A stretch of DNA of 64,000 nt from Verrucomicrobiaceae bacterium (GTDB lineage Bacteria > Verrucomicrobiota > Verrucomicrobiia > Verrucomicrobiales > Akkermansiaceae): contig JBPOGH010000001.1 of assembly GCA_051252135.1 (NCBI GenBank), positions 160,001-224,000 of the forward strand, written 5' to 3'. This document shows positions 1-64,000 of this stretch, in pieces. The notes under the pieces are model-generated. The model was not told where the DNA came from and made no database searches. It worked only from the letters and a program-made list of their open reading frames with translations. Position 1 is the first letter of the stretch; each line of letters starts with the position of its first letter. Made by a program: the position numbers and the translations under genes.

Positions 1-280
1 TGGCACGAACGGTGGTGTGGCCGGTGTGTTGACCGGTCATGAGGGTGCTACGGGTGGGGGCGCAAACCGGAGCGCCGGCAAGCATCCGGGTGAAACGCAC
101 TCCTTCTGCGGCAAGCCGGTCGATATTCGGGGTTTTATGAATATGATGACCGGCGCCACTCCATTCGAAGTAGCCCCATTCATCGAGCATGATATAGACG
201 ATGTTCGGCTTTGTTTTATCAGCGAAACCAGCGAAAGGACTGAGAAGAAAAATCAAGGTGATAAATCGAGCACACTTCAT
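1..280 (-). CDS. Sulfatase (arylsulfatase family), N-terminal part, runs off window edge
   Basis: Manual translation of the minus strand (not in ORF track): MKCARFITLIFLLSPFAGFADKTKPNIVYIMLDEWGY...TPNIDRLAAEGVRF...VCAPTRSTLMTGQHTGH. Shows signal peptide, PNIV motif and CxPxR formylglycine motif. Confidence 0.93.
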   Translation of the reverse strand, partial: MKCARFITLIFLLSPFAGFADKTKPNIVYIMLDEWGYFEWSGAGHHIHKTPNIDRLAAEGVRFTRMLAGAPVCAPTRSTLMTGQHTGHTTVRA

Positions 281-340
281 TGCGAAAGGCTCTCACTCAT
301 TCAATAGTGCGGCGAGAGAAAGAATGAGGAATGTGGGCAA

Positions 341-1117
341 CTAGAGGAGCTCCTGTTTGGTGAGGATGACACGGACGCTCCCCACGTAAACCTTGGCGCT
401 GATTTCGATGGGAATTCGATGAACGTCATCACTGAGCCAAACGGTGGCGGATTTGAGCTTCTTGTATTCCTTGAGTTTCATATCGTCTCCGATTTTCTCC
501 ATCGAAATGTCGAGCTTGATGCACTTGCGGCCGAGGTGAGTCTCGCGACCGAGGACTTTGACGCGTGCGAGGTAAGGGGATGCGACAGGATGAAAGGGCA
601 TGACGATTTTTTCGCCATTGTTTAGAGGGAGGCTTCGAATTTGGAGGAGGCCGCTGAAGAGGTCCAACGAGTTGGGGTAGTCGAAGGTTTCCCTGACGGT
701 GTTTGATTGGCCATTTTTGGTCTTCGTTTCACTTCCGGAGACGTTTTTGGAGGTGAAGCGATATTGTTGCTTGGTTAGCTTATCGCGCTCTTTTTCAGAG
801 CCAACGAACATGATGGGCCGCAAGGTTTTGGGATTTAGGAAACCAATGTAGTTGAATTGAAAAGGAAAGAGAGCGTGAGCCCAACCGGTGCTTCCACCGT
901 ATCCTTGGGCGATGAAGTGTTTGGGATATTTGGGATCCTTCTTGCCGAAGATGACATCCATTGTCCCGGCTTTCAGTTTTCCGTCCCAAGACAGCTCGTA
1001 GGAGAGATGTGTGGGTTGAATCTTGCGTAGCGCACCGTCGCCGGGAATGTTAACTTCCTTCTGCCAAGCAAACGCAGGAAGTGCGCAGAGGAGTAAAAAG
1101 GTGAGGATTCTCGTCAT
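341..1117 (-). CDS. DUF3108-family secreted protein
   Basis: Signal peptide (ALPAFA); Y.LSW near N-term; C-terminal VWLSDDVHRIPIEISAKVYVGSV typical of DUF3108. Confidence 0.75.
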   Translation of the reverse strand: MTRILTFLLLCALPAFAWQKEVNIPGDGALRKIQPTHLSYELSWDGKLKAGTMDVIFGKKDPKYPKHFIAQGYGGSTGWAHALFPFQFNYIGFLNPKTLRPIMFVGSEKERDKLTKQQYRFTSKNVSGSETKTKNGQSNTVRETFDYPNSLDLFSGLLQIRSLPLNNGEKIVMPFHPVASPYLARVKVLGRETHLGRKCIKLDISMEKIGDDMKLKEYKKLKSATVWLSDDVHRIPIEISAKVYVGSVRVILTKQELL

Positions 1118-1229
1118 AATTAACTTACTTCATTAACGTCGCTGACCCCTGTATTATTCACGATTAGGCAAAATGGGAGGGAAAAGGCGTGACGGGAAGA
1201 GGTGGGGAGCTAAAACCAAGTCCTCACCT

Positions 1230-2222
1230 ATGGCGAGCAAGGTCACTTACCAAGATGCGGGTGTCGACACCCGAGCCGCTGCCGCGCTGGTCGGCGATAT
1301 CAAGTCGGATGTCGCGCGAACTCAAAAACAGCGCCAACTCTACAACGCGTTTGGCCTTTTTGCCGCCGCCTTTGATCTGAGCGATTATAAGGAACCGGTC
1401 ATTGTGACCGGTTGCGACGGTGTCGGGACCAAAGTCGAACTCCTTCTGGAGCATGGAATGGAGGCCGAGGCAGGCAAGGACCTGATCGCGATGTCGGTGA
1501 ATGACATCATTACGACCGGAGGAGATCCATTGTTGTTCCTGGATTACATTGGTATAGCGAAATTGGACCCGCCGCGGATCAAAAAATTGATTTCGGGAAT
1601 GTGTGATTATCTTGAGGATTGCGGCTGTATTCTGGCTGGTGGCGAAACGGCTGAAATGCCGGGGATCGTTCCTCCTGATGTGGTGGAGCTTTCCGGTTTC
1701 TGCATCGGAGCGGTTGAAAAAAGCCAGATGATTGATCCTACAACGGTGCAGAAAGGCGACGTTTTCGTCGGCTACGCTTCGGACGGGTTCCACGCAAATG
1801 GCTGGAGTTTGGTGCGGCGGCTCTTTGCGGAGCACGGTGATGAGTTTTCGGATGAAGAAGTGAGGGCGATGCTGGCACCTACCCGGCTTTATCACGATGC
1901 GGTCAATGGACTGCGTGAAAAGAAGGTGGACGTGAGGGCGTTTGCACACATCACCGGCGGTGGTCTTCCCGAGAACCTTGAGCGCCTTTTCCGGGGATTG
2001 GGCGGGGATTTGGAGATTCCTTATTGGGAGAATGATCCGATTCAGAAGCTATTGGCCCATACCGATCCCGAGGATCGTTTTCATACCTTCAATATGGGGG
2101 TGGGCTGGGTTGCTATCGTGCCTGCCGACCAAGTTGATGCGGCCTGCGAGGCGGGTCCCGGAGGTTTCGTCATCGGCGAGGTCCGTGAGGGAGATGGCAT
2201 CACGGTAAACGTTCGATCCTGA
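1230..2222 (+). CDS. purM: Phosphoribosylformylglycinamidine cyclo-ligase (AIR synthetase)
   Basis: TYQDAGVD, DGVGTK, GGETAEMPG, HITGGG, TFNMGVG; start placed at MASKVTY. Confidence 0.97.
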   Translation: MASKVTYQDAGVDTRAAAALVGDIKSDVARTQKQRQLYNAFGLFAAAFDLSDYKEPVIVTGCDGVGTKVELLLEHGMEAEAGKDLIAMSVNDIITTGGDPLLFLDYIGIAKLDPPRIKKLISGMCDYLEDCGCILAGGETAEMPGIVPPDVVELSGFCIGAVEKSQMIDPTTVQKGDVFVGYASDGFHANGWSLVRRLFAEHGDEFSDEEVRAMLAPTRLYHDAVNGLREKKVDVRAFAHITGGGLPENLERLFRGLGGDLEIPYWENDPIQKLLAHTDPEDRFHTFNMGVGWVAIVPADQVDAACEAGPGGFVIGEVREGDGITVNVRS

Positions 2223-2232
2223 TAATTTCTCC

Positions 2233-4161
2233 ATGAGTGACCCTCTGAAACACGAATGCGGTATCGCGGTAGTTCGGCTCAAAAAGCCTCTCGCGTATTT
2301 CCAAGACCGCTACGGCTCGGCGCTGTGGGGTTTTAACAAATTGTTTCTCCTGATGGAGAAGCAACATAATCGCGGTCAGGATGGTGTCGGGATTGGTTGC
2401 CACAAGATTGGGATGCCGGCAGGGCAGCCGTATATTTTTCGTCGGCGGGATTCGAAGAAAGACTCGTTGGCCAAGCTCTTTCGAACCGAGCTTAAGGATT
2501 TGGAGAAGATGCGCCGCAAGGGGCTAATTAATCCAGATGATCCGGAAGAGTTGAGGAGTAAGTTTGACTTTGCGGGTGATACCTACGTGGGCCATTTGCG
2601 CTATGGAACTTCGGGGGAGTTTGATTCGGGTTCCTGCCATCCGTATTTGCGGCGGAGCAACTGGCCGACAAGAACCCTGATGGTGATGGGGAATTTCAAC
2701 ATGACCAACACCGGGCAGTTGAATCAACGGATGATGGACCGTGGTCAGCATCCGGTGCTCGGCACCGACACGCAGACCGTATTGGAGGAAATTGGATTTC
2801 ACCTCGATGAGGCTCATACCGATATTTATCATGAGCTGCGTGATCAAGGTGTGCCGGGGGATCAAACGGCTGCTCTGATTTCAGAGCGTCTAAACACGGG
2901 GCATATTGTATCGGAGTCCGCAGAGGGTTGGGATGGTGGATATTGCATCACCGGGGTGGTCGGAAACGGAGATTTGTTTGTGATGCGGGATCCCCACGGG
3001 ATTCGTCCTTGTCATTATCTGGAGACAGATGAGTTTATTGCTTTTGCGTCGGAGCGTGTACCGTTGATGACGGTGTTTGAGGCCGCCCAGGACGAGGTGA
3101 AGGCGCTGGAGCCGGGGACGGTGATGACGGTGAAACACAGTGGTGAGACCGGCAGCGAACGCTTCGCGCCCAAATGCGACTATACCCCTTGTTCGTTTGA
3201 AAAGATCTACTTTTCGAGGGGGAACGATCCTACCATTTACAAGGAACGAAAGGCGATGGGAGCGGCGTTGGTCGAACAGATCGTCGATTCGATCAAATGT
3301 GACTTCGAGCATGCGGTTTTCTCCTTTGTGCCGAATACGGCTGAGACCGCGTATTACGGTCTCATGGATGGCCTGAGATTACATCGGAGGAAAGAGGTGA
3401 AGTCGGCAATCATGGAGGCTGCCGGAAGGGGTGAGTTGAGTGAAAAGACACTCGATGATCTCATTATGAAGAGTTGGCCAATCGGCGAAAAGATTGCCCA
3501 CAAGGACATCAAGCTTCGGACGTTTATTTCCCAAGAGAGTGGGCGTAATCAGCTGGTTTCCCACGTCTACGATATTTCGTATGGGGTGGTGAAGGACGGG
3601 GACACTTTGGTGGTTCTGGATGATTCGATCGTTAGAGGGACGACGTTGAAGCAGTCAATTCTCAAAATTTTAGCCAGAACCAACCCGGATAAAATCGTAA
3701 TTTGTTCTACCGCTCCGCAGATTCGTTACCCCGATTGCTATGGGATCGACATGTCTGAAATGGGTAAATTTATCGCTTTTCAGGCGACGATCAACCTTCT
3801 TGAGAAGACCGATCAGAATGCGTTGATCGAGGAGGTCTATCAGGATTGCCTGAAGGAGATGGCGAAGCCGGCCAATGAACGTCAAAATGCAGTTAAAAAG
3901 TTGTATTCTCCTTTCAGTGCCGAGGAGATTTCAAAGGAGATTTCCAGGATTGTGTATCCTGAAGACATCGACTGGCATGGTGAGGTAGAGGTTATCTATC
4001 TAACCGTTGAGAAGCTTCTTGGTGCGATCGATGGGCCCTCGGGCGATTGGTATTTTACCGGCGATTATCCTACGCCTGGAGGGATTGCGGTAGTGAACAG
4101 TGCCTTCATGCACTGGCGTGAAGGAAAGGCAGGTCGAAGCTACGATCATTTGCCTCTTTAG
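2233..4161 (+). CDS. purF: Amidophosphoribosyltransferase
   Basis: HECGIA (Ntn Cys after short propeptide), QHNRGQDG, GHLRYGT, PRPP loop VVLDDSIVRGTT, YGIDM. Confidence 0.96.
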   Translation: MSDPLKHECGIAVVRLKKPLAYFQDRYGSALWGFNKLFLLMEKQHNRGQDGVGIGCHKIGMPAGQPYIFRRRDSKKDSLAKLFRTELKDLEKMRRKGLINPDDPEELRSKFDFAGDTYVGHLRYGTSGEFDSGSCHPYLRRSNWPTRTLMVMGNFNMTNTGQLNQRMMDRGQHPVLGTDTQTVLEEIGFHLDEAHTDIYHELRDQGVPGDQTAALISERLNTGHIVSESAEGWDGGYCITGVVGNGDLFVMRDPHGIRPCHYLETDEFIAFASERVPLMTVFEAAQDEVKALEPGTVMTVKHSGETGSERFAPKCDYTPCSFEKIYFSRGNDPTIYKERKAMGAALVEQIVDSIKCDFEHAVFSFVPNTAETAYYGLMDGLRLHRRKEVKSAIMEAAGRGELSEKTLDDLIMKSWPIGEKIAHKDIKLRTFISQESGRNQLVSHVYDISYGVVKDGDTLVVLDDSIVRGTTLKQSILKILARTNPDKIVICSTAPQIRYPDCYGIDMSEMGKFIAFQATINLLEKTDQNALIEEVYQDCLKEMAKPANERQNAVKKLYSPFSAEEISKEISRIVYPEDIDWHGEVEVIYLTVEKLLGAIDGPSGDWYFTGDYPTPGGIAVVNSAFMHWREGKAGRSYDHLPL

Positions 4162-4922
4162 AGGTCTATTTCGAGAGTGACAGGGCAGTGGTCCGAGCCC
4201 AGGACATCGTCATTGATTTGGGCGCTCTGGAGCTTCGGGAGAAGATCTTGAGAGACGCACCAGTAGTCGATTCTCCAGCCGACATTGCGTGCGCGAGCTC
4301 CCCCGCGATAGCTCCACCAGGAGTAGGCTTCGGTTTTGTCGGGGTAAAAGTGACGGAAGGTGTCGATGAAGCCCGCTTCGACAAGTTCCGAAAATCCCGC
4401 CCTTTCTTCGTCGCTGAATCCTGCGCTGAAACGGTTGGTCTTGGGACGCGCGAGATCAATCTCCTGATGAGCAACGTTGAGGTCTCCACTAACGAGAACG
4501 GGTTTTCCCTCGGTTTCGAGGGATTTTAGAAATGATCGGAAAGCGGTATCCCAGTTCATTCGATAGGGAAGTCGCTTCAACCCGTTTTGTGCATTGGGGG
4601 TGTAGACGGTGACGATGAAGTGGGAATCATACTCCAGAGTGATCACCCGACCTTCCCGGTCGTGCTCATCAATCCCAATTCCGAGGCGGACATTCAGCGG
4701 CTCCGTCTTGCAGAATACGGCGGTTCCCGAGTATCCCGCCTTATCTGCGGAATTCCAATAGGTTCTGTAGTGGCCCAGTTCCAGTGGGAGATCGACTTGT
4801 TCTGGGCGGGCTTTGGTCTCCTGAAGGCAAAGGAAATCGGGGTCATGTTCGAGGACGAAATCGGTGAAGTTTTTCTTTAGAACGGCGCGGAGTCCGTTGA
4901 CGTTCCAGGAGATCAATTTCAT
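4158..4922 (-). CDS. xth: Exodeoxyribonuclease III
   Basis: SWNVNGLRA, LQETK, GDLNVAH, GWRIDY, SDHCP. Confidence 0.97.
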   Translation of the reverse strand: MKLISWNVNGLRAVLKKNFTDFVLEHDPDFLCLQETKARPEQVDLPLELGHYRTYWNSADKAGYSGTAVFCKTEPLNVRLGIGIDEHDREGRVITLEYDSHFIVTVYTPNAQNGLKRLPYRMNWDTAFRSFLKSLETEGKPVLVSGDLNVAHQEIDLARPKTNRFSAGFSDEERAGFSELVEAGFIDTFRHFYPDKTEAYSWWSYRGGARARNVGWRIDYWCVSQDLLPKLQSAQINDDVLGSDHCPVTLEIDL

Positions 4923-4937
4923 GGGGAAAATGTAGAA

Positions 4938-4976
4938 AGAAAAACAGCCGCGACCCAGAAGGAATCGCGGCTGTTT
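4938..4976 (-). terminator. Probable intrinsic terminator of rplM-rpsI
   Basis: Stem AAACAGCCGCGA/TCGCGGCTGTTT followed by T-rich tract on minus strand, 20 nt after the rpsI stop. Confidence 0.75.
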
Positions 4977-4996
4977 GAAAAAGTGGCAAGTGCCGA

Positions 4997-5386
4997 TTAG
5001 CGTTTCGAGAACTGGAAGCGCTTGCGGGCTCCAGGCTGGCCGGGCTTCTTACGTTCCTTGGCGCGAGGATCGCGGCGGAGGAGGCCTGCAGCCTTCAAAG
5101 CAGGACGAAGTTCGGCGTCGAATTTCAGAAGAGCGCGGGCGATACCAAGCTTGATGGCATCGGCTTGACCGTTGAGGCCACCACCACGGGTAGAGGCGGT
5201 GATGTCAAACTTGTTACGAAGGTTGACGACTTGAAGGGGCTCCAGAATGGTTCCCTGAAGGATCAGGGTGGGGAGTGCTTCTTCAAATGGCTCGCCGTTG
5301 ATGGTGATATTGCCAGAACCGGGGGTCATGGTAACACGGCCGACGGCAGTTTTACGACGACCTGTTGCAGAGTAGATTTCGCTCAT
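4997..5386 (-). CDS. rpsI: 30S ribosomal protein S9
   Basis: ATGRRKTA, GGGLNGQA, RDPRAKERKKPG...QFSKR. Confidence 0.99.
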   Translation of the reverse strand: MSEIYSATGRRKTAVGRVTMTPGSGNITINGEPFEEALPTLILQGTILEPLQVVNLRNKFDITASTRGGGLNGQADAIKLGIARALLKFDAELRPALKAAGLLRRDPRAKERKKPGQPGARKRFQFSKR

Positions 5387-5404
5387 TGGGAAAAAGGTAA
5401 AATA

Positions 5405-5833
5405 TTAAAGTTCGACTGGCTGAGGATTTTGGGCCTCGTGGGGATGCTCGGCGCCGGCATAAACTTTCAACTTGGAAAGCTGAGCGTTGCCCAGTCTGTT
5501 GCGAGGAACCATGCCTTTGACGGCCCATTCGACGATGTATTCCGGGCGACGCTTACGAAGCTTGGAAGGAGTCTCAATGGTCTGTCCGCCGATGTAACCG
5601 GAGTGACGGGCGTAGATTTTATGGTTCTCCTTGGTGCCGGAGAAACGAACGTCTGCGGCGTTGATCACGACGACGAAGTCACCGGTATCAATGTGAGGAG
5701 TAAAGATAGGCTTATGCTTTCCACGAAGAAGGCGGGCAGCTTCCACGGCTACATTTCCAAGGATTTGATCCTTGGCATCGATGACGTGCCACTTGCGTTC
5801 GACGTCGGCTGGTTTGGCAGAGAACGTTTTCAT
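5405..5833 (-). CDS. rplM: 50S ribosomal protein L13
   Basis: [45 protein letters not shown]-track upstream extension rejected. Confidence 0.99.
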
Positions 5834-5891
5834 TTGCTGAAAATTCCTTAGGTTGCACGGGTTGAAGGCTGAGCAAACTGAAGGGGCGGGG

Positions 5892-5920
5892 AACCTAGTG
5901 AGACGGTTACGGGGTGTCAA
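5892..5920 (-). promoter_or_regulatory. Sigma70-type promoter of rplM-rpsI
   Basis: TTGACA-17 nt-TAGGTT on minus strand. Confidence 0.7.
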
Positions 5921-5979
5921 CGCAAATATCAAGAATACCGGACTTGTAAAATATCGCCGGGCGAGACACTAATCCCGCC

Positions 5980-7452
5980 GTGCAAGATTTGCTCAAAAAG
6001 CCTCTTTGGAATCAACGCTCTCTCGGGCATCCGCTTCCGGATTCTCCTCATGCGGTGGCAGTTTCACTACCAACGTGGGACTCTGTGATCGGGTATGAGG
6101 AGGGGCGGGAAAAGGTGATCACCAAGTTGGAGACCGGTTATCCCCGTTTTTTCCTTAACCCAATGGTGAAACGGCTTTTTGCAAAGGCAACGGATGAAGT
6201 CGCCGAAAGTGGGAAGCGAGCGATCGTATTTCCGACCAAAGGGGCGGCGCAACGGGCCCAACGATATGTTGAGCGACGGATCAATGTGGCAACGAGGATT
6301 GCGAGTTACGAGGATGGCTTGCAGGCGCTGATCGTTCCTGAAGATGCGATTGGAGTGGCGATGGAGTATTGGAGGCACACCGGCGAGGTGATCAGCAGCC
6401 GCCAGGCAGACGATTTGCTGAACGAGCGTGAAGTGGAGGGGGTCTCAAGTGTGATCTTGCGTCAACAGCTCGCGGAGAGCACTGGAGCGGCGCTGGATGA
6501 TCATTTTGTGTTTGAGAGCGGGATGAGTGCCATTTTCGGAGCATTCCGGGCGGTCATCAACCTGTTCCCAAGTAAAAAGACCTTACAGCTTGAGTTTCCT
6601 TATGTGGACGGTCTTAAGATTCAGGAGAAATTTGGAAATGGCGCCGTTTTTCTTTATGAAACTGAGGGTGAGGATTTTGATGCTGCGGTTCGAAGAATTC
6701 AGGAGGGTGAGTTTGCGGCGGTTTTCTGCGAAATTCCCAGTAATCCTTTGCTGCGAACAGTCAATCTGCCGAGGGTAGCCGAAGCCTGCCAACGGGGAGG
6801 GGTTCCACTTGTGGTTGATGATACGGTAGCAAGCTGCATCAATGTGGATGTTCTGCAATATGCCGATCTGGTGACGACGAGCCTGACGAAGTGGGTGAGC
6901 GGGAAGGGTGATGTGATGGCCGGATTGGTCACGATCAAAGAGGATTCACCGTGGGCGAAGGAGTTTCGTGAGTTTTTGAATACCGAGACGCAAGGCGGAT
7001 CACTGCTCTACAAGGGAGATTGTCAGGCACTTATTTCGAATATGAAGGATTTTGAGGCTCGCGTCCGACGTTCCAATCAGAACGGCGAGATGGTGGCCGA
7101 TTATTTGGCCGAGCACCCGGCGGTCGGTCGGGTTTGGTATCCAAAAATTGTGACTCCCCATGAATATCAAAGTGTCCGGCGCGATAGCGGAGGGTACGGG
7201 GGGCTGGTTTCCTTTACCCTAAAGCAACCCCGAAAGATGCCTCGCGTATATGATGCTTTGGAGCTTTGCAAGGGGCCCAGCCTGGGAACAGATTTTACGC
7301 TGGCGTGTCCCTACACGATGCTGGCGCACTACTTCGAGCTCGACTGGGCTGAAGCCTGTGGTGTTTCGCCCAACTTGCTGCGGTTATCAGTGGGGATCGA
7401 AGAGGGTGATGTGATCATCGGAGCTCTCGCCCGAGCACTCGATTTGGGCTAG
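5980..7452 (+). CDS. PLP-dependent Cys/Met metabolism enzyme (cystathionine gamma-synthase-like, long N-terminal form)
   Basis: SGMSAI, EIPSNPLL, VVDDT, SLTKW (PLP Lys), GPSLG, LRLSVGIE. Confidence 0.88.
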   Translation: MQDLLKKPLWNQRSLGHPLPDSPHAVAVSLPTWDSVIGYEEGREKVITKLETGYPRFFLNPMVKRLFAKATDEVAESGKRAIVFPTKGAAQRAQRYVERRINVATRIASYEDGLQALIVPEDAIGVAMEYWRHTGEVISSRQADDLLNEREVEGVSSVILRQQLAESTGAALDDHFVFESGMSAIFGAFRAVINLFPSKKTLQLEFPYVDGLKIQEKFGNGAVFLYETEGEDFDAAVRRIQEGEFAAVFCEIPSNPLLRTVNLPRVAEACQRGGVPLVVDDTVASCINVDVLQYADLVTTSLTKWVSGKGDVMAGLVTIKEDSPWAKEFREFLNTETQGGSLLYKGDCQALISNMKDFEARVRRSNQNGEMVADYLAEHPAVGRVWYPKIVTPHEYQSVRRDSGGYGGLVSFTLKQPRKMPRVYDALELCKGPSLGTDFTLACPYTMLAHYFELDWAEACGVSPNLLRLSVGIEEGDVIIGALARALDLG

Positions 7453-8519
7453 AGTTGGATGTCCGGGTAGGAACCCAGAATTTTGACAACCGAGCAGTGG
7501 GTCTCAAGATCGGCAAGGGCCTTTTGGACCGCCTCGTCGTCGCAATGCCCTGCAAAATCGACGTAAAAGATGTATTCCCAATCCTTTTGTTTGGAGGGGC
7601 GGGATTCGATCTTGGACATGTTGATCTCGAACGAGTCAAAGGCCTGGAGGGCTTTGACCAGCGAGCCGGGGCGATCGTGAACCGAAAAAAGAATCGAAGT
7701 CCGATCGTTGCCTGTGGGGGGGCAGGTTTCTTCACCGATTACGAGGAATCGGGTGGTATTGGTGGCCCGATCCTGAATGGAAGTTTCGAGCAATTTCAGG
7801 CCGTTTAGTTCGGCGGCCAAGGCTCCCCCGAGCGCTGCCGCACCATCCGCCCTGTTCTTTTGGGCGAGTTGGGCTGCTTTGGTTGTCGACGAGACTTCCA
7901 CGAGGTCGGCATCCGGAAAGTTTTGAAGAATCCAGGTGCGGCACTGACCGAATACCTGAGGATGGGAGTAGAGGGTTTTGATTTCCTCGCGAGGAATGGC
8001 GGCCATTAGCCCATTCTCGATGCGGAGAAGAATTTGGGCGCAGATTCGGAGGGGGGATTCGACGAAAAGATCAAGAGTGTGTGAAACGGCCCCTTCGGTA
8101 GAGTTCTCGATAGGGACTACGCCGTAGGTGGCGTGTCTGCGAGTCACGTGATCAAAGACTTCGGCGAAGTTGGGAAGGGCGTGATACTCCACCGAATGTC
8201 CGAATTTCTTGATAGCGGCCTGATGGGTCCAGGTACCCTCGGGGCCGAGATAGGCAATTTTCAGGTCGTCTTCAAGGGCGAGAGCGGCTGACATGATTTC
8301 GCGATAAATGGCATGAATTGATTTATCGGGGAGGCGGCCCTTGTTCTTTTTGGAGAGGGCTTCCAGAAGCGCATGTTCTCTTTCAGGAGCGTATATTTGA
8401 AGGCCCTCTTTCTTTTTTATCACCCCGACTTCGTGAACGAGGTCGGCTCTTTGGGAAAGGAGCTCAAGGAGCTGGGTATCGATGGTATCGATCTCTTTGC
8501 GAATGTCGTCGAGAGGCAT
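7449..8519 (-). CDS. pheA: Chorismate mutase / prephenate dehydratase
   Basis: IRKEIDTID CM domain, LGPEGT, VPIENSTEG, NTTRF, ACT domain KIESRPS. Confidence 0.97.
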   Translation of the reverse strand: MPLDDIRKEIDTIDTQLLELLSQRADLVHEVGVIKKKEGLQIYAPEREHALLEALSKKNKGRLPDKSIHAIYREIMSAALALEDDLKIAYLGPEGTWTHQAAIKKFGHSVEYHALPNFAEVFDHVTRRHATYGVVPIENSTEGAVSHTLDLFVESPLRICAQILLRIENGLMAAIPREEIKTLYSHPQVFGQCRTWILQNFPDADLVEVSSTTKAAQLAQKNRADGAAALGGALAAELNGLKLLETSIQDRATNTTRFLVIGEETCPPTGNDRTSILFSVHDRPGSLVKALQAFDSFEINMSKIESRPSKQKDWEYIFYVDFAGHCDDEAVQKALADLETHCSVVKILGSYPDIQL

Positions 8520-8537
8520 GAAAATTTTGGTGGGTGA

Positions 8538-9305
8538 TTATTCTTTCTCGGACGGGGCCGGCGAGGCGAAGTCTTCCTCTGCGGGAGCATCCGCCTGGTT
8601 GTCTTCACTTGATTTTTCAACGGCACTCAAAGCGAGCTGGGTTTCGGGATCGGTTTGTGGTGTCTCCTCGGGCTCACCTTGGGGGAGTTGGATTTGACGA
8701 AGTTCTCCGATATTTGGGAGATCGTTGATCCCGGTGATGCCAAAGTGTTCGAGAAAGAGATCCGTGGTGGCATAGAGGAGGGGGCGGCCCGGCAGATCGG
8801 CACGTCCTTCGATTTTGACCAGTTCGCGATCCAGCAATTTTTGAAGCATGCCGTCACAGGAAACTCCGCGAACGGCCTCGATGGCAGCCTTGGTAACCGG
8901 TTGACGGTATGCGATGACGGCAAGGGTCTCCATGGCGGGAGCGCTGAGGCGCTCGGGTTTGCGCCCGGGGAAAAGTTGACTGACAAAGCCGCCGTAATCG
9001 GAGATTGTTTGGATTTTCCATCCTTTGGCGCGGTCGGAGATATTGAAGGACCGTCCGGTTATCTCGTAGTTGCGATTGAGTTCGGCGATGGATTTGACCA
9101 CATCATCTTCGGTTGTCTTGGCAAGGAGTGGGATATCGAGATCACTTTCGGGATTTTTATCATCACTGGGAACTCCGGTGTCTTCAGTGATCGAATCATC
9201 GGACAGTTCAGCGGCCCGGGCCCGGACAAGTCGGGCGAGCTCTGCAGATGAAAGCGGGGCTTCCGAGGCAATCAGGAGGGATTCGAGTATCGAGGAAAGA
9301 TCCAT
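8538..9305 (-). CDS. scpB: SMC-Scp complex subunit ScpB
   Basis: LSAPAMETLAVIAYRQPVTKAAIEAVRGV, PGRPLLYATTDLFLEHFG. Confidence 0.95.
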   Translation of the reverse strand: MDLSSILESLLIASEAPLSSAELARLVRARAAELSDDSITEDTGVPSDDKNPESDLDIPLLAKTTEDDVVKSIAELNRNYEITGRSFNISDRAKGWKIQTISDYGGFVSQLFPGRKPERLSAPAMETLAVIAYRQPVTKAAIEAVRGVSCDGMLQKLLDRELVKIEGRADLPGRPLLYATTDLFLEHFGITGINDLPNIGELRQIQLPQGEPEETPQTDPETQLALSAVEKSSEDNQADAPAEEDFASPAPSEKE

Positions 9306-9481
9306 GTGGGAGGCAGGAGATTAGGGGGCGTTTCCCAGAATTCAAGAGCGTGCTGCACTCCAATTCGGAAAATCCGCTTGCGCCATGACATCAAAGTGAC
9401 TAACCAATGCCGCCCTTATTCCTGTCCAGACGGTTACCCAACTGATTCCGGAATGGCTAAATCCGATTCCGATAATTTCCT

Positions 9482-10381
9482 ATGGCTAAAAAAGCTGCAA
9501 AAAAGAAAGTTGCCAAGAAGGCTGTTAAAAAGGCCGCTGTGAAGAAAACTGCTCCTAAAAAGGTGGTCAAGAAAGCTGCAAAAAAAGCAGCCAAAAAGGC
9601 CGTTAAGAAGGTTCCTGCCAAGAAAAAGGTAGCGAAGAAAGCAGCGAAAAAAGTAGCCAAGAAAGCCACTAAAAAGGCCGCGAAGAAGGCTGCGCCCAAG
9701 AAACAGGCTGTTAAGAAAGCTTCTTCAAAACCGGCAAAAAAAGCTCCTGCCAAGAAGTCGGTCGTGAAGAAGGCGTCTTCAAAACCAGCGAAAAAAGCCT
9801 CTGCTAAGAAGGCCGCAGTCAAAGCTCCGGCAAAAAAGGCAGCCGTAAAGGTATCTGTTAAGAAGGCAGCGAAGAAGGTGACACGTCGTACTCCGGCAAA
9901 GAAAAAGGAGGAGGAAATCATTGAACCTCCGGTGGTTAAACGTGCGTATGTCAAGCCTGAGAAGGTTGCAAAGCTGACGGTTTTTCAAAAGAAACAGCAG
10001 AAGAATCTCATGAGCTTGCGCGATGAGATCATGGATATGATGTATGGGATGCAGAAAGACACCATCAAGAATCCAGCCGAAGGTTCGGAGGCTACCGGGA
10101 GTGGAATGCACCAGGCCGATGCCGGAACCGACTCATACGATCGCGATTTTGCCCTGAACCTTCTGTCGAAGGAGGCGGATGCGGTGAACGAAATTGAAAG
10201 TGCGCTTCAGCGACTGGAACTTGGGACTTACGGGATTTGCGAGGCTTCGGGCGACAAGATTCCCCAGGCACGTCTTGAGGCGATTCCGTTTGCCCGTCTG
10301 ACGGTGGAGGAGCAGAGCAAGCTGGAGCGGCAAAGCAGGGATTATCAGGTTCCGGGCCGAGATGCGTTCGGTTTCAACTAA
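9482..10381 (+). CDS. TraR/DksA-family protein with long Lys/Ala-rich histone-like N-terminus
   Basis: About 140 aa of KKAAKK-type repeats, then coiled coil (HQADAGTD) and ALQRLELGTYGICEASGDKIPQARLEAIPFARL. Confidence 0.88.
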   Translation: MAKKAAKKKVAKKAVKKAAVKKTAPKKVVKKAAKKAAKKAVKKVPAKKKVAKKAAKKVAKKATKKAAKKAAPKKQAVKKASSKPAKKAPAKKSVVKKASSKPAKKASAKKAAVKAPAKKAAVKVSVKKAAKKVTRRTPAKKKEEEIIEPPVVKRAYVKPEKVAKLTVFQKKQQKNLMSLRDEIMDMMYGMQKDTIKNPAEGSEATGSGMHQADAGTDSYDRDFALNLLSKEADAVNEIESALQRLELGTYGICEASGDKIPQARLEAIPFARLTVEEQSKLERQSRDYQVPGRDAFGFN

Positions 10382-10473
10382 CCCAAGACTGCAAAAAAAT
10401 CTATTTTTCACCCGCGTTGAGAAACTTTCTCATCGCGGGTGGATTATATCCGGCTAAGACTTGAAGCAATCGA

Positions 10474-11823
10474 ATGAAGAACACACTTATGATCGCAGTG
10501 GCCTGCCTCCTCACCGGAGGTGCCGTAGGATATCTGGCTGGAAATAATTCCGAGGAAGTTTCAAAGGAAGTAGAAAGGGAAGCCTCCCTCCGGATCGGTG
10601 ACCGGGATCGTTCGGCTACGTCGCGCGACAAGTCATCCGCTAGTAACACACGGAGCTATGAGGATATAGCGGCACTTCCCGGACAAACGGCACGGATTCA
10701 GTCCCTCATCGAGTTGTACTCGGATCTGGATCCGTCGCAGTTTGCGGTGGAGGCGGAAAAGTTGGATGAGTTACCTTTTTCCGAGCGGATTCTGGCAGCA
10801 TACCTTTTGTTTGCAGCGTGGGCGGAAGTTTCTCCATATGATGCGATGGCCCATGCGAATACGAAGATGGGATTTGCGGGAAATTTTGTGAAGCCGACAG
10901 TTCTTCAAAGTTGGGCGGCCTCCGACCCTGCAGGTGCGGCTTCATACTACGAGTCGAATAAGCGGGAGTTTGCCATGATGGGGATGATGGGACGTGGTCC
11001 GGGAGGCGGGCAGTCCGGTGCCGGTGTGGTTGCTGCAGAATGGGCGAAGCAGGATCCTGATTCAGCGCTTACCTGGGCCAAGAGCCTGGAAGGCCGCGAT
11101 GCGGGGCAGGCTGTTTCCGGAGTTCTTACCGAGTTGGCTAAGACCGATCCGGCAAAAGCTGCTTCTATGATTAACGAGGTGGATGAGGCCGGCAGATCCC
11201 GCGCCTATGCGTCAATTGCGGGAGAGTGGGCAAAAAAGGATTGGGCGGCTACCGAATCCTGGTTGGCAACTCTTCCAGCAGATGAACGGGATCGTGCGAC
11301 AGGAAGCGCATTGAAATCTTTGGCGTCTACCAACACGTCACTTGCGGCGCAAAAAACATTGTCCCTCCCTGAAGGGGATGCCCGGTCAGATGCGATGGAG
11401 AATGTGGCCCGCGAAATGGCAAAAGAGAGTCCAACAGATGCCATGGGGTGGGTGATGAAAAATGGAAATGAAGATGCGCAGCGCAAAGCGGTAGGTGATG
11501 TGATTCGCGAATGGGCGAGCACTGATAGTAAAGCCGCGGTGACATGGATTAATGAGCAGGAGGGTGGTCCTGTTCGGGATGAGGCGGTGCAGTCTTATGT
11601 CTTCAGCAATCAAACGGGTAGTGCACGTGAATCAGTAATTCTTGCTGAAACGATCTCCGATGACCGGACACGGGACCGGACCCTGGGGATGTCGGCATTT
11701 CAGTGGATGAACGAGGACAAGGATGCCGCTCAAAGCTACATCGAGTCCACCGATGCCCTCAGCGAGGGAGCAAAAGAACGAATTCTGAATGGTGGTGGGC
11801 GTGGCCCCGGACCCGGCAGGTAG
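10474..11823 (+). CDS. Membrane-anchored/secreted alpha-helical repeat protein
   Basis: N-terminal hydrophobic anchor; repeated WAxxDPxxAxxW-like units (WAASDPAGA, WAKQDPDSALTW, LAKTDPAKA, WASTDSKAAVTW). Confidence 0.75.
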   Translation: MKNTLMIAVACLLTGGAVGYLAGNNSEEVSKEVEREASLRIGDRDRSATSRDKSSASNTRSYEDIAALPGQTARIQSLIELYSDLDPSQFAVEAEKLDELPFSERILAAYLLFAAWAEVSPYDAMAHANTKMGFAGNFVKPTVLQSWAASDPAGAASYYESNKREFAMMGMMGRGPGGGQSGAGVVAAEWAKQDPDSALTWAKSLEGRDAGQAVSGVLTELAKTDPAKAASMINEVDEAGRSRAYASIAGEWAKKDWAATESWLATLPADERDRATGSALKSLASTNTSLAAQKTLSLPEGDARSDAMENVAREMAKESPTDAMGWVMKNGNEDAQRKAVGDVIREWASTDSKAAVTWINEQEGGPVRDEAVQSYVFSNQTGSARESVILAETISDDRTRDRTLGMSAFQWMNEDKDAAQSYIESTDALSEGAKERILNGGGRGPGPGR

Positions 11824-11903
11824 TGGCATTTGCCGTGGTTTTAGCGACGGTTGGGACCCGGAATATTTGACAGGGTGGGATGTTCTTCCCAATTTAGGGA
11901 AGG

Positions 11904-12329
11904 ATGGACGCTCCAACTGACAACTACGCGCTGGCCCGGATCGATCTTCCGGGTGCCAGCACCCATGGGTGGCAGGTTCGTCTCCAGCGCCGGGGGGTAA
12001 AGTATGGAAAGTATTTTGGGGACCGTGTTTTCGGGGGGCCGAGGCGTTCTTATCACGCGGCCCGGGAGTGGCGGGATCAGGTTCTTCAAAAGATCGAAGA
12101 TTCCGAGAAAGCGCGTATTTGTACCCGATCGGCGCGGAATCGCTCCGGGGTGGTGGGGGTGTCCAAAGTGACGGTATTCACAAATGGGGCAGAGTATCAA
12201 TTTTGGCAAGCAACATGGTCTCCATCTCCGGGGCGACGCCGGTGTGTGAAGTTTTCGGTCATGAGATATGGGGACGGTGAAGCCTTCAGATTGGCCGTGG
12301 AAGCAAGGGAAAACGGGATTGGTTGTTGA
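11904..12329 (+). CDS. AP2-like DNA-binding domain protein
   Basis: Two AP2-like modules (GWQVRLQRRG..KYF...AAREWRD; NRSGVVGVS...WQATW...KFSVMRYG..EAFRLAVEAR); TTGACA-17-CAATTT upstream. Confidence 0.7.
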   Translation: MDAPTDNYALARIDLPGASTHGWQVRLQRRGVKYGKYFGDRVFGGPRRSYHAAREWRDQVLQKIEDSEKARICTRSARNRSGVVGVSKVTVFTNGAEYQFWQATWSPSPGRRRCVKFSVMRYGDGEAFRLAVEARENGIGC

Positions 12330-12385
12330 AAGCTGTTGCGGAGTGCTTGCCTTTTGTGCGGAGGGAAGCTTTTCTAGCGCTGCAA

Positions 12386-13264
12386 ATGACGGAAACCTCT
12401 CCAATTGTCTGTAAAGTCACAAAATGGTTCATCTGGCGGGCGCTCTTGATGCTTGTGATGTTTGGTGGATTCGGTGCTTATTTTTTATATGACTGGAAGG
12501 TTGGTTATCCGCAAAAGAATCTCGTAATTGCTCATTATCAGGCTTTTAACGCTGCCGGAAGGGCATGGACGGTAGAGGAGCACCGGAACGACTGGGAGGC
12601 GTTTGCTTCCGAGCAGAAGATTCCTTTTGGTGACGATCTGTCGATTTATCCCGAAGGAACCGATTTTGAGGCCAAGTGGCCGGCGATTCTAGCCAACAAG
12701 GCTGAGATGAAGAAGAAGAGTGACGAAGGTCTTTGGAAGGAATACAGCGGGGAACGCGGATGGCCCCAGCAAATCGATCTCGAGGAGGATCCCAAGCCGG
12801 CATACAAGATTAAGGAGCAATTGATCGCGGCAATGGTGTGTCTTGCGCTGACGGCGATCGCGTTGTTTTTCCTCATCAGGACGAAGGGTCGACGGATGGT
12901 AGCTGATGACAAGGCCTACTACGATCCAAGTGGAAGTCGGATACCATATGTTCAAATGACAGAAATCGACAAGCGGAAGTGGGAGACCAAGGGGCTTGCG
13001 ACGATCACTTACAAGGATGAGTCCGGAGCTTTGAAAAAGGCGAAAGTCGATGGCATGATTTACGGGCAGTTCAAGGAAGAGGATGGAGCCCCGGCAGAGG
13101 CGCTTTTCCAGAGGATACTTGCCAATTTCCAGGGAGAGTTGATCGAATTGGTAGTGGAAGAAGATGATGAGGTGGAGGACGGGGATGCTCGTGAAAGCGA
13201 AGAATCTGAGGGCGATGACGGTGAAAAGAACTCCACGGAAGGGGAGAAGACGGAGAGAGATTAA
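12386..13264 (+). CDS. Hypothetical membrane protein (2 TM, acidic tail)
   Basis: Long ORF, two hydrophobic helices, D/E-rich C-terminus; start uncertain. Confidence 0.7.
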   Translation: MTETSPIVCKVTKWFIWRALLMLVMFGGFGAYFLYDWKVGYPQKNLVIAHYQAFNAAGRAWTVEEHRNDWEAFASEQKIPFGDDLSIYPEGTDFEAKWPAILANKAEMKKKSDEGLWKEYSGERGWPQQIDLEEDPKPAYKIKEQLIAAMVCLALTAIALFFLIRTKGRRMVADDKAYYDPSGSRIPYVQMTEIDKRKWETKGLATITYKDESGALKKAKVDGMIYGQFKEEDGAPAEALFQRILANFQGELIELVVEEDDEVEDGDARESEESEGDDGEKNSTEGEKTERD

Positions 13265-13325
13265 ATTTTAGGGATTGCCAATTAGACAGGACGGCATTAA
13301 TCCCAAGACAGTTCCAACAAAAGCA

Positions 13326-13565
13326 ATGGCAGATAACATCCAAGAAAAAGTCACAGAAATCATCGTTGAGCAGCTCGGTGTGAGCGCAGATCAGGTTAAG
13401 CCTGAGGCCAAGTTGATCGAAGATCTCGGAGCCGACTCACTCGACGCAGTCGAGCTGGTCATGGCTGTGGAGGAAGAATTCGACATTGAGGTCCCCGACG
13501 AAGACGCTGAAAAGCTCGCTACCGTTGGAGACATCATTGTGCATGTCGAAAAGGCAGCCAGCTAG
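13326..13565 (+). CDS. acpP: Acyl carrier protein
   Basis: [27 protein letters not shown]. Confidence 0.98.
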
Positions 13566-13592
13566 TTTCACGCTGAATTATTTTTGAATAGT

Positions 13593-13620
13593 GGCAGGTC
13601 CTTCGGGTCCTGCCCTTTTC
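13593..13620 (+). terminator. Probable intrinsic terminator after acpP
   Basis: GGCAGG..CTTCGG..CCTGCC stem with UUCG loop followed by CTTTT. Confidence 0.6.
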
Positions 13621-13667
13621 ATTGGCCAGTCCCCGGATATTGGGTGATACTCCTTTAGCCCCTTCTA

Positions 13668-14192
13668 ATGCCGACCCCCGACGATTTTCAATACGCAATG
13701 GAGACCACCCGCGTCCTCCACGAACCTGACCGTCGGATCGATACATTTGGAACCACCAAATTTGAGTTCGAGATTTTGAGTGAGCAAATGGATTCGGTGA
13801 ACGTGGTCAAAGTGCGCCGTGGTGGGGTGGAGGCTCAAAAGCCTCAAATTGTGAAGCCTTCCATGATGTCGGACATCGAGCTGGAGGGGTTCGATCCTGC
13901 GGTTCTTCGCGTCATCGAGCACATGAAGGAGCAAGGCGTTGACCTTGGATTCCTGCAGTATGGGTTTCAGTTCAAGAGAAGTGAAATTGCAGAAGAGGTG
14001 GTCCATGATCACCTTGAAGCGGTGAAGGAGCGAGCTCTTGCAGAAGTGAGGAGGACCGGGAATCCATCTTTGGCGATCATTGAGAGTGTCGATGACGCGT
14101 GGGAAGTGGGAGTGATGAAATTTACGTTGGAAATGATTATGAAATCAGCTGACATCAACCGTTTTGATTTCCGCCGCAGAGGGCTGATGTAG
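13668..14192 (+). CDS. Hypothetical protein
   Basis: 174-aa ORF with natural composition, co-oriented with neighbours; no family recognised. Confidence 0.7.
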   Translation: MPTPDDFQYAMETTRVLHEPDRRIDTFGTTKFEFEILSEQMDSVNVVKVRRGGVEAQKPQIVKPSMMSDIELEGFDPAVLRVIEHMKEQGVDLGFLQYGFQFKRSEIAEEVVHDHLEAVKERALAEVRRTGNPSLAIIESVDDAWEVGVMKFTLEMIMKSADINRFDFRRRGLM

Positions 14193-14209
14193 GCGGTCCC
14201 AGATTATTT

Positions 14210-15100
14210 ATGAAGGGTATTCTTACGGTCATCAAGGTGTTCGCAGCCCTCGCGGTGTTGGCGGTTCTTGGCGGATTGGTGATTTTTTTAAAGGAGTTCC
14301 GCAAGGACTTCGCGCAGCCTGCCGGAGCCAGCGAAGAGCGACTTGATAAGCTGATTGATGAGACCGAGGACTCTACCTTTAAGAGAGGAGAGAGGGAGTT
14401 CAACCGGGCAGTGGAGTTGATTGCGATGGAGCGACTCGACGACGCACGGGAGAAGCTCCTGTTTATCCAGAATCTTCATGCGGATTCTGAATTCGGCCCC
14501 GAAGCGAGACGAATACTTGGTGAGATCAATCTCGATCGCGTCCTTTCGGTGAGCAACATGAACAACAAGGAAGTGCATGTGGTTAAGTCAGGGGATTCGT
14601 TCCTCAGAATTGCCAATCAGCACGATACCACCCTTGACTGCATGATGTTCCTCAACGGCCTTCTTGATACCAATACGCTGCACCCGGGGGACGAATTGAT
14701 CGTAATGTCTCTCGATTTCAAGCTGGTGATCGACCTGGAGCGGGAGAGGGTGGAATTATTTGAGCGGGATGCTGAAAAAAAGGAGCACGTATTTACGAAG
14801 GATTATCCCATTATAAGAGCCGATGTGCCGGGATCGGGATCCAGGTCCCAGTATTCGAAGATTAGCGGTAAGGTGGGTGAAGATCGAGGACGGTCCTACC
14901 AGCCGATACATTCGAAGTATCGGAATGGGACAAAGGTGCTTACTTTCAAGTTGGGAGGTCGGATCATCCAATTGCGGCCAGTGCCCGAGGCTGACGAGGA
15001 GGATCCCGGTAGCGGGATTTTTCTTTCCAATTCCGATATGGAGGAATTGGCAATGTTGATTCGGGTTGGGAATGAAGTGGAAATTCGGCGTCGGAACTGA
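14210..15100 (+). CDS. LysM peptidoglycan-binding protein with degenerate L,D-transpeptidase (YkuD)-like domain
   Basis: N-terminal TM; LysM HVVKSGDSFLRIANQHDTT...LHPGDELIV; C-term LSNSDMEELAMLIRVGNEVEI resembles YkuD end. Confidence 0.78.
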   Translation: MKGILTVIKVFAALAVLAVLGGLVIFLKEFRKDFAQPAGASEERLDKLIDETEDSTFKRGEREFNRAVELIAMERLDDAREKLLFIQNLHADSEFGPEARRILGEINLDRVLSVSNMNNKEVHVVKSGDSFLRIANQHDTTLDCMMFLNGLLDTNTLHPGDELIVMSLDFKLVIDLERERVELFERDAEKKEHVFTKDYPIIRADVPGSGSRSQYSKISGKVGEDRGRSYQPIHSKYRNGTKVLTFKLGGRIIQLRPVPEADEEDPGSGIFLSNSDMEELAMLIRVGNEVEIRRRN

Positions 15101-15123
15101 TAGCCTTAGCGCAGAGAAAATTT

Positions 15124-16077
15124 ATGGAACTGTTGGAATTTGAGAAACCGATCGCCGAACTGGAAGGTGAGCTTCTGAGACTTCGGGAGAAATCCTCATC
15201 CCAAGATATTGATCTTAGTGGCGAAATCTCGGCAATTGAGACAAAACTGGTGGATACGCGGCGGCGTATCTACGATAATCTCACTTCGTGGCAGCGTGTC
15301 CAGATTGCCAGACATTCCAAACGTCCCTTTATGCTAGATTACGTGGCCAAAGCCTTCGATCATTTCACCGAACTTCACGGTGATCGGATCATTGGTGACG
15401 ACCATTCCATGCCCGGAGGGTTTGGGACAATTGGAGGGCAGCGTTGCGTGGTGCTGGGTCATCAGAAGGGGCGGGATCTTAAAGAAAATCTCAAGCGTAA
15501 TTTCGGCTCGGCTCATCCTGAAGGGTATCGGAAGGCGTTGCGATTGATGGAGCTGGCCGAGAAATTTTCCTTACCCATTGTGGCGCTGATTGATACCCCC
15601 GGCGCCTTCCCGGGAATTGGAGCAGAGGAGCGAAATATTGCGGAAGCGATCGCGCGTAATTTGCGCGAGATGATGTTACTCAAAGTTCCTGTGATTTCCG
15701 TGGTTCTGGGAGAAGGTGGATCGGGAGGAGCACTGGGCATCGGGGTCGCGGATCGGGTTCTGATGATGGAAAACGCCTACTATTCGGTGATCAGTCCCGA
15801 AGGTTGTGCTGCCATTCTTTGGAAACACCGGAAGCATGCTCCCGAGGCCGCTGAGGCGATGAAGATTGCCGCTCCCGATTTGATGGAGTTGGGCTTGATT
15901 GATGGTGTAATTCCCGAGGTTCGCGGAGGAGCCCATCATGATGCTGAAGCTGCGGCTGCTGCGCTGCGCAGCGAGGTGGTTCGTCAAATCGAAGAGCTCA
16001 AGAAGCTTTCGGTGGAGGAACTCAGGACCCAGCGTTACGAAAAATTTAGGAAGTTCGGTTCCTGGTCCGAGGCTTAA
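15124..16077 (+). CDS. accA: Acetyl-CoA carboxylase carboxyltransferase alpha subunit
   Basis: LEFEKPI, GHQKGR, PEGYRKALR, IDTPGA, GEGGSGGALG, SVISPEGCAAILW. Confidence 0.98.
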   Translation: MELLEFEKPIAELEGELLRLREKSSSQDIDLSGEISAIETKLVDTRRRIYDNLTSWQRVQIARHSKRPFMLDYVAKAFDHFTELHGDRIIGDDHSMPGGFGTIGGQRCVVLGHQKGRDLKENLKRNFGSAHPEGYRKALRLMELAEKFSLPIVALIDTPGAFPGIGAEERNIAEAIARNLREMMLLKVPVISVVLGEGGSGGALGIGVADRVLMMENAYYSVISPEGCAAILWKHRKHAPEAAEAMKIAAPDLMELGLIDGVIPEVRGGAHHDAEAAAAALRSEVVRQIEELKKLSVEELRTQRYEKFRKFGSWSEA

Positions 16078-17393
16078 GGGTATCCGCCGGCCCGAGGGGC
16101 TAGGAGTCTCCAGAAGCGGCGGTCCTGATTGTCAGGAACGAGCAGGCGTTGTGTCGTAGGCGCTTCTGTGGTGAGGACGGTGAGATCTTCCCAAGATTGG
16201 GCTCTGAGATCGTCTGATCCCTGAAGGAGAAACTGCCCCTGGTAGCCACCCTTGAAGGCGAGCTGGAGAAAGCCGCTGGAATCACGTGCCAGGCTGAGTG
16301 CGGGGGCCAGCGGATTTTTGCTGGTTTTTATGGAGCGGATGATCCCTTCGTCGTTGCAGGTGATGATGAGGTCTCCGTTTGAGGCGAGATGAATTGATCG
16401 GGGTTCTGAGATTTGATCGATTGAGGGGTTTCTCGGGATTGGAGCAGGGTTGCGAATATTTCCGCTGCCTGAGCCTGAGAGAAGACGGTGGATGTTTCCG
16501 GAAAGGTCGACCCACCAGATGTCGCCTCCTTTTTGAGTGGCGAGAAAGTAGGAACCGTCGGGAAGGAAGGCGATGCCGCGAACCCGATCAAGATGTGCGT
16601 CGAGCGCTGCGGTTCCGTCGACTCCGGGGCCGTCTCCGGTGAATCCTGTGCCGGCGATGACGGTGGGGGTGGCGCCGGGGTTGCGGACGCGGTAGACGCG
16701 GTTGTCCCCGGCACTTGTGATTCCCACGCTTCGGTCCGGGGCGACATCGAGGTTGCCCAGCCCATTTTGACCGGCGGGAAGGCGGGTGAACTCAACCAAG
16801 CCGTCCTGGCTGGTGTAGCGCATGACTTTTTGAAGACCTCCCCCGATGTATTCACCGCAGAAGTAGATCGTTTTTTCATCCTCGCTTACCCATAATCCAC
16901 GCCCCGCACCGAATCCGGCGGGGTAGTGAATCACGGTGGCGCAGATTCCCGACTGATCGACCTTTCGGATTTTCTGATTTCCGGTATCGAGAATGTAGAC
17001 CGTGCCGTGAGCCAGGACGTGAAGGCCATTGGGGTTGTTGAGGGCGACGGTAAGCGGGTTGGCTGGGGAATCAGTTCCGTTTCCTTCGGTATGGGTGCCT
17101 GCGACGGTATGAATGGCTGCGCCATCAGGGTCGACTCTCAGGATGCTGTGAGATTCCTTGTCGACGATGTAGACGTTTCCCCAAAAGTCGGTTCCGGCGT
17201 CATGGGGGTTTGAGAGTTCTACGGAAAGGGGAGAGGCTCCTTCGTAGGTGGGGATCCAAAAATTGGGGTCGGCGACATTGCCGTTCTCGAGATCCCCTTT
17301 TCCGGCGATGGTGAGGAGCGTGGGAAAATGATCGAGAAGCCCTTCTGCTGAAGCGGAGAGAGAAAAAATGGCGAAGAGGAGAGATTTCCGCAT
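16074..17393 (-). CDS. Secreted NHL-repeat beta-propeller protein with C-terminal surface-protein domain
   Basis: Signal peptide; NHL repeats (LSNPHD...GNVYIVD, LNNPNGL...VYILDTGNQKIRKV); C-term LQGSDDL...W...RRFWRL. Confidence 0.8.
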   Translation of the reverse strand: MRKSLLFAIFSLSASAEGLLDHFPTLLTIAGKGDLENGNVADPNFWIPTYEGASPLSVELSNPHDAGTDFWGNVYIVDKESHSILRVDPDGAAIHTVAGTHTEGNGTDSPANPLTVALNNPNGLHVLAHGTVYILDTGNQKIRKVDQSGICATVIHYPAGFGAGRGLWVSEDEKTIYFCGEYIGGGLQKVMRYTSQDGLVEFTRLPAGQNGLGNLDVAPDRSVGITSAGDNRVYRVRNPGATPTVIAGTGFTGDGPGVDGTAALDAHLDRVRGIAFLPDGSYFLATQKGGDIWWVDLSGNIHRLLSGSGSGNIRNPAPIPRNPSIDQISEPRSIHLASNGDLIITCNDEGIIRSIKTSKNPLAPALSLARDSSGFLQLAFKGGYQGQFLLQGSDDLRAQSWEDLTVLTTEAPTTQRLLVPDNQDRRFWRLLAPRAGGYP

Positions 17394-17405
17394 GGGGAAA
17401 ACGGG

Positions 17406-17885
17406 TTACTCGGCGAGCACGGTAAGGCCATGGATGCGCCAGCCGTCGTCATTGATAAAGTGAAGCTCAAGGGAACCGGAACGGTCTTCTTTCCAGTTGG
17501 GGCCCATGGCGATGCGGAAGTCGGCGCTGACTAGAGCGCTTGCCGAGTCGCCGTCGATGACAATCGAGCGATCCATTTCGGTAATTTTGAAATAGGTGAT
17601 CCATTGATGGAATTCATCGAGTTTTTGGGTGAGGTCTCTTCGGGAGTAATCACCGGATTCGACGGGCGCAGGCACGGCAACGGCAACGTTTTGAGTGAAA
17701 AGTTCCGCGAAAGCGGAGTGACGCTTGTCCCGGTTGTCGAGGGAGAGTTTTTCGAATTCAACGGTTTCGACAAAGAGGTCGATCCGGCTGTTGATTTGCT
17801 GTTCGGCCTGTCCTCGCCACCAGAAGTAAGCCGCAGCAACGATAGCAATGGAGATTCCGAGGATGAGAGAAAAGCGCTGGGACAT
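17406..17885 (-). CDS. Hypothetical membrane-anchored protein, NTF2/SnoaL-like
   Basis: N-terminal TM; IVIDGDSASALV and HFINDDGWRI pattern typical of NTF2-like folds. Confidence 0.6.
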   Translation of the reverse strand: MSQRFSLILGISIAIVAAAYFWWRGQAEQQINSRIDLFVETVEFEKLSLDNRDKRHSAFAELFTQNVAVAVPAPVESGDYSRRDLTQKLDEFHQWITYFKITEMDRSIVIDGDSASALVSADFRIAMGPNWKEDRSGSLELHFINDDGWRIHGLTVLAE

Positions 17886-19046
17886 TTATCGATTGGGTGC
17901 GAGTTGGAGGGTGAACCCTTTAAGATACTCCGTTTCCGGAAGGGTGGCAATGATGGGATGATCAAGGCGCTGGGTGTGCGAATCGATCAGGCGGAGGGTG
18001 CGCTTCCCATCGACGGCCGCACTTTGGACGCTGCCAAGGAAGAGCTCCCGGCTGGCGTGGTGAGAGCAGCAGAAGGTGGCGAGGATGCCGCTGGGATTGA
18101 GAAGGCCAAGCGCGCGAAGCTGGATCTCCTTGTAGCCCCGCATGGCATCATTGACCGACTTTTTATTACGGGTGAAGGATGGAGGGTCGAGGATGATGAG
18201 GTCGTATTTTTCCTCATGCTTACGGAGGAAATCAAAGGCGTTGGAGGTGACTGTTTCGATTTCAACGCCGGAAAGTTCCGCATTACGGGCGGTGGCAGCC
18301 GTGGCATCTGCGGAAATGTCGACGGCAAGGACGGATTCGGCGCCGGCTTTGGCGCAGGCGAGAGCAAATCCCCCCTGGTTGCAGAAAACATCGAGGACTT
18401 TCTTGCCCCGGGCATGCTTTGCGACTCGGGCGTAGGAATCCATGATATCGAGATAGAGCCCGGTTTTTTGTCCGTTGGCCGGATCGATTTCAAAGGTGGA
18501 ACCCCCGTGCTCCACGGTGAAAGGAGCTGGCTGTTCTCCGTGCATCATTCGGATTTCGGGTTCGAGGCCTTCCGCTTTCCGCATTGAGGAGTCGTTCCTT
18601 AAAGTTACGGAGGTTGGTGAGAGGAGTTCCACAATGGCGGTCACGATCAGATCCTTTCGTTGATCCATTGCGAGAGTAGTCGTCTGGAGGACGAGGTGGT
18701 CGCCGTAGCGATCCAGAATGATTCCCGGGAGTCCGTCGGACTCGCTCCAGACGAGGCGGCAGAGGGAGAATTCGGTGTCGAGTGATTCCCGGTAGGCGAT
18801 GGCCTGTCCGATGCGACGGGTGAAAAATTCCAAATCGAGTTTTTGGGTGCGCCTTGAGAAGCGACGGGCCACGATCTGGGAATCGGGGTTGTAAATGGCT
18901 GATCCCAGGGGGCGGTCCTTGAAATCCTTGAGACTAATGACGTCTCCAGGCTCCGGATTTCCGAAGGTTTTCTGGATTTCAGAGGCGTAAACCCAGTCGT
19001 GGCCGTGGAAGACGCGGGAGCGGGGCTTGATGATGAGACCTGGCAT
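17886..19046 (-). CDS. rlmI: RlmI-family class I SAM-dependent rRNA methyltransferase
   Basis: GHDWVY PUA domain, SESDGLPG, GQKTG, VLDVFC..GGF, DLIILDPPSF, ETEYLK. Confidence 0.9.
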   Translation of the reverse strand: MPGLIIKPRSRVFHGHDWVYASEIQKTFGNPEPGDVISLKDFKDRPLGSAIYNPDSQIVARRFSRRTQKLDLEFFTRRIGQAIAYRESLDTEFSLCRLVWSESDGLPGIILDRYGDHLVLQTTTLAMDQRKDLIVTAIVELLSPTSVTLRNDSSMRKAEGLEPEIRMMHGEQPAPFTVEHGGSTFEIDPANGQKTGLYLDIMDSYARVAKHARGKKVLDVFCNQGGFALACAKAGAESVLAVDISADATAATARNAELSGVEIETVTSNAFDFLRKHEEKYDLIILDPPSFTRNKKSVNDAMRGYKEIQLRALGLLNPSGILATFCCSHHASRELFLGSVQSAAVDGKRTLRLIDSHTQRLDHPIIATLPETEYLKGFTLQLAPNR

Positions 19047-19149
19047 GGGCAGAGAGAAGAGTAGCCGGGCGCTAAGATCAAGCCTATGGAAGGGAACCTT
19101 TTCACTTGATCAACTGCCAATACGGCACTAAGCCCTCCTCACCAAATCT

Positions 19150-19443
19150 ATGGGCCAGCAAACAAAAACCAAAGTCAAGCGCCGTCGCAGGAAGGATTAC
19201 CTCAAGCGGAAGAAGAATCAGGCGCGCACCAGCGCTGCCGTGAAGAAGTCCGCCCCCAAGGCTGAGAAGGCTCCTGCCAAGAAGGCCGCCAAGAAAGCAA
19301 CCAAGAAGGCTGCTGCCAAGAAAGCGACCAAAAAGGCTGCCAAGAAGGCGACCAAAAAGGCCGCTGCCAAGAAGGCCGCTGCTCCAGCGAAGAAAGCAGA
19401 TGCTCCGGCAGCAGATGCCGATGCTCCTGCAGAGGAGAAGTAG
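19150..19443 (+). CDS. Small basic histone-like protein
   Basis: Arg/Lys-rich N-terminus (KVKRRRRKDYLKRKK), KKAAKKAT repeats, acidic tail; own terminator. Confidence 0.8.
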   Translation: MGQQTKTKVKRRRRKDYLKRKKNQARTSAAVKKSAPKAEKAPAKKAAKKATKKAAAKKATKKAAKKATKKAAAKKAAAPAKKADAPAADADAPAEEK

Positions 19444-19468
19444 AGTCAGGCTATTCGATCTTAATTTC

Positions 19469-19507
19469 AAAACCCACTCTGCTTCGGCCGGGTGGGTTTT
19501 CTTTTTT
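19469..19507 (+). terminator. Intrinsic terminator
   Basis: AAAACCCAC...GTGGGTTTT stem, then CTTTTTT. Confidence 0.8.
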
Positions 19508-19540
19508 GTCCGATCGGTCATTCACCTGTATTGTCTTCCA

Positions 19541-19846
19541 ATGAGTTCACAACCCAGTCTCGTTACGTTATCTTTGGCGATTGCGCAGGTGACGCTTCGG
19601 GAGCGGGCACGGCGGCGGAAGTTGATTGCCGGGGTGTTGATGGCGATTCTGGCGGTGTTTGTGGTGGGAAACTGGCCATTGGCGGATTTTTTGGGGGCGT
19701 CGATTTGGTTGATGTTGATTTGGTGGGGAGGCTGCGTCTTTTTGTGCTTCTTTTTGGCGTTGCTGGCGCTCTATGACGCATTGTCAGTGGTGAGGGAAGA
19801 GCGTGAGAAAATGGGGGTGGGGAAGGTTGAATTGCCCGAGGAGTGA
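19541..19846 (+). CDS. Small hypothetical membrane protein
   Basis: ATG at 19541 (MSSQPSLV); two TM helices after RERARRRK. Confidence 0.65.
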   Translation: MSSQPSLVTLSLAIAQVTLRERARRRKLIAGVLMAILAVFVVGNWPLADFLGASIWLMLIWWGGCVFLCFFLALLALYDALSVVREEREKMGVGKVELPEE

Positions 19847-19889
19847 TTTGCGACTTGCGAGTCTTGTGGGGGCAAGCCATCCATCAGTC

Positions 19890-21224
19890 ATGACACCTGA
19901 GCTTGAGCGACTTTTTGAGCATCTGCGCTTCCCGAGCATTTCGACAGATTCGACCCACGCAGGAGATGTGCGGGCGAATGCGGAGTGGCTGAAGGGGCAG
20001 TTTGAGGAGATGGGGCTGGCGACGGAGCTTCATGAGACGGCGAAGCATCCAATTGTGGTGGCGCGGAATGAGCACGTTGCGGGGAGACGGACGGTGCTGG
20101 TATACGGTCACTACGATGTGCAGCCGGTGGATCCGGTTGAACTTTGGGACTCGCCTCCTTTTGAGCCGGAGATCAGGGACGGGAAGATTTGGGGTCGGGG
20201 TGGTGCGGATAACAAGGGACAGCATTTTGTGCATCTATTGGGGGCGGAGCGGACGATCAGAGATGATGGTGGCCTGCCGTTGAATGTGATTTTTTTGATT
20301 GAGGGAGAAGAGGAGATCGGGTCGCCGAATTTGGTGCCATTTCTTGAGAAACATAAAGACGACCTGGCTTGCGATATTATTGCGGTGTCCGATACGGGGA
20401 TGGTGGCTCCGGGAGTGCCTACGCTGGGTTACGGTTTGAGGGGGATTACCTGCCTGGAGGTGAAGGTGAAGGGCCCATCGGGTGATTTGCACTCGGGGGT
20501 TTATGGTGGATGTGTGGCCAATCCGGCATCGGCGGCGGCGCGGATGGTGGCGAGCCTTCATGAGAATGACGGGAAGGTTGCGGTGGCGGGATTTTACGAT
20601 GAGGTCATTCCGCTGGAGGAGTGGGAAAGGAAGATGTGGGCGCAGGTTCCCGGGGCGACAGATGCCGACTTTTTGGCAGTGACGGGATCGCCAGAGGCAT
20701 TTGGCGAGCCGGGTTACACGATGGCAGAGCGACTTTGGGCGCGTCCGACGATCGAGGTGAACGGTTTTGGTTCGGGCTATCAGGGTGAGGGATCGAAGAC
20801 GGTGCTTCCTGCGGAGGCGATGTTTAAGCTCTCGTGTCGTCTGGTGCCGGGGCAGTGCCCGGACAAGGTGCAGGAGCAGGTGATTGCCCATCTGAAGCAA
20901 CACACTCCGAAGGGGGTGAGGGTGGAAATTGAGAAGGGTCACTCGGGGAAGGCTTATCATAACGATCCGCACTCGATCTTTGGGAAGGCGGCGCAGCGGG
21001 CGTTGAAGGAGAGTTTTGGGAAAGAGCCGGTTTTGATCAGGGAGGGTGGAAGCATCCCGATCATTCAGGATATGAAGGAGATTTTGGGAGCGGATTCGCT
21101 CATGTTGGGACTGGCGTTGCCTGACTGCCAAATTCACGCGCCGAATGAAAACTTCTCGGTTGAGAACTTCGAGAAGGGTATTGAAATGAGCCGCGCGTTG
21201 TTGCGCGAACTAGCAAACTCATGA
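19890..21224 (+). CDS. M20 family dipeptidase
   Basis: YGHYDVQP, GRGGADNKGQ, EGEEEIGS, DLHSG, GGSIP, HAPNE. Confidence 0.93.
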   Translation: MTPELERLFEHLRFPSISTDSTHAGDVRANAEWLKGQFEEMGLATELHETAKHPIVVARNEHVAGRRTVLVYGHYDVQPVDPVELWDSPPFEPEIRDGKIWGRGGADNKGQHFVHLLGAERTIRDDGGLPLNVIFLIEGEEEIGSPNLVPFLEKHKDDLACDIIAVSDTGMVAPGVPTLGYGLRGITCLEVKVKGPSGDLHSGVYGGCVANPASAAARMVASLHENDGKVAVAGFYDEVIPLEEWERKMWAQVPGATDADFLAVTGSPEAFGEPGYTMAERLWARPTIEVNGFGSGYQGEGSKTVLPAEAMFKLSCRLVPGQCPDKVQEQVIAHLKQHTPKGVRVEIEKGHSGKAYHNDPHSIFGKAAQRALKESFGKEPVLIREGGSIPIIQDMKEILGADSLMLGLALPDCQIHAPNENFSVENFEKGIEMSRALLRELANS

Positions 21225-22891
21225 GTGAGGAGAAAAAAGACTTTATCCGCGCGATCATCGCGGGCGATTTGGAAAGAGGGAAGCATACGGCACCGATTAC
21301 GCGGTTTCCGCCGGAGCCGAATGGTTATCTGCATATTGGGCACGCCAAGGCAATTGGGGTGAGCTTTGGTATCGCTGAGGAATATGCGGAGATTGGCGGG
21401 CGGTGCCATTTGAGATTCGATGATACGAATCCGGTGAAGGAGGACACGGAGTACGTGGAGTCGATCAAGAAGGATATCGCGTGGCTCGGATACGACTGGG
21501 GCGAGCATCTCTATTTTGCGAGTGACTACTTTGAGTATTTTTACGAGTGCGCGGTGGCTTTGATTGGGAAGGGGCTGGCATATGTCGATACGCAGACTCC
21601 GGAGGAAATTCGGGAGCAGCGCGGGACGGTAACGGTGCCCGGGAAGGAGTCGCCTCATCGATCGCGATCGGTTGAGGAGAATCTGGAGCTTTTTAAGAAG
21701 ATGCGCGACGGGGGATTCAAGGATGGTGGCGCCGTGTTGAGGGCCTCGATCGATATGGCATCGGGGAATATGAACATGCGGGACCCGGTTCTTTATCGGG
21801 TGCTTCATGCGACGCATCACAAGACGGGCGATGCCTGGTGCATTTATCCGATGTATGACTTTGCCCATCCACTCGAGGATGCGAAGGAGCACATCACGCA
21901 TTCTCTCTGTTCGCTGGAGTTTGAGAACCATCGGCCTCTTTACGACTGGGTGGTGTATCACTGTCCGACGGATTCGAAGCCCCGGCAGATTGAATTTGCG
22001 CGGTTAAACATCGGCTACACCGTGATGAGTAAGCGGAAGTTTATCCAGCTGGTGGAAGAAGGGCATGTATCGGGTTGGGATGATCCGAGGATGTCGACGT
22101 TGAGCGGAATGAGAAGGCGTGGGTATCCGCCGGAGGCGATTCGCCTCTTTGTGAAGCGGGTGGGGCTGACGAAGCAGAATTCTCTGACCGATCTTTCGCT
22201 GCTGGAGTTTGAGATTAGGGACTACCTGAACAAGGTTGCCTTGCGGAAGATGGCGGTGCTTGATCCGGTGAAGGTCGTCGTTACGAACTACCCGGAGGAT
22301 GGAGGCGAACTGGTAACCATCCCCAATAATCCCGAGAATGAGGAGGACGGTGAGCGGGAGTTGAGTTTTGGCCGGGAAATCTGGATCGAGCGGGATGACT
22401 TTCTGATTGATGCGCCCAAGAAATTCTTCCGATTGAAGCCGGGTGGAGCGGTGCGTTTGCGTGGCGCTTACATCATTCAACATCAGGGCCATGTAGTGGA
22501 TGCCGACGGGAAGGTGACCGAGATTCACTGTGAGTTCATTCCTGATACGATCGGGCAGCCTGCTCCGGAAGGAGTGCAGTGCCGAACGGCAATTCATTGG
22601 GTTCCGGTGAAGGAAGCTGTGGATGCCGAAGTGCGCTTGTATGACCGACTTTTCTCGGAGGAGGTGCCGGATAGTGCCGAGGGAGGTTTCCTTGCGGCGC
22701 TCAATCCTGAGAGCCTGGTGGTGCTTCAGGGGGCGAAGGTTGAGCCGGGTCTTGCGTCGATGGAGCCTGGCGAGCGTTGCCAGTTCGAACGCCTTGGGTA
22801 TTTCTGCGCGGACAGCGAGGATCATGATCCTGCGAAGCCCGTGTTTAATCGAATCGTGACTCTGCGGGATTCGTGGGGGAAAAAGCATTAA
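21221..22891 (+). CDS. glnS: Glutamine--tRNA ligase
   Basis: TRFPPEPNGYLHIGHAK, YPMYDFAH, VMSKRK, GWDDPRM, QFERLGYF. Confidence 0.97.
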   Translation: MSEEKKDFIRAIIAGDLERGKHTAPITRFPPEPNGYLHIGHAKAIGVSFGIAEEYAEIGGRCHLRFDDTNPVKEDTEYVESIKKDIAWLGYDWGEHLYFASDYFEYFYECAVALIGKGLAYVDTQTPEEIREQRGTVTVPGKESPHRSRSVEENLELFKKMRDGGFKDGGAVLRASIDMASGNMNMRDPVLYRVLHATHHKTGDAWCIYPMYDFAHPLEDAKEHITHSLCSLEFENHRPLYDWVVYHCPTDSKPRQIEFARLNIGYTVMSKRKFIQLVEEGHVSGWDDPRMSTLSGMRRRGYPPEAIRLFVKRVGLTKQNSLTDLSLLEFEIRDYLNKVALRKMAVLDPVKVVVTNYPEDGGELVTIPNNPENEEDGERELSFGREIWIERDDFLIDAPKKFFRLKPGGAVRLRGAYIIQHQGHVVDADGKVTEIHCEFIPDTIGQPAPEGVQCRTAIHWVPVKEAVDAEVRLYDRLFSEEVPDSAEGGFLAALNPESLVVLQGAKVEPGLASMEPGERCQFERLGYFCADSEDHDPAKPVFNRIVTLRDSWGKKH

Positions 22892-22895
22892 TTTT

Positions 22896-24113
22896 GTGAG
22901 TCAGCGAGCATCGTGGATAGGACACCGGTACTGGGTAGCGGTGGTCTTTTTTTTGCTCGCAGGGGCACCGGGTTTTTGGTTTCCGGCCCTGAGTAATGTG
23001 CTGGATAGTTACGGTCTGGGTGAGTGGACCGAGGTGGCATTTTTACTCCCCAGTGTGATGGGGATGGTGACGCCAATGATCCTTGGGGCCCAGGTGGATC
23101 AGAGATTTCAGGCCCAGAAGGTTTTGGGGATTGTGATGATCAGCGGTGCGGTCTTTTTGTTTCTGGCGTTCTATGCGATTGAGAAAGGGTGGGGAGGAGG
23201 ATGGTTCATCACCTTCTTTGCGATCAACGCCTTCATCAGTGCTCCGGCGTGGTCCTTGCTGATAACGATTGCCTTGGCCGGGCTTGATGATCCGAAGAAA
23301 ACCTTTGGGCTTTATCGGGTCTGGGGGACTTTGGGTTGGATGATTGCGGGAGGGATCGTGAGTTTTGCAGAGATCGATTTTTCTCCGGCGACGGGCCAGA
23401 TTGCGTCGGGGCTACGGGTGGTGGCCGGGGTTTGTTGTTTCTTGATGCCGGTGGTGATTCCAAAGGGAGCGGCGAAATCGCTGGGCGATGCGCTGGGGTT
23501 TGGAGCGGTGAAGATTCTGAGAGATCGGGATCAATTGGTCTACTTTGTGACGGCCTTCATTTTTCATATTCCATTGGCTTCGCTTTATATCCATACGCCG
23601 ATGATGCTCCGCGAGATGGGGGTGACGGCGGTGAGCGGGACGATGGCGGTTGCGCAAGTGGTGGAAACATTTGCGATGCTGAGTATGGGCTTCGTAATTG
23701 CCCGGTTTCGGGTGAAGTGGATTTTGTTTGTGGCGATCTTTTTCGGCTTGGCCCGTTATGCCCTTTGCGGGGTGGGGGATCACTTTGGTCAAATTGGCTG
23801 GGTGATTTTAGGGGTGATGCTGCATGGGATTTCGTGGACCTTTTTCGTGGAGGCCGGACGGGTGTTTATTGATCGGCGGGTGGAGCCGGGAATGCGTGGT
23901 CAGGCCCAGGCCCTCATGAGCTTTGTGAGCTCAGGTCTGGGCGGGGTGCTTGGAGTGCTCGTGGTGAAATATCTTCACTCGACTCTGGTGGACGCCCCGG
24001 GAGCCCCGGGCTGGGTGGCCTACTGGAACGCGTTGACCCTGATGTGCCTGGTCGCCTTGGGGCTTTTCGGTTTTGGGTATCGAGGTCTCAAAGGTCGGCC
24101 AGAAGACGAGTGA
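22896..24113 (+). CDS. MFS transporter (nucleoside:H+ symporter-like)
   Basis: About 12 TM helices; RVWGTLGW, LHGI, RGQAQAL. Confidence 0.85.
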   Translation: MSQRASWIGHRYWVAVVFFLLAGAPGFWFPALSNVLDSYGLGEWTEVAFLLPSVMGMVTPMILGAQVDQRFQAQKVLGIVMISGAVFLFLAFYAIEKGWGGGWFITFFAINAFISAPAWSLLITIALAGLDDPKKTFGLYRVWGTLGWMIAGGIVSFAEIDFSPATGQIASGLRVVAGVCCFLMPVVIPKGAAKSLGDALGFGAVKILRDRDQLVYFVTAFIFHIPLASLYIHTPMMLREMGVTAVSGTMAVAQVVETFAMLSMGFVIARFRVKWILFVAIFFGLARYALCGVGDHFGQIGWVILGVMLHGISWTFFVEAGRVFIDRRVEPGMRGQAQALMSFVSSGLGGVLGVLVVKYLHSTLVDAPGAPGWVAYWNALTLMCLVALGLFGFGYRGLKGRPEDE

Positions 24114-25206
24114 ACCAATCGGCTCCGGCTTCGAGGTCGGCGATCGAGATGAACTCGTCCGCGGTATGGGCCTGGTCAATGGAACCCGGGCCAATGCAGA
24201 TGGAGGGGAGACCGGCAGCCGAGAGGTGCGCGGCATCAGAGAACCAAGGAGCTCCGGAGAGCTTGAGTTGCGGGTGAATTGTAGCGAGCCGTTGAAGCCA
24301 AGGATGATTCGGGACCATGTCCATGGGTGGGAATTCGGAGGCATCGGCAAGGGTGACACCCGATCCTTCGAGAAAGTCAGCAAGGTGCTGAGTGGCTGTT
24401 TTTTCGACAAGCATCTCCGGGACGGTGCGGAAATCCAAGGTGGCGGAGGCTGAGTCGGGAACGATATTGGTCCGGCTGCCACCTTGGATAGTGCCGATAT
24501 TGACCGTGCCGCCTCCGAGAATGGGGTGAGTGAATTCAGCAAGCCGGGGGGCGAACTCTTGCATGAGGCGGTGAAGCGTGCCGGTGAGGGCGAGAATGGC
24601 ATTTTCACCGAGATGTGGTTGGGAGGCGTGAGTGGCTTGGCCTTTGGATTCGAGGGTGGCCCACAGACAGCCCTTGGTGCAGTAGACGGCCTCCAATGAT
24701 GTGGGTTCGCCGATGATGGCGAACTCGTAGTCCGACGCGTGATTTTTCGCAAAATGGCGGGATCCCGGTTGGCTGGATTCCTCGCCCATGAAGCCGACAA
24801 AATCGATCCCAATATCCATGTCCGCGAGGCGGTGTGCGTTCTGTTTGATCCCCCAAAGCATGGCCGCCATTGGGCCCTTGGTGTCAGAAGCGCCCCGGCC
24901 CCATATTTTTCCTTCGCGAATTTCGGCGGCGAATGGGTCGATGGTCATGCCAGTGATACTCACGGTATCGAGATGCGGTCCAAGGAGAATGCGGGGCCGG
25001 GAGTCGCTACCCGGTGCACGGGCAATCAAGTTGGGACGGCCTGATTCTATTTCTTCCAATTCACACTGGTAACCAAGGGGTTTCAGGTAATCGGCGAGGA
25101 AATCAGCCATTGCGGCTTCTCCTCCCGGGGAGCTGCCGGGGTCACCATCGGGGTTGACCGAAGGGATCCGGATCAAGGATTGGAGCAACTCGACGACCGA
25201 TTTCAT
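24088..25206 (-). CDS. M20 family metallo-hydrolase (ArgE/DapE-like)
   Basis: LIRIPSVNP, HLDTV, GRGASDTKG, GEE, GEPT, GPGSIDQAHTADE. Confidence 0.9.
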   Translation of the reverse strand: MKSVVELLQSLIRIPSVNPDGDPGSSPGGEAAMADFLADYLKPLGYQCELEEIESGRPNLIARAPGSDSRPRILLGPHLDTVSITGMTIDPFAAEIREGKIWGRGASDTKGPMAAMLWGIKQNAHRLADMDIGIDFVGFMGEESSQPGSRHFAKNHASDYEFAIIGEPTSLEAVYCTKGCLWATLESKGQATHASQPHLGENAILALTGTLHRLMQEFAPRLAEFTHPILGGGTVNIGTIQGGSRTNIVPDSASATLDFRTVPEMLVEKTATQHLADFLEGSGVTLADASEFPPMDMVPNHPWLQRLATIHPQLKLSGAPWFSDAAHLSAAGLPSICIGPGSIDQAHTADEFISIADLEAGADWFTRLLADL

Positions 25207-25286
25207 GAAAGAGAAATAGCGTGAATTGCGTTGTAAGGAATCTTTTAGTCTTGGCAACTTAAGCTAGGGCAGTTCACATCTGACTT

Positions 25287-26192
25287 ATGAAAAACCGCAT
25301 CACACTCGGATTTACAATTCTGGCTCTTCTCAGCTTTGCCTGGATGAGTTTCGCCAAGACGGAAACCCCTTCTGACCAGGGGAAACTGAAGGTTCTTATT
25401 CTGGATGGGCAAAATAACCACAATTGGCAATCGACGACTCCGGTCATGAAGCATGCTTTTGAATCGAGCGGGCGATTCACAGTCGACGTATCAACGAGCC
25501 CAGGGAAAAAGGGCAGCGAGGCGGAATGGGCCAAGTGGAGACCGGAATTTGCAAAATATGATGTGGTTGTTTCGAACTACAACGGGCAAATGTGGCCCGG
25601 TGAAGTACGCGACGGGTTTGTGAAGTATGTTAAAAATGGCGGCGGGTTCGTTGTCGTCCATGCCGCTGACAATGCGTTTGGTCTCTGGCCTGAATATAAT
25701 GAGATGATTGGTCTGGGTGGCTGGGGAGGGCGGAATGAGAAATCTGGGCCTTACGTCTATTTTAAGGGGGACGATCTGGTCCGTGACGAATCGAAAGGTA
25801 AGGGAGGAAATCACGGGCCACAGCATGAGTTTGTGGTGACGAATCGGGCTGCGGATCACCCTGTGACCAAGGGGATGCCTGAGAAATGGCTTCACACAAA
25901 AGATGAGCTCTACGACATGCTCCGCGGGCCTGCGAAGAATATGACGATTCTGGCGACGGCTCCCAGTGAGAAGACCAAGCGTGATGAGCCGATGCTGATG
26001 GCGCTTGATTACAATCAGGGACGCGTTTTTCACACGACGTTGGGTCATGCGGACTATTCGATGCTTTGCAAGGGATTCTATACCACTCTTCAGCGTGGAG
26101 CGGAATGGGCCGCTGGCGAGGAAGTGACCGTGGCGTGGCCCAAGGATTTCCCTTCGGAAGATAAAATCTCTCCGGTTGAACTTCCCGAGTAG
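25287..26192 (+). CDS. ThuA-domain secreted protein
   Basis: Signal peptide; [39 protein letters not shown]. Confidence 0.88.
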
Positions 26193-27065
26193 ATGGGATT
26201 GCTTCTTTCGGGGGCAATTGGGCTCCCGTTAATTGGTGCGGCACTTCACCCGTTGCTTGGGTGGTGCATTCAGCGGGGTTCGGTCGCAGGTGTTAGGCTG
26301 GGCCTGATTGTTGGGATCGCCAATCTGATCACGGCTCTGATATTTTTCGCCTACCTCCGGCCGGAGATGGAGTTCAAGATCAGCGGCAAGGATTGGTTGG
26401 CGATTGGCAATGGAGGCCTCTTTTTTCTGGGGCAGTGGTTTTCGATCCAATCGGTGAAATCGGGTGACTTGGCGGTTCATTCATCCGCATTGGGGGTGAA
26501 GGTGCTGATCGTTGCATTGTTTTCGATTTTGGTTGGGCTGGAGTCCGGGACCACGGGTCTCATTGCGGGGGTCATTCTTTCGGTGGTTTCCGTGTTTCTG
26601 GTGGCCGGGGGAAGTGCCGAAGGATGGAGGATTCACCGCAAAACTGTGTGGCTGACATTGGTAGCTTGCCTCTTTTTTGGAATGAACGATTTTTTGACCG
26701 GTTGGCAGGCTCAAGATATCGGAGGCGAGCGGTGGTTGTGTCTCATGATGGGGACAAGCGGTGTGATCTCCTTGGGATTCGTGTTCCGAAGAAGGGAGTC
26801 ATTGAGATTCGTTGCGACAAAGCCAGGTGTGGCGCTTATCGTGTTGGGAGCGGGGTTGGCGCTGGGTGTGCAGGCACTCTGTGTGAACATTGCCTTCAGT
26901 GAATATAGACAACCTGCTTTGAGTAATGTTTTCTACGCTTCCCGCGGATTGATGGCGGTGCTCTTTCTGCTGATGATTGGAAAGAAGGCCGATGTCAGAT
27001 TCCGTGGCAGGCAAATGGCGGGGTCATTTCTAATGATAATCGCTCTGGCGCTTGTCCTCATGTAG
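26193..27065 (+). CDS. DMT/EamA-like transporter
   Basis: About 10 TM helices in 290 aa with two-repeat pattern. Confidence 0.7.
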   Translation: MGLLLSGAIGLPLIGAALHPLLGWCIQRGSVAGVRLGLIVGIANLITALIFFAYLRPEMEFKISGKDWLAIGNGGLFFLGQWFSIQSVKSGDLAVHSSALGVKVLIVALFSILVGLESGTTGLIAGVILSVVSVFLVAGGSAEGWRIHRKTVWLTLVACLFFGMNDFLTGWQAQDIGGERWLCLMMGTSGVISLGFVFRRRESLRFVATKPGVALIVLGAGLALGVQALCVNIAFSEYRQPALSNVFYASRGLMAVLFLLMIGKKADVRFRGRQMAGSFLMIIALALVLM

Positions 27066-27123
27066 GCACGGTGGATTATTCTCCTTGAGGGATACCTGAG
27101 CAGGTGTCATCAGTAGTTCGCTT

Positions 27124-27294
27124 ATGAAAAAAGTAATGTTTGTTTTCGTCTCAGCTGCAGCTTTTGCGCTGGCTTCCTGTTCATCCACCGTCACCAGCAG
27201 CTCGTGCTGTTCGAAAGACGGGTGTAATTCTTCCGCTTCCAGCAAGTGTGCGAAAGGATGTCAAAAGAGCTGCTGCGCGAGCAAATCCAACTAA
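27124..27294 (+). CDS. Small Cys-rich lipoprotein (metallothionein-like), below ORF-track cutoff
   Basis: Manual translation: MKKVMFVFVSAAAFALAS-CSSTVTSSSCCSKDGCNSSASSKCAKGCQKSCCASKSN*; clean lipoprotein signal with lipobox LASC; 56 aa. Confidence 0.8.
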   Translation: MKKVMFVFVSAAAFALASCSSTVTSSSCCSKDGCNSSASSKCAKGCQKSCCASKSN

Positions 27295-27387
27295 GACACA
27301 TCATCTTTAGCCGATTGGAGTGGTTAACGGTTGGTTGCCATTCTCCACACCAAAAGGCCCCAAATTTCTGTTGGGGGAACAGCAGAA

Positions 27388-27423
27388 TGCAAGAGGTTGG
27401 CTCTCCGGAGCCGGCCTCTTGCA
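27388..27423. terminator. Strong hairpin between convergent genes
   Basis: TGCAAGAGGTTGGCTC-TCCG-GAGCCGGCCTCTTGCA; no clear U-tract. Confidence 0.55.
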
Positions 27424-27441
27424 ATGTACAGACTTTTGCAT

Positions 27442-27852
27442 CTAGATGTTCTGCAAGGCGAGCTTCTTCATTTGCCCAGCCATCAGGGTGAGCGCATTGG
27501 CCCGCGTAGGAGCGAGGTGCTCTTTCAAGCCCGTCTGATCGATAAAAGAAAGGTCGGCTTTAACGATTGCCTCCGGAGTTTCCTGATCGAGGATTCGAAC
27601 AAAGAGCGCGATCATTCCTTTGGTGATGACGGAGTCTGAATCTGCGAGGAAATGCATTATTCCATCCCGAAATTCTCCTGTTAACCAGACCTGGGACTGG
27701 CAGCCCTTGATGATGGTATCGGGGGTTTGGAGAGCCTCATCCATAGGCGGAAGCTTCTTGCCCAGGCCAATGACGTATTCGTATCGCTCGGTCCAATCCT
27801 GAAAGAGATCGAGTTCTTCGAGAAGCTCCTGCTGTTTTTCTGCAATGGTCAC
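27442..27852 (-). CDS. sufE: SufE family sulfur acceptor
   Basis: DWTERYEYVIGLGKKL, IKGCQSQVW, ADSD, LAPTRAN. Confidence 0.95.
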   Translation of the reverse strand: MTIAEKQQELLEELDLFQDWTERYEYVIGLGKKLPPMDEALQTPDTIIKGCQSQVWLTGEFRDGIMHFLADSDSVITKGMIALFVRILDQETPEAIVKADLSFIDQTGLKEHLAPTRANALTLMAGQMKKLALQNI

Positions 27853-27883
27853 GGCGGAGAGGTAGGCGAGGATGCGAATAAAA

Positions 27884-29107
27884 TCAACGTAGCATCCGAA
27901 GAGCTTTATCGAGGGCTACTCCAAAGGAATTGATTTCATCGATGGTGTTGTAGGCCGCAACGGACGCGCGGAGGGTTCCCTGAATGCCGAAGCGTGCCAT
28001 GAGTGGTTGGCAGCAATGATGTCCGGTCCGGAGAGCGAATCCCATGCGGTCCAGGAACGTTCCGAGGTCGTAATGATGGACTCCTTTGACATTAAATGAA
28101 AGTGATCCAGCCCTGTTGGATGGACCGTAAAGGGTGACGTCCTTCATTCCTCCTACGATGTCCGCGGCGGCCTGAATGAGGGTGTTTTCATGGGTCGCTA
28201 TTCGATCTATTCCCAAGTTATTCACATAGTCAAAGGCAGCGGCCAGTGCGATTCCCCCTTCAATATTCGGGGTTCCGGCCTCAAATTTGAAGGGGGGATC
28301 GTTGTAAGTGGTTTTCTCGAAAGTCACCTCCTTGATCATTTCGCCACCACCTCGCCAGGGTGGCAATTCTTCAAGGAGTTCATGGCGTCCAAAGAGGATC
28401 CCCACTCCAGTGGGCCCGTAAACCTTGTGTCCTGAAAATGCGTAAAAATCACAATTAATTGACTGAATATCAACTGATTGGTGGGGTATCGATTGCGCTC
28501 CATCGATAAAGGTGAGAGCGCCTGCCTTCTGAGCCTGTGAACAAATGTGAATAACATCATTCACCGTGCCAAAGGCGTTTGAGACATGGTTGACCGCCAC
28601 CAGTTTGGTCCGCTCATTGAGAAGGGCATCGTAGGCCTCAAGGTCGAGGGTCCCGGAATCAGTGACAGGAATCACTTTGAGAGTCATTCCCAGTCGTTCA
28701 CAAAGCATCTGCCAAGGCACGGTGTTCGAGTGGTGCTCCAGTCCGGAAATGATGATTTCGTCCCCTGAAGAGAATTTATCCGAGCGACCAAGGGACGAGG
28801 CCACGAGATTGACCGAATCCGTGGTGCCGGAGGTGAAGATGATTTCTTCGGGGCGGGAGGCATTAAGATGGCGGGCAATTGTCAAACGTGCGTTCTCGTG
28901 CGCACCGGTTGCTTGCTGGGCGAGATGGTGGACCCCGCGATGAATGTTGGAATTGAGGGTCTCGTAATAGTGCCTTGAGGCATCAAGGACTTGGACAGGT
29001 TTCTGGGAAGTGGCTGCGTTATCGAGATAGACCAGAGGTTGCCCGTGGACCTTGGCGGCCAATATGGGGAAGTCAGGTCGAATCGCATTGGGATCAAGCT
29101 TGCTCAC
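27884..29107 (-). CDS. sufS: Cysteine desulfurase, SufS subfamily
   Basis: YLDNAATSQKP, NIHRGVH, EHHSN, FSGHK, FEAGTP, RTGHHCCQP. Confidence 0.95.
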   Translation of the reverse strand: MSKLDPNAIRPDFPILAAKVHGQPLVYLDNAATSQKPVQVLDASRHYYETLNSNIHRGVHHLAQQATGAHENARLTIARHLNASRPEEIIFTSGTTDSVNLVASSLGRSDKFSSGDEIIISGLEHHSNTVPWQMLCERLGMTLKVIPVTDSGTLDLEAYDALLNERTKLVAVNHVSNAFGTVNDVIHICSQAQKAGALTFIDGAQSIPHQSVDIQSINCDFYAFSGHKVYGPTGVGILFGRHELLEELPPWRGGGEMIKEVTFEKTTYNDPPFKFEAGTPNIEGGIALAAAFDYVNNLGIDRIATHENTLIQAAADIVGGMKDVTLYGPSNRAGSLSFNVKGVHHYDLGTFLDRMGFALRTGHHCCQPLMARFGIQGTLRASVAAYNTIDEINSFGVALDKALRMLR

Positions 29108-29200
29108 ACCGGAAGAGAACCACGATTTTTGTGAATTGCACGAATAACCTGAAAGGGAAGTGGGCTTGTGTTCTCTTTGGTTTACCCGCAGAACAGGCCT

Positions 29201-29947
29201 GTGATTGACGGTTGGACGGCATGGATATTGGTGGGACTTGCCGCGCTTTGTGTCGGGCTGGGAAAAGCGGGGTTTTCCGGGATCGGATTGATTCCCGTCT
29301 TCATCATGGCTGAGTTATTCGGGAAGGCCTCGGTAGGGGTGTTGCTCCCTATGTTGGTGGTTGCGGATGTGAGTGTTTATCCGATGTTCCGAAAATATGC
29401 CTCCTGGGCGCCGGTCTGGCGTTTGCTTCCGCCCGCGCTGATTGGAATGATCGCGGGATACTTCATTCTTGATTGGCTGCCGGAGGAGCACGCCAAGCCC
29501 ACCATTGGCGGGATTATTCTGATCATGGTGATTCTTCAGTTGGCGCGGCGTTTTAATCCGAATGGGTTTGAAAAGATGGCAAATTCCGGGGGATTTGGGA
29601 TGGGGGCTGGTGTTGGCGCCGGAGTGGCGACAATGATTGCGAACGCAGCGGGGCCGGTGTTTCAGCTTTATCTGATCTCCAAACGGGTTCCCAAAATGGA
29701 GCTCATTGGGATCGGAGCCCGATTCTTCCTCCTAATCAACATCATCAAATTGCCCTTCATGGGGGGCTTGAGTTTTACGACATCGGAGACGTTGCTTCTC
29801 AATCTCAAACTGGTGCCACTGATTCTGATGGGAACCTTTTTTGGTCGCCACCTGCTTCAGTTTATTTCACAGCGGGTTTTTGAGTGGATGGTGGTGGGGT
29901 TTGCGGTGCTGGCAGGTGTCCGTCTTATCAGTGGCGCTTTTCTTTAA
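29201..29947 (+). CDS. Sulfite exporter TauE/SafE family membrane protein
   Basis: GLGKAGFSG, LLPMLVVAD, TMIANAAGP; about 8 TM; start uncertain (29168/29201). Confidence 0.85.
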   Translation: MIDGWTAWILVGLAALCVGLGKAGFSGIGLIPVFIMAELFGKASVGVLLPMLVVADVSVYPMFRKYASWAPVWRLLPPALIGMIAGYFILDWLPEEHAKPTIGGIILIMVILQLARRFNPNGFEKMANSGGFGMGAGVGAGVATMIANAAGPVFQLYLISKRVPKMELIGIGARFFLLINIIKLPFMGGLSFTTSETLLLNLKLVPLILMGTFFGRHLLQFISQRVFEWMVVGFAVLAGVRLISGAFL

Positions 29948-30675
29948 CGCCAGGAAGGACCGCCGCTTCCATTGATTTGCTGAATCCGTTGGTAATTCTG
30001 GAATGCGAGGAAACCGAAGAGGATTGCCACAAAAAATGAATTGAAGATCAGAAATCCGATGAGGGCGGTCACAATTCCGGTGTAGAGGCCGACTTTGTAC
30101 ACTTTCAGTAGTGATGGTTGGAAGGTGGCGTAGGCTTGGCCACCGTCGAGCGGGTAGACAGGCAGCAGGTTGACCAGGCTCCACCAGAAATTGAACATGA
30201 TAAGACCCCGAAGAAGGGCGAAGGTGACATTGTGCATGTCGAAGAAAGCGGCGCCACTTCCGAGAAGGAGGTCCTGGGATCTGGTGACGATGAAGATGAT
30301 GACGTCGAGACCATCGACTAGGCCATATCGGGCAACACAGTAGAGAATAATGCAAAGGAAGAAGGTCAACCCGGCACCGGGGCCCGCGAGAACCATGTAT
30401 AGGGTCTGTTTTTTTGTCAGGGAGGCATTGGGGTATGCGAGGCCACCCATTGCCCAAAGCCGGATGTGGGGCTGTCGACCTGAGAATTTACGGGCGGTGA
30501 GCGCATGTCCGAATTCATGGATGAGGATCGAGAACAGGAGAACCAGCATCCAGAGGAGGGCTTGGATAAAGTCTTCGCGGCTGTTCATGCGGAAACCGCC
30601 TCCAAGAAGAAAACCGGTTAGCCAGAACCAAGGTTCGATCCGGACGGGGATGCGGAAAAGGGTAAACTCGAACAC
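29944..30675 (-). CDS. Site-2 protease (M50) family metalloprotease
   Basis: HEFGH, LAGPG, NLLPVYPLDGG. Confidence 0.92.
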   Translation of the reverse strand: MFEFTLFRIPVRIEPWFWLTGFLLGGGFRMNSREDFIQALLWMLVLLFSILIHEFGHALTARKFSGRQPHIRLWAMGGLAYPNASLTKKQTLYMVLAGPGAGLTFFLCIILYCVARYGLVDGLDVIIFIVTRSQDLLLGSGAAFFDMHNVTFALLRGLIMFNFWWSLVNLLPVYPLDGGQAYATFQPSLLKVYKVGLYTGIVTALIGFLIFNSFFVAILFGFLAFQNYQRIQQINGSGGPSWR

Positions 30676-30713
30676 GTGGGGAGGTTAGGTCGGCGGCTCA
30701 AAAGGCGCCACTA

Positions 30714-30747
30714 GAAAAGGCCTGCCGCGTGAGCGACAGGCCTTTTC
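30714..30747 (-). terminator. Intrinsic terminator after PEP-CTERM gene
   Basis: GAAAAGGCCTG...CAGGCCTTTTC inverted repeat. Confidence 0.75.
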
Positions 30748-30789
30748 ACTGCAAGGGTCGAGCAGCAGAAAAAACGGTTAGAATTATAG

Positions 30790-31554
30790 TTAACGCTTGC
30801 GACGGGTCACAAGTGCACCAAGAGCAAGAATGCTCATAGAGGCGGCTGATGGCTCGGGGACGGTGCAGATGATGCAAGCACCGAGACTCAGGTGGGTATC
30901 GTAGGTGATCTGCTCACTCCTCTCGAAGGTGGAGCCACCATCAAGAGAGTAGAGATACTGAAGGTTCTCAGGAAGACCCGAGGCGCCACTTTTCTCATCA
31001 CGCACGAGGACGTCGGTCGCATCAAAGACGTAGTTCCCTTTGTCATCCTTCTTAAGAGCATAAGGAGACTTGGTGTCACCGGCCTGAAGATACATTCCGA
31101 ATCTTTCGCCAGCCTTTTCCTCGATTGCGGCAGCCGCCTTAACACCTTCTTCATCCAAGCAAACGCTTACAGTGAAGGTGGCCTTTTCAACTTTGCAGTT
31201 GGGGTCATCGGTGGTGATGACGGGATTTCCGAAGAGGAGGGCGGAAGGATTGTTGTTTGTGTTGAACTGAATGGCGCCATTGGCGACGGTCCAGTTGACA
31301 TCAGCTTGGTTCCACGCAGTGGTGATGGCGAACGAGCCGGAAGGGTTTCCGGAGAGTTCGCTGTCAGGATCCCAGGTGACTCCATCGTAGGTGCCTTCGA
31401 AGGTGCCGGAGCCGGAAGATCCCGGGAGGGGATTGCCAGGGCTATCCAGAACCGAAAGGCTATTGATGGTGAAGCATCCCGACTGTGTGGTCTGAGCTGC
31501 GGCTGATCCAATGATCGTGAGGGTGAGTGCGGATGCACTGAGGATATTTTTCAT
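30790..31554 (-). CDS. PEP-CTERM sorting domain protein
   Basis: Signal peptide (AAA-Q); C-terminal VPEPSAASMSILALGALVTRRKR. Confidence 0.92.
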   Translation of the reverse strand: MKNILSASALTLTIIGSAAAQTTQSGCFTINSLSVLDSPGNPLPGSSGSGTFEGTYDGVTWDPDSELSGNPSGSFAITTAWNQADVNWTVANGAIQFNTNNNPSALLFGNPVITTDDPNCKVEKATFTVSVCLDEEGVKAAAAIEEKAGERFGMYLQAGDTKSPYALKKDDKGNYVFDATDVLVRDEKSGASGLPENLQYLYSLDGGSTFERSEQITYDTHLSLGACIICTVPEPSAASMSILALGALVTRRKR

Positions 31555-32113
31555 TTGATATTATTGGGGGGGTTGTTTTGCGAAGGGGGGGTCCCGCTCG
31601 ACAACTGACTCTTCGTTACGTTCATTTTTTTGTCAAAAAAAAGCAGGGTGTTGTGGAGAACGTCCAATTTTCAAGAAAGTCAGCAGGCATTTGATTTCGC
31701 TCAACCCTTTATTTTATATAGAGTTCAGGAGACTGTTTGGTCCTGTTGATGTTTCGGATTATTAAGAACTAGGCCTAATTTTAAAAATACATCGACCCTT
31801 ATAAACATTCAAAATATGGCTTTATAGGAGTCTTGAATGCCCCGAAGGATGGGTAATCCGGCGGAGTAATTATCTTAAGAGTAGTCGCGACGAGGTCTTT
31901 TCTGAGCGATTTGCCCGGTAGATGGGTAGGTCGCCCCATTGTCGCCCCCCCAATTTTTCTCAATCCGGATGGCCGGCTTGAGGTTGGGGGACCGACGAAA
32001 TCCCGAAGTTAACTATGGGCCTGAGGTCGATTATCACGATCATCGCACCAAGTGAGGCGATGGTTTCACGACGTTTTGTGAAGGCGGAATCCCTTTCGAG
32101 AAGGAATTTCAGA

Positions 32114-34303
<2,190 letters not shown>

Positions 34304-34714
34304 TCAAAGCAGAACACGATGGACGGCACGGAAAACGAGCGCTCCGAAGAAACCGCCAAGGGTATCCGCGAGCCAATCGCCGGGATCATTGCCAGTGCGA
34401 TTAGCGAAGAAGGACTGATGCCATTCATCAAAGATTCCGACGATGGAAAGAATGACAGCCACGACGAGGATGATCTTTGTCCATGGGAGCCGATCTTTTC
34501 TGAAGTATAGGGCGGCCGAAAAAAGTCCTCCTCCCCCAAAGAAGTAGCCAAAGTGAACAACCTTATCGATGTGAGCAAATTCGAACCCGAAGAAGAAATT
34601 GGTCGAGGGATGAAATTTGTCTCCGTGAGAGAGCAGGTTGAGGACGATGAACCACAGGATGAGACAGCAGGTCCAAAAACCGCATGTGCGGATTCTGTCG
34701 GGGAATCGGGGCAT
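34304..34714 (-). CDS. VanZ family membrane protein
   Basis: DKVVHFGYF, DEWHQSF..NRTG...DWLADTLG. Confidence 0.88.
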   Translation of the reverse strand: MPRFPDRIRTCGFWTCCLILWFIVLNLLSHGDKFHPSTNFFFGFEFAHIDKVVHFGYFFGGGGLFSAALYFRKDRLPWTKIILVVAVILSIVGIFDEWHQSFFANRTGNDPGDWLADTLGGFFGALVFRAVHRVLL

Positions 34715-34723
34715 GGACGGACC

Positions 34724-35017
34724 TTATTTGTCGGAATCGCCCGGTTCGCTGCGACGCATTTCGTCTTCCATTCGCTCGGAGAGCCATTGCTTCATCATCG
34801 ACTGGTAGTTGAGGAAACGCGAGCGAGCGATACGTTTGATGCGCGAGAGCATGCGAGGATCAAAGCGCAGGGTAATGGTGGTGGACTCGCGGGAGTCCGG
34901 GGCGTGGATGGAGGCGTTAATGAGGCGCGGGTTGAGGCCGTGCTTGCTCCAGAATTCGGCTTCATCTTCGTCTGAATCAAATTCGGGGACTTCGCTCCAG
35001 GAGGATATGGTGTTCAT
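34724..35017 (-). CDS. BrnA/CopG-like antitoxin (RHH)
   Basis: VPEFDSDEDEAEFWSKH; ITLRFD...IKRIA....LNYQSMMKQWLSE. Confidence 0.8.
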   Translation of the reverse strand: MNTISSWSEVPEFDSDEDEAEFWSKHGLNPRLINASIHAPDSRESTTITLRFDPRMLSRIKRIARSRFLNYQSMMKQWLSERMEDEMRRSEPGDSDK

Positions 35018-35031
35018 CGTCTGGTGAATGG

Positions 35032-35310
35032 TTATTTGATTTCAGCGAGTTTGCGGTCGTAATAGGCGGATTCGTCTTCGCTCATTTCACGGGCGCCGAT
35101 GACGCGAGCGCGTTTTCCATCGGTCCAAAAACAAAGGAAGAGGGATCGATTGCCGATGGTTCGGCCCAAGAGGTAGAAGCGGGTTTCTCCGTCTTCACGG
35201 TCGGTATCCGGGATGAGGCGGATCGAAAAGGGGTCCTCGAAGATCTCCTCGATTTCATGAGGCTTGATAAACTTGGTATCAAACGGGGTATCTGCGAAAT
35301 CGAGGTCCAT
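35032..35310 (-). CDS. BrnT-like toxin family protein
   Basis: EIEEIFEDP, ETRFYLLGRT..NRSLFLCF, RVIGAREM..E..YY; toxin-first order as in brnTA. Confidence 0.78.
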   Translation of the reverse strand: MDLDFADTPFDTKFIKPHEIEEIFEDPFSIRLIPDTDREDGETRFYLLGRTIGNRSLFLCFWTDGKRARVIGAREMSEDESAYYDRKLAEIK

Positions 35311-35381
35311 GGGAAATTGGTTGATTTAGGAAACCATACCTTTCATGAGTAGGAAAGGGTAATCTCTTGGTGGGGTTGGGA

Positions 35382-36194
35382 CTAGATGGTGATGAGACCG
35401 TCAAAAACGAAGTCTGCGGGGCCCGTCATGGTGATGTTCGCAAACCGTTGGTCATCGAGGGGATCAAAGGCGATCTCAATGTCATCCCCACCCCGGACGG
35501 TGATGTAGATGGGCGAGGGGGCACCAGTGAGGAGGTGATGGATCAATGCGCAGGCCGTGATTCCCGTGCCGCAGGCAAGGGTTTCGCCTTCGACTCCGCG
35601 CTCATAGGTGCGAACGAGAAGGTGGTTAGGCTTCAATGCTTGGGCGAAGTTGGCATTCGTGCCCTTGGGTTGATAGTGGTCGTGGTAGCGGATGGCGGCG
35701 CCATTTCCGACGATGTCGGTGGATTCGACGTCTTGAACGAAAGCGACGGCGTGGGGGACTCCGGTATTGAGATTGTGAACGGGGACACCAAGAGAATCGA
35801 TTTGAACCGGGGAGTTGAGCTCCAGCCCGAATGGCTCCGACATTTCGATGCGGACGTTTTCACCGATGATTTCGGCACGTAGAGTACCAGCGATCGTCTC
35901 GAAGGTGAGATCGGTGCGGTCGCCTCCGAGGAGGCGGGAGGTGAATCGACCAAAACAGCGGGCACCGTTGCCACACATTTCGGCTTCGCCGCCATCGGCA
36001 TTGTAATAGCGAAACTTCACGTCAGCGCCTTTTTCTGCGGGTTCAACGGCAAGGAGGCCGTCGGCACCGACGCCCCGGTGGCGGTCACAAAGTTTTTCAA
36101 TTTGATCGCGGGAAAGCGAAATATCGAGGGAGCGATTGTCAATGACGACGAAGTCATTGCCAGCTCCGTTCATTTTGGTGAAAGAGAGATTCAT
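35382..36194 (-). CDS. dapF: Diaminopimelate epimerase
   Basis: FTKMNGAGNDF, GVGADG, NADGGEAEMCGNGARC, ERGVEGETLACGTG. Confidence 0.97.
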   Translation of the reverse strand: MNLSFTKMNGAGNDFVVIDNRSLDISLSRDQIEKLCDRHRGVGADGLLAVEPAEKGADVKFRYYNADGGEAEMCGNGARCFGRFTSRLLGGDRTDLTFETIAGTLRAEIIGENVRIEMSEPFGLELNSPVQIDSLGVPVHNLNTGVPHAVAFVQDVESTDIVGNGAAIRYHDHYQPKGTNANFAQALKPNHLLVRTYERGVEGETLACGTGITACALIHHLLTGAPSPIYITVRGGDDIEIAFDPLDDQRFANITMTGPADFVFDGLITI

Positions 36195-36235
36195 GGGAGA
36201 TTGATCGTGTTCGAATTGGACTTTCGCAAGGAGAA

Positions 36236-37039
36236 TCAAGCGTTGTGAGTGGCTTCAATCAACGGGGTGACGAACTCGCGAAGGCGCCGGGCGACATCGG
36301 TCTCGTTGGCATTCATTTCGACAGTCTTGACGATCGCGGAACCGACGATGACTCCGTCGGCCTTGGAAGCGACCATCGCGGCGTGTTCGGGATTGCTGAT
36401 ACCGAAGCCCACGCAGATTGGAGTATCGGTGTGGGCGCTGATGCTGGAGACCAGTTCTCCAATCGATTCCGAAGGCGCGGAATGGCCTCCCGTGACTCCG
36501 GTGCGGGAGAGGGCGTAGATAAAACCTTGGGAGGATTGGGCGAGTGATTTCTGGCGATTCGGGGGAGTGGTCGGGGCGATGAGGTGAATGTGGTGTAGTT
36601 CCTGATCCCCGGAGAAATCAACATTTCCTTTGGCCTCGGAGGGAGGGAGATCGAGGAGCAGGATGCCATCGGCGCCGGCTGCAGCGGCATCGTGATGGAA
36701 TTTCTGGTATCCGTAGGCGTAAATTGGGTTGAGGTAGGTGAAGAGAACGAGGGGAGTTTCATGGGTTTCCCTGAATGCGCGGATCAGATCGAGAATGCGG
36801 TGGGTGTTCATGCCGGACTTCAGGGCTCTGTCGGCGGCCATTTGGTTAACAATGCCGTCAGCCATGGGATCCGAGAACGGGACTCCGAGTTCGATAATAT
36901 CCGCGCCCGCATCTGCAAGAGCGAAAAGGATCTCGAGGGATCGGTCGAAGTCAGGGTCGCCGCCACAGACATAGGCAACGAAAGCCTTTTGAGAGGACTT
37001 ACGGAGGCGGGCAAAGGTGGTGTCGATTCGGTTGGCCAT
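36236..37039 (-). CDS. trpA: Tryptophan synthase alpha chain
   Basis: IELGVPFSDPMADG, YLNP, LIAPTT, SRTGVTG, VGFGIS, ADGVIVGSA. Confidence 0.97.
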   Translation of the reverse strand: MANRIDTTFARLRKSSQKAFVAYVCGGDPDFDRSLEILFALADAGADIIELGVPFSDPMADGIVNQMAADRALKSGMNTHRILDLIRAFRETHETPLVLFTYLNPIYAYGYQKFHHDAAAAGADGILLLDLPPSEAKGNVDFSGDQELHHIHLIAPTTPPNRQKSLAQSSQGFIYALSRTGVTGGHSAPSESIGELVSSISAHTDTPICVGFGISNPEHAAMVASKADGVIVGSAIVKTVEMNANETDVARRLREFVTPLIEATHNA

Positions 37040-37109
37040 TGATTTGTGGTGAACTTGGCGATGGACGAGAGGAGAGACAAGCCTATCCTCGCAGCCAAGA
37101 CCTTCAATT

Positions 37110-37475
37110 ATGCGTGCCCGAATCATCAAAGACTTCCGTTTTGAAGCCGCTCATACTCTTCCGAGTCTTCCCGGTGACCACAAATGCCGACAAATGCATG
37201 GCCACAGCTTTAAGGTGGAAATCCATGTGGAGGGTGAGGTGAATCCGGCTATCGGGTGGGTGTATGACCACAAATGTATTTCCGAGGCCATGAAGCCATT
37301 GCTGGATATGATGGATCACTCTTACTTGAATGACATTGAGGGATTGGAGAGCCCCACAATTGAGATTATGGCAGCCTGGTTCTGGCGCAAACTGGAAAAG
37401 GATCTGGCCGGCCTCTGTGAGATCGTGATTTACGAAACTCCGACGGCCCGTTGCTCGTTTAAGGGTGAGTTCTAG
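37110..37475 (+). CDS. queD: 6-carboxy-5,6,7,8-tetrahydropterin synthase
   Basis: FEAAHTL, CRQMHGHSF, DHSYLNDIEGLESPT.E, ETPT. Confidence 0.95.
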   Translation: MRARIIKDFRFEAAHTLPSLPGDHKCRQMHGHSFKVEIHVEGEVNPAIGWVYDHKCISEAMKPLLDMMDHSYLNDIEGLESPTIEIMAAWFWRKLEKDLAGLCEIVIYETPTARCSFKGEF

Positions 37476-37517
37476 GGGGAGAGGGCGGAATTAGGTGAAA
37501 CTAGTTTACGATGTAGA

Positions 37518-37546
37518 TTGACTCTTTGTGCGGACTTCTCTATTAG
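37518..37546 (+). promoter_or_regulatory. Sigma70-type promoter of the Hcp-like operon (likely leaderless)
   Basis: TTGACT-17 nt-TATTAG, ending 6 nt before the ATG at 37553. Confidence 0.6.
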
Positions 37547-37552
37547 GGGGGA

Positions 37553-38086
37553 ATGAGGGAAATATCGAAATTATCAAAATCTCTGGCCCTGACCGTTCCG
37601 GTGGCTGCTTCGTTGGTTGGGTCGGATTTGGAGGCTGCGGCCTATATTAAATTTGACGGTGTTGATGGGGAGGCGACCTCTCCAGGTGGCGATGGGTTTA
37701 TCAAGATCGAGTATTACAAGATCGAGATTGACCGGAGTGGGCCGAACGGGGCCGCTGCCTTTAAGAATGTTGTGGTGGCTCTTCCCATGGAAAAGGCGTC
37801 GCCCAACCTGATGCTCTCCTGCGCGACCGGTGCGGTTCTTAAGAACGCCACCCTATACGTTACAAGGACGGGGAGCGATGGGACGGAAAACACTTTCCTG
37901 AAGATTGAGTTCACCAAGGTCGTGATCGACAGCTATCGAACCACCGGTGATGGCGGAGACGATCGCCCGGTTGATGAGGTGACACTTGGATACACGGAGG
38001 TTGAATGGACCTACAATGTGCGGGATGCCGGCGGAAAGGTGATTGAGGTCATCAAGACCCCAACGCTTTCCACAGTGCCCAGATAA
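37553..38086 (+). CDS. Hcp (T6SS tube)-like protein with N-terminal signal-peptide-like extension
   Basis: YIKFDGVDGEA, EKASPNLMLSCATG, FLKIEFTKVVIDSY, DRPVDEVTLGYTEVEWTY match Hcp1 family; 28-aa leader ending DLEA-A. Confidence 0.85.
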   Translation: MREISKLSKSLALTVPVAASLVGSDLEAAAYIKFDGVDGEATSPGGDGFIKIEYYKIEIDRSGPNGAAAFKNVVVALPMEKASPNLMLSCATGAVLKNATLYVTRTGSDGTENTFLKIEFTKVVIDSYRTTGDGGDDRPVDEVTLGYTEVEWTYNVRDAGGKVIEVIKTPTLSTVPR

Positions 38087-38119
38087 AATCGGCTGGCCCG
38101 AGTGAACCACGATTGTCCG

Positions 38120-38986
38120 ATGAAACTGCGAAGCTATTTTAAAGCGCTTATCCTGATGGTGGCGATTGTGCCTATACCGTCGGTTCAAGCGGCACAATTC
38201 TACCTGAAATTGGGCGACATCAAGGGGGAAGCCAGGGCTGAGGGGTTTGAGGGGTGGATTAAGGCCGAATCATTGGGTTTCGATGGAATTGTGGCAGGTA
38301 AGGGGGGCGGTGCCATCAGGGTGATGAAGCGAATCGATGCCGCTACACCTCTGATATTGACGGCAATCTCGACCGGAAAATACATTCGGCAGGCCGAGAT
38401 TGTGCTGATCGAAGACGGTAAGGAGGGTGAAGTCCGAAATTTTGCGGTGCTCAAGCTGCGGGATGTGGTGATCGCCGGGGTTTCTCAGGAGGTATTGGAA
38501 AAGGGGGAAGGTCATTTGGAGGAAGTGACCTTGGCGTTTCGCACGATCCTTTTCAGTTATCCTTCAGCCGATGGTGAGGACTCACCGAAAGTGGCTGATC
38601 TTGGTGGAGATTTGGATTCCGATGGGGATGGAATGACTGACGACTACGAAAGATTCCACGGGTTCGATCCTGCCGTGAATGATTCCGGTTTGGATTCAGA
38701 CAAGGATGGCCTTACCAATTATCAGGAATTTAAACTTGGGTTAAACCCCAAGTCGGCACGATCTTTATTTGAAACAAGGGGGCGACCTTCATCGAAGGAT
38801 CCTTCAAAGTTCCGCCTTGAATGGGAAACGAAGCCCGGGACGGTTTACGATGTCTATTTCACGTCGGATCTTGGCGAGCCATTCAAATTCATCGAGCGTA
38901 TCACGGCTGCCGATTTTGATACGGCATGGGAGGTCGGAACCGGTGGTTTAAAAGGGTTCTACCAGGTTCGCTCGGTGTTGGAATGA
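38120..38986 (+). CDS. Secreted Hcp-domain protein with DxDxDG repeats and C-terminal beta domain
   Basis: Signal peptide ending SVQA-A; FYLKLGDIKGEA..GFEGWI, KRIDAATPLI..AISTGKYI, LKLRDVVI, EEVTLAF; DSDGDGMTDDYE, DSDKDGLTNYQE; YDVYFTSDL...FYQV. Confidence 0.85.
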   Translation: MKLRSYFKALILMVAIVPIPSVQAAQFYLKLGDIKGEARAEGFEGWIKAESLGFDGIVAGKGGGAIRVMKRIDAATPLILTAISTGKYIRQAEIVLIEDGKEGEVRNFAVLKLRDVVIAGVSQEVLEKGEGHLEEVTLAFRTILFSYPSADGEDSPKVADLGGDLDSDGDGMTDDYERFHGFDPAVNDSGLDSDKDGLTNYQEFKLGLNPKSARSLFETRGRPSSKDPSKFRLEWETKPGTVYDVYFTSDLGEPFKFIERITAADFDTAWEVGTGGLKGFYQVRSVLE

Positions 38987-40449
38987 CGTCTATCACGTTT
39001 AATGATCTCGATGAGTGGAATCCGGAAGCCTTTCTGGATGACTTGAAAGCGGGGGGGTATTCAATTGAGCTGCTTGGATTAAGCAGCGGGGCGTCGCTGG
39101 AGATTGCGAAGATTCGTCCAAAGAGTCAGGAGCAAGAGGTTCTGAGCCGTTTGTTTTTGGCGGGGGAAGGTGTTTCGGAATCAGAGGTGCGACAAAGTCT
39201 CCCAAGGAGTTATCAATCGATTCGGGAGCTGGGGTTGTTGGTGTCAACCGGAGGAACGGTTGCCTCGAAGCTCAGGATTCGTCCGGTTGATGAGTGTTAT
39301 GTGGGAGAAGATTTCCCGAGGGTTCTGGGTGAACGGGACGACGAAATTTCGACAGAGTTTGTGATGGGGGTGGCTCCCACCACACGGATGTTGCGGCGGC
39401 TGATTCCCAACTTTCCCAGACAGCGGGTGTTGGACTTGTGCTGCGGCGGGGGATGGCTTGCGTTGATGGAGAGGGGGAGTGGTGCGGAGGTCGTAGCGAC
39501 CGATTTGAGTGAACGATGTCTTGAGGTGGCGCGCTTCAATGAACGGCTTGCGGGGGTGGAGGTCGATTGGAGGAGGGGGCCTTGGTTTGACCCTGTGAAC
39601 GGGGAGACCTTTGATCTCATCGTATCGAACCCTCCCTTTGTGCAATCTCCGGGTGGCGGTTCGATGGCGCTGGATACCCCATCGGAGGAGGAGCCACTGG
39701 GAGTGATTTTGGGTCAGATTGGCGATCATCTTAATCCGGGAGGAGTGGGGTGTGTGCTGTTAAACTGGCAGTTTGGAGATGAAGAACATTGGGACGAGAT
39801 ACCCCGGTCACTGATTCCAGGCCAAGGGCTTGAGGTGTTGCTCTTTGAAGTGAAGAGACATGACCCGGCCTCGTATGCCGAACATTGGATTCGACAGGAC
39901 ATCCGCTTCAATTCGTCTGAAAAACGAGCGGCAGAGATTGAACGGTGGGTGGAGTATCTTCGTGCCCGTGGCAGTGTGGGAGTTTCCTCCGGATTTGTCC
40001 TAGTGAGAAAATGTGAAATCGGCCGGGAATGGTTTCTGTCCGAATCACGGGAGCTGGAACAGCTGGGGCCTGATACTGCGGAGGAAATGCGGCGAGTGTT
40101 TGAGAATCAGGCTTGGTTGAAGGAGGGAGATAATGAGGGGGGGATTTTGGACGCGCGATTTGAGGCAATTTGTGGGGTTAGGAAGGAAGTGGTCTCGGTC
40201 CTTAAACCGGAAGGCTGGGAGGTTGAGGTTCTGCGATTAATTAGTCCGGGCCGGATCATGTACGATGGCCATATTGACGAGCCACTTCTCTTTTTGTTGG
40301 AGGAATTAGGGCAAGGCCGAACGGCGCGCAGTGTGCTGAAGTCGCTCGCGAAAATGATCGGAGTCTCGCGTCCCGGGGATTTGGAAGTCGGAGTGAAGAA
40401 TCTGGTGGGAGAATTGGTGGGTCGAGGTCTTTTAAAACCCTCCAGGTAG
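38983..40449 (+). CDS. Class I SAM-dependent methyltransferase (NPPF/HemK-like) with extra N- and C-terminal domains
   Basis: VLDLCCGGG, ATDLS, FDLIVSNPPFV; ATGA overlap with upstream stop. Confidence 0.88.
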   Translation: MTSITFNDLDEWNPEAFLDDLKAGGYSIELLGLSSGASLEIAKIRPKSQEQEVLSRLFLAGEGVSESEVRQSLPRSYQSIRELGLLVSTGGTVASKLRIRPVDECYVGEDFPRVLGERDDEISTEFVMGVAPTTRMLRRLIPNFPRQRVLDLCCGGGWLALMERGSGAEVVATDLSERCLEVARFNERLAGVEVDWRRGPWFDPVNGETFDLIVSNPPFVQSPGGGSMALDTPSEEEPLGVILGQIGDHLNPGGVGCVLLNWQFGDEEHWDEIPRSLIPGQGLEVLLFEVKRHDPASYAEHWIRQDIRFNSSEKRAAEIERWVEYLRARGSVGVSSGFVLVRKCEIGREWFLSESRELEQLGPDTAEEMRRVFENQAWLKEGDNEGGILDARFEAICGVRKEVVSVLKPEGWEVEVLRLISPGRIMYDGHIDEPLLFLLEELGQGRTARSVLKSLAKMIGVSRPGDLEVGVKNLVGELVGRGLLKPSR

Positions 40450-40527
40450 GAGTTCCGTAAAAAAGGAGGGTGACATGGGGAGATCGGGATTGTCATTTGA
40501 GCGGGAGTGACCTAAGGAGGCTCCTTG

Positions 40528-40710
40528 ATGAAACACTTTGCCTTCGTTTTTGCCCTCGTTGTTCTTGGATTGAGTTCTTGTGAGCGTCACGACTGGGAGT
40601 CCAAGCCCGGTAAGCCCGGCACGGAGGAGCTTTTCAAGCATGCCCCCAAAGATGACGGGGATCACGCCGAGGGAGAGAAGCACGACGGTGAGAAAAAGGA
40701 GGCTCACTGA
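40528..40710 (+). CDS. Small His/acidic-rich lipoprotein
   Basis: AGGAGG upstream; signal MKHFAFVFALVVLGLSS-C; mature CERHDWESK...HAEGEKHDGEKKEAH. Confidence 0.75.
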   Translation: MKHFAFVFALVVLGLSSCERHDWESKPGKPGTEELFKHAPKDDGDHAEGEKHDGEKKEAH

Positions 40711-40908
40711 GCCCTTCTCCCGGCTAATCGCTGATCTAGAGTGGAGGGGGTCAGGTGGGGAATCCCGGTGTCCAACGGGTCCGGATTTTGGGGAGAGATC
40801 GACTTTTCGACTGAGGACGTCAGGAAAGAGGAGGCGCTGTGTGGTGAGAATTCTTCCGGTATTTTGTAGTGGAAGGAAGAAAGGGAATGGCTGAAGATGT
40901 TCCTCGTT

Positions 40909-41526
40909 ATGGAACTTATTTTTGCCTCGGTCCTGGGAGGACTCGGAATTGGTGTGCTGGCCCTGATCGGGCTGGCGGTCATTGTCGCTTTCTTTTTCGT
41001 GGGTCAGTACAACGGTCTGGTGAAGCTACGGAACCGTTACCGGAATGCGTTTGCCCAGATTGATGTGCAGCTCAAGCGTCGGCATGACCTGATTCCCAAT
41101 CTGGTCGAGACGGCCAAAGCATACCTTTCCCACGAGAGGGAAACGTTGGAGGCGGTGATTCAGGCAAGGAATGCCGCTGAATCCGCGCGCAACAATGTGA
41201 GTCCGGACAATGCGGGGTCGATGGAAAAGCTGGCCCAGGCAGAAGGGGGCCTGGGGTCGGTTTTGGGCCGTCTTTTTGCTCTCTCCGAGGCCTATCCGGA
41301 TCTCAAGGGAAACGAAAATATGAAGCAGTTGAGCGAGGAATTGACCAGCACCGAGAACAAGGTGGCTTACGCCCGCCAAGGCTACAACGACTCGGTGATG
41401 ACCTATAACAACAAGCGGGAAGCCTTCCCAAGCAATGTGGTTGCCGGAATGTTCAACTTTGGCGCAGCAGTGCTCTTTGAGGTATCTGACGAATCCGAGC
41501 GAGAAGCAGTTCAGGTGAAGTTTTAA
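40909..41526 (+). CDS. lemA: LemA family protein
   Basis: YNGLVKLRN, IDVQLKRRHDLIPNLVET, EAYPDLK, TENKVAYARQ.YN. Confidence 0.95.
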   Translation: MELIFASVLGGLGIGVLALIGLAVIVAFFFVGQYNGLVKLRNRYRNAFAQIDVQLKRRHDLIPNLVETAKAYLSHERETLEAVIQARNAAESARNNVSPDNAGSMEKLAQAEGGLGSVLGRLFALSEAYPDLKGNENMKQLSEELTSTENKVAYARQGYNDSVMTYNNKREAFPSNVVAGMFNFGAAVLFEVSDESEREAVQVKF

Positions 41527-41529
41527 GCG

Positions 41530-43422
41530 ATGGACTTCTTTGAAGCCCAGGATCAGGCACGCCGCCGAACCAAGTGGTTACTTGTCTGGTTTGGTCTATC
41601 GGTTATCGGAGTCATCCTGGCGGTAGACGCGCTAATTTTCCTTCTCCTTGGTCGGGAGGCCGGGGGGGACATCGTCGGCATCCTCCTGGTGTCATCAGCA
41701 CTGACGGGAGGTGTGATTTTGGCTTCGAGCGGTTTCAAGTCGATGCAGTTGAGTGCAGGTGGTTCGGTGGTGGCGAAAGACCTCGGCGGACGATTGTTGA
41801 TGCCCGGGACAACGGATTTTAAGGAGAAGCAGTTGCTCAACGTGGTTGAGGAAATGGCCATTGCATCAGGGATGCCGGTTCCTCAGGTATACCTGATGGA
41901 CGATGAAGAGGGGATCAATGCCTTTGCGGCGGGAACCGAGCCGTCGAATGCGGTGATCGGGGTAACCCGCGGGACACTCCAGAGGCTTTCGCGCGAGGAG
42001 TTGGAGGGGGTGGTGGCGCACGAGTTCAGCCATATTCTCAATGGAGATATGCGCTTGAATATGCGATTGATTGGGTTGGTGTTTGGGCTGGTGGTTCTTT
42101 CGATCATTGGTCGGGGGATGGTGGAGATGCTTCGCTTTCAGAGCTTCTCGAGTCGTCGAAACAAGGATGGAAACGGGATCATGTTGGCTCTTTTCCTGAT
42201 TGGGCTGGGATTGATCGTGATCGGATCCATTGGGGTGTTTTTTGGTCGATTGATTCAGGCCGGCATTTCGAGGCAGCGGGAGTTTTTGGCCGATGCCTCC
42301 GCGGTGCAATTCACACGAAACCCCAGCGGGATTGCGGGAGCCTTGAAAAAGATCGGAGGCTTGGCTGGTGGGAACAAGATCAAGACGGCGAAGGCCAGCG
42401 AGGCGAGTCATCTATTCTTCAGCGATGGGGGACTTTTTAGCTTTGGTCTGGCTACACACCCGCCGCTTGAGGTGCGGATCAAAACGATCGAGGAAAGTTG
42501 GGACGGTAAATTTGAGGAATCAAATCTACCACCGGTGGCCGAAGGGCATGTGGATCATGGCAAGCCGAGGAAGAGGGGGGGGATTTTAGGTCCGGTGATT
42601 GGGATGAGTGCTGTGGAGGAGATGGGCCAAGACCACCGTCGGCAGGCTGGGGCGGGACAATCGATGCGTGAGGAGTTGGCTGACCGGTGGGAGGCAGTGG
42701 TGCATGACCGTGAGGAGGCCCAAGCGCTCATTTTCGGCCTCCTCCTGGCCGAGGATGACGAACTGCGCGCCGGGGAAGAGAGTTTTCTGAGAAAGACCGC
42801 GGGAGACGATGCGGCCCGTCTGGCCTTGGGATGGCAGGATGAGGTGAAACTCCTGCATTCGGCACGAAAGATCGCACTTATTGACATGGCGATCCCGTCA
42901 CTAAGGGGAATGAGTCAGCTGGAGTATGAACGATTTTTGAAGATCACCCAATGGTTGATTGTCAGTGACGGGCGGGTGGATCTTTTCGAATTCATGCTTC
43001 AGCGTGTGGTGGAACGCCATCTCATCAGTCACTTTGAGCGACGGGGATTCGGGAAAATTCGATATACCAAGCTGTCTCAACTTTCGAAGGAAGCCAATCT
43101 TCTGGTGTCGACGATTGCGGAGCTTGGGGCCGGGGATGGGGTTGAGGGGCAAGCGGCCTATAGCCTGGCAACCAAAGACTGGAAGCATGACGCCCGGACG
43201 CTTGAGCCCGCCACTTCTCTTGATGAATTGGGTGTGGTTCTTGATCGGTTCGACCAGGCTTCGCCCGTGGTGAAGAAAGAGTTGTTGATGGCTTGCGGTC
43301 GCGCGGCGGCAGCTGACGGGGATTTGAATGAGAAGGAGGCAGAGATGCTTCGATCCATTGCTGACGCCATTGGTTGTCCGATTCCGCCATTTGTGGGGAA
43401 GCTTGAAGAAACAAAGAATTAA
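41530..43422 (+). CDS. M48 family (HtpX-like) metallopeptidase with C-terminal extension
   Basis: NVVEEMAIASG, INAFAAG, AHEFSH, SRQREFLADASAVQFTRNP, THPPL; follows lemA. Confidence 0.92.
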   Translation: MDFFEAQDQARRRTKWLLVWFGLSVIGVILAVDALIFLLLGREAGGDIVGILLVSSALTGGVILASSGFKSMQLSAGGSVVAKDLGGRLLMPGTTDFKEKQLLNVVEEMAIASGMPVPQVYLMDDEEGINAFAAGTEPSNAVIGVTRGTLQRLSREELEGVVAHEFSHILNGDMRLNMRLIGLVFGLVVLSIIGRGMVEMLRFQSFSSRRNKDGNGIMLALFLIGLGLIVIGSIGVFFGRLIQAGISRQREFLADASAVQFTRNPSGIAGALKKIGGLAGGNKIKTAKASEASHLFFSDGGLFSFGLATHPPLEVRIKTIEESWDGKFEESNLPPVAEGHVDHGKPRKRGGILGPVIGMSAVEEMGQDHRRQAGAGQSMREELADRWEAVVHDREEAQALIFGLLLAEDDELRAGEESFLRKTAGDDAARLALGWQDEVKLLHSARKIALIDMAIPSLRGMSQLEYERFLKITQWLIVSDGRVDLFEFMLQRVVERHLISHFERRGFGKIRYTKLSQLSKEANLLVSTIAELGAGDGVEGQAAYSLATKDWKHDARTLEPATSLDELGVVLDRFDQASPVVKKELLMACGRAAAADGDLNEKEAEMLRSIADAIGCPIPPFVGKLEETKN

Positions 43423-43476
43423 GAGCTGGGACTTGCATTTTCCAGCGTACGCGCGGAATTTCGGAGCGCTTAACGA

Positions 43477-44328
43477 ATGAACCGCGATCGCGCGCCCTGG
43501 TGGCTTTGGCCCAACCTCCTGAGCTTGGATGCTCCGCTGGTCGCTGTTGCGTGGTTTTGGATGTTTGCGAAAGCGTGGGGGGTAGTGAGTCTCCCGGGCG
43601 CACTGGTGCTGACTCTGGCGCTTGCAGTATGGGCGGTTTACTCGATTGACCGCCTTGTGGACTCAAGAAAGTCCAGACCACGTGCGGCTTTGGAGCGACG
43701 GCATTATTTCCACCGGAAATATCGATGGTATTTTCTGACTGCCATTGGGACCGCGTTGGTGTGGTGCATTTTTGCATCGTTGATGGTGCTTTCACAGCTC
43801 GTCCTCATGTATGGGCTATTTGTGCTCTTGTTGGTGGGGCTGTATTTTCTGATGGCGATTTACCAGAACGTCGAGCAACACACCGGGTTGATGAAGAATG
43901 CTTTGGCGGGACTCACCTTTTCCTACGGAGTGGCTGCCGGGGTGCACGCCTACTCGCCGGTAGTGGTGTTTCAGCAGATGGTGTTTTCACCGGAGGTGCT
44001 CATGTTTGCAGGTCTCTGCATTATCAACATGACGGCAATCGACTTCTGGGAGCTCGATGGTGAAGACGGGGAAGATGCCAGCGCGGTAATCAGCACGGCT
44101 TGTCTCCTCCTGGCAGCGGTGTCCATGTTCTTTTCTTCGCGCGGAGACTCGTTCAACAAGCCTTTCTTTTACGCCGTGATGATCGGAGCGGCCGGTATTT
44201 ATATTTTGAACCGGAATCGCCACCAATTGGATCAAAACGCCCGGCGTTTGTGGGTTGATCTGGTGCTTCTGGCTCCGGTTTTAATTTATTGGGTTTGGGT
44301 GAGCTTTTACGAACGAAACCTTGCGTGA
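43477..44328 (+). CDS. Polytopic membrane protein (UbiA-like, uncharacterised)
   Basis: LLSLDAPLVAV, VYSIDRLVD; about 8-9 TM. Confidence 0.65.
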   Translation: MNRDRAPWWLWPNLLSLDAPLVAVAWFWMFAKAWGVVSLPGALVLTLALAVWAVYSIDRLVDSRKSRPRAALERRHYFHRKYRWYFLTAIGTALVWCIFASLMVLSQLVLMYGLFVLLLVGLYFLMAIYQNVEQHTGLMKNALAGLTFSYGVAAGVHAYSPVVVFQQMVFSPEVLMFAGLCIINMTAIDFWELDGEDGEDASAVISTACLLLAAVSMFFSSRGDSFNKPFFYAVMIGAAGIYILNRNRHQLDQNARRLWVDLVLLAPVLIYWVWVSFYERNLA

Positions 44329-44375
44329 TTTGGCATTGTGGGATGAGAGTTCTTGAACGAGACTCCGCCCCACCA

Positions 44376-44999
44376 ATGAGCAAACAGCGAAAACCAGCGG
44401 TATTGATCCTCGGCGCGCCGGGGGCTGGCAAGGGTACACAAGGAGCAATTTTAGGGCAGATCCCCCGTTTTTTTCACTATGCGAGTGGTGATGTTTTCCG
44501 CCAACTAGATACACGGAGCGAGCTGGGACGCCAATTTGTGGAATATTCAAAGCGTGGAGAATTGGTGCCCGATGAGCTTACGGTCAAACTGTGGGCAACC
44601 CACATGAAGAGTTTGGTTTCGACGAGGGTCTACAAGCCGGATATCGACATTTTGGTCCTTGATGGGATTCCCCGTAATCTTGAGCAAACCAAGATGTTGG
44701 AGAAGCATGTTGAAATCCATCAGGTCTTTCACCTTAGCTGCCCCGATCGGGATGAGCTGGCGCGCAGGATGCGGAAGCGTGCGCTGAAAGAGCATCGACT
44801 TGATGATGCGAGCGAGACAGTGATTCAAAACAGGATTCAAAATTACGAGGAGCTCACCAAGCCCATCCTGGATTATTATGATGATGGGAGGCGGTTTGAC
44901 ATTGATGCGACGCAATCTCCGGCAAGGGTGCTTTACGCGATTTTGGGAAGACTCCAGAGTTTGGAAGCCTATCAAGAGATCGCAGCAGTTACCATTTAG
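44376..44999 (+). CDS. adk: Adenylate kinase family (short, LID-less type)
   Basis: LGAPGAGKGTQ, GELVPD, LDGIPRN, RLDDA. Confidence 0.9.
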   Translation: MSKQRKPAVLILGAPGAGKGTQGAILGQIPRFFHYASGDVFRQLDTRSELGRQFVEYSKRGELVPDELTVKLWATHMKSLVSTRVYKPDIDILVLDGIPRNLEQTKMLEKHVEIHQVFHLSCPDRDELARRMRKRALKEHRLDDASETVIQNRIQNYEELTKPILDYYDDGRRFDIDATQSPARVLYAILGRLQSLEAYQEIAAVTI

Positions 45000-45001
45000 T
45001 G

Positions 45002-45928
45002 ATGCGTATAGTTTTCATGGCCACGGGCGAGATCGCCGAATCATCATTGAAGGCAGTGGTGGATTCCTCTCATGAGGTCGTTGGTCTGGTGACTCAGCCG
45101 GATCGACCGGTGGGCAGGAAGCAGGTCCTTACGGCTCCGAAGGTCAAATCGATTGCGCAGGGGGCTGGAATTCCGGTCATTCAACCTGAAAAGGTTCGGG
45201 ATCCCAATGCCTTGCAGCAAATCAGGGACTGGGCTCCCGAGGTGATAGTGGTGATGGCTTACGGTCAGATTTTGCCCCAGAAACTCATTGAGATTCCTGA
45301 GCGTGCGATCATCAATTTGCATGCCTCTTTGCTACCCAAATATCGTGGAGCATCCTGTATTCAGGGGCCGCTAAAGGAGGGCGACCGAATGACCGGATGG
45401 AGTGTGATTCATGTGGTCAAGGCGCTTGATGCGGGCAATGTGATTCTTCAGCGAGCATTTGAGATCGGCGAAATGGAAACGGGAGGGGAGCTTCACGATC
45501 GTCTGGCCAAAGCGGCTCCGACCGTGCTGATGGAGGCTCTCACTCTTTTAAGTCAGGGTGAAGTTCCCGGTGAGGAGCAGGACGAGGATTCTCACACCTA
45601 TGTTCCAAAATTGAACCGAGAGGACGGGAGAATCGACTGGGGTCTTCCTGCGGTGGAATTGGAGCGGCTTGTTCGAGCGTATGATCCTTGGCCCGGAACT
45701 TTCACCACTTTGGATGGGAAGAGACTGAAAATTTTTCCTCCCACCAAGGTTTTATCGGGGGTGGGAGAACCGGGAAGCTACTTGGGAGAAGTTGATGGGG
45801 CGATTGAAATCGCGTGCGGATCGGGCTCGCTCATGCTTCAATTGGTTCAACCAGACGGGAAAAGTCGCATGGCCGCATCTTCTCTTGCGAGAGGGAAGGC
45901 CTCGGCACTCCTGGAAGGCTTTAAGTAG
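45002..45928 (+). CDS. fmt: Methionyl-tRNA formyltransferase
   Basis: VTQPDRPVGR, AYGQILP, INLHASLLPKYRGA, LDAG, PWPG. Confidence 0.96.
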   Translation: MRIVFMATGEIAESSLKAVVDSSHEVVGLVTQPDRPVGRKQVLTAPKVKSIAQGAGIPVIQPEKVRDPNALQQIRDWAPEVIVVMAYGQILPQKLIEIPERAIINLHASLLPKYRGASCIQGPLKEGDRMTGWSVIHVVKALDAGNVILQRAFEIGEMETGGELHDRLAKAAPTVLMEALTLLSQGEVPGEEQDEDSHTYVPKLNREDGRIDWGLPAVELERLVRAYDPWPGTFTTLDGKRLKIFPPTKVLSGVGEPGSYLGEVDGAIEIACGSGSLMLQLVQPDGKSRMAASSLARGKASALLEGFK

Positions 45929-45940
45929 GTCCTCCAACTC

Positions 45941-46468
45941 ATGAAAATCGCCCTCTTCCTATTTGCTTTTCTGTGTCAATCCGAAGCAATCACCCACGAA
46001 CTCCACGAGATTTTTCAAGCCCAGTCCCTTCACGGAACCGACGTGAGCCAAGATCATCAGGGGGAGGCGATTCAGGCAAAAATATCGAGCTTTCCAGCGG
46101 TGGTGGTTGGGGCGATGCCAGAGGCGTTGATCACGGCGATCGCAGCGCCCCATCGATTTCCGGGACCGGAGAGTTATTCGGTGAAGGAGGTGAACCTCTT
46201 GATTCTCAGTGGTATTAAGCTGGAATCGGAAATGAGTGAAAAGGGGCTTACCTGTAACTTTGATTTGAGCGAATTGAAGATGTCTGAGGAGATTGATCTC
46301 CCGGTTCGGACGGTGTTGGAATTGGCTATCAGGGCGATCAAAGAGACATTGAACCGGTATTATCTGGAGGCTAAATCCAAGGAGACGATTCGCATCCAAA
46401 TCAATGGTCTCGGGGAAAAAAATGCCGCTTTGAAAAATCTGTCCGGCACCTTCACGGTTGGTAAATGA
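45941..46468 (+). CDS. Hypothetical secreted protein
   Basis: Short signal peptide (MKIALFLFAFLCQSEA); no family recognised. Confidence 0.65.
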   Translation: MKIALFLFAFLCQSEAITHELHEIFQAQSLHGTDVSQDHQGEAIQAKISSFPAVVVGAMPEALITAIAAPHRFPGPESYSVKEVNLLILSGIKLESEMSEKGLTCNFDLSELKMSEEIDLPVRTVLELAIRAIKETLNRYYLEAKSKETIRIQINGLGEKNAALKNLSGTFTVGK

Positions 46469-46531
46469 TCAGAAGGTCCGTTTTACCATTGCGGTCCCAA
46501 GATGGCCTGATTGAATCAGTTCTAGCAAAAC

Positions 46532-47266
46532 ATGAGCGACCTGGCATCGATTCGAGACTTTAAACGCGTGATTCTCAAACTTTCCGGAGAAGCTCTTCGT
46601 GAAGCGGGAAGCAAAGATAATATTTCCCCCGAGATTGTTGAGCGCATTGCGAGCGAGATTGCTTCAGCAAAAGCCAAATCCGGGGTCGAGTTGGGGATCG
46701 TTGTGGGTGGTGGAAATTTCTGGAGGGGGGCGAGCGCCAGCGCCCGGGGTATGGACCGGGCAACTGCGGATTATGTCGGGATGATGGCGACGGTGATGAA
46801 TGCATTGGCGCTTCAAGCTGCCTTGGAGGCGGAAGGGGTTCGCTGCATCGTGCAGTCGGCGATTGAGATGAAGAATGTGGCGGAGCCATTTATTCGACGC
46901 AAGGCGGTCAGGCAGCTCTCTTCGGGAGCGGTGGTGATTTTTGCAGCGGGAACCGGTAGTCCTTTCTTTTCGACAGATACGACGTCCGCTCTCCGTGCCA
47001 GTGAGATGAATGCCGACGTCATTTTTAAAGCGACGATGGTTGACGGTGTCTATGACTCGGATCCCAAGAAGAATCCCGATGCGGTTCGCTATGAATCACT
47101 TCCATTCTCCGAATGCTTGTCCAAGGGGCTTCAAGTCATGGACTCGACGGCATTCAGCCTTTGCCTGGATAACAACATCCCGATCATCGTCTTCGACCTT
47201 GAGAAGAAAGGAAATATTGAGATCGCGCTCAATGGTGGGGAGATCGGGACAATCGTACATCGCTAA
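46532..47266 (+). CDS. pyrH: Uridylate kinase
   Basis: [44 protein letters not shown]. Confidence 0.98.
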
Positions 47267-47289
47267 TCACATTTTCAAAAACTCGAACT

Positions 47290-47856
47290 ATGGAACCCGC
47301 AGAAGCACTCAAAAATGTCGAACAGGCCATGAAGAAGGCCGTTGATCACACCAGTCAGGAATTCACCTCGATTCGGACCGGAAAAGCCTCACCGGCTCTG
47401 GTAGAGAATCTGGATGTCAATGTGCCCAGCTACGGAAGTGTCATGAAGCTCAAAGGGCTTGCCGTAATCACGACACCGGAGCCAAGGATGCTGGTGGTGC
47501 AGCCCTTTGACCCTTCGACGACGGGGGATATCGACAGAGCGATTCGCGAAAGCAAACTGGGGCTCAATCCGGTGAACGAAGGGACCAAGCTTCGCCTCCC
47601 GATTCCCGAGCTTTCCGAGGAGCGGCGCGTGGAGCTGGTCAAGAGTGTCAAGGCAATGGCTGAAGAGGGCCGTGTCAGCATTCGGGGCGCCCGAAAGGAC
47701 GGAATGGATCTGGGAAAGAAGATGAAAGCCGACAACACGGTGACTGAAGACGGGCAACGGGACTACGAATCGGACGTGCAAGGCTTGACCGATCGGTTCA
47801 TCAAAGAGGTGGACGAGCTTCTGGCTTCCAAGGAAAAGGAAGTGATGACGGTGTAG
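47290..47856 (+). CDS. frr: Ribosome recycling factor
   Basis: IRTGKASP, LGLNPVNEG, PELSEERR, KEKEVM. Confidence 0.97.
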   Translation: MEPAEALKNVEQAMKKAVDHTSQEFTSIRTGKASPALVENLDVNVPSYGSVMKLKGLAVITTPEPRMLVVQPFDPSTTGDIDRAIRESKLGLNPVNEGTKLRLPIPELSEERRVELVKSVKAMAEEGRVSIRGARKDGMDLGKKMKADNTVTEDGQRDYESDVQGLTDRFIKEVDELLASKEKEVMTV

Positions 47857-47879
47857 AAATTCAATCGGATCAGATTTTT

Positions 47880-47909
47880 AAAGCGGCAGTCAGCGACTGC
47901 CGCTTTTTT
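47880..47909 (+). terminator. Intrinsic terminator after frr
   Basis: AAAGCGGCAGTC-AGC-GACTGCCGCTTTTTT. Confidence 0.88.
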
Positions 47910-47972
47910 GTGGGGACGGGGTGGATTATCAAGCTTGTCGACCCAAGGGGATCCGCTAGCCTCCCAACAATC

Positions 47973-49526
47973 ATGCGTAAGGTTCTTTGTCTACTCGGCT
48001 GTTTTACCCTCTTTCTGATTCACCCCGCACTTGCGGACGATACTTCCGCCACCCCAGTTGAGGAGAAGAAGGAACCCGGATTCTGGGAGGAGTTGGATGG
48101 GAATATTAGCGCCCGGTTTCAACCGGTCTCTGACTTTGTAGACAGGACGGTTTTTTACTCCATCCCGGTAGCGACCGATGACGAGGGGAATGCGGTGAAG
48201 ATGCCGTGGGTTTTGGCTTGGTTGGGGATCGCGGCAATCGTCCTGACGGTTTACTTTAAATTTCTCAACTTCCGTTCGTGGCGACTCGCCTTTGATACGG
48301 TGAGAGGGAAGTACAGCAAGGATGACGACCCTGGGGAAATTACGCATTTTCAGGCTCTTTCTGCTGCCGTTTCCGGAACGGTGGGCCTTGGAAATATTGC
48401 CGGTGTGGCCACTGCGATCAGTATTGGTGGCCCGGGTGCGACTTTTTGGATGGTCTTGATGGGATTTTTGGGAATGGCCTCAAAATTTTGCGAATGCACC
48501 CTTGGGGTGAAGTATCGCCAAATTGAGAACGGAAAGGTCTATGGTGGTCCGATGCAGTATCTCACCAAAGGGTTGGGTGAATTGGGAATGAAGCCGGTAG
48601 GAGTTGTTCTGGCGATCTTCTTCTCGATCATGTGCATTGGCGGGTCATTCGGAGGGGGTAACATGTATCAGGCGAACCAGGCTTGCCAGCAGCTCATTGG
48701 GGTTACAGGGGGCGAATCCTCTTTCTTTGCCGACTACCGGTGGGTGTTTGGTGTTGTTCTGGCGATTGTCGTGGGGCTGGTGATCATTGGAGGTATCAAG
48801 AGCATTGCCACGACGACTGCAAAAGTGGTCCCGTTCATGTGTGGTATTTATATGATCGCCGGGATCGTGGTGATTCTTGGAAACATTTCTCATCTGGGTG
48901 AGGCGTTTTCCCTGATTTTTAAGGGGGCCTTCAGTGAGGCAGCGGTTGGTGGCGGCTTGATCGGGGTGCTCATTCAGGGAATCAAGAGGGCCGCGTTTTC
49001 AAATGAGGCAGGAATCGGCTCCGCTCCAATTGCGCACTCAGCGGCGAAAACGAGCCATCCCGCGAGTGAAGGGATTGTGGCGTTGCTTGAGCCCTTCCTG
49101 GATACGGTATTGGTGTGCACGACAACAGCTCTGGTGATTATCATGTCCGGAACCTATGCTGACGCGAGTCTTCAAGGGGTTGGTGTTACGTCTGCTGCCT
49201 TTGAGCAGACGATCAGCTGGTTTCCTTTCATTCTCGCCATTGCGGTGATTCTCTTCGCGTTTTCGACGATGATCTCGTGGTCCTACTATGGTCTTCAGGC
49301 ATGGGCCCATTTGTTTGGGCGGAGTAAGAAGGCTGAAATCATTTATAAGCTGATTTTCTGTTTCTTCATCATTGTGGGTTCGGCTGTGAGTGTGGGGAGC
49401 GTGATCAATTTTTCCGATGGGATGATTTTCGCGATGTCGATTCCCAATGTGATCGCGATGTATCTTCTGATGCCCAAGGTTAAGGAGGAATACCGGCGTT
49501 TCCTTGAGCATACCCGTTCACAGTAG
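47973..49526 (+). CDS. Alanine/glycine:cation symporter (AGCS family)
   Basis: GTVGLGNIAGVA, GGPGATFWM, GGPMQYL, FSNEAGIGSA, FAFSTMISW.YYG. Confidence 0.95.
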   Translation: MRKVLCLLGCFTLFLIHPALADDTSATPVEEKKEPGFWEELDGNISARFQPVSDFVDRTVFYSIPVATDDEGNAVKMPWVLAWLGIAAIVLTVYFKFLNFRSWRLAFDTVRGKYSKDDDPGEITHFQALSAAVSGTVGLGNIAGVATAISIGGPGATFWMVLMGFLGMASKFCECTLGVKYRQIENGKVYGGPMQYLTKGLGELGMKPVGVVLAIFFSIMCIGGSFGGGNMYQANQACQQLIGVTGGESSFFADYRWVFGVVLAIVVGLVIIGGIKSIATTTAKVVPFMCGIYMIAGIVVILGNISHLGEAFSLIFKGAFSEAAVGGGLIGVLIQGIKRAAFSNEAGIGSAPIAHSAAKTSHPASEGIVALLEPFLDTVLVCTTTALVIIMSGTYADASLQGVGVTSAAFEQTISWFPFILAIAVILFAFSTMISWSYYGLQAWAHLFGRSKKAEIIYKLIFCFFIIVGSAVSVGSVINFSDGMIFAMSIPNVIAMYLLMPKVKEEYRRFLEHTRSQ

Positions 49527-49537
49527 TCTGGAAGCGA

Positions 49538-51556
49538 ATGGCCAAGCAGTATCACCTCAAGAAAGAAAGTCGCGGCGGGGACTCGGGAATCGATTATGAG
49601 GCAGAGCTCAATCCGCAGCAATATGCGGCGGTGAGTTCACCTCCGGGACCGGCGTTGGTGATCGCTGGTGCCGGGTCGGGGAAGACCCGGACGCTGACGT
49701 ATCGGGTGGCTTATCTGTTGGATCAGGGAGTGGATCCCAAGAATCTGTTACTGCTGACGTTTACGAATAAGGCGGCACGAGAGATGATGGAGCGGGTAAA
49801 GGAGCTTGTTCCCCGTGACCTGAGTGATTTGTGGAGCGGGACATTCCACTCGGTGGGGAATCGTATTCTGCGCCGTCATGCGGAAGAGGTGGGGTTGACA
49901 AGGTCATTTTCCATCATGGATCGCGATGATCAGAAGTCGCTTGTCGGCACTGTGATTGCGGAGTGCGAAATTGACACCAAGCAGAGACGTTTCCCCAAGG
50001 CTGACGTGCTCATCACGATCTTTTCCCTGATTGAGAATACCGGGTCTACTCTGGAGGACATTCTTGAAGTTCGTTATCCTTACTTTGAGGAATGGGCGGA
50101 AGAGATTTCAAAAGTATGCGATCGTTATCGTGAGAAGAAACTTGAGGTAAACTCGGTGGATTTCGACGATCTTTTGCTGTTGCCACTCAAGCTGCTCCAG
50201 GAGAACGAGGAGATTTGCGGCCTTTATCAGAAGCGATTCCGGTATCTTTTGGTGGATGAGTATCAGGACACGAATCACGTTCAGAGCGAGCTCATTGATA
50301 TTCTCGCAAGGCCCCAGTTGTCAGTGATGGTGGTGGGGGATGATGCGCAGTCGATTTATTCGTGGCGGGGTGCCGACATGGATCACATTCTTTCGTTTCC
50401 GGAGCGTTACGAAGACGCCAAGATTTATAAAATTGAGACCAATTACCGTTCGGTTCCCGAGGTGCTGGATCTGTCCAATGCCGCGATCCGGGTGAACAGG
50501 AAGCAGTTCACCAAAACGCTCAACGCCGCTCGCGAGGGGGGGCGGATGACTCCGGCGATCGTTCCTTTGGAAGATCCCAGGTCCCAAGCCAACTTCATTG
50601 CCCAACGGGTTTTAGAGCTACGTGATGAGGGGGTCGAGCTGGAGGAAATGGCGGTTCTGTATCGTGCGCACTATCAGAGTCTTGAGATTCAAATGGAGCT
50701 GACCTCGAGAGGGATTCCTTTCGAGATCACGAGTGGGTTGCGATTTTTTGAGCAAGTCCACATTAAGGATGTGGCGGCATTTTTACGCTTTGTGGTCAAC
50801 CGGAGGGATGAGGTGAGCTTCAAGCGATTCGCCCTTCTGATGCCGGGAATCGGAGCGGTGACCGCGGATAAAATGTGGTCGGCGTGGGTTAAGACGGGAT
50901 TGCATCGCGAAGAAGATCCACCGGCCAAGTTTTCAACCGTGTTTCAAACCTTCAAGGTTCCGGCGAAGTCTGCCAAAGAGTGGGAGCAACTCGGTTATAC
51001 GCTGGACGAGCTGATAACGCCCGAGGGATTTGCCCGCCCCGAACAGATGCTCACCAGTATTCTTGAGGGTGTTTACGATGACTACATGCGGAATAGCTTC
51101 GATAACTACGAGAACCGCCGCCAAGACATTGAGCAGCTCATTCTCTACTCAGATGGTTTCGAGGATATCGTGGAACTTTTAGGTCAACTTTCGCTGATGA
51201 GTTCGGTTGATGGTGATCCATCAGGGAAGAAGGAGGAGCCCGATGGTGAGAAGTTGACGCTTTCGAGTATTCACCAGGCCAAGGGGCTCGAATGGAAGGT
51301 GGTCTTTTTGATCTGGCTTACGGACGGAATGTTCCCGAATGGAAGAGTTCTCGAAGCCGATGACGAAGATATGCTGGAGGAGGAGCGCCGTCTTTTCTAC
51401 GTCGCGATTACGAGGGCGAAAGATGAGCTCTACATGACCTATCCGCAAATTAATCCCAAGAGCTACTCGGGAGACATCATCCAGCGGCCCAGCCGTTTTT
51501 TGGATGAATGCCCCCAAGAGCTCATGGAGCAATGGGATGTGGGTCCGGCGTGGTAG
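49538..51556 (+). CDS. UvrD/PcrA/Rep family ATP-dependent DNA helicase
   Basis: AGAGSGKT, TFTNKAA, VDEYQDTN, VGDDAQSIYSWRGA, NYRS, HQAKGLEW, EERRLFYVAITRAK. Confidence 0.96.
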   Translation: MAKQYHLKKESRGGDSGIDYEAELNPQQYAAVSSPPGPALVIAGAGSGKTRTLTYRVAYLLDQGVDPKNLLLLTFTNKAAREMMERVKELVPRDLSDLWSGTFHSVGNRILRRHAEEVGLTRSFSIMDRDDQKSLVGTVIAECEIDTKQRRFPKADVLITIFSLIENTGSTLEDILEVRYPYFEEWAEEISKVCDRYREKKLEVNSVDFDDLLLLPLKLLQENEEICGLYQKRFRYLLVDEYQDTNHVQSELIDILARPQLSVMVVGDDAQSIYSWRGADMDHILSFPERYEDAKIYKIETNYRSVPEVLDLSNAAIRVNRKQFTKTLNAAREGGRMTPAIVPLEDPRSQANFIAQRVLELRDEGVELEEMAVLYRAHYQSLEIQMELTSRGIPFEITSGLRFFEQVHIKDVAAFLRFVVNRRDEVSFKRFALLMPGIGAVTADKMWSAWVKTGLHREEDPPAKFSTVFQTFKVPAKSAKEWEQLGYTLDELITPEGFARPEQMLTSILEGVYDDYMRNSFDNYENRRQDIEQLILYSDGFEDIVELLGQLSLMSSVDGDPSGKKEEPDGEKLTLSSIHQAKGLEWKVVFLIWLTDGMFPNGRVLEADDEDMLEEERRLFYVAITRAKDELYMTYPQINPKSYSGDIIQRPSRFLDECPQELMEQWDVGPAW

Positions 51557-51557
51557 G

Positions 51558-52583
51558 TTACCAGGATAGCTGGACTCCAAGGGTTACCCAGTAATCAGAA
51601 CCGAGTTGGGGGCCGTTCAAATCCTGCCAGAGGGTTTTTCCAATCTCGAGTCCCGCCCGCAAATCAGCGGAGGAGGTCAGGAAGTTGAGTCCGGCCGAGA
51701 GGTCAAATTTTGAGCCCGCGCGAAGGCTTGGATTGGCCGTGGGAACAGGTCCGGCAATGAAAGCGTCTGTGCCGTGGATGTCACCCCAATCAGAAAAAGT
51801 CGCTCTCAGTGAGGTCGAAAAATTTCCGGTGAGTGGTTTGGCGATCCAGGACGTCGCTTCGAATCGATTCCCAAGGCGGTAGCCCTGATCGTTCTCATCG
51901 ATGAGAAGCTTCGCCGATCCCTGTATGCCATATGACCAGTCATCAAAGTGACCGGTGTAGGTGAGGGACGGGGCAATTCCCCAGCTTCCAGATCCCAGTT
52001 GCATGGGGTAGGGAAGCCGGCGGACTCCGCCTGCGGGAGGAATGAATCCGGTTTCTTTAGTGTCAGCAGTGGGCAACAAGAGTCCCAATCCTCCGTGAAG
52101 ACCGGAGTGCCCATCCTGCCAAATGCCAAACAGAGCCGTGAGTGAGGCATCACCCCAACCCGAGGATTCTGTTTTGAATTGATTGGCGAGTCCCGGCCCA
52201 TAGCTGTGGTTCATGGAAAGTTCCACGTAGTTGATCATGGCCATGAAGGTCAGTTTGTCCGAGGGAGCATACATCATGCCCAGCATGTGCATCTGCATGT
52301 CCATGTCGGTAGGAACGATCATGTAGCCTAGGCCCTGAGCTTGCGTGTCAGTGATCGTATTTGAGCCGAGGTAGCTCTGCTCCATGCTCATGAACATGGA
52401 GCGAGCGGAGACCATCAGGTGACCCCGGGCATGAAGGTGATCGCCCATGACTCCAATGGGTGCGTAGAGATCGGGGCGATCGCAAAGGCAGGCTCCGTGA
52501 TGGTGGTTCGATGAAACGGGGAGAACTCCGGCCTGAGAGGCGGAGATTGCGGTTAGAGAGATAAATAGTGTTTTGAAATTCAT
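51558..52583 (-). CDS. Putative outer-membrane beta-barrel transporter, His/Met-rich
   Basis: Signal peptide; HHHGACLCDRPD, APIGVMGDH, MDMQMHMLGMMY, PYPMQLGSG; alternating beta pattern and terminal aromatic (GVQLSW). Confidence 0.75.
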   Translation of the reverse strand: MNFKTLFISLTAISASQAGVLPVSSNHHHGACLCDRPDLYAPIGVMGDHLHARGHLMVSARSMFMSMEQSYLGSNTITDTQAQGLGYMIVPTDMDMQMHMLGMMYAPSDKLTFMAMINYVELSMNHSYGPGLANQFKTESSGWGDASLTALFGIWQDGHSGLHGGLGLLLPTADTKETGFIPPAGGVRRLPYPMQLGSGSWGIAPSLTYTGHFDDWSYGIQGSAKLLIDENDQGYRLGNRFEATSWIAKPLTGNFSTSLRATFSDWGDIHGTDAFIAGPVPTANPSLRAGSKFDLSAGLNFLTSSADLRAGLEIGKTLWQDLNGPQLGSDYWVTLGVQLSW

Positions 52584-52681
52584 TTTGAGAAATTGGTTAA
52601 GAGAAAAGGACGCATGTTTCCCGATAAGGGAGCATGACAAGGAGTCGGTCTGAAGCTGCAGTCAGACGGAGTGGGGGTCTC

Positions 52682-53068
52682 TTAAGCAATCTCCGGCGGC
52701 GGAGTCGGAACCACAAAAATGAAGGGCAGGGGAGCAAGCCAAGGTTTCAATCTCAGATAGGACAGGCACTGTGGCTGCGATAGCGAAAAGGAGGAGGAAT
52801 TGGCATTGGGAGAATAGAGCTTGGGAAGTTGATCGGCCTGCCGTTCGGCAGGGGCGTTTTCCTGTTCTTTCTCGGTGAGTTCAGCGAGAGCGCAGCAGAC
52901 TTCACAAGGCTGATCTCCGGAAAATGTCGAGTTGAGCGCTTCAGTCAGGCCCATGTTTGGAGCACGGTCATTTAACATTGATGCCCATGCATACGTTTGC
53001 ACGGCGGCCTGATCGAGTCCACTGAGGACGACGATGGCGAGAATGCAAAGGGCACGGGCGAAGAACAT
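52682..53068 (-). CDS. DUF2946-like small protein (N-terminal TM, CxxC, C-terminal PPP)
   Basis: Hydrophobic N-terminus, PCEVCC, ends VPTPPPEIA; directly upstream of the beta-barrel gene. Confidence 0.65.
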   Translation of the reverse strand: MFFARALCILAIVVLSGLDQAAVQTYAWASMLNDRAPNMGLTEALNSTFSGDQPCEVCCALAELTEKEQENAPAERQADQLPKLYSPNANSSSFSLSQPQCLSYLRLKPWLAPLPFIFVVPTPPPEIA

Positions 53069-53109
53069 GGCGTCGCGGAAAGGGATATTCGCCGATTCGC
53101 GGCTGTCAA

Positions 53110-54009
53110 CTATTTCGCCCTGGGATGCGCCTCATCGTAGGCCGAGCGGAGGCGCTCCTTGGTAACGTGCGTGTAGATTTGGGTAGTCGAGAGAGAGGCG
53201 TGTCCGAGGAGCGACTGGACGGAACGTAGATCGGCACCATGATCGAGGAGATGGGTGGCGAATGAGTGCCGTAATTTGTGCGGGGTGACATTGAAGGCGA
53301 TCGAGGAATGTGAGAGGTATTTTTTAAGGACGCTATTGATCGATCGCGTAGAGAGACGTTTGCGCAGCTTGGATAGAAAGAGGGGGCCTTCATGAATGCT
53401 GGCAATGCTCCGATATGACTGGATGGCTTTCATGGCATACGAGCCGATGGGAACAAGGCGTTCTTTGGCCCCTTTACCCATGACACGCACGGTCTCCGAT
53501 GAGTAATCGATATCATCTACATCGAGGGCGGCCAGTTCGGAAAGGCGGAGTCCGGTGGAATAGAAGAGTTCAAGAATGGCGGCATCGCGCCGGGGTAACC
53601 AATCGGGGGCCTGTTTTTCAGGTTCGATCTTGAGAGGGAGTGCGAGGAGTTCTTCGATTTGGGATAGAGTCAACACCACCGGAAGCGGTTTGTCGGCTTT
53701 GGGAAGTTCGACCTCGGCGACGGGGCTCTTGGGATAGCCGTGACGATGAACGAGGAACTTGTAGAAGGATCGATATGCCGCGAAACGGAGTCTGATTGTC
53801 GCCCGTGCCAAGTCTTGCTTAAGCAATTCAAAAAGGTAGGCGCGAAAGTGATCTGCAGTAAGATCCCGCCAAGAGGTGAAGCGGTCACCAAGCCAGTCTT
53901 GAAATTTGCGGAGGGCGAGAGAGTAATTATCGAGAGTACGTTTGGAGGCATTCTTCTCGGTGAGAAGAAACTCGAAAAATTGTTCCTGCGGGAGATCGAG
54001 AGTAGCCAT
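53110..54009 (-). CDS. xerC: Tyrosine recombinase XerC/XerD
   Basis: RDAAILELFYSTGLRLSEL, GKGAKER, TPHKLRHSFATHLL.GADLRSVQ.LLGHASLSTTQIYTHV. Confidence 0.9.
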   Translation of the reverse strand: MATLDLPQEQFFEFLLTEKNASKRTLDNYSLALRKFQDWLGDRFTSWRDLTADHFRAYLFELLKQDLARATIRLRFAAYRSFYKFLVHRHGYPKSPVAEVELPKADKPLPVVLTLSQIEELLALPLKIEPEKQAPDWLPRRDAAILELFYSTGLRLSELAALDVDDIDYSSETVRVMGKGAKERLVPIGSYAMKAIQSYRSIASIHEGPLFLSKLRKRLSTRSINSVLKKYLSHSSIAFNVTPHKLRHSFATHLLDHGADLRSVQSLLGHASLSTTQIYTHVTKERLRSAYDEAHPRAK

Positions 54010-54201
54010 CCGCCTTTAGTTAAGCATAGTAGAGGGTCAATTGATACGAATAATTAGGGGCGAATGTGTCCAGCGGGGACCAAAATTCCTGGAAACAGAT
54101 CGAGGGACCTGAAGAATTTGAAGAAAAATTATTTAGGAATGATAAAACAGTGTAAGATCGAGACGTAATAGGGTGAGAAAATCGGACAAGCTCCGACCAA
54201 G

Positions 54202-55128
54202 ATGAAGAAGATCACAACGACTAAAATTGCAGGGTTCCTAGTCCTCCAGCTATTGATTCTCCAAGGAGTATCAGGCAAGACAGTTGCTGACCGGAGTCAT
54301 GTTTTTGCGGAGAAAATGAACGAAATTCTCGTTGATTTAAAAGATACCCACTACCAGTCGAAAACAGTGGTCGATCCGGAGAAAGGGGTTTTTCGGTGCA
54401 ATTGTTCAGGATTGATCAGCCATCTTCTCAGGCATCATTTTCCCGAGTCTTACCTGACGGTCAGGGGGAGCAAGGCGCCCTGGAAGGTCAGGCCACTTGC
54501 AGTCACATTTTACGAGACTTTTATGGTGGCGGAAGACGGCAGGAAGCCCGGATGGCAGAAGGTGAATCGCATTATGGATGCGAAGCCGGGAGATATTGTC
54601 GCTTGGCGGAAGTTGACCATTAAGGAGGGATACAACACCGGTCACGTTGTCATGGTTGCCAGTCAACCGGTTCTTGATGCCGACGGTCGGGTGAAGGTGA
54701 GGATTGTGGACTCTTCAAGCGGAAGACGGGCAAACGACACGAGACCAAAGGGTGTGTCTGGAGTGGGCTCGGGAGATATGTGGTTCTCGATTGATGAGGA
54801 GGGGCGGCCCATTGCCTACTGGCTCAACGAGAAGTCGAACCGATCCAAGAGCAACAAGATTGCCATTGGGCGAATTGTGCCCATCACAGTGAAAGATGCC
54901 CTCTTTCCCAAACCGGTTCCTGCCAAAGCTCCGAAGGAAGTCCTTGCCGACCGTGATTTTATTGGGATGACGGGAGAAGATGCGGAAAGATTGGCTGAGA
55001 ATCGTGGTTTGATTCCTCGTGTGATCGTCAAGGAGGGTGAGCGACTTGCTGTCTCGAAGACCTTGAACGATGAGCGAGTCAACATGGTTGTGAAGTCCGG
55101 CAAGGTGATCCGGACGATCCGGGGCTAG
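54202..55128 (+). CDS. Secreted NlpC/P60-like (papain-fold) protein with C-terminal protease-inhibitor-like domain
   Basis: Signal peptide; CNCSGLI, KPGDIVAW, TGHVVMV; C-term FIGMTGEDAE...RVI...ERVNMVVKSGKV...G. Confidence 0.65.
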   Translation: MKKITTTKIAGFLVLQLLILQGVSGKTVADRSHVFAEKMNEILVDLKDTHYQSKTVVDPEKGVFRCNCSGLISHLLRHHFPESYLTVRGSKAPWKVRPLAVTFYETFMVAEDGRKPGWQKVNRIMDAKPGDIVAWRKLTIKEGYNTGHVVMVASQPVLDADGRVKVRIVDSSSGRRANDTRPKGVSGVGSGDMWFSIDEEGRPIAYWLNEKSNRSKSNKIAIGRIVPITVKDALFPKPVPAKAPKEVLADRDFIGMTGEDAERLAENRGLIPRVIVKEGERLAVSKTLNDERVNMVVKSGKVIRTIRG

Positions 55129-55916
55129 TGGTTCTTCCGGGCAGCTGCGGCCTCGATGAAGGCTTTGAGTAGTTTTGCTTGGCGTTCGTCTCCGGGGAGA
55201 AGTTTTTCAGGGTGCCATTGAACACCGATGAGGAAGCGGTCGGGGTCCGTGGTTTCTGTTGCTTCAACGATTCCCTCAGGGCTGCGCGCGACAATGCGGA
55301 GACCATTTCCCAAGTCTTTCACGGCTTGGTGGTGGAGGGAGTTCACTTCAAACTCGGAGGAGCCCAGAATACCAAAAAGACGCGAATCCGACTCGAGGGT
55401 GACGTTGTGGGTCGTGTCCCGATGGTTGACCCCGAATGTTGTCGGGATGTCCTGAACGAGGGAGCCTCCGCTAGCCACGTTGATCCACTGGCTACCCAGG
55501 CAGATGCCGAGCAAGGGCTTGTCGCTTTGGTTGATCCAGGCACTGCTCAGGGCCTTTTCGAAATGGAAGCGGGCATCATCGAGAATCTTTACGGTCTCGT
55601 GTGGTTCTTCTCCGTATTCGGATGGCGGAATATCGGGGCCTCCGGGGAGGAGGAGTCCGTCAAGGCGGTCCAAGTAGTCGGCAATCCGGTCAGTGTTGCC
55701 ATCCGTATTGGGAAGAATCACGGGGATTCCTCCGGCGTCACGGACGGCGCGGATGTAATTTTCGCTGTTTACGCTGGCGATACCGATCAGGGGGCGGGAA
55801 TCCTCCGAAGGGGAGGTGGACGGATCTACGGTGGTTTTTCCGACCTGGAAGCCAAGAAGGCCGGAGACGGCAATGAGAGCGGATGCCAGAAATGTCCGGC
55901 GAGAGGGTTTGTTCAT
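55125..55916 (-). CDS. Peptidase C26 / gamma-glutamyl-GABA hydrolase family, Tat-type signal
   Basis: SRRTFL; LDGLLLPGGPDI, LGICLG, VNSLHHQAV, GVQWHPE. Confidence 0.9.
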   Translation of the reverse strand: MNKPSRRTFLASALIAVSGLLGFQVGKTTVDPSTSPSEDSRPLIGIASVNSENYIRAVRDAGGIPVILPNTDGNTDRIADYLDRLDGLLLPGGPDIPPSEYGEEPHETVKILDDARFHFEKALSSAWINQSDKPLLGICLGSQWINVASGGSLVQDIPTTFGVNHRDTTHNVTLESDSRLFGILGSSEFEVNSLHHQAVKDLGNGLRIVARSPEGIVEATETTDPDRFLIGVQWHPEKLLPGDERQAKLLKAFIEAAAARKNH

Positions 55917-55993
55917 AGATAAGTCAACCGGTGGCGACCCCTAGAAAATACCCGCGTCGGGATTGGGGATGCAAAGAAATTCGCGTACGAGCG

Positions 55994-56036
55994 AAAACAA
56001 AAACCGGATTGCGGGCCAAGGTCCCGAATCCGGTTT
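55994..56036 (-). terminator. Intrinsic terminator after sulfatase
   Basis: AAACCGGATT...AATCCGGTTT stem with T-tract on minus strand. Confidence 0.75.
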
Positions 56037-56057
56037 CAATCAAGCGATCGCCAATTG

Positions 56058-57653
56058 TCAGAGCTTGTCGGGGACGCGGAACTGCTTGGTGCGGAAATTC
56101 TTGATCTTTTCGTCGCTGTATTTTGGCGTGATAGAGTTATCCTCGTATTTCTCAATCAAGCCATTTAACCGGGATTTGAGACCGGAGATAAGGTCAGCGT
56201 TTCCGCTGTAATTGTAGATGTTTTTCAGCTCATCGGGATCTTTTTCCAAGTCATAGAGTTCCCACTCATCGAAGTTGTAAAAATGGATCAGCTTATATCG
56301 TTCGGTGCGGATGCCGTTATGCATTGGGATCATGTGGACGCTGGGATACTCGTAATAGTGGTAGTAAATGGAGTCGCGCCATTCAGGGGATTCTCCGCGC
56401 AGGAGGGGAACAAGTGATTTGCCCTGCAAGTCAGCAGGAATTGGGGAACCGGTGGCTTCGAGGAAGGTGGGGGCATAGTCAAGATTCTGCACCATGTCCT
56501 CGTTGACGGTGCCGGGCTTTGCGACTCCGGGCCACTTAACGATAAAGGGCATTTTTAAAGACTCCTCATACATCCAGCGCTTATCGAACCAACCGTGATC
56601 GCCAATGTAGAAGCCCTGATCAGAGGAGTAGATGACGATGGTGTTATCAGCAATGCCGAGGTCCTCGAGATTCTCCATGATTGCGCCGACGGACTCATCG
56701 ACTCCTTTGACGCAACGAAGGTAATTTTTGGCGTAGCGTTGGTATTTCCATCGGACGAGGTCTTTTCCTGTGGGTTTGAGCTCGCGGACAGCATCGTTCT
56801 TTGGGTCCCAGTGGGAGTTCCAAACAGAGAGCTGGGTGGGAGTCATTCGATGGAGATTTTTGGCAGCGGAACGATCCGCGCCTTCTTTCCCTTTGAGAGG
56901 AGTTTTGAGGGTGAGGTCGTAGAAGAGGTCGTAGTTGAGGTGCATATGTCCGTCGATCTCGAGTTCCTGCCACCGGGCGGGGGAGGCGTTGTCCTCCCAT
57001 TTATCGAAAAGGGTGGCAGGCTCGGGGATGTCGATGTCGTCGTAGAGATCGAGATGACGAAGGGCGGGCATCCAATTGCGGTGGGGTGCCTTGTGTTGGC
57101 ACATGAGCATGAAGGGTTGATCGTCTTTTACCTGTTGCTTGAGCCAATCAACGGCGAGATCGGTCACGACATCAGTGCAATGGCCTTCCAATCTCTCGCG
57201 ACCGTCCGGGGTCAGGACGTCAGGGTTGTAATAGTCGCCTTGGCCCGGGAGCACCTTCCAGGCGTCGAATCCCTGGGGCTCGGATTTGAGGTGCCACTTT
57301 CCGAAGATGGCGGTGCGATAGCCGTTCTTTTGGAGAATCTTCGGGAAGGTCTGTTGGTCGCCGTCGAACTTGTTCCCATTGTTCATGAAGCCATTTTTAT
57401 GGCTGTGTTTCCCGGTAAGGATCACGGCCCTGCTGGGGCCGCAGATGGAATTGGTGCAAAAGCTGTTTTTGAAAAGCATGCCCTGCTTGGCCAGCTTGTC
57501 GATATTGGGAGTGGGGTTGACGCTTTTGAGCCACCCCTCATAGGCGCCTATGGCATGAGGGGCGTGATCATCGGAGAAGATGAAGACAATGTTGGGCTTT
57601 TTGGCACTCAGGAGGCCAAGAGAGAGTGAGAAAAGAATGATCGGAAGCTTCAT
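56058..57653 (-). CDS. Sulfatase (N-acetylglucosamine-6-sulfatase-like)
   Basis: Signal peptide; PNIVFIFSDDH, CGPSRAVILTG, GKWHL, HKAPHR, SDQG..GDHGWFDKR, ELYDL..DP. Confidence 0.95.
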   Translation of the reverse strand: MKLPIILFSLSLGLLSAKKPNIVFIFSDDHAPHAIGAYEGWLKSVNPTPNIDKLAKQGMLFKNSFCTNSICGPSRAVILTGKHSHKNGFMNNGNKFDGDQQTFPKILQKNGYRTAIFGKWHLKSEPQGFDAWKVLPGQGDYYNPDVLTPDGRERLEGHCTDVVTDLAVDWLKQQVKDDQPFMLMCQHKAPHRNWMPALRHLDLYDDIDIPEPATLFDKWEDNASPARWQELEIDGHMHLNYDLFYDLTLKTPLKGKEGADRSAAKNLHRMTPTQLSVWNSHWDPKNDAVRELKPTGKDLVRWKYQRYAKNYLRCVKGVDESVGAIMENLEDLGIADNTIVIYSSDQGFYIGDHGWFDKRWMYEESLKMPFIVKWPGVAKPGTVNEDMVQNLDYAPTFLEATGSPIPADLQGKSLVPLLRGESPEWRDSIYYHYYEYPSVHMIPMHNGIRTERYKLIHFYNFDEWELYDLEKDPDELKNIYNYSGNADLISGLKSRLNGLIEKYEDNSITPKYSDEKIKNFRTKQFRVPDKL

Positions 57654-57693
57654 CTGGGGTCAGTCAACGATTTGCGAATGTCCTTGGCAATTT

Positions 57694-58494
57694 TTAAGAC
57701 GATTGATCTTGGTCCAGATGCCATATTTCGTCCTCAGTCCCTTGATTCCAAACCTTTGAGTCTTTGATGGCACGATGGGTGAAGGAATGGGCTTGAGCGG
57801 CTGCTTCCGAAATGGAGTGTCCATAGGCAATGCCGGCGCACAGGGCCGCGGAAAGCGTGCATCCGGTTCCATGGGTCATGGGGATGTCAAGGTGGGGGGC
57901 GATGAAGGGTTCGATGGCACCATCATGCACGAGGAGATCACGGTGGTCTGTGGTATTTTCAAAGTGGCCTCCTTTGAGATAACATGAGCAGGAAAATTTG
58001 TTGGCCAGGTCCAGAGCTGCCTTTTCCTGATCCCGATGTGAGAGAACCGGCCGCCCAAGAAGGATGGAGGCCTCGGGCAGGTTTGGGGTGATGATGTGTG
58101 CCATGGGTAGCAAGCGGTCGACAATGGCCGATAATGCGGAATCCTCGAGTAGCGGGTCTCCTGTCGAGGCGACCATGACGGGGTCGACGATGATCGGAAT
58201 ATCGTATTGAGATAAGATCTCGCAGACGGCAACGATGTGGGGTTTGGAAAAAAGCATCCCTGTTTTGATTGCCGCGACAGGGTAAGATTCCAGAAGGAGG
58301 CTGATTTGTTGTTGGAGGATGACCGGAGGGATCGGGTGGATCTCGCTGACAACCCGCGGGGTTTCTGCAACGACGCAGGTGACGGCATTCAGACCGTGAA
58401 CCCCGAAAGAAGAAAATGTTTTCAGATCAGCTTGCAAGCCAGCTCCCCCCGAGGAATCGGAACCGGCGATGGTGAGTGCAATGGGCATATTCAT
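57694..58494 (-). CDS. thiD: Hydroxymethylpyrimidine/phosphomethylpyrimidine kinase
   Basis: [51 protein letters not shown]. Confidence 0.96.
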
Positions 58495-58571
58495 GAGGAG
58501 AGTTTAAACTCAATTCTCCTGACTTGCGAGATCGACTTGCACGATGACAAGGCGGCGGTAGCATACAGCCT

Positions 58572-58955
58572 GTGTCAAAGGGGTATTTTGAATTACCAGG
58601 TCTCTCGGTAGAGGTTGAGGAGGTGGTCCATGTGCCTCACCTTGAGGCTCCGCCGGAGCGTCCCCATCCTTTTGTATATTTCATTTCCATCATTAACAAT
58701 TCTCCGGAGACGGTTACCATTTTGGGGAGAAAGTGGATTCTCCGCGAGAGTAACGGGGACACGATCGTCGTTGAGGGCGAGGGGGTCGTAGGTGAGACTC
58801 CGGTGATTCATTCCGGATCCAAATTTTCCTACAACAGCTACCACGTGATAGGTTGCCGGACCTCGGTGACAGGTGGATTTTTCGGAAGGGATTCAAAAGG
58901 ATTGGGGGTGCGGGTGACGATTCCGCCTTTTGAATTGGAGCCTCCCGTGATTTAG
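58572..58955 (+). CDS. apaG: ApaG domain protein
   Basis: FVYFISI.N, RKW.L, VEGEGVVGETP, FSYNS, IPPFEL. Confidence 0.9.
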   Translation: MSKGYFELPGLSVEVEEVVHVPHLEAPPERPHPFVYFISIINNSPETVTILGRKWILRESNGDTIVVEGEGVVGETPVIHSGSKFSYNSYHVIGCRTSVTGGFFGRDSKGLGVRVTIPPFELEPPVI

Positions 58956-59488
58956 AAAGAGATCACGCGATGCATTTTTTGATCGTGAGGAGCGGTGCTG
59001 AGTTCCGAGACAATCTGGCAGGAAAAGCAGGTTCCGATTTTCCGGGAGTCCGGAGCCTGGATGAGGAAGCGGTCGTAATATCCGCCACCTTGTCCCAACC
59101 GTAAGCCGTCTTTGGTAAAGGCAACTCCCGGGCAAATAATAGTGGAGAGTTGGGAGGGGGAGATGGCCGGAATTCCGGACGGTTCGGGGATGCCGAACGC
59201 TCCGGGGCGGAGAACGGAAAGATCGTTAACCGGTTGAAACTCCATTTTTCCTTCACCGAGAACCCGGGGGAAGCAAAAGGTTACGGCAGGACAAAAATCG
59301 AGCAGCGCGGTGAGGTCTGGTTCCCTGGGGGTCGGGTAAAAGAGAGCCACAGTGCCTGTGAGCATGGGGGCGATGGTCTCGCAAATGGCGGCCGAAGAAG
59401 TGGTTCGGGTGTGAGCGGGGAGCTGATCCAAGACCTGGCGCATCCTCCGCCGGAGGTTCGATTTATTGTCCCTTGCGTTCGGCGGCAT
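58952..59488 (-). CDS. 5-formyltetrahydrofolate cyclo-ligase
   Basis: KSNLRRRM, FPRV, FGIPEP, PGVAF...GLRLGQGGGYYDRFL, PHD. Confidence 0.93.
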   Translation of the reverse strand: MPPNARDNKSNLRRRMRQVLDQLPAHTRTTSSAAICETIAPMLTGTVALFYPTPREPDLTALLDFCPAVTFCFPRVLGEGKMEFQPVNDLSVLRPGAFGIPEPSGIPAISPSQLSTIICPGVAFTKDGLRLGQGGGYYDRFLIQAPDSRKIGTCFSCQIVSELSTAPHDQKMHRVISF

Positions 59489-59507
59489 GGCAGGAAGAAT
59501 AGCGGTG

Positions 59508-60062
59508 ATGAACGTGATCCGGCAAGCATGCCTCCTATTTATCACCGCCTTGATGGGAATGGGACAGGATGAGATGGACTTTCGATTCGAGGCTCCATTG
59601 GTGCTTGATTCGGTGTTTGACGACTCGTTGGGGATGATTCGGCAGGAGCGGGATGAGTATGCATCCAATCTTGTGATATACGCGTCAAATGAGGTGTTGC
59701 GGGAGAAAGCTTCTCCGGGCTCGTTGGCTTTGGCCAAGCGAGTGATCGCGTTGGCGCTGCATCTATCGCGTGGAAACAAGCAGGGTCTCCATCTGCAACG
59801 AAGGTTGAAGGAGGGGAAGCTACCCGCGTTTCAGGAACCTGAGTACGGAGCCCTGACTCTTTCCGGGTTGATATTTGAGCGGGCCCGCAAACTGGAAAAT
59901 CAACCGGGAGATCAAAATCGACTATTGGCGCGATATCTAATGGACCTTGCGGCAACCCTTGACTCTAAAAATGAGGAGATCGTAGAAGCCTGTGAAATGC
60001 AAAAAATCGAATACGGGAGAGTGCCTTGGAGTAAGCTGACGGGTAATCAATCGTCCAAGTAG
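59508..60062 (+). CDS. Hypothetical protein
   Basis: ORF with N-terminal hydrophobic segment, divergent from the cyclo-ligase gene. Confidence 0.65.
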   Translation: MNVIRQACLLFITALMGMGQDEMDFRFEAPLVLDSVFDDSLGMIRQERDEYASNLVIYASNEVLREKASPGSLALAKRVIALALHLSRGNKQGLHLQRRLKEGKLPAFQEPEYGALTLSGLIFERARKLENQPGDQNRLLARYLMDLAATLDSKNEEIVEACEMQKIEYGRVPWSKLTGNQSSK

Positions 60063-60640
60063 CTTTGAAGCATTTCCCTGAGGGTCGTGCGAGCGCGGAA
60101 GAGTTGGCTTTTCACTGCTGGAACGGAAAGCTCGAGAACTTCGGCAATTTCCTCGTAGGGCATTTTTTCGTAGCGTCGAAGGACTACTGCGAGCCGTTGC
60201 TTTTCGGGGAGACTGGAAATAGCCCGATCCACCACCTCTCGTAATTCATCTTGTTCCAGGGATTGGTCCGGTTGTCCGGCGGGCGTAAGGTCGGCAAGTT
60301 GTTGATGCCAGTCCTGTTCTTGCTCTTCCAATGAGTGCTCCTTTTGCCTGCTTTTCTTCCGGGTGTGATTGAAGACAAGGTTCCTTGTGATGGTGAAGAG
60401 GAAGGTGGTGAATTTTGCGGTGGGCTTATATTTCCGGGACGACTTCCAGATTCGAATGAAGACCTGTTGGGAGAGGTCTTCGGTATCAGCGCAGAAGTGG
60501 GTCATTTTGCCTATGGTGCCGATCACCGCGCGCTGGTGTTTCTCCACCAGCTTGCGGAAAGCGTCCTCATCGCCGGAGGCGATTCGGTACATCAATGCGA
60601 CGTCTTCGTCGTTTGCTGCGTCTGCATCTCCTTCACCCAT
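60047..60640 (-). CDS. ECF RNA polymerase sigma factor
   Basis: GDEDAFRKLV, EDLSQQVF, FTTFLFTITRN, LPEKQR, YEEIAEVL, VKSQLFRAR. Confidence 0.94.
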   Translation of the reverse strand: MGEGDADAANDEDVALMYRIASGDEDAFRKLVEKHQRAVIGTIGKMTHFCADTEDLSQQVFIRIWKSSRKYKPTAKFTTFLFTITRNLVFNHTRKKSRQKEHSLEEQEQDWHQQLADLTPAGQPDQSLEQDELREVVDRAISSLPEKQRLAVVLRRYEKMPYEEIAEVLELSVPAVKSQLFRARTTLREMLQSYLDD

Positions 60641-60708
60641 CGATCAGTAAATTGAACCCAAAGGATGAGAAGAGGTTGCGCGACGAAAACATTTTTCTGT
60701 AACGGGGG

Positions 60709-61995
60709 CTATAGCTCCTCGGGGGCAACCAGCTCCTCTACCGTTTGACGGCGACGGATCAACTTGCTTTGCGATCCATCGACGAGGACTTCAGCGGGCA
60801 GCGGGTGGGTATTGTAAGTCGAGGCCATGGTGAACCCATAAGCACCTGCTGACATTAGAGCGATCAGGTCACCGGGACCAAAAGGGGCCACGGCACGATC
60901 CTGACAAAAGAAGTCTCCCGTTTCGCAAATGGGCCCCACGACGTCCACCACCTGCGCTTCGCCGGAGGATTCGGTAATCGGGTTGATCTCGTGATACCCT
61001 TCATAGAGCGCGGGGCGGATCAGTTGATGCATTCCTGAATCGACGATCTTGAAGGTCTTGGCGGACCCCTTTTTTTCGTAGAGGCAGCGTGTAACAAGAA
61101 CTCCGGCGTTTCCTGCAATGAAACGTCCTGGTTCGAGGAGGATTTTGAGCCCCAGGTCTTTGAGGACAGGGACGATGCTTGTCGCGTATTCTGTTGGGGT
61201 GAGAGGGCGGGTCCCGGGGTCGTGGTTTTCCCACCAGCCAGGATCGCCGGAAGCAAGGGCAGGGTCATAGACAATGCCAATTCCTCCGCCGATGGAGAAA
61301 AATTCGATCCCGTAACGATCTTTCAACTTGGACGCAAGGGGAGCTACTTTCCCAACCGCTTCGTGAAACGGGGAGACAGAGGTGAGTTGCGATCCGATGT
61401 GCATCTGAAGGCCGCGAAGCTTCACGTTGGGTAACGTTGAAGCACGTGCGTATGCGTCTTCGATGAGGGCGAAGTCGATGCCGAATTTGTTCTCCGATTT
61501 GCCGGTGGAAATGTATTTGTGGGTCTTCGCGTCAACGTTTGGATTCACGCGGAAAGCGATGGGGGCGATCACTCCGAGTTCACCTGCGACCTGATTGATG
61601 AACACCGCTTCTTCCTCGGATTCCACGTTGAGGGAGTAGATTCCGTTGTTGAGGGCGTATTCGATTTCGCTGCGCGTTTTCCCGACACCTGCGAAAGTGC
61701 ATTTGCCGGGATCTCCACCTGCTTTGATGACCCGGTAGAGTTCCCCCCCGGAGACGATATCGAATCCAGACCCCATTTCGGCGAGAACGCGCAGGATCGA
61801 GAGGTTGGAGTTGGCCTTTACGGCGTAGGCTATTTCGTGATCAAGACCATCGAGAGCAAGGTCAAGCTTCCGGTAGTGTTCCCGAAAGGTGTTGGCCGAG
61901 TAGACGTAGAGCGGAGTTCCGTGTTCTTCGGCGAGAGACTGAAGGGAGACATCCTCGCAATGGAGCGAACCTGAAGTGTATTGAAAAGAGTGCAT
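60709..61995 (-). CDS. lysA: Diaminopimelate decarboxylase
   Basis: GTPLYVYS, YAVKAN, DIVSGGE, HIGSQ, GGG, EPGR, GPICETGD, AGAYG. Confidence 0.97.
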   Translation of the reverse strand: MHSFQYTSGSLHCEDVSLQSLAEEHGTPLYVYSANTFREHYRKLDLALDGLDHEIAYAVKANSNLSILRVLAEMGSGFDIVSGGELYRVIKAGGDPGKCTFAGVGKTRSEIEYALNNGIYSLNVESEEEAVFINQVAGELGVIAPIAFRVNPNVDAKTHKYISTGKSENKFGIDFALIEDAYARASTLPNVKLRGLQMHIGSQLTSVSPFHEAVGKVAPLASKLKDRYGIEFFSIGGGIGIVYDPALASGDPGWWENHDPGTRPLTPTEYATSIVPVLKDLGLKILLEPGRFIAGNAGVLVTRCLYEKKGSAKTFKIVDSGMHQLIRPALYEGYHEINPITESSGEAQVVDVVGPICETGDFFCQDRAVAPFGPGDLIALMSAGAYGFTMASTYNTHPLPAEVLVDGSQSKLIRRRQTVEELVAPEEL

Positions 61996-62079
61996 GGACG
62001 GCGGGACACATCGTCGTTCCGGAGACCGGACTGTCAAGAATTGGAGAAAAAATGAGCAATTTGCCCGGTCGGGGGTCTC

Positions 62080-62865
62080 ATGGTAAAGATGCAAGCGGTG
62101 AACGCTATTGAGCAAAAAAGAAGATGGGTCATGTTAACCCGGCCCGGTTGGAATGTTCCAACGGTGGGGAGCCTGATTCTTATTCTGGCACACGTTCTGG
62201 TGGTGGCAACCGGTGGTGTGACATCTGAGGCGGAGGGGCTTCGTGATCTTTATTTGGAGTGGGGGTTATCGTGGCCTGGAATTCAGTCGGGTAGATTTGG
62301 ACAAATTCTAACCCATAGTTTTTTGCACGGAGATTGGTCCCATGTGCTGGTGAATGCCGCGTTGTTTTTCTACACAAGTGCGCGGATTGGGCACGTGCTT
62401 CGGCCATCGCGCGTCGTGATCTTATTTGCGGCTTGCAGCCTCATCAGCGGGCTTGCCCACCTATTGAGTCAGGCACTTATCCCCGGTTTGGGAAATGATC
62501 TCCTCGTGGGGGCTTCCGGCGGGGTGATGGGAATGTTTTTGGCGGTAACCGTGATTCATCCGGATTCGAAGATGATGCTCCTACCGGTGTCGGGCCGAAA
62601 TATTGGCAAGGGTTTTTTGATTGCCAGTGCTTTGCTTTTTCTGATGGATCCGAGATTGGAAATTCCTCTGTTCGGGATTGTCGGAGAATGGGTGATCAGT
62701 GCTGTGGGGAAGGAGATTTTCGCAATCGGTCATCTCGTCCATTTCTCGGGAGGCTTGGTGGGTATTTTACTTGTGGGGCGGCTTTTGCCTCGATTGGTAA
62801 CGCTGGAAGAGCTCAGGGAAGAGCGGGCTGCAAAAGAGGGGAGCCTGACAGTTGACGCTGTTTAG
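62080..62865 (+). CDS. Rhomboid family intramembrane serine protease
   Basis: THSFLHGDWSHVLVN, VGASGG, HLVHFSG; start uncertain. Confidence 0.9.
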   Translation: MVKMQAVNAIEQKRRWVMLTRPGWNVPTVGSLILILAHVLVVATGGVTSEAEGLRDLYLEWGLSWPGIQSGRFGQILTHSFLHGDWSHVLVNAALFFYTSARIGHVLRPSRVVILFAACSLISGLAHLLSQALIPGLGNDLLVGASGGVMGMFLAVTVIHPDSKMMLLPVSGRNIGKGFLIASALLFLMDPRLEIPLFGIVGEWVISAVGKEIFAIGHLVHFSGGLVGILLVGRLLPRLVTLEELREERAAKEGSLTVDAV

Positions 62866-62891
62866 CCGGCCTGATTGACTCAAGCCGTTTT

Positions 62892-63896
62892 ATGGCACAA
62901 CAGACAGTTTTGGTCACCGGAGGAGCAGGATATATCGGCTCCCACACCGTTCGTTTACTTCAAGCAGAAGGATACAAAGTCATCGTCCTGGACAATTTGG
63001 TATATGGGCACCGCGATGCCATTGTTGATGATGATGTTGAGCTTGTCATTGGGGACGTCGGTAACCGCGAATTGTTGGAGGGGCTTTTTGAAAAGTACGG
63101 TTTTAAGGCGGTGATTCATTTTGCGGCCTATACCTATGTTGGTGAATCGGTTACCTCGCCGCTAAAATTCTACCGGAACAATACAGGCGAACCGGTGATC
63201 CTCCTTGAGGTCATGGAAAAGTTCGGCTGCAAGGCTTTCGTATTCTCCTCGACCTGTGCGACTTACGGGGAGCCACAGAAACTTCCACTTACCGAGGATC
63301 ATCCGCAGGATCCGGTGAGTCCCTACGGACGGAGCAAATTGATGGTGGAATGGATATTGTCAGATTGTGACGTTGCCTTCGGACTGAAAAGCGCCTCGCT
63401 TCGGTATTTCAATGCGAGCGGGGGCTCTCTTGATGGGAAGATTGGTGAAGATCATCGACCCGAGAGTCACCTCATCCCCTTGGTACTAATGGCCATTACC
63501 GGTGAATTGGAAAACATCAGTGTGTTTGGCACCGATTATCCGACCGAGGATGGGACGTGTATCCGTGACTACATTCACGTGGAGGATCTGGCTTCAGCCC
63601 ACCTTGCCGCTGTAAGGCACTTGGTTGGCGGGGGAGAGAGCATCCAATGCAATCTGGGTACCGGGGTCGGTATTTCGGTTAAAGAGATTATTGATGTCGC
63701 CGAAGAGGTGACAGGGAAAAAGGTTCCGGTGGTTTACGGGCCGCGACGCGCGGGAGATGCGGCAAGACTGGTTGCAGATCCTAAAATGGCCAAAGACCTC
63801 TTGGGTTGGGAAGCCAGTCACAAAGATGTGAAAACGATGGTTGAGTCGGCCTGGAAATGGATTTCCGGTCCACAGAAGGGGCGTTTTGATCGGTAG
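62892..63896 (+). CDS. galE: UDP-glucose 4-epimerase
   Basis: VTGGAGYIGSH, HFAA, FSSTCATYG, YGRSK, LRYFN, DGTCIRDYIHV, RRAGD. Confidence 0.96.
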   Translation: MAQQTVLVTGGAGYIGSHTVRLLQAEGYKVIVLDNLVYGHRDAIVDDDVELVIGDVGNRELLEGLFEKYGFKAVIHFAAYTYVGESVTSPLKFYRNNTGEPVILLEVMEKFGCKAFVFSSTCATYGEPQKLPLTEDHPQDPVSPYGRSKLMVEWILSDCDVAFGLKSASLRYFNASGGSLDGKIGEDHRPESHLIPLVLMAITGELENISVFGTDYPTEDGTCIRDYIHVEDLASAHLAAVRHLVGGGESIQCNLGTGVGISVKEIIDVAEEVTGKKVPVVYGPRRAGDAARLVADPKMAKDLLGWEASHKDVKTMVESAWKWISGPQKGRFDR

Positions 63897-64000
63897 GGAG
63901 AGTTGGATTTACAGTGTAACTACATTTTTTTTCTTGATGAATGCTTCCCAAGAGGCGATTAATTCTTAACACATGGTGAGTATGAGAACGCGGAATAGAC

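Follow-up and report, generated by a model that had tools for sequence, protein, structure and literature searches.

A conserved operon of two leader-bearing Hcp proteins and an N-methyltransferase: a candidate surface ring outside type VI secretion

The window analysed here, a 64 kb stretch of DNA taken as a whole, contains a compact locus of three co-oriented genes whose features are collected in Table 1. The layout had been described in the original prediction, and the ORF coordinates agree with it, including the ATGA overlap at 38983-38986 that couples gene 3 to gene 2. The flanks it had named, queD and lemA, were recovered as Pfam matches (PTPS and lemA) on either side, and a small lipoprotein-like ORF also lies among the flanking ORFs. 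The proposed promoter fared less evenly: the TTGACT-17-TATTAG sequence is present, but a consensus scan made no call and the -10 element lacks its last T. TTGAC is found 35-40 bases upstream of the start in 8 of the 12 trios examined, chance being ~1% per 15-base window, and a promoter at this position would leave the 5' UTR leaderless or very short. The predicted conservation of the trio was borne out by a neighbourhood survey, which found it in 22 further genomes of the same family, so that it is known from 23 genomes including the present one. Gene 3 begins -4 to +18 bases from the gene 2 stop in 23/23 trios, and on these grounds a start at 38926, which would lengthen gene 3, was discarded. 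No biosynthetic or transporter gene common to the trio flanks was found. The trio is a conserved operon that lies apart from any type VI secretion cluster. Exported Hcp pairs without the methyltransferase are numerous, and thus the enzyme is dispensable for the exported Hcp module.

Table 1. Features of the three-gene locus, in window coordinates.
Feature	Coordinates	Strand	Description
Candidate promoter	37518..37546	+	-35 TTGACT 37518-37523, 17-base spacer, weak -10-like TATTAG 37541-37546
Gene 1 (hcpA)	37553..38086	+	177 aa: leader and stand-alone Hcp domain (residues 31-154)
HcpA leader, residues 1-28	37553..37636	+	Predicted Sec/SPase I signal, probably cleaved after LEA
HcpA leader motif S8-K-S-L-A-L-T-V-P16	37574..37600	+	Candidate methyltransferase recognition site
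Gene 2 (hcpB)	38120..38986	+	288 aa from ATG
HcpB parts			Predicted signal peptide (residues 1-24); Hcp domain (28-147), its loop very short; TSP3-type repeats; C-terminal module
Two bacterial TSP3-type acidic repeats (DSDGDG..., DSDKDG...)	38615..38749	+	Predicted calcium-binding
HcpB C-terminal module, ~70 aa	38768..38983	+	Candidate sorting or anchoring module
Gene 3, methyltransferase	38983..40449	+	488 aa, no signal peptide
Gene 3 C-terminal domain, residues 393-486	40159..40440	+	RRE/PqqD-like winged helix of three strands followed by three helices

Hcp is regarded as a type VI secretion system (T6SS) hallmark and as a tube assembled in the cytoplasm. The Hcp identity claimed for both proteins was confirmed with the Pfam profile T6SS_HCP (PF05638, cut-off 23.5 bits), which scores HcpA at 82.5 bits (E 4e-23) and HcpB at 64.2 bits (E 1.9e-17), with the domain beginning at residue 31 and residue 28, respectively. 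Scores for TIGR03344 (46.4 and 35.2) fall under its cut-off of 58.9. HcpA matches Hcp1 of Pseudomonas aeruginosa (PDB 1y12) at E 2e-10 and is 25% identical to HcpB. The GE motif and the ring-contact helix are retained (ASPNLMLSCATG vs STPNLMMACSSG of 1y12), and HcpA is without the canonical aromatic C-terminal strand motif. HcpB is the fusion that had been predicted, in which PF05638 is followed by a PF18884 match and a C-terminal module. The first TSP3-type repeat lies above the PF18884 cut-off (E 1.6e-6), while the second was read from the sequence; repeats of this type bind calcium. A custom HMM of the C-terminal module, run over 23,976 ORFs, identified it in 31 other ORFs of this genome, mostly at their C-termini. 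Among the 15 carriers scanned with Pfam, nine have extracellular-type domains and six have no domains, so far as this goes suggesting that the other carriers are largely secreted proteins. These features favour the anchoring role originally proposed for the fusion, and surface tethering through the TSP3 repeats and the C-terminal module is somewhat probable.

The absence of T6SS genes noted for the 64 kb was followed up in the whole genome, which is 96.6% complete. Profiles for VipA, VipB, TssF, VgrG, PAAR and IcmF_C, the T6SS families searched, gave no match, and neither did Phage_sheath_1, the one phage sheath family searched; positive controls for the T6SS profile searches matched in E. coli. 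HcpA and HcpB are the sole Hcp matches of the genome. VipB was found in 2/23 other trio-type genomes, each time beside its own leaderless Hcp, and was not found in the remaining 21, and all six Hcps of the family that adjoin VipB are leaderless. These results lend weight to the T6SS-independence that had been predicted.

Both Hcp motifs had been said to follow leaders, and this was upheld: the leaders, of 28 residues in HcpA and 24 in HcpB, pass a home-made n/h/c-region test for signal peptides, and the upstream start of HcpA is conserved among relatives. The test passes 74/10,269 internal windows (0.7%) as background and 18% of first-Met termini, and it misses 7/15 likely secreted controls. 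It is passed by 10/12 HcpA leaders, which end in A-x-A-like sites. A shorter database call for gene 1 (P0001, 161 aa) was set aside in view of the conserved upstream leader, and a twin-arginine signal was dismissed on visual inspection. From these sequence features, Sec export and cleavage of both HcpA and HcpB can be predicted with considerable confidence.

The HcpA leader carries a second layer of conservation. Its motif follows the consensus S-[KR]-[ST]-L-A-L-x-x-P, with S, L, A, L and P invariant in 24/24 trio-type HcpA proteins and Lys or Arg present in 20 of the 24. The motif is missing from all leaders of exported Hcp loci without the methyltransferase (0/8 and 0/12, together 0/20). In a held-out test, the enzyme was present in 11/11 new motif-type loci with room for it and in 0/12 new motif-less exported Hcp loci, the second leader set having been gathered with a profile that itself includes the leader. 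Leader motif and enzyme thus co-occur. Since the trio enzymes form one clade, this link may reflect a single historical event. The HcpA leader is also better conserved than the mature protein (identity 0.46 vs 0.33), with the reverse holding for HcpB (0.21 vs 0.29). A swapping of HcpA domains under a fixed leader is not established by the trees, which need three changes but allow one origin. The L-x-x-P of the motif presumably resembles the leader motifs of lasso peptides.

In Pfam terms, gene 3 consists of a DUF7059-like region, a class I SAM N-methyltransferase domain (DLCCGGG, N216-P-P-F) and DUF7782. Its AlphaFold model (pLDDT 93.6, from an alignment of 102 sequences) superimposes best on the gentamicin 3''-N-methyltransferase GenN (Z 27, rmsd 3.2 over 307 residues), which is also its top profile match (E 3e-37), and over residues 5-356 on AerE (Z 25). 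As modelled, the protein is an N-methyltransferase of GenN/AerE-like fold. These fold searches were taken up by the catalytic domain. In the model, the C-terminal domain resembles a leader-binding RRE; sequence support for this is weak. Its profile matches to TbiB1 and TfuB1 are at E 0.23-0.25, PqqD matches occur in 3/20 family members and ScmD matches in 2/20, and a short-protein search with a profile of the domain returned 19 matches, including one PqqD and two DUF7782, many of them probably fragments. A role for this tail in binding the HcpA leader is a tentative suggestion from motif and model, somewhat less probable than its opposite. The tail need not bind the leader, because the same RRE-tailed enzyme also adjoins leaderless Hcps.

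The association of the enzyme family with Hcp reaches beyond the trio. Close full-length orthologues lie directly downstream of an Hcp pair in 10/11 cases, a count that excludes four partial matches in one genus (carbamoyltransferase-like fusions); one orthologue (L098) stands without an Hcp pair. Members of the family were found within 3.8 kb of an Hcp gene in 15/80 metagenomic Hcp loci, the background here being one copy per 4.58 Mb. In 13 of these 15 loci the Hcp is leaderless, and these (13/80) comprise both true T6SS clusters and orphan loci. Some enzyme-carrying T6SS loci also encode a PKMT-like protein-lysine methyltransferase; the Pfam domains MethyTransf_Reg and PKMT_2nd are carried by other genes in T6SS loci and gave no match in gene 3. 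Hcp is the sole neighbour of the enzyme family common to all three settings, and this pattern of gene neighbourhoods slightly favours Hcp as the methyl acceptor of gene 3. The acceptor residue is probably lysine or asparagine, as mature HcpA contains 10 Lys and 6 Asn but lacks Gln, and Lys or Arg stands in the leader motif of most HcpA proteins. A first-strand Lys was rejected as the specific acceptor, being non-discriminating (11/13 HcpA vs 77/95 other Hcps).

An alternative reading is that the Hcp ring is exported while the enzyme methylates a small molecule or ring-bound cargo, with the leader motif serving export timing or another factor. That GenN, the best match of gene 3, acts on a small molecule would fit this, as would the solo orthologue, the finding of no candidate acceptor residue invariant across Hcps, and the many actinobacterial family members, whose gene contexts are outside this survey. 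Against it stand the trio flanks, which share no biosynthetic or transporter gene, the RRE-like domain, which is missing from GenN (the alignment stops near residue 374), and the constancy of Hcp as a neighbour across the three settings. This combination of an exported ring with a substrate other than Hcp is unlikely.

With Hcp as the favoured substrate, the next point is the form that the exported proteins would take. Among 149 listed representatives, 59 have exactly six Hcp domains and one has seven; a planctomycete-type leader or RTX-type repeats are present in 34 of the 59. The existence of single chains that combine export signals with six Hcp domains, no more and no fewer, supports an extracellular ring, so that the ring assembly originally proposed gains support, indirectly, as it does from the retained ring-contact helix. 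A hexameric ring of exported Hcps is, on this sequence evidence, likely. The original prediction also held that the free subunit could form a filament or nanotube, and this part was weakened. The beta2-beta3 loop has 15 residues in HcpA and 11 in HcpB, compared with 22-26 in 12 T6SS-locus Hcps, a shortening of ~8 and 12 residues, respectively (loop spans of 33 and 29 vs 40-44). Because this loop is reported to be required for Hcp stacking (PMC4650826), loops this short speak against a long nanotube. A long tube or filament of HcpA, nucleated or capped by HcpB, would still accord with the arrangement, seen across the phylum, in which a tailed subunit comes after a free one, with the HcpB loop being the shortest (median 11 vs 23 in T6SS loci), as might suit a terminal ring, and with the 7/13 HcpA loops that lie within four residues of the T6SS median. 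However, genes for length control, a spike or a sheath were not found, and the bulky added domains of the six-domain chains suggest free-standing rings, which together with the loop of the present HcpA make a long tube decidedly unlikely. The opposite case, in which the exported Hcp domains have lost oligomerisation and serve for binding, either as monomers or as HcpA-HcpB heterodimers, has a precedent in HilE, a monomer with a short loop (PMC10696396), and is in keeping with the short loops of both proteins and with the HcpB span, equalled by only 4/335 scored domains of six-domain chains. The ring-contact helix is nevertheless kept, and the HcpA span is within range (a median of 33 or less in 8/58 six-domain chains), so that a loss of oligomerisation is very improbable.

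A surface ring remains the preferred reading. In the mechanism that we propose, the cytoplasmic N-methyltransferase likely grips the conserved HcpA leader and likely methylates HcpA ahead of export. HcpA and HcpB are predicted to exit through Sec, after which the exported Hcps likely form a ring of six subunits, or a short stack, which HcpB would hold to the cell surface. By analogy with six-Hcp chains fused to adhesin-type domains, the likely use of the ring is binding or capture while displayed at the surface. That the HcpA leader is instead of RiPP type, with a modified HcpA that stays or is processed in the cytoplasm or leaves through a T6SS encoded elsewhere, draws on the modest hydrophobic core of this unusually conserved leader (best mean over 10 residues 2.07, a proline included) and on genes that an incomplete genome may be missing, but is made highly improbable by the signal-like HcpA leaders, by the ordinary signal and extracellular tail of HcpB, and by the seven T6SS/sheath families not found here and the rarity of VipB among trio-type genomes. 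Taken together, the sequences and models leave the combination of cytoplasmic Hcp methylation, Sec export and a tethered surface ring evenly balanced between acceptance and doubt. It is a more speculative proposal that the enzymes form a widespread class of Hcp N-methyltransferases, of which that of this verrucomicrobial family would read a leader serving as both Sec signal and RiPP-style recognition site and methylate unfolded Hcp for a T6SS-independent, HcpB-anchored surface ring or short tube.

If the exported, sheath-free use of Hcp holds, Hcp matches in Verrucomicrobiota and elsewhere would be wrongly taken as signs of a T6SS, and the ring of the tail tube would have another function, as a surface module. 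A leader acting both as signal peptide and as guide for a modifying enzyme would unite RiPP logic with general secretion. Hcp is the first candidate substrate for the uncharacterised DUF7059/DUF7782 methyltransferase family, and if the enzyme-Hcp link is true, the same chemistry would mark the tubes of soil bacteria that have a true T6SS. The invariant leader motif, the RRE-like enzyme tail and the wider enzyme-Hcp link go beyond the observations of the original prediction. In the literature searched, where the term 'HCP' is ambiguous and subscription journals are thinly covered, nothing was found on Hcp with a signal peptide, methylation of Hcp, DUF7059/DUF7782 or chains of six Hcp domains. 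The folds of the parts are known, and the system as a whole matches no kind described in that literature.

Several known systems resemble individual parts of the locus. GenN (PDB 5u18, 5u4t), the best structural match of gene 3, is a small-molecule enzyme without a C-terminal domain, and there is no aminoglycoside cluster at the trio. The proteusin side-chain N-methyltransferases AerE and PoyE (PDB 7rc2-7rc6) have the two-part fold and NPP-type motif of gene 3, which differs in its extra RRE-like domain and in an operon with only two Hcp genes and without a proteusin precursor or radical-SAM epimerase; AerE is reported to be leader-independent and to need D-Asn (PMC9060474). The RREs of PqqD and of the lasso B1 proteins TbiB1 (5v1u) and TfuB1 (6jx3) have three strands and three helices, as does the model of the gene 3 tail. 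Here, by contrast, the RRE-like domain is fused to the methyltransferase, and the candidate leader doubles as a predicted export signal, carried on a 150-residue folded protein and not on a short precursor peptide. Dedicated lysine methylation of an exported surface protein is known for OmpB of Rickettsia by PKMT1/2 and for AtaA of Acinetobacter by KmtA (PMC11784438), although gene 3 belongs to another family, without MethyTransf_Reg or PKMT_2nd. HilE of Salmonella uses the Hcp fold without a T6SS and with a shortened loop (PMC10696396), and, unlike HcpA and HcpB, is a cytoplasmic regulator without an export signal, partner fusion or methyltransferase. Finally, HcpA and HcpB have in common with Hcp/TssD the PF05638 domain, the GE motif and the ring-contact helix, and they are set apart from it by a genome in which no T6SS core genes were found, by N-terminal leaders, by shortened beta2-beta3 loops and, in HcpB, by a fused extracellular tail.

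By sequence, HcpA (a stand-alone Hcp domain behind a leader) and HcpB (an Hcp domain with a tail) are members of the Hcp family, as the original prediction held. Both exceed the Pfam T6SS_HCP cut-off, the best solved relative of HcpA is P. aeruginosa Hcp1 (E 2e-10), and the two proteins, 25% identical to each other, are the sole Hcp matches in a genome that is 96.6% complete. Named protein matches put the organism in Verrucomicrobiota, close to Roseibacillus and "Verrucomicrobiaceae bacterium 227". With the gene 3 enzyme they form a trio that is flanked by queD and lemA within the window. The proposed promoter was not called by a promoter scan of the window, but 8 of 12 trios have its TTGAC 35-40 bases 5' of the start. 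An ORF of 60 aa, lipoprotein-like (LSSC) and with a tail of His and acidic residues, directly follows the operon and was not seen behind other trios.

Positions of the operon genes and neighboring features in the window
Feature	Position	Orientation	Remark
Gene 1 (HcpA)	37553-38086	co-oriented with genes 2 and 3	Pfam T6SS_HCP match from residue 31
Gene 2 (HcpB)	38120-38986	co-oriented with genes 1 and 3	Pfam T6SS_HCP match from residue 28
C-terminal module of HcpB	38768-38983		70 aa
Gene 3 (enzyme)	38983-40449	co-oriented with genes 1 and 2	ATGA junction with gene 2
Lipoprotein-like ORF	40528-40710		60 aa

The arrangement is conserved elsewhere: in 23 trios including that of the window, the enzyme starts -4 to +18 bases from the gene 2 stop, and the flanking genes vary. 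Hcp matches are present in 24 of 150 genomes of the bacterial family; six of these carry VipB, each time adjoining a leaderless Hcp, and the remainder carry leader-bearing Hcps, usually with a tailed subunit downstream of a free one. Enzyme matches occur in 15 of the 150 genomes, comprising 11 full-length orthologues (10 directly behind an Hcp pair, one solo) and four partial matches inside carbamoyltransferase-like fusions. In a second sample, of 400 genomes from the family, 13 more leader-type loci were identified; one duplicates an earlier locus, one is cut by a contig end, and all 11 others hold the full trio. When 400 genomes were sampled across the phylum, two contained the enzyme, each from the trio's own family; leader-bearing pairs of a free and a tailed Hcp are present in further families of the phylum too (8 of the 24 new loci read).

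Several variants were met alongside these loci. The solo orthologue (L098:6299-7790) lies between what we take to be homoserine dehydrogenase and dienelactone-hydrolase-like genes; the same setting in L073 has the full trio, and the Hcp pair was probably lost at L098. The fusions (L099-L102, ~1,280 aa, one genus) combine a gene 3-type methyltransferase fold with a presumed carbamoyltransferase-like region and carry TTPTCLSSYL as a conserved tail. On contigs that look thaumarchaeal from sequence features (L127, L136, L034), there are Hcp genes with signal peptides, two of them paired with a tailed copy; L034 bears the label Rhodospirillales, perhaps through mis-binning. Leaderless Hcps form tandem arrays of two or three in Verrucomicrobiota (L190, L200, L203) and also occur in Planctomycetota (L035-L052). 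Alphaproteobacterial peptides of 62-75 aa (L057:4992-5219, L058:5881-6108, L061:5923-6159) carry a presumably double-glycine-like leader, followed by nothing of Hcp but the first and/or late strand motifs; a gene 3-family methyltransferase was not found near them.

The preferred model, to which we give an even chance as a whole, is that the enzyme would bind the HcpA leader in the cytoplasm (the weakest step) and methylate HcpA there, that both Hcp proteins would exit via Sec, and that HcpA would form a ring tethered at the surface by HcpB. The motif S-[KR]-[ST]-L-A-L-x-x-P is common to the HcpA leaders; its S, L, A, L, and P are unchanged in all 24, of which the first 12 were found without use of the leader and the other 12 via a profile built with the leader included. 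It is absent from 8/8 enzyme-less Hcp pairs (one with an unresolved start), 20/20 HcpB leaders, and 12/12 additional enzyme-less loci with an exported Hcp, and it occurs once in the window's genome. Signal peptides normally drift fast, yet the HcpA leader is conserved (mean identity 0.46 vs. 0.33 in the mature part; 0.21 vs. 0.29 for HcpB), so something probably reads it. Because the trio enzymes form one clade, the co-occurrence of motif and enzyme counts as one event, and the case for leader reading rests on this unusual conservation.

The enzyme comprises DUF7059-like, MTS, and DUF7782 regions with an NPPF motif and no signal peptide. In a model built from 102 sequences (pLDDT 93.6), the best structural matches of residues 1-370 are GenN (Z 27) and AerE (Z 25), well ahead of the next ones at Z 15. 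AerE is described as methylating Asn side chains of a peptide with no need of the leader (PMC9060474), and GenN as methylating an aminoglycoside amine (PMC9060474; PMC11285071). For residues 393-486 the model predicts a domain with three strands followed by three helices; a profile made from 20 of these domains gives weak matches to the lasso leader-binding proteins TbiB1 (E 0.23) and TfuB1 (E 0.25), which stand among 11 matches, mostly designed helical proteins; PqqD is matched by 3/20 (best E 3.8e-6) and ScmD by 2/20. This domain is read as putatively RRE-like.

An alternative possibility is that the enzyme has a substrate other than HcpA, which we consider unlikely. Among the matches listed from a pattern-biased metagenomic sample (80 Hcp loci, 342 kb), the enzyme family lies within 3.8 kb of Hcp at at least 15 loci, 12 of the 15 scoring 80 bits or more; among the 29 loci that span at least 5 kb, 11 are positive. 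These 15, which include four pairs of near relatives, are two exported pairs (one a duplicate), seven T6SS clusters (Pfam-checked for two, the others assigned by sequence likeness), four orphan leaderless Hcps, and two short contigs. Since Hcp is the only neighbor common to these settings among the matches listed, it is favored as the putative substrate. Against the preferred model count the leaderless Hcps, which offer no motif to the RRE-like tail, the bacterial family's own T6SS loci, which are without the enzyme, and the Hcps compared, among which no invariant acceptor residue was found. The four orphan Hcps adjoining the enzyme family (L123, L158, L166, L180) have no T6SS genes in the stretches covered. 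A MethyTransf_Reg enzyme was found in three scanned T6SS loci, two with a PKMT winged-helix match; enzymes of this type are described as methylating lysines of exported surface proteins (PMC11784438; PMC8232902). In soil T6SS clusters L105, L130, and L154, both methyltransferase types stand beside tssB-tssC-hcp, suggesting methylation of T6SS parts.

The proposed role of HcpB as an anchor gains from its tail, in which TSP3-type repeats are combined with a C-terminal module of 70 residues. The module recurs in 31 other ORFs of the genome (of 23,976), within 25 residues of the C-terminus in 24, and domains of lectin, glycosidase, CotH, Ig, or TSP3 type are present in 9 of the 15 carriers scanned; it would fit a sorting or anchoring tag. 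With no Pfam or NCBIfam match and a place at the end of about two dozen large secreted-type proteins of the genome, the module (window 38768-38983 and L210-L224) is a candidate verrucomicrobial sorting signal.

Of the predicted tube or ring, a ring is the likelier. An Hcp profile search of 1.84 billion representatives, ranked in favor of multi-domain proteins, listed 149 new proteins (P0139-P0287); exactly six Hcp domains are present in 59 of these, five in 13, and seven in one, and 34 of the 59 bear a planctomycete-type leader or RTX-type repeats. Pfam scans of 19 confirmed domains of RTX, Ig, cadherin, and Planc_extracel type. Hcp hexamers with a 40 A lumen are described (PMC4469607), and the halt at six domains is consistent with each chain making one ring. 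These candidate single-chain exported rings, many with RTX, Ig, or cadherin tails, show the Hcp fold, as read from domain content, leaving cells by several routes. A long tube is quite unlikely: the beta2-beta3 loop, reported as necessary for stacking (PMC4650826), is shorter (HcpA, 15 residues; HcpB, 11) than in T6SS loci (22-26). Loops of HcpA length occur in six-domain chains, and short loops together with these chains make a ring or short stack likelier. The loop is also described as short in monomeric HilE (PMC10696396); that the Hcp domains form no ring is very unlikely.

It is barely credible that the HcpA leader is not Sec-type or that a T6SS is hidden: the extensions of 28 (HcpA) and 24 (HcpB) residues both pass a home-made signal-peptide test that 74/10,269 internal windows pass and that misses 7/15 likely secreted controls, VipB was found in 2/23 other trio-type genomes, and VipA, VipB, TssF, VgrG, PAAR, IcmF_C, and phage sheath had no match in the 96.6%-complete genome. 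The predicted export leaders and independence from T6SS are supported. No description of such a system was found in the literature searched, the searches being partly confounded by other meanings of "HCP". Compared with known systems, exported Hcp pairs with their enzyme stand outside the T6SS, the proteusin systems, and the PKMT systems alike.
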